NCBI GenBank assembly: GCA_035221665.1 | Contig: CM069134.1 | Coordinates: 28,272,001 to 28,336,000 of the forward strand | Length of the DNA: 64,000 bases | DNA from: Okamejei kenojei | Taxonomy: Eukaryota | Direction of reading: 5' to 3' | In this document: piece by piece, positions 1 to 64,000 of the stretch | Numbering within the stretch: the first letter of the stretch is position 1 | Layout: each line of letters starts with the position of its first letter | The notes under the pieces: model-generated | Database searches by the model: none | The model's input: only the letters and a program-made list of their open reading frames with translations | What the model was told of the DNA's origin: nothing | Translations under genes and position numbers: made by a program

Positions 1-3000
1 TCACAGGAGACCAAAAATGGACTCAACACAATAACATCAGATCCCTGATCCCTGATGTGTCCATTCTGTATCTGTGAAAGAGCTGTATTTAATTCTAAAG
101 TAACAACAGGTGCTGGAAATGTTCAGCAGATCCAGCAGCATCTGGAGGGAGAGAGATAGTTTTGATGGAGCTTTAGAGTTACAAAACATGGAAATAAGCC
201 CAAGGGCCCAATGTATGCATAATATAGAGACAGTTCTGAGCTGAGATGTAGCATCAGTTTGTCTGTACATAGATGCTACTGACTTGCTGAGCATTTCCAG
301 CTTTGTCTGATTTATTTTAATTTATGCTTCACAGAAACACCATTTTTTGCATTTTTGTGCATTGAATTTTAACGCGCCCATATGTATTAAATAAAGACTA
401 ATTAGTCTCATAGTTCCATCAGTGATACATTTACCAGAATATTTTCATGCCAATCATGAGGTATTTACTCAGCTCAACTAAATGACGCTATGATTTCATA
501 AAATGTTTGCCAATATTTTTGTCACCTCAAATTATTTTTTTAAGCATAGAGCACCAAAGAAACAATCCTTTCAGCTCACAAAGCCTGTGCCAAGCCTCAA
601 CCTCCCATTTACACAAACGTTACAACTGGAAATTCCCCTAAAGCTTCAAACAAAGTCATTTTCAGGGAGCCATTTACGCCTGCTGTCAACAAACATATCA
701 TTCCCCCATTTATTTGTAGCCTCCTGCAGATGGCCCGGTTGTGCTGAAAAATAGACAATACAGGGTAGGCACTTCCCTCACTCTAGTGTCCTAACCAGCA
801 AAGCCATTATTCTCATCACCAACCCCACCAAATTCTACCACTCACCTACACACTGGAGGCAATTTACAGTGGCCAATTAATCTACCAATTTGCACGTCTT
901 CAGGATGTGGGTGGAAACCGGAGCCCGGGGGGGGGGGGAATCCACACAGTCACAGGGAGAATGCGTAAACCCCAGATCAAGTTTCAACCTATGTCCCTGG
1001 CGCTGCTAGGCAATGTCTCCACAAGCTGTACCGCACCACAGTGTGACATAATGTGATAATGCATTTTAATACAATTCATGTTGTAACAAGAAAAAGTCTG
1101 TCACAACTTTTATCATGAAATCTGTTTCCTCAGATATAAAAATGTGAAATCATAATTTCAGTTTCTAATATACATTTTTAATATTACATGATAGGATGTA
1201 CTTAATAACAGCAACCTGAACTTGGAGCCTGATGGATTATTCACTGTCCTCCGTCCAAACACTAGCCTTAATTCCGAGAGCTAGTATTAAACATTGGTTA
1301 TGTTAGTAGATACACTTCAACACAGATGTCAAGGTGCTGACTTTAAATCGTTTAGCTTCTTTAAGTAAAGAATGTCACAGGGGCATAGTAAGCTTTCATC
1401 AGCTAGTTTTGCAAAATCAATTGCTAAATTTAGATCAGGATGAGGAGTGGTTTTATTCACTTATACTGAAAACACAACATACTCAAGATACCTTTAAAAA
1501 GTATTTCAATTCTTTTAAAAGCAATTGCTCAAATTAAGTGACTTGTTTTTCATGTATGAGAATAAAAATGTAATGCCGAAATGCAGGGACAGCTATGTTT
1601 GACCTCCTTACCAGCTACTTCATTGAAGTATTGGTGAACATATTTAAGTACTTTGTTGGGTTTTGTGACTTATCAATATTGACTTGATTTTTAACTTGAA
1701 CACAGAGCAAATAGAATAGTATTTGATAAGAACACATATTGCACTTCATAGCTGAAAAAACAATTGGATTGAAATGTGATATATTTGCAATGATTTATTT
1801 TATAATTTCAAACCTTTTGTTATTATGTACAATATAACTGAGAAACTCAATATTTCCTGCTTATTTATCACTGTTCCAGGTATATGCACATCTTAAACCT
1901 GCTTTGCATCTTGATAGGTTGTCTGGACAGTCATGCACTTTTGCACAGATTTTACTTATCACACAAACTCACTCAAATTCATTGACCTACTTTGCATTTG
2001 GGTATTTAACTAATATGTTCATGTTGGCATAGATTCTAAAAGCTGGAGATACTTTTCATATTTGTGCCGTTTAGATCTTACCGGTAGGTACTGTAGAGGA
2101 TAGTCAGATCTCATTTTGAGGGGGTATGGCAAACAGTTCTACTCTGATTGCAAAGACGTCTTGACATTGCCAATTGTACTCAGTTATTTGGATTAGTCAT
2201 GCAATACTGTAGCAACTGTGTGTTGTGCTGCTTCAGAATCTGCTTCTATTGAAATTAACAACTCAGCCAAATTTCAGATATAGAGTAAAATATAATGCAT
2301 TGAGACAAAAGATTGAGGACAGATTTCTACCACATTGCTATATTATTGCAGCTTTGTACTCTGAACTCACGTGGCTATGAATCTTCTATTTATACATTTC
2401 CTTTCTCATTGCTCTCATCTACAAAGTTGGGTTTGAGTGTGTGTGTTTCTGTCTACATAGCCTGATGCTCAGGCTATATGTAATAATGGACATGTATCTT
2501 ACATTTTACTATCATCAGATTTAAACTATTTGAATATTCATATATTCATTGAATATATTCATTGTGTATAAATACTGTATTTCAAAATCATATAATCAAA
2601 ATACGATTACATAACTACACTTAATTGCAAATCCTAATGCTGTTGTATTTATATCGTGTGTGTGGAGGCAAATGACTGACCTAAAATTCACAGAAATCCA
2701 TTGGGTTACTGGTGTGTATTTATCCACATTTAAAGAGTGATGGGTTGCATTTTGATAAAACACTGAATTTGGTGAAAATCTACATTTGATATCAGGATCT
2801 AAAGCAGTTGGGACTGTGGTAAAAGGGCAGCTGAAGACAAGTGATTCCTTCAGCTGACTAGTAATACAAGTTATCCTGTTCTTCACATGGCCATTTGGCA
2901 TTCAGTCGGGCTACATTTATGGCTGTGATTTAGAGGAACATGGTCTGACAAGAAAACGAGTTGTAATCATTTACAGTAATAAACTTGGCCAATGGCCATG

Positions 3001-6000
3001 GGCTGCATTATATATGTAGGATTAACTCTGCCAGCTATTCTACAGTAGTTATTTTTCAGGTTACATATTTGTTCTTGCCAGATTGTCTCTGATGACATTA
3101 TGCTTATCCTTCCACACAGGTGTGGAATCCTTGCTGAGATTTGACGAGCGCTTGCTCCTCTCAGGTATCTTCTTGGATGAATGGGTGTTGACAGGGAATG
3201 GGTGTTGAGCAAGTTGCTCAACCAGCAGAGCCTCCGAGGCCGAGGCCAACCCCATCCTGACACACTTAACATTTCCGTCAGGAACTCCGGACAGCAACCT
3301 GACCTTGGAACCTGGTGTCCTCAGTCCAAACACTGTAGTATCATTGCAGCTGGCTAAGACCAGCTACTCAAGCACACACGTCAAGCCTCAGCTACTACAT
3401 GGATGAAAGTAAGTTTCATTGAGTGCAGGTAAATTAAATTCCTACGTGATTTTCGGAGTAGGCATTTTTAACCAATGTGATACCTCTAGCAGCAGAGGCC
3501 ATCTCCTCCATCCATAGATGAGAACTTTCAATGGAAACAGGAGTCGACCTGTACTTTTCTAAACTGTATTCATAAGCTATTGCATCAATTGTGTTGGATG
3601 TATACGGGGTTGCGTGTGATAAGCAAAGAAGCAAGAAGTGACTGGTCATTTGAGGTCCTTTGTTTTTGGAACATACTGTAGTCAATATTTGAGTTTTCTA
3701 AATAATTGGTCATTTGTATTTATTTCAGATGTAGTAATAATGAAAGTATTGTAAAGCCGTGAAATGCTTTCTTTTATCAGGAATGCCAGTAATCATTATG
3801 ATTGTTAACAACCTGTTTACAATAAATGCTTGATAAACTGTCAATAATAAAAGTCCATGCAGATGACATAACATTGTCCATGTTTGATTTGATCGAATGG
3901 AAATAAGCAGTTGAAAACTTTTGGACACGATGCGTTGTATTTGATTGACATACTATTGAATCTGAATCTTTGAATCTGAATATAGCTGGAAACATTGATG
4001 CTATATTTATAAGACAAGCTTCTTCTAGTTTTTCACCTCTAGCAGTTCACGGTGAAGGTACAACTCTCAAAAATCTTGTGGCATGATTTTGTAGACAAGC
4101 AGCAGAGTTTACTGGTCCATATTTAACCTTTAGCTAACATCACCAGAATTGATTAGCCTGGCTCAGAAGACTCGAGAGAAATAGCTTCCCATACATTTAT
4201 ATGACCTTGAATTTAATACCATCCATTTCGATCCATGGTGTTTAGCGAGTGATGGCAACAAATAACCCGATTAAGCAATCAGATTGAAAAATTCTCATGG
4301 CAAAGCAGGAAGTAAAATTAATGGATTGCAATTCACTTTTAAATCCTTTTCCAGAAATAAATAAATATTGGTGCATAAGCATGGGGTTAAGGTAGAGATT
4401 TAAATATTAACAAACTTGTAAAACAATCATTTTCAAAACTATTGATTTTTAACTGATTCTGGGGGATCGCATTCCGACATTGCCAATTTTTATATCAGGA
4501 CTTGAGAGAGGTGATTAGCAACCATTGGGGTTTCATACACCATGGGGACTTTGCATAAACCTACAGGGCATTTATAGTGAGAAATGTCTATTAAAAAAAA
4601 GTTCACTCAATTCATTTATTTTCTGTTGACTTCAAATTTAAAGAAGCCATAAGTCCAAAGTATGATTGACAATAGTTCCAGATTTCTGCAGTGACTGTAC
4701 ATTCAAACATTGGAGATTTCTGTCAATTAATATTGTTAGAAAGACACGAGTAACTGCAGATGCTGGAATCTCGAGAAAAATGCAAAAGTGCTGGAGTAAC
4801 TCAGTGAATCAGGCAGCATCTGTGGAGGGAATGGATAGACGATGTCTCGGGTTGGGTCCCTTCTTCAGACTGTTATGACAATTCAGACTTCACATTGTCA
4901 TTGTTACTTCAGCATTGATAACCACCCAAAATAGATACTTTCAATTACTTGGGATCTGGGGAGAATATTAGTAATGGCTTGGTTCTTATTCCAATTAATT
5001 TGGTGGATTTTGCAGATCTAGTGTAACTATCGATACTTATCCTCAAGATCCAAGTCTATTACACCATAAAGGTTGACATAATGTGCAGATTAATTTTCTG
5101 AATTGCCGTTACTAACAGGCAGTGTCATCTGCTAGGAGATAATAGGCATAGTTGTTCTCCAGTACACCAATGTATGCAACTGGTACTTGAACCTTCTCAC
5201 TCAATTTTCTAACTCTGGTTCGGAGTTTCATTGCACGAGCTCCCAGTCTGACTCACCAAATCCCACACTGGCATCACAAATCCATCTAGTCAAATGGCCA
5301 AAGCAATGGCATGATAATAGCTAGTGAGAGAATGTTGTAGAGCAGGGTAGGTTGGTAGAGGGCCTTCATTTTGTAGATATTGCATGTGGTAAAAATAAAG
5401 TGTAGGGGTTAAATCAGCAAATGCTGCAAACATGTACAAGCTCAGTTAAAATCCGTAGAAGTCAGACAGACTAAGGCATTTTGGCAAAATGGTAGGCTTT
5501 ACCACCAAGAAAATATCAACCAGTATCAACGTTACACCCCCATCCTTTCTTGCTATTAATGCAAACAAGCCTTATGAGCAGTTCTTGGTGATTGACTTTA
5601 GAAGAGGAATCTTTTTGTTTATTGAAACTGGGAAGTTTTCAATTTGCCTTCCAGATTCTCAATGTGCCTGGTACACTAAAACATTGTTGTGGCTGTATAC
5701 TGACCAGTGGCTTTCAACAACATGCGTGTCAGGCATGCTTCATTGTAAATTATAGACAGCTTGACCAAGCAGGGAACACCCATGGAGTTTGATGTAGTGA
5801 ACTGCTCTAGGTACCTCTGTCCTAAATTATAATGTATTTTAGGCCACCGAACCCCACCCTTCCAACACTCCCCTATGTGAGGTCAACCCCTACGACAATC
5901 ACTCCATATTTCACTGATTTAACACTTGAAGTCTCACTCTTCAGCCAGTGGATAATGGGTGATCATCCCTCCCCCTGTGGGCCCATCTCCCGAGGCTCTG

Positions 6001-6464
6001 CCATGCAAATGACATATCAACCAGAAATGTGACCAACCTGCTTTGCTCAATCCAAATTTTCCAGCCTTGGGGAAAATTTGCCGTGGAATGTCACAGACAC
6101 GCTATTTAATGCACTATTGCTGATAATGAAACATATACCTTATTATTATTATACAACATAGGCCTTATTTAAAAAAAAAAAAAATTACTACCTGCTTTGG
6201 GAAATTTTCTCCTTGCCTAGAAAAGTTAATGGGTTAACATTTAAAACTGGTAGAACTTAAACCATTGCATGCAAGTGAATCATTGGCTCTTAAATGATTG
6301 GGTTCATATTTTAAGGCACACATACAAATATTTTTAATTATGTATGCTGTAGGAAAATGGTGATTTGTTGCAAATGGTGCAGTGATTTGAATGAGTGCCT
6401 TAAGTGGTCAAGGAAGTTGAGGAAGGATTGTAAATTCCATTTATATGTATTTGATAGGGCTATT

Positions 6465-7235
6465 ATCTAACGTTGTGCCTCTATTTAAGAATTGCTACAA
6501 AGAAAGCAACAAGGAAATTTTAGGCAGGTAAGCCTTACATCTGCCGAAGGAAAGTTATTGGAGAGGATTCTGAGGGATAAGATATATCTACATTGGGTAG
6601 GCAGGGGTTGATATGGGATAGTCAGCATGGTTTTGTGCGTGCATGATATTATTTCAGAATTTGACTGAATTTTTTGAAGATGTGACCTAGAAGGTCAATG
6701 AGGGCAGGGCCATGGGCATAGTTCATATGGACTTCAAGGCCTTTGATAAGGTTTTGCTTGGCTGCTCTGAAAGGTTAGATCACATGGGATCCAGGGAGAG
6801 CTGGCTAACTGGATATATAATTGACTTCATGGCAGGAGACCGAGGGTGGCGGTGGAAGGTTGTATTTCGGACTGGGGGCCTTTAACCAGTGGTGTGCCTC
6901 AGAGATTGATGGGCCCATTGTTGTTTGCTATCATATCAACGAACTGGATGAGGATGTACAAGGCATTATTAGTGAGTCTGCACTAAAATAGGTGGTATCA
7001 GACAGTGAGGATGGTTATCAAGAATCACAGCAGCATCTTGATCAGCTGGGCAAGTGGGCCAAGGAATGGCAAATGGAATTTAGTTCCGATAAGTGTGAGC
7101 TGTTACATTTTGGAAAGTCAAACCCAAGGGGGAGCTTCACGGTGAATAGTAGGACCCTGGGGAGTGTGGTGGCGCAGAGGGATGTGGGAGTATAAGTACA
7201 TAGTTGTCAGAAAGTGGTGTCACAAGTAGATAGCA
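6465..7235 (+). mobile_element. Degenerate CR1-type LINE reverse-transcriptase fragment
   Basis: Frameshifted remnants of VVPLFK, SQHGF, MDFSKAFDKV, TSGVPQ and WA.EWQMEF..DKC..LHFG. Confidence 0.8.
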
Positions 7236-7269
7236 GAAGGGAGTGAGGCAAAGGAAATGAAATTATAAA

Positions 7270-7645
7270 CTGCTTAGTTTGCATTCAGTGATTGGCAACA
7301 TTTTAGAGTCCATTATTAAGGATGGGGGTTTGGGGTACTTGGAAGCAGATTATAAAATAGGCTGGAGTCAGCATGGTTTTGGTAAGGGGGAGATCATGCC
7401 TGACAAAATCTGTTGGAATTCTTCGAGGAACTAACAAACAGAATAGACGAAGGAGAGTCATCTATGCTGTTTACTTGGAATTTCAGAGGGCTGATTAAAT
7501 GCCGCACATGAGGTTGCTAAACAAGATAGGAGCCCTTGATATTAGCGGCAAGGTACTAGAATGGATAGAAGATCGGCTGACTGGCAGAAGGCAAAGTGGG
7601 AATAAAGGGGCCGTTTCTAGTTGGCTGCCGGTGACTAGTGATGTT
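7270..7645 (+). mobile_element. Second CR1-type RT fragment
   Basis: SQHGF.KGRSCLT..LEFFEE and W.PVTS remnants. Confidence 0.7.
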
Positions 7646-7699
7646 GTTAACTTCATGGTGCTTTGATTCAATTTTGAGGTTGGTGAAGGTACTCCGTAT

Positions 7700-9035
7700 C
7701 AATAATAACAATTACATTCTCATTGCAAGTTTAAGCATTGTGGTTTAATCACTGCATGTTTATCCAGAAACAAGCAACAGGTAATTACCAGTAAATAGTA
7801 TGGCCAGTGTAAATTACAGACAAAAATAAAACACTGCTACAAATGTTATCTTTTAAAGAACATAGCATGAATTTCACTAGTCTGATGTCTCCAACCTATG
7901 CACATTGATTACATTGGCTTGGTAATGTGTGGCGTTACCACCATTTAAAAAAAGAAACATCTGTGACCACTGTAAAAACCTACACAGATTATATAAACTT
8001 CATGCAACTGAATCTAAGGATCGTGCTAAACGAGCCATTCAAACTATAAACAGATTTATCAAAACAGTTACACATCAAGTACATTGTAAGCAGTTTTGCC
8101 TACGTTTCAATCTTAAAGGAGCACCATATTCATGGAAATTACACAAAACGTTCTAGTAATCCATCTGTCACATGGTAATGTAAATCTCATTGAAAGTGCA
8201 TCATTATGACCGTTGCACTCAACGCTGTCTAGGTAAAAGTGACCGCTGTTCCTCCTCATTTGTTTTTCTAAAAAAAGACAGATTAGCACAAATTTTTCAC
8301 AAAGATTATACCCCTTTAAGATTCTGCGGGAAATAATGAGAAAAAGTTATAACTTGAAACAAAATACAATACATTGGCTTCATATTGTTCCTTCATTAAA
8401 GAAGAAATTCAATACAGGCCAAGGTAAAAAAAAAAGACACTAAGACAAAAAATAAGGACAATGCTAGATATTTTTAGAAGTGAAACAATTGATAAGTGAG
8501 AGCAAGTTACAGCACGAAGAACACAGAATAAGATTTCCTTTACACATTACAACTGAAATCACCAGCTGGAAACTCACTGACCAATGCTCTGCACTGTTAA
8601 TACATCCACATTTGTAAATGTTTTGTGAAGAATTTTGAAAGTGCAATATATTTACTGAGGGGAAAACACTGACAGTACTCAACATCTGTCATGTGAAAGG
8701 TGGATGTTGAGAGCTTTTTGGAATGGACTGGTCACCGACCCTGGTAAAAATAAAGTACAGGCTAAAGCAAGTACGTACTGAACAGCCAATGGAGGTTTCA
8801 AGAGTGTTTCACAGGACTTTAGGACAAGTCTATTCCAGACACAACACTGAATATTTAAATACATAGTTATACAGATGACTGCAAAATATTACATTGCTAA
8901 GAAGAATATCAGCTTGTTCCCTCATTCCAGATGATATTAATAATGTGAGTGATATTCTGACAATCGCCAGGCTGCTATGAAATATACCTCCTATGGAAAT
9001 GGAACGTGCTTTGCTTTGACCTCAACAATAAAACT
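7700..9035 (-). other. Probable distal SULF1 3' UTR
   Basis: No recognisable repeat, U-rich on the minus strand, directly downstream of the last coding exon; 3' end not determined. Confidence 0.45.
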
Positions 9036-9074
9036 TTTATTATGAAAGATTATGGTTGACCTCCAAATAAATAA
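9036..9074 (-). promoter_or_regulatory. AU-rich nonamer UUAUUUAUU (9074-9066) and candidate AAUAAA poly(A) signal (9041-9036) just after the long-frame stop
   Basis: Motifs read directly on the minus strand; a U-rich stretch follows AATAAA; usage not shown. Confidence 0.45.
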
Positions 9075-9976
9075 TCAATGGGCTGTGAGTTGATGAAAGG
9101 ATTGAGGGGGCAAGGCACTGCCTTCTGTACTGAAGCTCTCTTGTCCTCCTTCGCCACTGTTCTCAGGCTCTTGCTGAAGCTGGACGTTTGCCAACTTCTC
9201 GTTGTCACTGGTTTCTCGAGGAACAGTGAAAGCTCTGGAATAAAGGTGGCTCATAGAGCCAACAGGAAGATATGTTTTGCCTTCAAATATGTCCTCCTTC
9301 TCCTCCACTTCATTCTGGATGCTGGGAGATGGAAATGTGGCACTCTGCTGAAGAAAGTAGCTATTTCTGGTCTCCATTTCCACCAGTCCATTTCCACTGA
9401 AACCGTGGTCATATTCCAACTCCCCCCATTCCTTTGTCAACTGTTTTGTCCGATTATGTTGCCACCATTCAGTGTTTGATAATTGCTTATCGGGTATACG
9501 ATTGTAGTTTGTCGCTTCCTCCTTTGGACGCTCGCCACTTGCAATGGTTGTGCTCATATTTGTACCATCAGAGTCAGCAAGTACAACTGGTTGTGCTTCT
9601 GTTGCCTCCCATACAGTCATGCCACTAGATTCATCCTCGGGCTCAGTAGAGAACACATTTCCAAAAATAGGCAATGGAGTTGGTGCCATGTCCAGTGCTG
9701 TGGTGTCAATGCTCAAATCAAGAGTCCCGCCCTTATTTAGCGCAATGGCCTCAGAAGTTTTAATGTGTCCAGAAAAAGTCTTAAGCAGTGCAAACATTCT
9801 ATCTACATCCTTCCAGTAATTAGTCCAGTCACCAAGGCTAAGGCTATAATTATGCCTGTGTTCAAACAAGCTTTCATCCACACTGTACAAATTTTCAAGT
9901 TCTCCCCAGTTGATATTTTCCGTTAAGTTTGGCAGTTTAAGTGGATTAACCTTCCCATCCATCCCATAGCTGTCCT
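9075..9976 (-). CDS. SULF1: SULF1 last exon, alternative frame: 300-aa acidic C-terminal extension (E)DSYGMDGKVNPLKLP...FHQLTAH*
   Basis: 902 nt without a stop from the same acceptor; in frame with the 124-nt exon when the 34-nt and 54-nt exons are skipped (G+AG gives Glu). Confidence 0.78.
9946..9976 (-). CDS. SULF1: SULF1 last exon, canonical frame: (R)GQLWDGWEG*
   Basis: gcctgcag acceptor at 9977-9978; same C-terminus as recalled human SULF1; TAA at 9948-9946. Confidence 0.96.
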
Positions 9977-10694
9977 CTGCAGGCAGAAACAAAGATTGAA
10001 ATAGTTCATTTTCATGTATGTCCACCATCCATAGTTGCTGAAGCACTGCGCGTGTGTGCAGACATGCATCTGCTCCATTATCAGCTGGTTATTCAAAGCA
10101 AAATTAGAGACAGCACATTTCATTACAAAAAGCCATGAACAAGGTTATACAGCAAAAGCAGATTGAAAGCACACACCCCAACATGAGACACTAGAAGAAT
10201 GCTCAGAGAGAAATGATTAATAAAACAAAGTCACAAATGTCAAAAGCAGATTCTGTAAAGGAAATGTCAAGTATGTGACCATTTTGATTTTACAGCAACC
10301 ACATTGTTATTTAAAAAATAATTTCCACTTTATTACTGCCCTTAATATTAGATTACTGTGAAATCAAATACGTTTTACACAAAAAATGACATTAATGTTC
10401 GTGTTATTTTAGGATAATATCCATATTCTTTCTTGCTCACACATGCAATAATGCATGTGCACACACATATCGATAAATATATATATACACCTTTACTTTA
10501 TTTTATTTGTTTCCTTGTGCCTGTTTAATACATATTTGACAGAGAGTTTAGTTCAACAAAATGCTCTACTCTTCTGAATATTTGGTTTCAGTCTTTCCCT
10601 TAAATGTGGAGACAGGAGCAACCTGGTGGGATTGGAATGCATGCTTGTTAAGCAGCAGAAATAGCATGCATTAGAGAGAGCCAAGTAAACTTGG

Positions 10695-11785
10695 CAGACA
10701 ACGGGGGTAAAAGCGTGCCCAACGTCGCCCTCATTCTGATGGCCACCTTCGTGTGTGGCTGCATCAGGCGGAGTGTAGAGCCAAGGCACGTGGGCACCAA
10801 GTGTCACTACCTGCTGAGGTTCTACCTGTCCCCGGTGTTGAGAAGGATGGGCCTGGCGCAGGTGCCACGCAATGTGCCAGTCAGCTGGACATTGCCGCCC
10901 CATCTGTCGTCGGTGGAAGGGTTCTTCCGGACCAACACCTTTGACCACATGTCCATCGGGCAGTGGTCAGCACAGAATGTCCTGCAGGCACTGCAGGGAA
11001 AGGACTCTGTGGACCCGGTGGCGTGGTTCCCTGAGCAGACTGCCCAGCTTGTCTGGCAAAATGCCTCATCGCCAGAACTCACCAACAAGCACCAAGACCT
11101 GGCTTGGCTGGCGGTGAGGGGAGCCCTCCCAGTCAGATCCTTCCTGCACCGTCGGAACCTCACTGCCAGCGCACGCCTCCCTCGGGACGGCTGCTATGGC
11201 GAGGAGACGGTTGCCCACCTCTTCACAGAGTGTGGGTTTGCTAAAAGAGTCTGGAGAAAAATGCAAGGGTCCCTGGTACGCTTTATCCCGAACAGCTCCG
11301 TCACAGAGGACTCAGTGATTTACGGACTGTTCCCAGGGACACATTCAGAGGCTGACATCGCGTGCTGCTGGAGGGTCATCAACTCGGTAAAAGACGCCCT
11401 TTGGTTCACCACCCAGCAGAGCGAGATGTCCGTCAGGGAATGTTGCCGACTGGCCCGCTGCAGACTGCAGGAGTACGTGCTGAGGGACGCACTGAAGCTC
11501 GGTGCAGCCAACGCCAAGGCTCGGTGGGGGAGGGCCACAGTCTAACGCCCTTCCGCTGCTGGACATGGTGGGTACGGTATGGTGGAGACGCCCCTCAATA
11601 TAAGGGAAGGTATCCCACGCCACTGTGGCATGAGTAGGGGACTGATTTGTGGAAATTTGGGGGAAATAAATGTCTAAACTGTATTGATCTATTGTACAGC
11701 CTCCAAAAATGTCGGATGGATTTTCCGCAAGGTTAATGTATTGTATATATTTATCATTCGAATAAAGTATATTTTGAAATTAAAT
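10695..11785 (+). mobile_element. 5'-truncated Tx1/L1-like LINE: ORF2 C-terminus with zinc-finger-like segment, plus 3' UTR
   Basis: ORF 10691..11545 with GG..VPN, W....GALP and C..EETVAHLF.EC.FA..VW motifs; GC/CpG-rich; AATAAA at 11761-11766. Confidence 0.8.
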
Positions 11786-12269
11786 TTATAACCAATGGAT
11801 CAGACCAAAGCTCTGCAGACCTGTCACTTCTGGTGGTGTAAGGTAGAGCACAAGTAAAGGTTAATGGTGGGGGAGAGGAGGCTTCAAGAATATCTCCATC
11901 CTGAAGAAATGGGGGCCAGCAAGTGAGTGTCAAAGACAAAGATGGAGGCAGAATTGGCAAGTGGATGCTTGGATAATCCATCTCAGCTTCCTCCTGAGAC
12001 CCCACAACCACAAAACACATTACCCAATCAACTTGATCACGCCACGTGATATTAGGAAATTATAATCTTCATTAAGAAATAGTTGAGAGTACTGGGCACA
12101 GCATAGGATTTTGGATCATATAACATCCCAGTGCAATCTAGTGTTAACAACATCTCGAGTCAAGCGATTTCAGTACAATTACAACACCCTCTTCTACCCA
12201 ACAGAACAATTACAGGAATATCCTGTTTTTCTAAAAGCAAAAGAAATCCAAAAGAAAAGCTGAACTAAC

Positions 12270-13060
12270 CGCCTAGTCAACTGTCAACCACCAACAAGAT
12301 GATGGAAGGTGTTGTTTACAGAGCTATCAAGCGGCACTTAATCACCAAAAACCTTCTGCACTTTGTCAGAATCACTTTATAAAGACCTCACCACTGCCTG
12401 GTCAAAATGTAAATCAAAGAGCTGAATTCCAGATGTGAGGTGACAGTGATTCCCTTTAACATCAAAGCAACACTTGACTAAATGTGGCATCAAGGAATTC
12501 TGGCTTAACGGACTGGGGATGAAAGGGAGTTGTACCTGCACCAAGGTTGGTGGTGATAATTGTTGATGGGCATCCGAACCGCAGCATATCACCGCAGGAG
12601 TTTCCTCAGGGAGGTATCCAAAGCCCAAGTATCATTCATTACTCCATCAATGACTTTCTTTTTATCATAAGGTCACATGTGTGGAAGTTCATTAACAATT
12701 CTACAAAGTTCAATTTCATCGGCAATTCCTTAGCAGCTTAATCAGTCATTGCCTGCATGCAGCAGGACCTAGACATCATTCCTAGAGTCATACATATGGC
12801 CCAACCCGTCCATGCCAACCAAGATACCCTATCTAAACTACTCATTTGCCTACTTTTTGCCCATATCCCTCTAAAGCTTCCTAACCATGTACCTGTTCAA
12901 ATATCTTTTAAGTGCTATTATTGTACCTACCTCAACTAATCCCTCCGACAGCTTGCCCCATATACCTTCCACCCTCTGTGTGAGAAAGTTGTTCCTCAGG
13001 TTCCAACTAAATCTTTTCCCTCTCACCTTAAACCTATGCCATCTAGTTCTCGATTCCACC
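12270..13060. mobile_element. Old LINE RT fragment (+, about 12270-12780) followed by a CR1 3' end (-, about 12785-13060)
   Basis: Decayed RT-like sequence; ORF 12871..13086 has the CR1 C-terminal motif RTR.H..K......LR.NF.TQRV..IW..L. Confidence 0.6.
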
Positions 13061-14478
13061 ACCCAGAGTTTCATTTTGATTAGCATTCAAAGTCTATGTC
13101 TGGGTTGAATGTCGGGAAAGCTAAATACATTACCTCAATTGTCTTTATACTTGACCTCTGCAAAACTTATGTTACTTGTACAGTTCTATTCTATCCCCAA
13201 ACTGGGATTCTAGTTAGCTCATCCCCATAATTGTCTTGTTTGCATCTTCTTTGCCACAAACAGTTTTTTTCTGCCATATTATGATTCAATCACTCTTGTT
13301 CACAGTCCAATCACAGATCACTCCATGCTCACATTGCCTTCCTCAACCAAACCACCTCACGTCCACCACCCCCTCTGCATGCACCATTTTCCCAGCTCCT
13401 CATTGGTTTATAAGCTGTTAATCGCTGCTGTCTTGTATTCCAGTGAAAGATCACAGATATACAAAATTAACTTTGTTTCCTTCTTCACAAATTTTATTTC
13501 CAGCATCTACAGCATTTTACTTTGTTTACTTTCTCAAATCTTTGGCATAAAGGAATATAATGTAGAGATCTATCAGGAATCTTTGCCTTCTCATCCTTTC
13601 CTTTGAATGTATATAGAGTGGTCAATCTGGAAGTTGAAACTTTCCTCTTGCTGTTAACAATCACTCCACAAGAGCTTTATCAACCACAAGAACCTGTGTT
13701 TGTATAGTACCTAGAATGCAATAAAACAACCCATATTTGTCACAGGATTTGACATCCTGCCACATACTGTAATACTGATGCAGGTTTCCAGAAATGGATG
13801 AATGAGTTAAGAGAGGGAAGGAAAAGGCAAGGGTTTGTAGGGAGCGAAACGAAAGATAAGGATTTTAAAATCATCGTGTTGCATAACTGGGAGCTGGTGT
13901 AGGTCGGTGAGTGCAGGTGATGGAACAAATGGGCTTGCTGCAGGTTATGTCACAGGTTGGGGAAATTGAGATTAGCTTATGTTTACAGGGGTATAATGAA
14001 GCACTGGCTGGGAGTGTATTGGATCAGACTGTGCCAGGGAAACACAGGGATTGAACTGCCTCATTTGGGGGAAAGAATGCATTTGATTTTTCACCAGTGG
14101 AGCTTAAATAATATTTATAGAAATCCCTTGATTTTCATTTCCATTAGAATTCTTTTCGATATGGATTTATTACCAGATTTTATGGAAACAACAATGTGAA
14201 AACACAAACCTGAAATCAGAAGACATATTGTCAAGCTTGACCAATATCAAAAAAATATCATTACAGGCTAAAGAGACAAACTGTGCTTTTAGGAAAATAG
14301 AGACCAAATCAGAGTTCAGGCTAACCATAGCCGATTTCTTCTTAAACCATGAAAAGAGAGCGAGGTCAAGAAGAAGAGGTCAGGTAACAGCTTTGCAGCA
14401 TTTGCTTCAGCATTAAAATTATAAACTGTGTAGATAACATATCAAGCCTTCACTAATTTTTATTAAAAAGGGCATTGC

Positions 14479-14602
14479 ATTGTGGGATTATTCTTCTCAA
14501 CTCCATTTTTCATTTCCATTGCAACCAATGTCCAGAAATCAAATCCACCACTTTGATTGTAATGGAAATAAAAAATGGAGTTGATAGGAGGGATCTCACA
14601 AT
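14479..14602. repeat. Imperfect inverted repeat with arms of about 50 bp
   Basis: tcaactccatttttcatttccattgcaa pairs with ttgtaatggaaataaaaaatggagttga; outer attgtgggat pairs with atctcacaat. Confidence 0.75.
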
Positions 14603-17600
14603 ACCAGTTTAATTCACAGCTTTTATGTTACATTAATTATCAAAAAAATACATTCTCAAAAAAAATTACATTGGAGAGCTCCCCTCACATTTTAAACTAA
14701 TTGGGAACTATATTAATTGCTGCTGCCTTGCCTTAATAGATTAGTAATGGTATTGTAATATGGCCAAATATGGTGTGGCACTTCACTTAGAGAAGATTCT
14801 CCAAAGCCCAAAGTTGCAAATTGATGAGGCTAGTGAAGGTAGGTATCAAATTACTTTTGTGGACTGCAAAATAGAACTGCTCTTCCATAGCTCATTACAA
14901 TAAGACCATAAGACATAAGAGCAGGATTAGGCCATTCAGCTAATCGAGTCTGCTCTGCCATTTGATCATGGCTGATGTAATTTTCCATCTCAACCCCATC
15001 TCCTGGCTTCTCCTCAATTTGGGTTGCTGCTGCTCTTTGATCACTGCCTCTTCCCACCCCTGCAACCCAAGGTGGTCTACCTCCCGGAGGGCTGCCTTGA
15101 TTCAACATTGAATCTACCAAACTGCACTAGGATGTTCGGCAAAGCCCAGCAATTAGCCACCGGGATTGAATGAGATTGTCTCAAATGCACAAATGGGTGC
15201 CCATGAATAAATATCCTCACTTCTGCCCAAAATTCAAAATGAACCCCATGCAATATCTTCAACCACTATTTGTACAGCAGAGTCATAGAGTCATAGAGCG
15301 ATAGTGTGGAAACAGGTCCTTCGGCCCAACTTGCCCACACCAGTCACCATGTCCCATCTACACTAGTCCCACCTGCCCACATTTGGTCCATATCCCTCCA
15401 AACCTGTCCTATCCATGCAATACTTACAACGTCTGTTATAAATATAATATATCACAATTGCAAACTAAGAAAACCATGTTACTAGCCAGGGAAGTAGAAA
15501 TGAAGTATATGGCAATCTGTGATGAACTGCGCAGCCTGTGAGAAAGTTAGAGCTAAAAATCAAAGCAAATCTGAAGAAAATTAACACAAGGTGAGGCGGC
15601 AAATGATCTTCCAGCTGGATGAAATGGTTTCTCCTTAGGGAAATAAGGCAGCGAAAGGCAACTCATCGTTAAATGTGCAGGATAAACAGAAAAGCCATGC
15701 AGTAGCAGCAACTCGATGAACCTACATGCTAAAGAAAAGTTTAATTAGTGAAATGGACAATGGATGAGAATGATGTCAATCCATTGGCAGAATGAGCTGT
15801 TATTTACTGACATGAAGTGATTTATGCTCTAGCAATAGACAAGCCCAGAATTGATCACTTTGGTTCATCTGCTGTATGTACTGTACAATCTCCATTAAAT
15901 AACGATCAATGCTATTTTTCCACTGAGTGCCGACAGGTAGATGAACATACTGTGAAAGGATAGATAATGATATTGGAAGTGCAGGAAGGATATGGGCAGA
16001 TCTGTCATTAGTTTTCATTTAACTCCTAAATGTTGCTGCTAAAATAGAGCAATATGTTTTGAAACTGTAGATTGTTGGTGGGGCTGCCAAGGAGATCTTG
16101 GCAAAATGTGGATGGACTGCCTGTGATTATTCAAATCATGGACAACCATCCAAGTGAATGATCCGCAGATGAACAATTAGGGAATGTGCATCTGGAATGT
16201 TCTGATATGAAAGAGAAAACATGAAATGTCGTGTGTGCTTACAAGGTTTTGTTTATAATGCACAGACCTGCAGAACATCACAAACTTTACCCCACAGGGA
16301 ATCTCACAGGAATTTATAAGAACAAGCTTAAACACCCATAAGCATTAATGGAATTAGTTTAGAAATGCAGTGTGGAAACAGGCCCTTTGCCCCACTGAGT
16401 CCACACTGACCTTCGATCACCCATTCACTAGTTCTATGCCCCACGCACTCATGGCAATCTACAGAAGCCAATTAACCTGCAGACCTGCACGTCTTTGGAA
16501 TATGGGAGGAAAACAGAGCATCCAAAGAAACCCATGCAGTCACAGGGAGAACATACAAACGCCTCACAAACAGCACCCGAGGTCAGGATCGAACCTGGGT
16601 CTCTGGCACTGTGCTGCCCCAAATAACCGGATTGCATGTTTCAGCACACCTTCAGTTGACCAGCATGACCTACAAACTCCCTACTCAGATTTTCTTTCAG
16701 GTGGTTTTCTGAAATATTTGACATTTAGTCAATAGAACAGATCTCATCTCATCCTGTTGGTAAGGCAGATGTCTTCTGGATTCTTTGCTACAGGGCCTGG
16801 AGTGAAACTTGAATCCTTGTAACTCAGACAGAGCTGCGAGGGTCCTTGAGGTCAGGGATAGGGGTTGATGAGAAGAGTGGGCATAATCCATTTATAAATT
16901 ACAATAATCCTAAGATATTAATATATGAAATTATTCTGTGGGATGCCAAATTAGAACTAATGGGCTAATACCTCAGGGGAAACAACTTTAACATCTTGAA
17001 TGGTCATACTTTTCTGGTAGAATATCAGTGCGGTGTAATATCAGGACAATGGTGAAATATGGGTCAGGTCCTTCCCAGCTATTTTGGGACTGCAGACTTT
17101 GTCTACCATGTGGGAATGGTTCTCAATGCATTTCTGACTTGCAAACTGTGCAGGTCACAAACAGTTTACAGGAACAGGCCCCTACTGTAATCTGGAGATA
17201 AACAGTACACGTATGTGGACATGACCATTAGTCTTCAATAGCTTGATCAATACATGTGAAACTAGCAAAGAGCAAAACTGATGTGTGCTAAGGACTGCTT
17301 GTTGTCTGGAAATGTATTTTAGGTGTCACCTGCTCAATACTCATACTCATACCTAATTTATTAGCCAAGTATGCGTTGCAACATACTGATGCAATCTATG
17401 CCCATAATTGTCAGCAAGGAAAGATAATAAAGAGTTTTGCCATGGTTATTTTGCAATAAATGGCAGGGGGATATTGAAGAATAGCCATTAGTCATTAGGC
17501 TGGTTAGCACGCTTCAAGGCTTTTCACTGTAGCTAGGTACGTGACAATTAACTAAACTCAAACTCAACTCATTAAAAGGCTTTTGTCTCCAGTTATTAGA

Positions 17601-17923
17601 TTGTTCTGTGGGAAGACTTGAAAAAGTCCAGGACTGAACTAACACATCCTTCTCTACAGTCATTCCATTTCTCCGACAGGATCCATGTTCTCGCTCATCC
17701 CACCGTATCATTCTTTGAGAATGATAAAACAGTAGAAAGAGGCACAACACCAACAAATGTTTTATGCGTTGCCATAGCAATGTCCATTTGAAAGCACCCT
17801 GAAAGCACACCATTGATGTGTGTGTTAACAGAGATGTCATTGTTTTATACCCCAATAATACCAGAAGTAATCAATTCCTTGCAATTACAGCTGCCAAATC
17901 ACTTCCACCGTCACTTCTGAGTG

Positions 17924-18142
17924 TTTAAGAAGGAACTGCAGATGCTGGAAAATCGAAGGTAGACAAAAATGCTGGAGAAACTCAGCGGGTGAGGCAGCAT
18001 CTATGGAGCGAAGGAAATAGGCAACGTTTTGGGTCGAAACCCGGTTTCGGGTCTGAAGAAGGGTATCGACCCGAAGCATTGCCTCTTTCCTCCGCTCCAT
18101 AGATGCTGCCTCACCCGCTGAGTTTCTCCAGCATTTTTGTCT
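17924..18142. mobile_element. Palindromic Penelope-derived short element with 17-bp flanking direct repeat
   Basis: accgtcacttctgagtg at 17907-17923 and 18143-18159; inverted arms of about 80 bp. Related copies near 100-310, 4745-4872, 22515-22600, 25250-25400, 27910-28130, 30285-30595, 31235-31800, 35090-35230, 36065-36280, 37695-37850, 41975-42070, 42325-42445, 42615-42745, 51355-51420. Confidence 0.75.
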
Positions 18143-18352
18143 ACCGTCACTTCTGAGTGGTTCTTTGCCAATTATAAGGAAATAATAAATATTTTGCTGC
18201 TGGTACATTTTCAGGAAATAGAAGTGTTACACAACTACAACATTGATTTGGGGATGCACGTGAATTAAAAAACTCAAGAGTTAAGTCGCGGCACCACCTT
18301 AACAGTGATTGCTTCCCTACTGGTTACTAAAGAATAGCTTTTGTTCACTCAC

Positions 18353-18406
18353 AAGGACTTGAAGCTCAGCCTCCTCAACTTTGGCCACTTTCGATGCTGC
18401 TGTAGC
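18353..18406 (-). CDS. SULF1: SULF1 54-nt cassette exon (R)LQQHRKWPKLRRLSFKS(L), resembling the SULF2 QFQRRKWPEMKRPSSKSL exon
   Basis: Pyrimidine tract plus ttgccag acceptor, GTGAGT donor, 54 nt, phase 2 to 2, no stop in canonical frame, RKWP...KSL motif. Confidence 0.82.
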
Positions 18407-19584
18407 CTGGCAACCAGGTAGCAGGAATAAAAAGAGGCAAAGATCAAACAATTAGATTCTAAGATTACGGTTATCTTGGTACATTATTCATTTTCTCAGT
18501 CTCTACATAAATATATTTATATCTGTTAGATTATCTCAAATAAAATATACCTATTGTAGTGTAATTCTTTGCAGTATATGATAGGATAACAATTAATTTA
18601 TTAAATGCTTTTTATTTCCACCTATTTGCACTTACTTCCTCCAAGTGTCATTGAGTACAAGGACCACATTACTGGAATTTCTAGTTGTCTATTTAATAGT
18701 TTGCCCCCTTATTTTCTCCCCCTTTAGGAGTCCTCTGTGCTACACACAATTTTGGAGCTTAGAGTGCGGGTTAGTTAAGCCGTTTCTGATTCCATACTCT
18801 GGAAACTGGGAGAGGAACACGTGACATGTGGTTGAGTAGTCAATGGAAACGCTTCCTCTCTTCCCCGAGCAGCACCCATCAAGTATTGTGTAGGTACTGC
18901 CGATAGATATTCTGACAAATTCTACGCCACGAGTGGAAGTTTGTGCTTTTATTGGTTAATGCAATTTAGTAAATTCATATTAGAGTTTAGAAGCTATCTG
19001 CCAGATAGAAAGTGAATGTGAAGCTTACCAGTTGCAAAGCAATAAAAGGTTGGAAAAGTAACTTACAAAAGAACCACAAGTCTAATTCATACTCAAAACC
19101 TATCTTCGACATTGGTAAATTTGAACAATAATAATATTCCATCCGGGACCAGGGACAATTGCGTGGTTTCAAACGGAATGGTTTTTAAATGAGTGTAAAG
19201 ACCATAGATTCAGATTTGCTTTGAACATAATTTGTGCTTAAAGTTTGTTAATATTCTCTAGGCAATTTGGTTCCAATATGGGGTACAACATATGAACACG
19301 GTTCAGTTTGCAAGCAATTATGGGACTGTGTTAGTGTGCAAGTGTAAAATATGTGTGCGTGCATTTATATGGGCGTATGTGTTTGAAAGATGTGGAGGGA
19401 ACGGTAGGAATCAGTCCATTTCTCTTCACTCTGAAATTATTTTCACCTTCAAGGAGCAACAACTGAGCTGGGATCACAACGAAAGTGAATTATTAGGACT
19501 CTTGTGGATCCCAAAGAGTAGAGTTGAATAAAAACAGATGGTCTGAAATAAGAATTAGTTGTTATTTGTTAAAGAATGAGCTAT

Positions 19585-19813
19585 CATGCATCAAATAATG
19601 CTGGATGGCACATACAATAAAAGTAGACGAAGCTTCAATGGGCCAGCTCATGCAATTAGACGGAATGAAAGTTGTGGAAGAGAATAAAAAGTATGGATAC
19701 CTGTGCTGATCAAAGCTTCCTCCATCTTTATTTCCTGATTAGGAAAATACAAGAGTAATTTATGTTAATGATTTTAGAACAGTAATATTATTCACATTGT
19801 ATCTGTCCATGCA
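19585..19813 (-). promoter_or_regulatory. Three UGCAUG (Rbfox-type) elements flanking the 34-nt exon
   Basis: catgca on the + strand at 19585-19590, 19649-19654 and 19808-19813. Confidence 0.6.
19701..19734 (-). CDS. SULF1: SULF1 34-nt exon (G)NKDGGSFDQH(R); sets the reading frame, probable cassette
   Basis: cctaatcag acceptor, weak GTATCC donor; matches recalled human GNKDGGSYDLHR. Confidence 0.92.
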
Positions 19814-20275
19814 TTACCTGAGGAAAAATGGAATGTGGTTAAAATAGAAAGGAAAAGTAACCTTTGACATGAGAAATAACCAGGAGAACATGGCTTAGAC
19901 AACCAAACTAAAAGGGAGAACAGCTGCCACCTTGTTTCATTGTAAACTAGATCAGTTTGGAAAGTAAGCTGCTGTATACACTTTATCAGCAGTGAAATCA
20001 TATACAAGATTATGTTGGTAAATTTCAACTTTGAATGAATGTGTAAAAGGGCTGATAGAAAAACGGCAGCTCATATCAATCACTCCTGACCATATTCCCA
20101 GTGGCTTCAATAAAAATAAACATTGGGAAAGCTATAAAATGGGTGAGCAGTTTTCCATTACCAATCTTGCGTGATCAAATGTCAAAATTACCTCCTTGAC
20201 ATCACATGTGTGCCTCATTTTAACATTGCACTGTTTCACTTTCTCATTTTGATTTTGCAATGTTTCACTTTCTTA

Positions 20276-20995
20276 AGGGCCTGTCCCACTGTGGCAACCT
20301 AATTTGCGAGTTTAGACAAGTGCACTCGACTCAAACTCGCAGCGTGGTCGACACGTGGTCCTAGGAGGTCACTGCAATTCTCCTTCATGTTCAAGGAAAG
20401 TTCCTGCATACTCGCGGCCTCAGTTTGGTCGAGGAAAATGTTTTCAGCATGTTGAAACATTTTCGGCAATTAAAAATTGGTCGGCATGGTTCTTTTGAAT
20501 TCGTACTGCAGTGGAGTGGGGTCGCTATGTAGTTATAGGCAGTCGAGGGCAGCCGTATGCAATCTCCTTTACTGACCGGGCATTTTAATTGGCTCATTGG
20601 AGTTTTCAGAACCAAGGAAAACTGACCGGTAATGTTAAATGCCCGCTAAACTTTATTATAAGTTGCTGGCTTCTTAAAAGTGTCTCCATTCCTTCTCCCC
20701 CCCATTCTCCCCCCTTCTCTCTCCTCTCCGTGCTCTCTAAAGGACTTACCATAACTGTGCCAGCCGTCTTTTACCTTCCTGTTCATCGCGGGTGTGAATT
20801 TCAGACAGCGCTCCCCCGCTTTCCCTGGCCCCCGCCTTTGCGATGTGTTTGTACATTTGTGTGTGTGCGGTCGGTCGATCCAGCTCGCGGGGTTTCATCG
20901 CTGACGGTCGATCCAGCTCGAGGTTTTTCAGGTGAGTGCCCTCGAGCTTGAAGGTCGAAGAGTCGCTGGAAAGTCGCGTTAGCGGGACAGGCCCT
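20276..20995. mobile_element. Non-autonomous DNA transposon, PIF/Harbinger-like MITE, 720 bp
   Basis: TIRs AGGGCCTGTCCC...GGGACAGGCCCT; TTA duplicated at 20273-20275 and 20996-20998; CpG-rich interior. Confidence 0.8.
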
Positions 20996-22020
20996 TTAAA
21001 CTTCATATAATTTCCACAAGAGTCATGGAGAGAAACCCATTTCAGCCCACTGATTCCACGTTGATCGTCAATCACCCTTTTACAGTAATACTACATGAAT
21101 CCCATTGTATTTGCTCCCATTTTCATCAAACCCCCACCAACTAAAGTCAGTTTCTATCCTTCGCCTACGCACTTGGGCAAATTTAAAAATATGACACATT
21201 CTTGTTAAAAAGGAGAGCTAAATGAATTTAATGAAATTCTTCATTAAATTAGCAGCCGAAAATACGTTGACCACTTATTTGTTAAAATTAATCTGATTTC
21301 AAGGCTCTGCAATCATTGCAAACTGAACATTGGGATTATTAGTCTGGATTTGCCGGCTGCTTAAGGGCAAAAAACAAAGGCTTTCAGGAAGTTATCCCAA
21401 ATCAAAAGTGTCAATGTCAATCAAAAGCTTTTGTGTTCTTTTAACTGATTTAAAAAAGTGACATTTAGATGACTGCTCCCTTGTGGTTAAATGTCTGTAA
21501 TTATACTTTTCCCACTGTTAATAACCATCAACATTTAGATACTGAGATGTATAGCAAGAATTAAATATTTTTGAAAATGAAAGCAGAAAATGTAATAGTT
21601 TATATCTGACAGGAAAACATAAAGTGGACCAGCGGGTTAAAAAAAACAAGTAATCGTGTGTGTCCAGTTCTGTTCTGTTCTGTCAAGTTCCATATGACAT
21701 TGGCTCTCAAGATAGGATCACCTTTGTCAAAATATAATCTTTATGGGGCTTTTGAATAAAGTGTGCTGCAGTGTTTTAGTCCATTCCAAATATTTCAGAT
21801 TCCCATGAGGATTTTGTCTGATAAGAGTGAGGAAAAACGAGGGGATTAATTAAATTTCACTGATGCAAAGAGACCATTCAGGAAAATTGACATACGAGGA
21901 CAAGACCAGGAATTCATTTAGTTTTATGATTAATTTCACACTGCGAGGAGAAGGCTCGCTGTGAAGGGAGCTTAGAACAAATCAGTGTGCCCTTTATCAT
22001 CTGTGAATTACAAGGGTTAC

Positions 22021-22144
22021 CTGTTTCTGCTCCCTTGGTCCGTGGAGTGCATTGCTTGTGTCCTTGGCAACTTCTTAATTCCATTAGCTGTATGTGCAAC
22101 TGATTAAGTACTTCCCGGTCAACCATGTGTATTGTATTTGTCAG
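22021..22144 (-). CDS. SULF1: SULF1 exon, 124 nt: [41 protein letters not shown], ends in phase 1
   Basis: tttcag acceptor, GTAACC donor; [15 protein letters not shown] motif. Confidence 0.97.
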
Positions 22145-22654
22145 CTGAAACCAGAAAACCAAAACAGAATTCAGTTTCCCTTTTCACCAGGGGCTGCAAG
22201 AATGAGACACGTTACAATATTGTCAAGAATACCATGCCAGAACCAAGGATGGTTGTGTTTATCTTTATGAGAGCGGGGGGGATCTTTATCTCGATGGACA
22301 AATATTGACCGACGGGCAAAATTTGACAGATGAGGAACAAAATCTGTTCCATTATCGCTATAATGAGTTGCCACATGAGCAGGGGTACTTCAGGTGGGTC
22401 ACAGAGCAACAACACCAATTACTTTGAGAGAAAATAATGTAGCCAAAATTCATACCAAATGCATTTGAATACTCAGTAATTATTTGATTTAATTGCAGAA
22501 AACTGACATTTTAGAACCAAAGGTAGACACAAAATGCTGGAGTAACTCAGCGGGTGAGGCAGCATCTCTGGAGAGAAGGAATGGGCGACATTTCGGATAG
22601 CATTGGATAGCATTAGGCATGAGGTATGAGTAACCAAGCATTGCAAGAAAACTG

Positions 22655-23010
22655 GGGGTACACAAAAGGCTGGAGAAACTCAGCGGGTGCAGCAGCATCT
22701 AAGGAGCGAAGGAGATAGGCGACGTTTCGGGTCCAGACCCTTCTTCAGACTGGTCAGGGATCAGGGAAACGAGAGATATAGACGGTAATGAGGAGAGATA
22801 AAGAACAATGAATGAAAGATATGCAAAAAAGTATCGATGATAAAGGGAACAAGCCATTGTAAGCTGTTTGTAGTGTGAAAATGAGAAGCTAGTGCGACTA
22901 GGGTGGGGGAGAGATAGAGAGAGAGGAAATGCCAGGGCCCGAGGGCTGAGGGAGAGGTGGGAAGGGGAAGAGACAGCAAGGGTTAACAGAATTGAGAAAA
23001 TTCAATGTTC
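22655..23010 (-). mobile_element. Penelope-like element 3' end / pseudo-LTR with hammerhead-like core
   Basis: Minus strand reads NIEFSQFC* (Penelope-like ORF end) followed by terminal repeat sequence; highly similar inverted copy at 55822-56203. Confidence 0.65.
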
Positions 23011-23665
23011 AAAGTCAAAAGTCAAAAATCAAAAGAGTTTATTCTCATGTGTCCCTGACAGGACAATGAAATTCTTTCTTTGCATAGCACAACAGAACAT
23101 AGTAGGCATTGACTACAGTTATATACTTAAATATACACATTAATTAATAAATTAATAAAGTGCAAATAACAGATGGAGGGGTATTAATGTTCAGAGTTTT
23201 GTCCGAGCCAGGTTTAATAGCCTGATGGCTGTGGGGAAGTAGCTATTCCTGAACCGGGTCGTTGCAGTTCTCAGGCTCCTGTACCTTCTACCCGAAGGTA
23301 GCAGGGAGATGAGTGTGTGGCCAGGGTGGTGTGGGTCCTTGATGATGCTGCCAGCCTTTTTGAGGCAACGGCTGTGGTAGATCCCCTCGATGGAAGGAAG
23401 GTCATAGCCGATGATGGACTGAGCAGTGTTTACTACTTTTTGTAGTCTTTTCCTCTCTAGGGCACTCAAGTTGCGGAACCAAGCCACGATGCAACCAGTC
23501 AGCAAGCTCTCTACTGTGCACCTGTAGAAGTTCGAGAGAGTCCTCCTTGACAGACCGACTCCCCGTAATCTTCTCAGGAAGTAGAGGCGCTGATGAGCTT
23601 TCTTAATAATTGCATCTGTGTTCTTGGACCAGAAAAGATCTTCACAGATGTGCACGCCCAGGAAT
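23010..23665 (-). mobile_element. Rex1/L2-like LINE 3' fragment
   Basis: ORF 23191..23655 with KKAHQRLYFLRRL, FYRCTVES.LT.CI.AW and LLPSGRRYRS...TTRFRNS.FP.AIRLLN; short (ttttga)n-like tail. Confidence 0.85.
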
Positions 23666-23882
23666 ACACTGTATACATGAATACACTAAGATCATTCATG
23701 TGCTGCACGTATGGATCAGAGCCTAGGCTCTATTGTGGAATGTAATTAGGAATGTAATTTACTCTAACCTTATTCATAGCTAATCCAATTTAAAGCATAT
23801 ATATTGCATTCAAGTGTAAGTTAAAAGACTTGCTACAGTCTGCACAATTTCAAGCTGCAAAATGCAAAAGTTCCGTACCAAT

Positions 23883-23986
23883 GGGGGGGGGGGGGGGGGG
23901 GGGTTGTGGGAGGAAGGTGTCCCCCCTCCATTGGGAGGGGGGACACCTTCCTCCCACAACCCCCCCCCCCCCCCCCCCCCCCCCCC
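23883..23986. repeat. Perfect GC-rich inverted repeat bounded by G21 and C27 homopolymers
   Basis: ttgtgggaggaaggtgtcccccctcc-attg-ggaggggggacaccttcctcccacaa. Confidence 0.9.
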
Positions 23987-36947: not shown

Positions 36948-39900
36948 CTGATTATAAATAGCGAAAAGTTACAAACCCCGCTTATCACACAGAACTAACA
37001 TTCCATATTGGACAACAAAATTAAAAATGCTCCTTTAGACATACAGATGACTAAACTAAAACTAACAGGCCCTTTAGCCCACTGAATCCGTGCCGACCAT
37101 CGCCGTACCACTAGCACTATCCTAAACACTAGGGACAATTTACAATTTTACAATTAACCTACAAACCTGCATGTCTTTGTAATGTGGGTGGAAACTGGAG
37201 CACCCGGAGAAAACCCACGTGGGCGAATGTGCAAACTCTGTACAGACAGCACCTGTAGTCAGTATGGAACCCGAGTCTCTGGCGCTGTAAGGCAGCAACT
37301 CTACCGCTGCACCCTAAATATACTCTCCTCTTTATATACAGCACATGATTTTAACACTAATTAGTGCGCAACGATAGAGTTTGCATTCTATAGCATCGTT
37401 AACAATTGCAAGACATCGTAAAGCTGCTTCTAGCTGCAGACATATTATTTGAAAATGGCTCCAGAATGATACTGTGAGATATCAGTACACTAATGTCTAC
37501 CTCATTGGTTCATTTAAAATATGTAGTTTAACATCACTGAATAGCCAAGGGATTTTGACAACATGCTAAATACCTGAACAGTGTTGTGTACCTTTGACAC
37601 TGAATACTCCGGGATCATGTAAAACATTGGTTTCGTTGGAAAGAACGTGCGGAATAGTACTGATTTGCCTGAATCATATTCATGTAGTCCATATGTATGA
37701 AGGTATTGCAGATGCTGGTTTAAACCAAAGATAGACACAAAATGCTGGAGTAGCTCAGGCAGCATCTCTGGAAAGAAGGAATGGGTGACTTTTTGGGTCG
37801 AGACCCTTCTTCAGACTGAGTTTCTCCAGCATTTTGTGTCTATCTTTTATTTCATGTAGTCCATTCCATTCTCGACCTTCTTCACGACCTCTGTAGTACA
37901 GATAACGCAGAAATCTAGCTTATGGAATCGGCTGTTGTAGACATCAAAACATTGCTAGTTATGGACGCATTCAGCACAAAAACCTGTCCTTCGGCTCAAT
38001 TTGTCCATGCCTACCAAGACACCCCATCTAGTCCAGTTCCACTTGTCCGCATTTGGTCCTCATCTCTCTAAACCTTTCCTATTCATGCACCTGTCCAAAT
38101 GTGTTTTTGAGTAGGATAATACTACACACAGGTGTGGCGTGTATTTTGCAGCAAGACTGATTGGCAAAAGGTAAGCGAAACAAAACCCAGCACACTCCAA
38201 TTTAGATTTTGTCTTCTGTTTGAAAACAAAGTACAATTTATTCCTTCCATTGGAAACCGAATGCGTTTTTAATTGGATGCCTTTTTCCGCACCTGGCTCT
38301 CACATGACAGCAGGCGATCTCATTTCATTCAACAGACATCAAACACAGGGAATATTGTAGAGGTGGGAAGTATATCTGTTTACTATGATGTAAGGAATAG
38401 GGTTTACCATCGACAATCAGTTCCATTGCTTTCCACAGAACTGACATCTGAGTGATGGGTCTGTGTCAGTAATGTTTTGCTTTAGAATTTGGGAGAAGCC
38501 TATTGGGCAAGTGAAAATCTTTTCTCTAAGTGTATTCACTTTTGCAGAGTAGGACTTCATGATCTGAGGAATAATTGGCTGTTCATTTCCCAACATGTTG
38601 AAAATTTTGCGGCAGTCGCCTGTAGTTCCCCCCAAAAATCGCCAAAGTGGGGCAGGCCCATTATAGGGCTTGCAGCACCGGAGTCCCGGGTTCAGTCCCG
38701 ACTAGGGATGTTGGCTGTATGTTGTCTGTATGCCTCCCCGTGGCCTGCGTGGGTTTTCTCCGGGATCTTCGGTTTCTTCCCAATTTCCAAAGACGTACAG
38801 GTATGTAGGTTAATTGACTTGGTGTATGTGTAAATTGTCCCTAGTGTGTGTAGGGGATTGTCCCTAGTGTTAATGTGCGGAGATTGCTGGTCAGCATGGA
38901 TTCGCTGGGCAGAAGGGCCTGTTTCCGCGCTGTATCTCTGAAATAAACTGAACTAAAAATGCAATCTGAGCCAGGCACCATTATCACCCACATATACACT
39001 GAACCTCCCAGCTCAGAGCTGTTGGTGTCCTGGGTCCAGGGTTATACCTTGCCATATTTTCGGTCCTATACGTGAATGTAGCTTCAACAACACTCCGAAA
39101 ACAAAACACCATCATACGCATTCACTACCTAGGAGATGAAGCACTATGGCTGCAGTATGTATTAGCTACACAATAATTGATGCAAGGAACTCCAGCAACT
39201 CATCTATCTGGAGAAGGGAACAGAACTAGTGATGACAGTGAGGCATGGCCGATCTGGATTCAGTCTGACCTCCGTGCTTTCTTCCTGTGACCACATGGGT
39301 TTTCCGGGTACTCTGGTTTCTTCCCACATCCTGAAGATTTGCTGGTTGGTAGGTTAATTACTTACTGTAAACTACCTCTTGTATCCCCAGTGGAGTTTAT
39401 GGGCATTTGAGAGGGATTCATGGGGAGAGGATTAACAAGATTGCTCTGTGACCTATCATAGATTCAATGTCAAACAATGTCCTGCTGTATTATAAATATC
39501 TCTTCTAAGCCACACATCAGTGCCTAACTTGGGAGTGCATGCTTGCCTCTTCCTACGTCAAAACTTCCAACTTCTTAGAAAATGCAAGAGGCCTTGAATA
39601 TAGATGTTGCCGGAAAACCAAAAAACGGAACGACTTCAATCTAAGAGTTACATCTTTAAACAATGATTCTTGCAATTAGGAGAATTACAAGTGCCTATCT
39701 CTGCCCTCACTGTCATTCCTACATTGGCACTCAGTTTAAATTGGATGCATCCAAGCCAACAGAATGCTCACCATTTTCTTGAAGGAAGTAGGATCAGGAA
39801 ACAGGCGCTGGCCTTTCTGGCTGGGCCCACATTTAATGAATGAATTTTATATTAAAATAAATTTCACAAGTTTCCGTAAGTGCATTCTTGATATAGAGAT

Positions 39901-42879
39901 GTCCTTTAAGCCTCATTTCAAACTGTTTAGCCTGAACTAACACCTTATATAAAGAATGAGGGTGCATGATGTTCTGAATCCTATTCCATCGCACAAATAG
40001 GTGTTGTGGCACGCAAAAACATGCAACACGCCGGCATTCTGATTGTGCTTCGTTTTGCAACAAATTCCTTTTTTCTGCTGGAGAATGAACCAACTTCAGA
40101 TTTGAAGCACGAGTTTCCCAAAGTCAACTCTGACAGATATCTCCCACTTCACATATAAACACAGGAAAGAGCAAAAGGAAAAACAGTGCAAGGCACCCAT
40201 TCGTTTTTATCTGTTAACTTTTCCAGTTTTCTGCTTATGTTGCCTGCACATTCACATTCAAAAAGTGAATTGGAAAGATATCCCTGGGCTTCTCTTACAT
40301 TATTTGTCTATTTCCACATATCCCAGTCTCTCTCATGCGCTCCCCATACCTCATTTCCCCAGCTTCTAACTGCTCTTTTCTCCATTTCTGCTCTCCTCCT
40401 CTTTTTGCTCTCTACTTTTCTTGCAATGTTCCTTTTTTCATCCAGCCATTAGTTCTTCTCCTCTCTTGCTTTGCCTCATTCCATTCCTTTCCTTTCCATT
40501 CTTCAGATGTTCCCTTCTGCTCTTCTCTCTTTCCAAGCCCCCTCCTTCCATGGCTGTGAACCGGATCTCACTAAGTTTGTGACACTTTCTCATCTCGACT
40601 TTGTTCCTCCCTATTTCTTCCCAATCTTCCATTTGGCGCTCTTGCTCCTCTCACCACATTCCAACTCTCTTCTACTTCCCAAATGTTCCTTTCCCCTTCT
40701 GCATTTTCGCTTTTTAATTTTTTCTTCTCACCTTGTCCTTTCGCCCTCACCTTATCCTTCCTAACTTCTACCCCTCTTTTCTCTCGTTATGAAAGGTCTG
40801 CAATGCTATCTGAAATTTTAATTCTAGGCTTTGAAACCAAATAGAGTTTTATTTGGCTTTGAGCAGCAAAACATGGATGTTGAATCAGATCCAGGTATTT
40901 TATTTCTGTAATTGATTTTAATGATTTATTATGCAAGTTTTTAATCCTTGCCTTTTAATCCCACTACAACCTTTTACATGCCATTTATAATTGCTTCTCA
41001 GCACGAATGTCATGCAAGGTAAGATCATTAATCACAGTCAATTGGAATTAGCAAAAGCATAATATACATAATGATACCATGTACTGTAATTGGCAACATA
41101 GACTTTAATGTACATTGTTTCTTTCAAGAACCACACACTCGTGTAGAGTGAACACGTTTCATTCCAGGCGTAAGTTGACTGTTGTGGTCAACTCGCATCC
41201 GGTGAGTTTAGTTTAGTTTAGTTTAGTGATATAGCGAGGAAACAGGCCTCTTGATCAAATCTTCTTTTGATCAGCCTTTCGGGAACAAAACAGTCAGGAT
41301 GGCGAATGGTCGCTGTCATCCACTTCTTTTCATTGCACCGAAAAAAAAAAAACGTGGGAGTGCAAATAATTTAAATTTCTGTTGTCCTTTTTATCGTTTC
41401 TTTTTTTTTTCTATCGTCTACCAGCGAAACCCATACGCTAGCATTATCCTACACACTAGGGAGATTTTACAACTTAAATGGAGCCCATTAACCTACAAAC
41501 CTGTACGTCTTTGGAGTGTGGGAGGAAACTGGAGCACCTGGACAGACAAACTCAGGTACGGACAGCACCTGTCGTCAGGATTGAACCCGGGTCTCTGGCG
41601 CTGTAAAGTAGCAACTCTACCGCTGTGCCACTGAATCGGCCCAATAGAGAGAGCACAATCATTTTCATCCTTTTTGTTTTCAAATGATCCAAAGAGTCTG
41701 CCCTGAAATATTGCCTGATTGCAACATATTTCAAGTGAAATTTTCACCAAATTAAATGTAACTGCTGAGAATATTTGATGTAAAATATTTTAAGTTGATT
41801 CTTACCTGTACAGACCGATTCAATGCTGTCACAGTCTTTTATTTTTTTTTAACAAGTTTTAGTTTGGAGATTAAATATTTTACAAAATAATTATTTTCAA
41901 TATCTTTTTATTCTCCCAAAAAGAACAGTTAGTAAGTACACAGCATTTGAGCTTATTCCTTCAGAAACAGTCCATCAGTCTGAAGAAGCTTCCCAATCTG
42001 AAACATCGCCCATCCATTCCCTCCAGAGATGCTGCCTGAACCACTGAGTTACACCAGCATGTGTTTTGCACATCACATCCTGATTTGCTGCTGGATGTTC
42101 TGAGAAAGGAAGCTAATTTGCAGATTTCTCCCTACAATAATCCTTCTATCAATCATGGGCTTGAAATGTTTAATTACTCAGCTTCTTGGAGAGAGAGTAC
42201 AAGATTCGCTTATGTACAAAAACACTTTGCCTTTTGCCTCTTTCCCCAATTATAGGATTGCTCATTGTTCTGTCTTCTTCCACTCCAATCCAATCATTTC
42301 TCTGTCCCATGAAATCCCTTGTGTTGGAAGGAACTGCAGATGCTAGATTAAACCGAAGATAGACACAAAAAGCTGGAATAACTCAGCGGGTCAGGCAGCA
42401 TCTCTGGAGAAAAGGAATAGGTGAAGTTTCGGCTCAAAACCCTTCCATGAAATCCCTTCACAGTTTTAAATAGCTCAACTAGACTATGCTTGTGTGACCT
42501 GCCTGATAATTTTAACATCTTAGGACCCAGTGGACCTCATGGCTCTGATTTACACCTCTTCGTGGTCAAGCATCCTATCCACTTTCAGAGCTAGGCTATA
42601 AAGCGAATGAAGTCAAAAGAACACAAAGTGCTGGAGTAACTCAGCAGGTCAAGCAGTATCTCTGGAGTAACATGAAGTAACCTATCAATTGACCAGTCCT
42701 TTGTGTCCTTTTGTGTAATCCAGCATCAGCAGTTCGTTGTTTCTACAAGTGAATTAAATCATCCAGCTAAAGTTGGAGTTCAGGCAACTGTAATACAAAC
42801 TCCTGCAGTCTACACCCAGGCACCAAATCTTGTAAACTGCTGATAAATGATAACTGCTGATAACTATCTTATAAATGAT

Positions 42880-43315
42880 GAGCATGTGAAGGCACTGGGC
42901 CTGTACTCGCTGGAGTTTAGAAGAATAAAGGGGGACCTCATTGAAACATAGTAAAAGGCTTGGATAGAGTGGAAGTAGAGAGGATGTTTCCACTAGTGGG
43001 AGAGTCTCGGACTAGAGGTCACAGCCTCAGAATTAAAGGGTGTTCCTTTACGAAGGAGATGAGGAGGAATTTATTTTGTCATTGGGTGTTGAATCTGTGG
43101 AATTCTTTGCCACAGAAAGATGTACAGGCCAAGTCAATTGATATTGTTAAGGAAAAGATAGATAGATTCTTGATTAGTATGGGTGTCCGAGGTTATGGGG
43201 AGAACACAGGAGAATGGGGTTAGGAGGCAGAGATAGATCAGCCATGGTTGAATAGCAGAGTAGACGATGGGCCAACTGGTCTAATTCTGCTCCTATCACT
43301 TATGACCCTATGACC
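42880..43315 (+). mobile_element. CR1-type LINE 3' fragment
   Basis: ORF 42960..43223 SRTRGHSLRIKG....EMRRNLF...V.NLWNSLP. Confidence 0.85.
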
Positions 43316-44069
43316 TAAACGTCTTGGGCTCGTTCACCTTCGAATTTGGTTATTAAACATCATTCATTAACTATCGTTGCCAGTTAGTTTTTTTTTTCCT
43401 AAGTGTGTTTGCTCGAAATAAGATGCACTCATTTATACACTTTATCTATTTAATTCTGTAGTTTCTCTCATCCCTTCAAACTCCAGTTTGGCATTTTTGT
43501 TGGTGTTGTGTTTCTCATTCCAAGTTACTTCTGTAAATTGGAAGTTTGTGTTGTTCCAAAGCCACGCTCCACAGCACCTTACTCAGTATCTCTACAATAC
43601 CTTAAAACAATTCCTCCTATAAGTACTCACATTAAATCTCTGCTACACTAATACAGGTTTTAACCACGTCACTTAAGTGAATATTGTGATCAGGATCATG
43701 CCAGCCTTGTGTCTTTGTATAATATTTGAAGGGGTGTTATCACTTCAGTGGGAAACAGTGTGCTTGGCTGAGTTCCTGAGACATCTAGTTATGAACATAG
43801 CTATTATAATGGTGTTGCTGTTGGTTTTTCGGCAATTTGGTGTTGCATCAGATGTCGAGATTCCTGCATTGTGATCTTCAGCCAAGTGCTTTGTATTATT
43901 TTTCAACTTTTTTTAATGCGTGAATGAAAATGTAATTATATTCTTGAAACACCACTTTCGTCACTCTCTTTTTTTTGTTTATTTCTTCTTTGTTAATCAT
44001 TTCTGGTAAAAAAAAACCGAGAACTCAAAAGCATTTTTACCACCATTGTCTAGACAACAGAAATGCTAA

Positions 44070-44835
44070 GAGTCAAAGAGTCATAGACTCATACAGCATG
44101 GAAGCAGGCCCTTTGGCCTGACTTGACCATGCAAACCAAGATGCCCCATTTAAGCTGGTCCCATTAACCTGCATTTGGCCTATATTCCTCTAAAACTTTC
44201 CTATCCATGTACTTGTAAAAATGTCTTTCAAATGCTGTTAAAGTATCTGCCTCAAATGCCTCCTCTGGTAGCTCGTCCCATATATCCTTCACCCTCTGAG
44301 TGAAAAAGTTGACTGTCAGGTTCCTATTAAATATTACTCCTCACACCTTAAACCTATGTCCTCTAGCATTTGAATCCCCTACCCTGGGAAAAAGACTCTG
44401 TGCATTTATCCTGTTTATTCCCTTAATGATTTTATACACCTCTATATGATCACCCCTCAGCCTCCTGCGCTCCAAGGAACAAAGTCCAAGTGTGCTAACA
44501 TCTCCCTAAAGCTCAGCCCCTCCAATCTTGGCAACATCCTTGTTCGTCTTCTCTCCACTCTTTCCAGCTTAATGGTACCCTTCTATAACAGGGTAAGCAA
44601 ACCTGAACACAGTATTCCAAACAAGGCCTCATCAATGCCTTGTATAACTATGACATAATGTCCCAACTTGTATACTCAAAACCCTGACCGATGAAGTCCA
44701 ATGTACCAAAAGCCCATCTACCTGTGAAGCATTTTCAGGGAACTATCCATCTGCACCCCTGGATCCCTTTGCTCTATAACACTCCCCAGCGCCCAAACAT
44801 CCACCATGAAGCTCCTGCCGTGGTTTGACTTCCCT
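44070..44835 (-). mobile_element. CR1-type LINE 3' fragment
   Basis: Reverse complement of the CR1 ORF2 end and tail. Confidence 0.8.
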
Positions 44836-47800
44836 TCCTGCTCTAGTTTGACTTTGTAAATGTTTACTTTGCCTCTTGGCCATAAAACTAGTGCCATCAA
44901 AGTTCCTGATCCAGAAATAAAGGATATTTGCCCTTATTGAGCAGGTATGTCAATACTTGGATCATTTTACACACAACCAGAACCACAACCACTTAGCTGT
45001 TTGCTTCTGTTGCAGGTATGTTTAATTAATAATTATTTGGTATAATTCAGGTATACCCATCCTACCCAACCTTCCTTAGTAATATCAAGTGTAGGTGGCC
45101 ACCTCAGGTGCCTTGACAGTTGGTACTGGAAGAAGTCATTTTCATGCACTTGTCTCAGAGCCATTGTAATGCCTCTCAGCCTTCTGTCACACCCTTGGAA
45201 ATGGGCTTTGAAGGCAGAAAATGTGATTTCATTGTAAAAGCTAGAAAGTTGTGCAAAATATTCACGGATAAGATATAAAAAGATGACAGACTGGTTTGGT
45301 GCTTGTTATGATCAATTTCATTTCCCATGATTTTCTATTTGAAGAGTTTACTTACAAGTAATGTTTTTGCCAGTCAAAACGGGGAACTAAGTATTGCAAG
45401 CAGCAAGCAGTATATCAAGGCTGTGACACAATGACTCACAGAGACTGAAGCAGAAAATTACTAACTGCTACACAGAACCACGGGAGCCCAATACTTTGGG
45501 GATAATCCTTTTATAATGGAAGTATTCAGGCGCTTTTTATCGTTAAACACACTTGGTGCTCGTAGGTCATAGAAAGGAATGTAATAAAGTCGGCTATTGT
45601 GGTTTACTACAAAAAAAAGTTTCTAGTAAGGCATTTCAACACAGAAAGTATTTACCACTCGCTTCACCAGGATGGCAGCAGAAATTGACCACCTTGGGCA
45701 TTGCTCCATGTTTGTCTCTGTGAAAGGATGACTTCCTAACCTAGTCCATAGGTTCTGAACTGTTAATATATTCTTGCAATTTACCAGAAACAATTGCTAT
45801 AGCCTGAAAATTGTAAGCTATTTGGAGATGTAATATGGAGAGTCTGAACTTTGCTTGAGATTAATGATTTCATCATAGGCTAACCATACTCTGCTACTTC
45901 AACCCGGCTTCAGAATGTTTTGTTGAGCAGCAGTTTGAGGTGGGAGGTGAATGACGGCAAGCACAGTTCACCCATTTGTAGGACGCTTCAAACATCCAAA
46001 GCAGCAATCCTACCAGGCTCGTTGGCAAGGATAGACAATCTGTTAAAGAGTCTATGGGGTCAGGAAAAGCACATGTGTTCCATTGGAACAAAGCTTACCA
46101 GGAGAGGAGTAAGTGCAAGCACTTCTAAGTGTAAAAGAGAAACAAACCAAAATGAGAGCTGACTGTTTCTGCTGTAAATTAATCATTTGTGAAATTGGCT
46201 CGGATTTCCTCTCCTCATTTATTTAGCCTGACCTGCATTTTACCGATTTTCCTTTGTATTATCATTTTCAAACAGCACCCATTAACCCATTAACCCATTG
46301 ACTGGAGGTTCTGTAACGCTTATGCCCATGGCAACCATGGTCAAGCCCTATCATAGATATTCTCTTTGCTCTATCCATACCTTACCCCACCTTCTTTGCA
46401 TTTCCCAACTTCCCAGTCCTAATGAGGGGGTCTACCTCTTGAAATATTGACTATTTCATCTTCCACTGATGCGGTCAGACCTGCTGTGTTTTTCGACTAC
46501 TCACTGATTCTATTTTGCATCTATTCTACATTATGAATCCTCATTGTCATGATGTCACTGTAAAAGATGCACTAAACAGAAAGAGGGCTGGATATGTAGT
46601 TATTTGATAATTCCTTGTTGTGGCCATTCCTAGTGATTTAAAAGAGGATGTAAAAGCGAGGAGTGAAATCACTTTTCAGGTACAATTAATCTTATGCCTT
46701 GGAAGCCTTGTTCGGGGAGGAGGTAGAGGTTATGTGAGAGTATAGTTGAGTATGACTTGAATTACACCATAGTTGAATGTCTTTATTATCAAGCACATAC
46801 TGAAAAAGCTGGAACTCCTTTCATTCAATTAGAAAAGGTTAAAAGAAGATGTATAATGTATTTAAAATATGATAAATAAAATAAGTAAAGTAAAAGAACA
46901 ATGAAAGGAATGGTTCTTTTGAAATTTTTAATGGAGAGGGCAGGAGGGTGATCGAATTTTGTTGGATTGGAAATTATGAAAGTTGACTTTTGAAATGCCA
47001 AGTGTTTCTGGTATTAGCACCAGAAGAATAAAGGCGGAGGTTATTATGGCATGACACTTCTAACTAGAAAGAATGGTTGAAGGAGAATTCATAATAATTA
47101 GTCTTGTGCAAGTGCACGGTTTGTATATGGCAACCGTTAGATAGAGTTCTTAAAGATAGCGGAGTCAGGGGATATGGCGAGAGGGCAGGAACGGGGTACG
47201 GATGATCAGCCATGATCTTATTGAATGGTGGTGCTAGCTCAAAGGGCCGAATAGCCTATTCCTGCCCCTATTGTCTATTATCGATTGTATCTGTGCCCAA
47301 GTTCCAAGGACATTGTGAAGCAAAGATGAGAAATTAGGTGGGTCCTGAGTGGGGATTGGTGCATGGGGGAAGGAAAAATATTCTGGTAACATGAAGGTGA
47401 TGCTTACAGCTAATGAAGCAGTTTAAAACACAGTTACATTATTTTAAATGAAGCATATTAAAATCTGAGGAGTACATTTTAACAGAGATTATAATTTTAG
47501 AGAGGATTTCCAAAACTCTTAGTAGTACAGTTATTACAAACCAGAAAAATTCATCCGATGAGTTGCAGATAAATAAGTTATCCGTCACAGAAAAAAGTCT
47601 CCTGGGGAGATCTTACTTAGACCAAAGCTGAGAGTGGAGAATGATAATTATTTTCCATAACTTCCAAGCAACTCTTACTGTTTTCTAATCTATATATTGT
47701 ATTTGCCAGTCAACAGGTTAACATTAGCAATATGTGATAATTTGCAGCTATATTCCTCTTGATCAGGTCAAACAAATGGGTAAGGGTATTAGTTCGGAAT

Positions 47801-48027
47801 TTATACTGTGGTTGTGGATGAATTGCCTTGATTAGGTCCTAGTGGACAATATTGTTTCTCTTAATCAGGGCACAGTCAGTTAAGTCAATAAGTATTGTTT
47901 CTTTTGATTAAGTCAAGAAGATGGGAAAAGGGGAGTAGCTAGAAATAAACTCTTTAACAATAGTCATCTTGAACCTTGGTCAATTTCCTGTGTCATGCTA
48001 ATAAATTGAGATTAGCAATGAGCATTT

Positions 48028-48320
48028 ATCATCATCATCATCGTCGATAACATCAACGGGCATGGTGTCTTACAATGCTATGTACGACAGTGATAGCAAC
48101 TTCTACTGAAGTGTGGATGGCCGTTGGCTCACTAGGAGCTCATCCGCCCTTTGACAGGTCTTGTATTTGGTCCTACTGGGGGTCCACAGCCCCTTCCTCA
48201 CCTGGCAAACCACGTGGGGGAGATGGTTTAGTCGCCGACTATCCGACCATGGAGCAGGTAGCACGGGATTACATGGTACCCGTGGCGGCGGGAACTCCCC
48301 CCGACCTGACCAGTAACTAT
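48028..48320 (-). mobile_element. Probable RTE-related short retroposon
   Basis: CpG-rich block ending in a (GAT)n tail on the minus strand; family assignment is tentative. Confidence 0.3.
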
Positions 48321-49558
48321 CTGTCACTGAGAGTGATCCCAAGGTGATCCAATTGGAAGGGGACATGCGTAGGGTAGGCCTTTTCGGTCATAAGTATAAA
48401 GTATGGTGGTGGAGGATATCGGCTCTTTAGTGGGCAAGATCTGAAGGCTTGGAGAACAGACCCGAGCTGTTAGGAAAAATCTTGCAAATTTTACCTGCAG
48501 AAATCCATGTATTGTACTTGGAACCACAATCCTGGTTATGGAGATAATCTTTAAAGAGCTTGGAAACTGACCCCAGCTGCCTTACTATAAAGCCAACTTC
48601 TACATGAATGTCCTGCAGCAATCATAGGCCGTAATTGCATAATAAAGTTTGAACATATAAATTCAGAGTGTATGCACTTATTCATGGATATTATTGCATA
48701 TGTCTATACACATAGAGCCTGGTTACATTTATTCCTTCAGTTTTCGATTCAACGTTTTGCATAGCACACAAAAAACATTTGCATGGAGCAAAACATTTCT
48801 GAACCAGGGTCTTTTCTGAACAAATTTAAATAACATAAATCAGATAAGGTTTGCCAAAATTTGTGCGAAAGTGTACATATGCATGTGCTTATGTCTCAGT
48901 TGGAACACTTTGCTTTCTCTCTTTCAATTACCGCTATAAAATCAGAGGTGACGGAAGCTTTGATTTAACACCTTGTCTCAAAATAAATGAAAAATGCTCA
49001 TGCCATTGTACAAAGGTATTGGCCTAGATTACATAGGTTCTTTGTGGACAAACAAGTGGGAACCATTCTCAAAGAATATAATGCAATTACATATTTGGTG
49101 TTGCAATAATAACTTCAAAAGCTTTGGCTTCAGAGTCACAGCTGCTTTTTTATGTTCAGCTTGCAGGTGGCTTTGTGACATCTGTGCTTGGGGGATTGGT
49201 GGCGATTGCCCAGTGTAATTGCAGCTATAATTAAGTTTACAACCTGGTCTTTGTAGTTAATGCTTTTATGTTAAACAACTTCAAACTCCAACAAATTGGC
49301 CAACAACGGGCAGTAGCTGTGCAATTGCTGTAATCACCAAGCAACTGGCATCAAGCTTCAAAGAGACCAACAAAATGAATTGAACCATTGATGCTAATGG
49401 AGAATGGCCTCTTGCCTCATTTCCTACAGCCAGTCGGTCACCTTTTATGCTTTGGTTCACTAATGCTTTACACAATACATTTAATTTCTTGCCGGTATTA
49501 AGCTGTCGACCTACAACCGTGCGCTAAAAAAAGTGTTGTTTATGATGACGTTCTTTAC

Positions 49559-49688
49559 CTGCCCAGGTTGTTCGCAAGCTGTTTGGTACTTTGCCTGTTG
49601 ACAGACTTCTTTTACCCTTTCATACTTTGGAAGGTAATTTGTTTGTTGGGCATCACCAGTTCCATCTTCCTTCTTACGGAGCAATTTG
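49559..49688 (-). CDS. SULF1: SULF1 exon, 130 nt: [43 protein letters not shown]
   Basis: cttttccag acceptor, GTAAAG donor; [23 protein letters not shown] matches recalled SULF1. Confidence 0.96.
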
Positions 49689-49947
49689 CTGGAAAAGGGA
49701 GTAACAAAACATGTGTATGAACTTCAAGATTAAATGGAGCTTTCTAGCAGCTTACTTTAAGAGTTCACATCAGTTGCAAGACTTTTAACTTCTGCCGGTG
49801 GTAATGAAGATATAGCACATTTACTGAAAAGCCGCAATCAAGTTTCAGTGCATGATCTTAAAAGATAAAATAATTGTGAGGCCCAGAATGCAGGCCATTA
49901 CAGAATGAAGAGATCCGTCTTAGAGAGAGGATGATGACAACTTATTT

Positions 49948-51180
49948 TCATAGAGTCATAAAGCATACAGCATGAAACAGACGCTTTGGCCCAATTTACC
50001 TATGCGATCCAAGATGTCCCATCTACACTAGTCCCAACTGCCCACGTTAGGTTAATATCCCTCTAAACCATTCAATCCATGTGCCTGCCCAAATATCTTC
50101 TAAATTATGTTATAGTACCTGCCTCAACTACATCCCCTGACAGCCCGCTCCATATACGCATCACCCTTTGTGTAAAAAAGCCGCCCCTCAGTTTCCTACA
50201 AAATGTTTCCCCTTTCACCTTAAACCCATGTTCTCTGGTTCATGTTTCCCCTATTCTGGGTAAAATAATCTGCATTCGTCCTATCTATTTCCCTCGTGTG
50301 CTTATATTCCTCTCTGTATCAAGATCCCCCCTCATTTTCCTACAATCCCAAACTCTCCCTATAGCTCAGGCTCTCAAGAGCTGGCAACATCCTCGTAAAT
50401 CTTCTCTGTTCTCTGTCCAGTTTAACCCCATCCGTCCTATAGCAGGATGATCAAAACGGAACACAATACGCCAATTGTGGCCACACATATGTCTTCTACA
50501 ACTGTAACACAACATCTCATCTTTTATATTCAATATCCTGACTAATGAAGGCCATTGTACCAAAAGCCTCTTGATCATCTTATCTACCTGTGACGCCACT
50601 TTTGGGGAAATATGTACCTGCACTCCTAGATACCTTTGTTCTACAACACTCCCCAGGGTCCTGCCACTCACTGTGAATAATTTGCCCTGGTTTGACTTCC
50701 AGCACCTCCTTGACCGTAATACAGTCTGTCCTCAAGATATCGCCATTAACTGTTCCAAGTTCCCCGGTCTTCATGTCTTTCTTCATGGTTAAAACAGAGG
50801 ATAAAATACTCTTTGTGGACCTTGCCCATCTCTTGCAGTTCCACACAGAGATAACTGCTTCCGTTTCTGAGGGCCCTGTTCTCTCTCTAGTTACCCTCTT
50901 TCACTTAATGTACTTATAAAATCTCTTTCTGCCAGACCTATTTTGTGCCAACTTTTTGACCTTCTGATTTCCTTCTTAAGTATGTGCCTCAATTCCCAAA
51001 ACTCCTCTAGGGATACACGATCCCAGCTGTCTTCACCCTACCCGGAACATACATGCCCTGAACTTTTAAAGACATCCCACTTTACGGATGTTCCTTTGTC
51101 CACAAACCACCTACTCCAATCAACTTTAGCAAGTTCCTGTACAAAACCAGCAAAGTTGGCCTTGCCCCAATTCAGAACTT
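49948..51180 (-). mobile_element. Internally deleted CR1-type LINE
   Basis: ORFs 50366..50671 and 50580..50846 contain LGSVVEQRYLGVQVH...KVASQVD; CR1 tail near 49950. Confidence 0.8.
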
Positions 51181-51539
51181 TTACTTGTTTATTTAGAATA
51201 TTAACTTGTGTTAAGCTTTAGAACAGCTTCACTTTAACATGTTAATTAAATTCCTGACAAAGTTGAATTGTCAATCTAATTAATTATTGTTTTGTGTTAC
51301 ATTTGTGTTACATTTCCTGTTTTTCGACGTTGTCTCATTTACATGTCATACGTCTCAATCTGAAACGTCACCTATCCATGTTCTCCAGAGATGCTGCCTG
51401 ACCTGCTGAGTTACTCCAGCAAATCAAGAAATGGCCATCCAGTGAACTGTCTTGGTGATAGTGGGACTCTGGCTATTTATTCAAATGGAGTTGGACAGGA
51501 TAGAAAAGATCTTGTGCAATCTGACTGCTTGAGTGGTTT

Positions 51540-51940
51540 CGTTTAGTTAGTTTATTGTCACGTGTATCGATGTACAGCAAACAGATTGTGTGCTATCCAA
51601 TCAGCAGAAAGACAATACATGATTGCAAGCAAGCTGTCCGGAGTATACAGTTACAGGATCAAGGGAATAATGTTTAGTGCAAGATAAAGTCCAGTAAAGA
51701 CCAATTAAAGACAGTCCGAGGGTCTCCAATGAGGTTGATGTAGGTCAGGACCGCTCTCTAGTTGGCGATGGAATGGCTCCATTGTCTGATAACAGCTGGG
51801 AAGAAACCGTCCCTGAACCTGGAGGTGTGCATTTTCAAACTTCTGTACCTCTTGCCTGATGGGAGAGGGGTGAAGAGAGCGTGTCCGGGTGAGACTTGAT
51901 TATGCTGGTGTTCTTACTGAGCCAGCATGAAGTGTAAATG
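51540..51940 (-). mobile_element. Rex1/L2-like LINE 3' fragment
   Basis: Minus-strand LPSGKRYRSL...TSRFRDGFFPAVIR; similar tail on + at 57340-57515. Confidence 0.7.
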
Positions 51941-53941
51941 GCAATACAAGTAAGTGGCAATATGATGTAAAAGCCCTGCTTGTGCAACGCAGAGCAGCCC
52001 TTAATCTGGTAATGGTCCCCTAAGGGATAATGGATTTACACCAGGTAACCCTTATTAATGGTTGATGGGAGCCCAGGGGAAATAATAATCTTATTCGAGA
52101 CCCAGAGATTATGCCTATTGCCTGGACCTTCACTGTGATTGTGATTGTTTGGCCTTCTCGCCCAACCAGCAACATCTGAGATTAAATATGGGGGAATTGG
52201 CTGCGGTATGGTCATGTTTCTTTGTTTCACAGATCAGTGCTCCAAATGCTCTTTGCGGTCATGAATATAACCTGTTTTACTTGTGTACGGCTTCATTTTA
52301 CGTATGTGTGGTATTACCTGATTTGATTAGATAACACACAAATAAAATTGTATCATAAAAATAAATTCTATCTCGGCACACGTGACAATAATAAACCAGT
52401 ACCAATACAAACTATTAAGCTGGCTGACTGGTTCTGTTCAATACATTCCCATTCATTGAGGACACGTTGTCTAGGTTGGTGCAAAGACAAAACTCCAGAC
52501 AGTTGATTATACCATAGCCCAGTAGGACATGATATTTCACCTATCTGAAGGAAAATGAGAAGGCAAATGGTGATCGTATTTTATTTCTATAATGTGTACT
52601 GCCATACCAGTGTTGCTGGATCCAGTCTTTTGAAACCATTGTGAGTGAGACTGCAACAAGATTTGCAGCAGATCTTGTTGCAGTCTCCGTAGTCTACTTT
52701 CAATATAATCTGCTGTAAACTTGACAGCTGATTGATACGTACTGAATGGGGTTCACTAATATGGGCACCCAGATGTGAACATTAGTTTATGTCATATTCC
52801 TTCTGCGTTAATAGAATTGAAACAAGTTTCAAGAGAGAGCCTCTGGTCTTCAGGAGGGAAGGCTCGATCAAATCAAAGAGACTGGGGAGAGAAAGATCAA
52901 TATCGATTATGGTGGTGAGACCAAGGCTTAGTGCTACTTTCCTCAGGCTTAATTTTAATCAGTGTTCAGCTGTCTATTAAGATGGTGCATCTTAGTCTCA
53001 GTGGAATATGTTAACTTTCATAAAACCAGGCGCTGAGAGCGATTAAGCCTCAAGGCCTTTCGATGTACGCTTTGATTTGTGAGCTTGCTAAAATGTTCTC
53101 TGACGAGGTGGAAACCTTGGCAGTTACAGAGGATAAAACAAATGGTTTTACGTTTGCTGCTGGCCAAGAAAATTCTCACACAGTGCTTTTCCTGAAATTA
53201 CTGACTAGCCCTTATACTCGCAAGCAAAGAAATAAACAAAATTAGAACAAGTAACATTTATTCAACACTATCCTCGGGAGTACCAACTTTACATTCTGTC
53301 ACAGTGTGCCATTTCTAATACCTTATTTCCCTGGTGTAATTTCTCTTGCCTTTGTGAATAATTGTGACTGAAGTTTGGCAGCAGGGGCTCGTCCATTGGA
53401 AGGGGCTTCTGATAATTAAGTAAGTTTAATCAGACGGCAGTGATTAATTGAAGACGGTGATGAGGGGACCTATCATAAAACTTATAATGAATTTGACTGG
53501 CTGATTTTTTTTCTTTTGTACTTCCATCACCAACTAATTAAGTTTACCAGTCTCAACAACATTCACAGGTTTCCGGGGAAAATATATATTTATTTCAAAG
53601 AGATTTTTAAAGAATAAAAATTATTGGACACTCAGGTGTGTTATAAACAACGCCATTGTGTTTAACTCTGCTCCTCTAAGACCAAGGCGCACAGACTTGA
53701 AATGGCATAGCTGAAATTGGTTTCCAAGTAATAGATTTGGAAGAGCTCAATGAAGGACTATCAGGTCTTGCTTCCACCAAAGAAAACTGCTCCCTTTGCT
53801 ATGCTCAGCTCAGAATGTAAAAATAACTCTTGGCTTCCTTTCTCGACTGTAGAAAATTGCTTCCTCCCCCTGTCTCTCATCTCCAGCAACAAGTATGAGC
53901 TGTTCATGGACTCCTTTGACAAAATCAAGACTACAATCAAG

Positions 53942-54450
53942 AGAGAGTACAGAGGAGATTTACTAGAATGTTGCCAGGGTTCCAGCAACTATGTTACAGA
54001 GAAAGGTTGAACAAGTTAGGACTTTATTCTTTGGAGCGCAGAAGGTTAAGGGGGGACTTGATTGAGGTCTTTAAAATGATGAAAGGGATAGACAGAGTTG
54101 ACGTGGATACGTTTTTCCCATTGAGGGTAGGGAAGTTTCAAACAAGAGGGCATGACATGAGAATTAAGGGACAGAGGTTTCGGGGTAACGTGAGGGGGAA
54201 CTTCTTTACTCAGAGGGTGGTGGCTGTGTGGAATCAGCTTCCAGCAGAAGTGGTGGAGGCAGGATCGATTTTAACATTTAAGAGTAAAGTGGATAGGTAT
54301 ATGGACGTGAAGGGAATGGAGGGGTATGGTCTGAGTGCAGGTAGATGGGACTAGGGGAAAACAAATGGTCGGCACGGACTGGAAGGGCCGAAAGGGCCTG
54401 TTTCCGTGCTGTAATTGTTATATGGTTACATGGTTATATGGTTATATGAT
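53942..54450 (+). mobile_element. CR1-type LINE 3' fragment with (gttatatg)n tail
   Basis: ORF 53968..54354 ERLNKLGLYSLERRRLRGDLIEVFK...TRGH...FFTQRVV.VWN.LP. Confidence 0.9.
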
Positions 54451-55821
54451 CACTTGCCTATATAACTTCCCTTCAACTAGCCCATCAATCCAAATTCCTC
54501 TTGGTTCTTATGGCCCAGCCCTTTAACCCATCTTATTCTATTATCTCTCCTATCTCTCCTAATGTTCCTCAGTGCTTACCCTGTTTATGAGACCAACGTC
54601 CTGCTCTGCAGAACCTACTCCCACTAAATAACCATGAATTGAACTTCCTTGCATTGAGTCAGTACTGTACCATCAGCCCCATGACATGTTTAGCAGTTTA
54701 GAAAAAGCTTTCCTTGAAACAATCGTTGATACTTTCATGCTTCCAATCTACCATGTACCCATCTCCCTCTCAAGTTCTTGAAACTACTAATGTTTCCCAA
54801 ATCCACTTTCTTTGATGTTTTTGTATGAGCCCCTTCAATCGCCAGTTTCCATCTGTCAGTAAACAACGCTTACCACCAAAATAGCATTGTCTGGCTCTGA
54901 TGAAATCTATTTTTCCTTATGTTTGAAATCCATCTGCACCTTTGACATTGTTGACCGTTCCATCCTCTTCCAAATCATCCCCACCAGTGTCCAACTGGAT
55001 AGGAGCCTATTCCTTACCTCTTTTGCTTCAGCTCATCAGCTGATAAGAGATAGAGGGAGAAAGAAAGTAAAAGAGGAAAGAGAGAGAAACATAGGAAATA
55101 GGTGCAGGAGTAGGCCATTCGGCCCTTCGAGCCTGCACCGCCATTCAATATGATCATGGCTGATCATCCAGCTCGTATCCTGTACCTGCCTTCTCTCCAT
55201 ACCCCCTGATCCCTTTAGCCACAAGGGCCACATCTAACTCCCTCTTAAATATAGCCAATGAACTATAGCCAATGAAAAGAGAGAAAAGTGAGAGGGGGAG
55301 AAAGAGAGAGGGGAGAAAAAGAAAGAAGAGAGAAAAAGTTAGAAAAAGAGAAACGAGAGAAAAAGAGAGAAAAATGAGAAAGAGAGATAGAGAGAAAGAG
55401 AGAGAGGGAGAGAGAAAGAGTGAGAAAGAAAGAGAGGGAGAAAGAGAGAGAAAGAAAGAGAATAGCCTCTTGTTTGCCTGCTTGAATTCCTTAGGAGCTT
55501 AGTAGTTACACTTCATCTAACAGTAACTATCCTCATCCAAAAAAGCAAACCATGACATGGGATTCTGAGTTCTCCTGAAGGTTATATCACCATAATTTTT
55601 TACTTTATGTTGAAGAGGGCATTTCAAACAAAACAGCATACTTTCTGAAATAATTTGTTAATTTCACCAATAATCAACATTTATTCTGGCAACATCATTG
55701 GGCACCTTGGAGTCACCTGAAGACAGGGCGTGCATAGTTATTTGTGTTTTGTTAAGCATCTACAGGCGAATCGGGAAGGAAACGGGTAGAGATCTGTGGG
55801 TGGAGGAAATCCTTTGTCCTT

Positions 55822-56203
55822 AGAATTGTCTCAATTCTGTTAACCCTTGATGTCTCCTCCCCTTCCCACCTCTCCCTCAGCCCTCGGGCCCTGGCATTCC
55901 CTCTCTCTCTATCTCCCTCCCCCACCCTTGTCGCACCAGCTTCTCATTTTCACACCACAAACAGCTTACAATGGCTTGTTCCCTTCATCATCGATATTTT
56001 TTTGCATATCTTTCATTCATTGTTCTTTATCTCTCCACATCACCGTCTATATCTCTCGTTTCCCTGATCCCTGACCAGTCTGAAGAAGGGTCTCGACCCG
56101 AAACGTTGCCTATCTCCTTCGCTCCTTAGATGCTGCTGCACCCGCTGAGTTTCTCCAGCCTTTTGTGTACCCTCGATTCTCCAGCAACTGCAGTTCCTTC
56201 TTT
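55822..56203 (+). mobile_element. Penelope-like element 3' end / pseudo-LTR with hammerhead-like core
   Basis: About 350 bp highly similar to the reverse complement of 22655-23010. Confidence 0.65.
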
Positions 56204-57837
56204 AACTCCTTTGTCCTTTGGATGCCTCGGGCAAAACCTCCAGAGAACCCCTGATTCCCTTCACACAATCTAGTACCAAACTGAAACCAGGCACTATCTC
56301 TGAACATTTGTTACTTACTTGGAATTTACTTGGTTTCATTGGAAGTAGTACAATGAAGGCTGGATTTACTGATCCACAAAAAGTGCTTTGAAACAGTGCT
56401 TGAATGCTATATACACCTTACTTTTATTTACTTTGTATTAAAGATAATCAATAAAGAGCTCTGTAATTGTGCATTAAAACCACCATTAATTTGGTACCAA
56501 AGCAGTCACTCAGCATTGAAAAGGGAGCTGGCATATTGAAAAGGGCACTAGACTGTCTGTGGCACGTGTGGATCATACATATTTTGTGCAGCTCTCTGGT
56601 AAATACACTTGCACCCCAGTGTAAGTCCCAGTGAATCCTTACTAAAACTAAAGAAGTGAACTGATGTTATCTAGCCATCCAGCTGCCCCCCACAGGTCGC
56701 TTTGCCAAGTCTGCCCTAAGACGACAGCATACTTGAGCTCTTACTCAAACGGTATGGTTGAGCCAAAGGTTTCATAAGGGCAGCCTTGTATGACCCAAAT
56801 ATTCATGAAAACATGACTAGTTTGAACCTGACTCATTTTTAACTCGATCATGTTGTTAACTGGTGAGCTGCCCAAAAAGCTTCTCTTAAATCAATCTCTC
56901 TAATTTAAGAGTCTCAGACCAAGTTCAGTGTCACTAGCATAAGGTAATACCGATTAATATGACATATCTGCTTTGTAACCGCTGCTATTTTGTTTGTCAA
57001 ATAACCCTTTCCAAAGTTTATGTGATGCCAGCTACAAGTTGGAGGTGAATATACAATTGTTAATGCATGACTTTGATATTTCTGTTCTACTTTCCCATTT
57101 GGTATTTGTGCAGATCCCTATCTGAGGTTTGTTCAAATATGTTTTTAATTCCAAATTGTACAATCACATTTAGATTAGGACCATGAATGTCTTTAAGTCT
57201 GCTCTCATTCTGCTGCTGTAGCTTCATCAGAAGTCCAGCCAGCATTCTTGTTATGAGTGTAAATGGATTTGGACTTCACTTCCATGACGTTTCTGGCAGT
57301 GGAGAAGAAAAATTGGTGACCCTCATTGGTGCCCCTCGGACTATCCTTGTTTGGACTTTGCTGGCTTTACCTTGTACTAAACATTATTCCCTTATCATGT
57401 ATCTCTGCACTGTAATGGCTCAATTGAAAGCATGTATTGCCTTTCCGTTGACTGGATAGCGCGTAACAATAGCTTTTCACCGTACCTCGGTACATCATGA
57501 CAATAAACTAAACTGAAATTGAAATCCAAGCATGGTTCTGAAACTCTACAAACAGCATAAGTAAGGTGGAGAGATTAAAGTTTGTGTTATGAACTAGATT
57601 AATATTCTTAAGGGTGCATTAACCTAAAGGAAGTTATATTGATGTGGGTACATAATTATTGAGAGACAGTACAATTGCAAATTAACAAAACCTGAGAAAT
57701 TCTATACTTTGGGTAGAATCAATTCCATGACATGTTGCCATTTGTGAAATGCAGATGAACGTCAAAACTACCAGGTTTAATTCAAAGTCATACAATCACA
57801 AAATCTATATAATTAAAAGTCTCATCTTGACCATTTC

Positions 57838-58130
57838 CTGTTTGCCCTGTGCTTGGAAGTGCAGTGGCAATGGAAATGAAGTGAAAATGCAATCAGCTGT
57901 TTGGCTTGAGCCTGCCCTGTGCTTGAAAGTGCAATGGCAATGGAAGTGACGTGAAAATGCAATGAGCTGTTTGGATTGAGCCTGCCCTGTGCTTGAAAGT
58001 GCAATAGCAATGGAAATTAAGTGAAAATACAATCAGCTCTTTGGCTTGTCCTGCCCTGTGCTTTAAACTGCGTGGCAATGGAAGTGAAATGAAAATGCAA
58101 TGAGCTATTCGGCCTGCCCTGTGCTTGAAA
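57838..58130. repeat. Minisatellite, about 70-bp unit, about 4.3 copies
   Basis: (c)ctgccctgtgcttgaaagtgcaatggcaatggaa... recurs at about 57841, 57911, 57981, 58050 and 58113. Confidence 0.9.
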
Positions 58131-58266
58131 TGGTGTGTTTAAACAGCTGATTCTCGTGACCTCTCCCTCGCCATCTTGCAGACAGACTGAGCCACGCCCA
58201 CATTTCAGGGTTTTATAGTCCCTCTCACTGGAAGGGGCATATATATGGTGTGTGAATCAGTGAGCG

Positions 58267-58400
58267 NNNNNNNNNNNNNNNNNNNNNNNNNNNNNNNNNN
58301 NNNNNNNNNNNNNNNNNNNNNNNNNNNNNNNNNNNNNNNNNNNNNNNNNNNNNNNNNNNNNNNNNNNNNNNNNNNNNNNNNNNNNNNNNNNNNNNNNNNN
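58267..58400. other. Assembly gap (134 N)
   Basis: Run of N. Confidence 1.
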
Positions 58401-58829
58401 TGGTCTCAGTGACAGAGCTGCCAGCCCAATAATCCATTCGGCCCACAATGTCCATACTAGCCTTCTGGAAAAATAGAAACATAGAAAATAGGTGCATGAG
58501 TAGGCCATTCGGCCCTTCGAGCCTGCACCGCCATTCAAAATGATCATGGCTGATCATTCAACTCAGTATCCTGTACCTGCCTTCTCTCCATACCCCCTGA
58601 TCCCTTTAGTCACAAGGGCCACATCTAACTCCCTCTTAAAGAAACCAGTCCCTTCGGCCCACATCACCATGCTAGCACTCCAAAATCCCCCCCCCCCCCC
58701 CCCCCCCTCCACTTAGTCTAGTAATTTATATATTTGTAGAAAATTTTCCATTCTACTCTTATCTTATTTCTTTATGAAGATTGGGAAAACATGCAGGATG
58801 TATTTAGCTGAATTCTTGATGTAACTTAC

Positions 58830-58886
58830 CCTCTCTCAATGAGGAACGTGTCACGCCAAATTCTGGCCCTTTTGTTTGAACGGAAT
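58830..58886 (-). CDS. SULF1: SULF1 exon, 57 nt: (R)FRSNKRARIWRDTFLIER(G)
   Basis: tttcccag acceptor, GTAAGT donor, phase 2 to 2 fits neighbouring exons; WRDTFLxERG motif. Confidence 0.95.
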
Positions 58887-59484
58887 CTGGGAAAGACATA
58901 ATGGATGTTTGTTACACATGTGCACAATCAGGATTCTGTTCTTTGCTGCAGTGCTGAACAATGCTGTTTGCACCTATTCAGGTGAATCACAAATCTAGAA
59001 AACTGGCAGAATCCCAGAAGAAAATCATTGGTAATTTTCACCCTTCATTCATTTCTTAAAAAGGTGACTGCTTATTGTTGCTGGTGGCTGCCTACAGAGC
59101 ATGGAGCCACCGTGCCAGTCCCAAACTGACCTCCTTCGAAACAATTTAAACTCTTAAAAAGTACACTCACCACACCAATCTCTGCACAGTAACAAAAAGG
59201 CTGTTATGGAAGTGTAGAAAAATGGGGGTGGCGATGGCAATGGGTGAAGGGATCGGTCCAACGCAACCAGCCCCCATGACATTGTGATGCCTTGGAAAAT
59301 CAGAGGACCAGTAATGGCAGCATTTTGCACTGAATGCAAAGCTCAGCACAAAGAAAGGATTATGGCAAAGTCTACATGCAAAATCAAGGCCCCGTTAATT
59401 TGTATGTTGTTGTTGCCTTGCGGCAAGGTTTCATCTCTTGGTTTTACTGCGAGTTTTATGAAAATGTGAAAGCTACAACTTCCA

Positions 59485-60620
59485 GCTCTCCCCTTTCTTG
59501 ATCTCTCTGGCCTCATCTCAGGGGTCAGACTATCGACTGAAATTTACTACAAACCTGTGGACTCCCACCAGGCAGGCAGTGAAGAAAGTGAATGGCATGT
59601 TGGCCTTCATACCAAGAGGGGTTGAGTATATGAGCAAAGAGGTCCTTCTGCAGTTGTACAGAGCCCTAGTGAGACCACACCTGGAGTATTGTGTGCAGTT
59701 TTGGTCCCCTAATTTGAGGAAGGACATTCTTGAGGAAGTACAGAGTAGGTTTACAAGGTTAATTCCCGGGATGGCGGGACTGTCATATGCTTAGTGAATG
59801 GAGTGGATGGGTTTGTATACTCTGGAGTTTAGAAGGATGAGAGGGGATCTTATGGAAACGTAAGATTATTAAGGGTTTAGACATGCTAGAGGCAGGAAAC
59901 ATGTTCCTGATGTTGGGGGTGTCCAGAACCAGGGACCAGTTTAAGAATAAGGGGTAAACCATTTAGAACGGAGACAAGGAAACACTTTTTCACACAGAGA
60001 GTTGTGAATCTGTGGAATTCTCTGCCTCAGAGGGCGGTGGAAGCCTGTTCTCTGGATACTTTCAAGAGAGAGCTAGATAGGGCTCTTAAAGATAGTGGAG
60101 TCATGGGGATATGGGGAGAAGGCAGGAACGGCATACTGCTTGGGGATAATCATCCATGATCAAATTGAATGGCGGTGCTGGCTCGAGGGCCGAATGGCCT
60201 ACTCCTGCACTTATTGTCTATTGTCCATTGTCCATTGTACACCTCTGCCCAACCCTGCCTTTTGCAAGGAAATTATCCCTTGATTTCTCCGTCTCCACCG
60301 CATCTGCTCCCAAAATGGGAATCTCCACTCTAGAACATCTGAGATGTCGTCTTTTTTCAGTAAACATGATTTCACCTGTTGCTGCAGATGGACCCCTCAC
60401 CTGTATCTCCTCTGCGCCCCACAGGTTGGCACTCGCTCCTCCTTTCTCCACCCCCAGACAGTACAAGGATAGAGTTCCCTTGGTCATAACCTTTCATCCT
60501 TACCAGCCTCCGTATCCAACGCATCACGCTTCAACATTTTTGCCACCATCAATATGAACCCACCACCAAACGCAACTTCCCATCCCACCTCTTTCTCTTT
60601 TTTATAGAGACCACTTGCTC
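59485..60620 (+). mobile_element. Penelope-like RT fragment interrupted by a CR1 insertion (about 59571-60236)
   Basis: Left part LPFLDL...IYYKP.DSH; right part FLRL..ICS...DRVPLV.TFHP; interior CR1 LVRPHLEYCVQFWSP plus tail. Confidence 0.7.
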
Positions 60621-60807
60621 TCTTAATCCAAAAGCTTACGTTTCCCTTTGTGCATGTGTTACTTAGCCTGCTGAATGTTTCTGGCATTTGCATTTTTAAA
60701 ACATTTTTATTTACTGAGACCTTTTAAGTCTTGCTGTATTTCTCATTAACTACCTCTCACTTTCATCTAATGTTTGTGCAGTCCAGGAATTAATCGTTTC
60801 AGCTTAC

Positions 60808-60936
60808 CTATTTCCTGGCTTTTCAGACTCCAGTAGTTTCAGGATAGATTTTCCATCCATATCTGCCGGAATATCAAGGCCGGCAATATCCAGGATGGTG
60901 GGAGCAAGGTCAATATTCAGAACAAGTTGAGGGATG
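60808..60936 (-). CDS. SULF1: SULF1 exon, 129 nt, end of sulfatase domain: [42 protein letters not shown](R)
   Basis: Hand translation; sulfatase motif [13 protein letters not shown]...DGKS; acceptor AG at 60937-60938 and donor GTAAG at 60807-60803; matches recalled human SULF1 [35 protein letters not shown]. Confidence 0.96.
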
Positions 60937-61544
60937 CTGTTGATGTAAGCACAATGATAATGAAAGAAATGCAGTAAGTTAAGCAGTTTCTCTTAGCATC
61001 TGCGCATTGTATCTTTCACTTTAATTTTAAGGTAAAGATTTGTTCCAACCGAGCTCAATGGTGATGATGCTACAAAAACTGTCAAAAGATTTGAATATTG
61101 TTCATTTTGTAAAATTGTAATAGGCATAATTTGAAATAGAACTATTTATAGTTTAAAGCGACCTCATGCTAATCCTGTTTTTGTACTCCAGTTGAAGCAG
61201 CTTCCTGTAGTTAAAGTTCCTTGTCTTTCATCTTTTTCTACAGTAAGAGAAATTCAAATTCCCTTTCACGCAAGATGTTATAACAAGTCTTTCTTTTTTC
61301 TTCCACTTATCTCTCCACAGAAAGAGAGCCATGGGCGCGTGCACCTTCGGCTTGTTGGACTTTCCTGTCCCAGAATCAGAGACAACCCTGTGTACCAGCC
61401 CCACATCTGGGATTAGTGCCAGCAATTGAGAGTAGGAAAAGTTGAGATGCCGCAGACTGGTCACATTAAGCATTTGTGAGGCTTAACATTTGCGGCAGTG
61501 CAGGTCCAACTGGTTAAAAAGGCAAGAAAGTCTATCACATAGGT

Positions 61545-62012
61545 AAGAAAACAAATGACATTTTGGCCTTTAATGTGATGGAGCTGGAATTTAAGACTAG
61601 GGAGGTTTTGTCACATCTGGTCAGGCTTTTGAGTAATGTGTACAGTCTTGATCCCCTTATCTAAAAGAGAATATGGTGGTATTGGAGTGTACCACAGGAG
61701 ATACACCTGGAATGTGAGGCTGGCCCTATCCGTGAAGCTAAGTTGTTTGGGTCTGTATTCCTTGCAGTTTAGAAGAGTGATTGGGTGACTTTACTGAAAA
61801 GTATAAGATGCTAAGGGGGCTTGAGAAGGTAGATGCTGAGATGTTGAAGCAGGTACTATAACAACATGTAAAAGACATTTGGACCGGTACATGGACAGGA
61901 AAGGTTTAGAGGAATATGGGCCATATGCGGGCAGGGACGTCCAGCGTAGATGGGGCATCTTGGTTGGCATGGGTAATTTGGGTTGAATGGCCTGTTTCTG
62001 TGCTGTATGACT
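61545..62012 (+). mobile_element. Degenerate CR1-type LINE 3' fragment
   Basis: Similar to the other CR1 ends; further short tails at 26385-26505, 47140-47280, 55085-55262, 58470-58640, 63860-63990. Confidence 0.7.
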
Positions 62013-64000
62013 CTAATTTCCTCTTGGTCATTGTGGTAAATTTCTCCCTAATTTCCATTTTCCCCTTTGAAAAAATAGTTTTTCGCTGTTTACCCTTTCA
62101 ATGGTTTATTGACCACCTTTACTCTTTTCTACCTTCTCTAGCCTTCTGTGATTCATTTTCCAATCTCATCAAACTTTCTTGTGAAACTACAAAAGTTGTG
62201 TCAAATGTGACCATATTCACATTTTCCCACCATCTTCTTTTCTTTAAATTGTATTATTTGTTTGTTCCACTCACCTCTTTACATGTTCTCATATCCTCAC
62301 AGTTTTTTTCATAATTCCCCTTTGGATTATTTTAGACCCAATTACCCTTTATCTAGTTTTTATCCTCTAAAATGTAACTAACCCCACACCATTAATAGTT
62401 GAAATCCTGGTTATGTTAATAGAGGAAGTTGTATAGAACTGATCTCAGCTGGTTCAATACAATTGCTCAGGTATCCTGGAGCTGAACTGGGCTTTTGGGC
62501 TGGGGTTTCCACTTATGTATCGATTGTTGATGATGAGAACTTGTGGTCATGTGTGGAGACACTGACTAGCTGCAACACACATGACTGAAGAGACTGCCAA
62601 TACTATCTAGGTTCACATATAACAAATGAAGTGTCGGACAAAGTAATGAAGGACTTTTAACTCTCAATGAATCATTCCTCGGTGACAGTCATGACTTTGA
62701 GCAGGAGGGACAGAAGCGAGCACGATTATTAATCAAAAGGAACCTCCCCGGCTGGTTTGTGACAGGACCACAGAAATGACATTAAGCCTCGGCACAAAGG
62801 TTTAAGAAATGAGGAATAAAAAATCTGTTTTCTAAATTTATCCCTGTCGAAAGTTTCTATAAGATTGCCTTCTCCTTGAACAGCCCATTTCGTTCCACTC
62901 CATTGCAAGTCCCACCAGGGTGAAGACCTTTTGCTGGAACCTACAAATAGTGATGGTCGACCCAAATTATATCGCCACGGGTTGCACTAAATTAAATGCC
63001 AAATCCAAAAATGATGCACTGCAGTTGGAGATTAAAATTTTGCTGCTCCTGCTTCTGGAACATTCAGATTTTTATAAATAAGCTGCAAATGGCTGTCTTG
63101 TAACACGTTTTACTACCAAATCAATAATCAATAGTGTATCAGTTACATTTCACATGACTACGTTTTACCAGCAGAACAGAAATTGAAACTCTTCCCTAAA
63201 CGATAGGTTCCCATGAGGGTGCTGCCAAGTCATTACTGATTCTATGTTCTGGTTATGAGGACGCTGTAAGGCAATGCTTTCTGAACGCTTTGCAGTCTTT
63301 TTATTCATTTATATTCCCGACTTCGCTGCAATTAGGCTATTGGTTCAATTCATAATCCTATGCCATAAAAATATCTCATCTTAATACTTTTTGAATTCAA
63401 ATTAAAGTAGAATGATATTGCTAGAGAATATTTTCTGGGTAATTTGATCATACATATTCTGTTCTCTGGTGTCTATTTTTCCAATTTTCTCTCCTCCTCC
63501 TTCAAAGGGGGTTCTGGTTTTCATGGAGTGCGGAATCACAAGGGCAGATTACCCTTCAACATCTTGTTACAATTTGTGAATTACTGGTGATTACATATCA
63601 ATGGTATTTTTTTGGTGTTATTCATTAACATTTTGTTGAATGTATTTATTGGACGTAGCTTTGTGTTTGTGAATCATGTAAGTAGCTATAAAATAGAAGG
63701 GAGTACATTTTCATGGAAATTGATACCACTAGTCAGAAATTGTAATAACACAGACTATGCTATTTTAAGTAATATTTCCACACAAGTACCATTTTGTAAA
63801 GATGCAGTGTCACATTTCTGATGAATTTGTCAGCCACGCTCATTACGCAGTGATGCAGATTAGTACGGGTATCAGGGGTTATGGGGAGAAGGCAGGAGAA
63901 TGGGGTTAAAAGGAAAAAAAGATCACCAATTATTGAATTGGCTTGATGGACCGAATGGCCTAATTCTGTTCTGACCACTTATGAACTTATGAATCACAAA

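Follow-up and report, generated by a model that had tools for sequence, protein, structure and literature searches.

The window analyzed here, a stretch of 64,000 nucleotides from the skate Okamejei kenojei (assembly GCA_035221665.1, contig CM069134.1, forward-strand positions 28,272,001 to 28,336,000), is, by sequence comparison, the 3' part of the SULF1 gene on the minus strand. By tblastn, residues 355 to 1120 of Amblyraja SULF1 were placed on exons of the minus strand that lie from 60935 to 9078, the first 354 residues of SULF1 falling outside the window. Membership in the sulfatase/hydrophilic-domain family was supported by a Pfam match to PF12548 (E value of 2e-9) in exon 34484-34864. 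Two runs of N (assembly gaps, at 31880-32212 and 58267-58400) are both intronic, and the last intron holds what remains of a retroelement, a 297-codon frame on the plus strand (10652-11545) with a zf-RVT domain (E value of 2e-9). The features of the gene that concern us are as follows.

27134-27307, minus strand: hydrophilic-domain exon with a basic cluster, the proposed electrostatic partner of the tail
22021-22144, minus strand: upstream coding exon of 124 nt, ending ...KGAET plus G (phase 1), placed by AG/GT borders, translation, and tblastn with Amblyraja SULF1
Donor of the 124-nt exon (22021-22144, minus strand): used by both splice routes
19701-19734, minus strand: penultimate cassette exon of 34 nt, encoding GNKDGGSFDQHR
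9946-9976, minus strand: dual-coded start of the last exon, with the short frame (R)GQLWDGWEG (stop TAA, 9946-9948) and the long frame EDSYGMDGKV...
9075-9976, minus strand: long-isoform tail of 300 amino acids, acidic and without Cys (stop TGA, 9075-9077)
9036-9041, minus strand: candidate proximal polyadenylation signal AATAAA, 34 nt past the long-frame stop

These exons would give SULF1 two alternative C termini. When the 34-nt exon is included, the last exon is read in the frame ending in GQLWDGWEG, with its stop at 9946-9948 (short SULF1, with a 10-residue ending), and when it is skipped, the 124-nt exon is joined directly to the last exon (start at 9976), shifting the frame and adding the 300-residue acidic tail. 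The arrangement is that of a dual-coding last exon, in that the penultimate exon (34 nt) is not a multiple of 3 and both stops lie in the last exon. The 34-nt exon was picked from 476 in-phase AG..GT candidates in the 12-kb intron on the grounds of its length and a 10/12 identity to the human exon peptide (table in PMC7392665), and its donor, CAG/GTATCC, deviates from the consensus. In human and mouse SULF1, the same 124-nt and 34-nt exons are found, and the skip is marked as annotated and supported by transcriptome sequencing (RNA-seq) (PMC7392665 supplements). The supplements also record a single proteotypic peptide from the tail, seen in one mouse brain lysate out of two, while the main text of that paper gives only a primer pair for Sulf1, and Sulf2 has no row in its penultimate-exon table. 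The exon-by-exon anatomy of the skate gene (124 nt, 34 nt, and last exon) agrees with that of human and mouse, where the upstream exon is also 124 nt long; from the RefSeq models and this homology, we infer that the 34-nt exon is skipped in the skate as well. If the proximal AATAAA were used, the last exon would be almost entirely coding in the long form. Further polyadenylation-type signals were found at 7749, 6338, 6110, and 5623.

The long-tail isoform is already annotated across jawed vertebrates. A homologue search with the tail returned, out of 2,256 scored candidates, 77 long SULF1-type proteins carrying it, of which 76 are named entries, so that a tail described as hidden in the initial annotation belongs to an annotated isoform; a representative-sequence search gave 37 matches, all in tail-like stretches, of which 36 had no names. 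The closest homologue is Amblyraja radiata Sulf-1 isoform X2 (98% identity). All named matches are called Sulf-1, Sulfatase 1, arylsulfatase, or hypothetical protein with Sulf domains, and no Sulf-2 name appeared among the named tail homologues of the three homologue searches. Together with a core tree of the tail-bearing proteins that tracks the vertebrate groups, these matches identify the tail, at the level of sequence, as orthologous to SULF1 and not SULF2.

The open frame itself (9977-9078, minus strand) was confirmed, with its 300 codons and its stop at 9075-9077, although the span first given to it (9075-9930) was right only at the stop end, since the boundary at 9930 drops the first 16 codons. 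Among 5,000 shuffles of the exon, the longest frame averaged 72 codons and never exceeded 193, which places the frame far above chance. The tail is acidic and Ser/Thr-rich, as had been stated (Asp plus Glu, 49; Ser plus Thr, 54; Cys, 0), with 21 Lys plus Arg and a net charge of -28. Its highest 19-residue Kyte-Doolittle mean is 0.72, indicating a tail without a membrane anchor, again in agreement with the initial annotation. In Amblyraja, the charge is reversed between the two parts of the protein (net -31 for the tail versus +25 for residues 23 to 820). Proline accounts for 16 of the 300 residues (5.1% in the human tail), and the Pro-rich, destabilizing character that is typical of, but not required for, frameshift tails is absent in the skate tail. 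The five Ser-Gly dipeptides noted earlier are present, at tail residues 69, 118, 147, 194, and 274, a marginal excess (2.0 expected; P = 0.04). The four N-glycosylation sequons are likewise in place, at residues 17, 43, 140, and 175, but their number is at chance level (3.4 expected; P = 0.44, not significant). As also reported before, the hydrophilic-domain exon (34488-34728) has no Ser-Gly, and none was found in residues 1 to 820 of the 98% identical Amblyraja protein; in the equivalent hydrophilic-domain linker, 14 of 95 named SULF1 proteins have a Ser-Gly anywhere.

In order to follow the tail through vertebrates, we aligned 102 rows, namely, the tail of the window plus one named protein per genus for 101 genera: 8 cartilaginous fish (window included), 4 non-teleost ray-finned fish, 34 teleosts, the coelacanth, the axolotl, 2 turtles, 28 birds, 5 marsupials, and 19 placentals. 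Same-genus extras, one unnamed match, and one match flagged as contaminated were excluded, and the named tail homologues included no frog, squamate, monotreme, or lamprey. The first two homologue searches were seeded by words of the tail and thus favor species that keep those words; a search with the conserved block only provided five further genera that were examined, its other new matches (birds) being left outside the count. All 102 tails are between 247 and 365 amino acids long and acidic (net charge of -7 to -35), 27 contain Cys, and none has a furin-type RxK/RR motif. S-x-E motifs were not clearly enriched (0.7 to 4.5 observed versus 2.3 to 3.8 expected, by clade). The clade-weighted mean conservation is 0.78 for tail residues 1 to 66 and 0.47 for the remainder, which has a polar composition beyond the helix described below. 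The following elements were distinguished in the tail.

9780-9911, minus strand: conserved block (tail residues 23 to 66), with an amphipathic helix at 48 to 66
9768-9773, minus strand: Ser69-Gly (TFSGH), in 8/102 rows, cartilaginous fish only; basic context, within the predicted extension of the helix
9621-9635, minus strand: site A, DESSG, Ser118 (9624-9626), an acidic, decorin/bikunin-like Ser-Gly
9534-9539, minus strand: Ser147-Gly (ASGE), in 7/102 rows, cartilaginous fish only; scant acidic context
9387-9410, minus strand: site B, DHGFSGNG, Ser194 (9396-9398), the best candidate glycosaminoglycan (GAG) site, resembling DFSGTG of SULF2
9264-9296, minus strand: conserved acidic island EDIFEGKTYLP (consensus, EDIFEDQxYLP), with Tyr in 81/102 rows
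9153-9158, minus strand: Ser274-Gly (NSGE), in 8/102 rows, cartilaginous fish only; moderately acidic context
9114-9125, minus strand: site C, EGSA, Ser287 (9117-9119), an EGS(A/G) near the C terminus that had been overlooked

Site B was the best preserved of the Ser-Gly sites. The conservation of FSG.G, proposed at the outset as a check, was borne out, with the Ser-Gly of FSG(N/D)G kept in 101 of 102 genera (Phe at -1 in 95 rows, Gly at +1 in 101, and Gly at +3 in 100), a figure that is probably an overestimate given the seeding of the searches by tail words. Mouse has VVSGNG, and the site is lost in Dipodomys and in both caecilians available, the two caecilian losses having surfaced in the block-only search. 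These losers of site B keep the frame, the block, and site C; in Dipodomys, sites A, B, and C are all without a Ser-Gly. Site A is a Ser-Gly in 77 of 102 rows, a distribution that is sharply divided between non-therians (77/78) and therians, i.e., marsupials and placentals (0/24), with E(E/D)xSG as the consensus outside therians and EEASG and EEGSG in teleosts. Placentals keep only one Ser-Gly site (18/19). At site C, Ser is present in 99 rows and is followed by Ala in 66, by Gly in 33, and by nothing else, these being the only two residues that xylosyltransferase accepts. Marsupials have the Gly form, as do the ray-finned fish other than cypriniforms, and on the core tree of 77 rows, the Ala/Gly state changes five times, two of the changes being losses in single teleosts. 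All five genera examined from the block-only search keep site C, four keep site A, and three keep site B.

Sites A, B, and C are the three best conserved of the 33 consensus serines after the helix (post hoc permutation P value of 0.006, with adjacent columns not being independent), and the best kept of the 233 dipeptides there are GS286, SG194, EG285, GN195, and NG196. The number of Asp/Glu residues in the 11 positions before the serine ranges by clade from 3.0 to 4.9 for site B (3.2 in placentals) and from 2.4 to 4.5 for site A, above the background of 1.8 in every clade that possesses them, while site C has 1.5 to 3.0. Of the five Ser-Gly dipeptides that had been read as proteoglycan sites, the two at 118 and 194 are ancient, and those at 69, 147, and 274 are restricted to cartilaginous fish; Ser69-Gly is, from its sequence context, unlikely to be a GAG site. 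Nor did the four skate sequons hold up as features of the tail, being kept in only 58, 24, 3, and 8 of 102 rows. Two other sequon positions, absent from the skate (tail residues 34 and 72; 9876-9878 and 9762-9764, minus strand), are kept in 84/102 and 77/102 rows and flank the helix. Nearly all teleosts (33/34) have an extra acidic (G/A)SG just after the helix, often ELGSG, a lineage-specific gain of a further motif of the acceptor type.

Similar contexts are known among established acceptors. The xylosyltransferase XT1 accepts only Gly or Ala at +1 and favors acidic residues ahead of the serine, although nearly all known xylosylated sites have Gly at +1 and not Ala (PMC5992326); the decorin acceptor EDEASG (PMC10424144) and the bikunin peptide EEEGSG (PMC5992326) are both like site A; and prediction of GAG sites from motifs only is described as ambiguous and prone to overcalling (PMC8418075). 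On sequence grounds, sites A and B are plausible GAG acceptors, short of certain.

The most conserved part of the tail is the block at residues 23 to 66, in which W24, R41, W51, K56, D57, F62, and A63 are nearly or fully invariant, 5 or 6 residues being identical in 102/102 rows (R41, W51, K56, D57, F62, and A63). Mismatches within the block are conservative (0.40 to 0.47 versus 0.15 to 0.17 when shuffled), indicating that the constraint acts on the protein. The helix has a hydrophobic moment of 0.47, and AlphaFold2, run with tail residues 1 to 90 and 76 rows, gave a helix at 48 to 82 (pLDDT of 84 to 90 over residues 51 to 70) and a short helix at 24 to 30, with a pTM of 0.31. This gives no support to the small folded helical domain suggested initially, there being one confident helix, a low pTM, and no fold match. 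The block had no Pfam family, no Foldseek match against the PDB, and no usable match in the ESM Atlas; a wide structural search with it retrieved only generic helices (best Z score of 4.9; 0 of 48,161 at a Z score of at least 5), and a PDB sequence search gave only sulfatase-core matches among the 60 listed out of 100. Judging from the model, the block looks like a docking helix. A full-length AlphaFold2 model of the long form of Amblyraja, built from an alignment with 44 orthologues, was unreliable overall (mean pLDDT of 33.6), and within this low-confidence model, no secondary structure was predicted after residue 891. Co-folding of residues 600 to 820 with the block (835 to 895) scored 0.00, informative neither way. 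The possibility that the block duplicates a segment of the hydrophilic domain (ca. 612 to 645) was rejected (HHalign probability of 0.13%; E value of 0.45), and the best window anywhere in the core reached 2.9% in HHalign.

Taken as a whole, this pattern leads us to propose, with a probability of roughly 0.6, that SULF1, in its long form, is a part-time proteoglycan controlled by a splice switch. An ancient splice switch provides the two C termini, with skipping adding ca. 250 to 300 residues, namely, a short conserved amphipathic helix, as predicted, followed by an acidic, weakly conserved spacer holding 1 to 3 conserved Ser-Gly acceptor sites. In the Golgi apparatus, xylosyltransferase would prime the serines, most likely that of site B, plus that of site A outside therian mammals, and a chondroitin/dermatan sulfate (CS/DS) chain, or less likely heparan sulfate (HS), would be built on the primed serine. 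The long form would then presumably be secreted, and the chain and the acidic backbone together could offset the basic hydrophilic domain, leading to looser cell surface retention and tuned access to HS. The proteoglycan-type module of the initial annotation gains support from FSG.G, whose SG194 is among the two best-kept dipeptides after the helix; the three lineage-restricted Ser-Gly dipeptides and the ordinary sequons do not add to it. A broader version, in which the frameshift switch has made SULF1 a proteoglycan enzyme since the first jawed vertebrates, with 1 (placentals) to 3 or 4 (teleosts) chains, and tissue-specific skipping of the 34-nt exon sets its spread and the strength of HS editing, seems to us an even bet.

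The last steps of this proposal, weaker surface retention and tuned activity, are extrapolated from SULF2, and the former is modeled on SULF1 given an engineered sequon: within the accessible text of PMC13405426, SULF1 with engineered CS showed a medium/cell ratio 4- to 8-fold higher. The sign of any change in activity is uncertain, since CS is associated with higher SULF activity in that text, whereas removal of the chain from SULF2 raised activity in the available portion of PMC10721642. In a human aorta data set (PMC13769062 supplement), SULF1 was mainly heparin bound: it was quantified in that fraction in 2/4 patients plus one with both fractions and in the anion-exchange fraction in 1/4, from 1 to 3 peptides assigned to no SULF1 entry but the canonical one. 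This fractionation counts mildly against a dominant glycanated SULF1 in that tissue.

The same conservation could be read without any GAG, the tail being a functional acidic disordered extension, a peptide polyanion perhaps bearing sulfotyrosine, phosphoserine, or O-GalNAc, with its islands acting as short binding motifs. We regard this as possible though appreciably less probable. Acidity in every row and the conserved Tyr of the acidic island are what it would predict, and islands without Ser-Gly (NxIPE, ELE, and DIFEDQxYLP) are as conserved as the candidate sites and may be binding motifs; the EDIFEGKTYLP island, ending in YLP, could, we presume, serve for tyrosine sulfation or binding. The predominance of Ala at +1 of site C (66/99) also fits. 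However, S-x-E motifs lack a clear enrichment, and the polyanion leaves unexplained why the best-kept serines lie in acidic S(G/A) contexts and why the +1 residue of site C varies between Gly and Ala and no further. One further island, NxIP(E/D) at 9489-9503 (minus strand), has clade-weighted conservation of 0.98 for Asn and 1.0 for Pro.

Alternatively, the working part could be the conserved helix (tail residues 23 to 66), docking on the core, a second SULF1, or a partner in place of the conserved GQLWDGWEG end, with the remainder as a spacer. The block is indeed the most conserved stretch of the tail (0.78 versus 0.47), its invariant residues, hydrophobic moment, and pLDDT agree with such a role, and caecilians retain it in spite of having lost site B; but the downstream islands, kept in order across 200 residues, find no explanation in it, and it is compatible with the proteoglycan reading and not exclusive of it. 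We consider it improbable as the account of the tail. Least probable is that exon skipping yields the long frame as no more than a tolerated by-product or a degron, or that the conservation reflects RNA elements of a 3' untranslated region (3'UTR). Frameshift tails are predicted for >10% of mammalian genes, many of them Pro-rich and destabilizing (PMC7392665), and in this sense a by-product would be nothing unusual. Against it stand the conservative nature of the substitutions, a frame open for 247 to 365 codons in tetrapods, the coelacanth, and cartilaginous and ray-finned fish, the low Pro content (16/300), the absence of any Rfam match in window positions 1 to 24000, and the tail peptide detected in mouse brain.

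The preferred reading, the proteoglycan form, has its nearest precedent in the paralogous secreted endosulfatase SULF2, which in humans carries a CS/DS chain at Ser583, according to the available portions of three reports (bioRxiv 10.1101/2021.01.04.425218; PMC10721642; PMC13405426). In both proteins an acidic run is followed by F-S-G-x-G, site B sharing the aromatic residue at -1, the Ser-Gly, and the Gly at +3 of the SULF2-type CS sequon, and the SULF2 chain tunes secretion and activity. The difference lies in position, with a single constitutive site in the hydrophilic domain of SULF2 and 1 to 3 sites in a frameshift-spliced C-terminal tail, outside the hydrophilic domain, in SULF1. For DFSGTG, a cluster of acidic residues ahead of the motif was required (26% CS when it was present and 0 to 2% when it was not; PMC13405426), and by the count of Asp/Glu in the 11 preceding residues, site B falls in between SULF2 (6) and the failing variant (2), the latter two values being taken from the printed peptides of that source. 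S508-Gly of SULF2 is unmodified in what is available of bioRxiv 10.1101/2021.01.04.425218. Both SULF2 groups report SULF1 as unmodified, do not mention a long form in the accessible parts of their papers, and name the GAG chain as a SULF2/SULF1 difference that possibly explains the behavior of the two enzymes (PMC13405426; bioRxiv 10.1101/2021.01.04.425218). The SULF1 that they tested was probably the short cDNA, given that the accessible text refers to a plasmid from the original cloning and leaves splicing unmentioned (PMC13405426). If the long isoform is glycanated, the contrast would be restricted to short SULF1, and a splice-set chain would parallel, by another route, the constitutive chain of SULF2.

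With respect to novelty, the long isoform and the class to which it belongs are already known, and we found no earlier paper with the proteoglycan proposal. Annotated long SULF1 isoforms (RefSeq/Ensembl; ca. 1,070 to 1,250 amino acids, with a human frameshift tail of 272 amino acids [PMC7392665]) have the same skip, the same frame, and an orthologous tail, with no difference in kind between them and the skate form at the sequence level. Dual-coding last exons that would otherwise be 3'UTR, as described in the available parts of PMC7392665 and bioRxiv 10.64898/2026.05.28.727796, share with SULF1 the nontriplet penultimate exon, a last exon that supplies the new stop and keeps two frames, and an origin at or before jawed vertebrates; the typical frameshift tail is Pro-rich and destabilizing, whereas that of SULF1 is acidic, luminal, and 5% Pro. 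SULF is absent from the accessible main text of the latter source. The SULF1 splice form described in the consulted part of PMC3224561, SULF1B, is a shorter one. Our literature search, which did not cover subscription papers or bioRxiv supplements, found nothing on function, modification, or glycanation of the SULF1 tail, and SULF1 was absent from the searched supplements of PMC13247117 and PMC6886504 (part of the files of the latter).

Splicing likewise decides the presence of a GAG acceptor in the CD44v3 and versican GAG exons, as far as the sources available on them go. Appican (L-APP) is a splice-regulated part-time proteoglycan. In these three, the exons or junctions involved are in frame and the proteins are not enzymes that edit GAG, whereas in SULF1 the reading frame changes and the substrate of the enzyme is itself a GAG. 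Roles of SULF1 in Wnt, FGF, and VEGF signaling and in tumors are established, and with three named serines and one exon as mutation targets, isoform-specific functions become directly testable. The SULF1 tail may be absent from glycoproteomic searches against Swiss-Prot only, which would leave the raw data already available open to a second search.

A second alternative exon was observed farther upstream, an in-frame exon of 75 nt (YFSRDKGMRNQGKLKNRNSHLHPF) at 28844-28918 (minus strand) that is present in the window and missing from the Amblyraja X2 model. Of the 81 long isoforms that could be measured at this position, about 10 are short in a similar way. Without this exon, the hydrophilic domain lacks a basic stretch.
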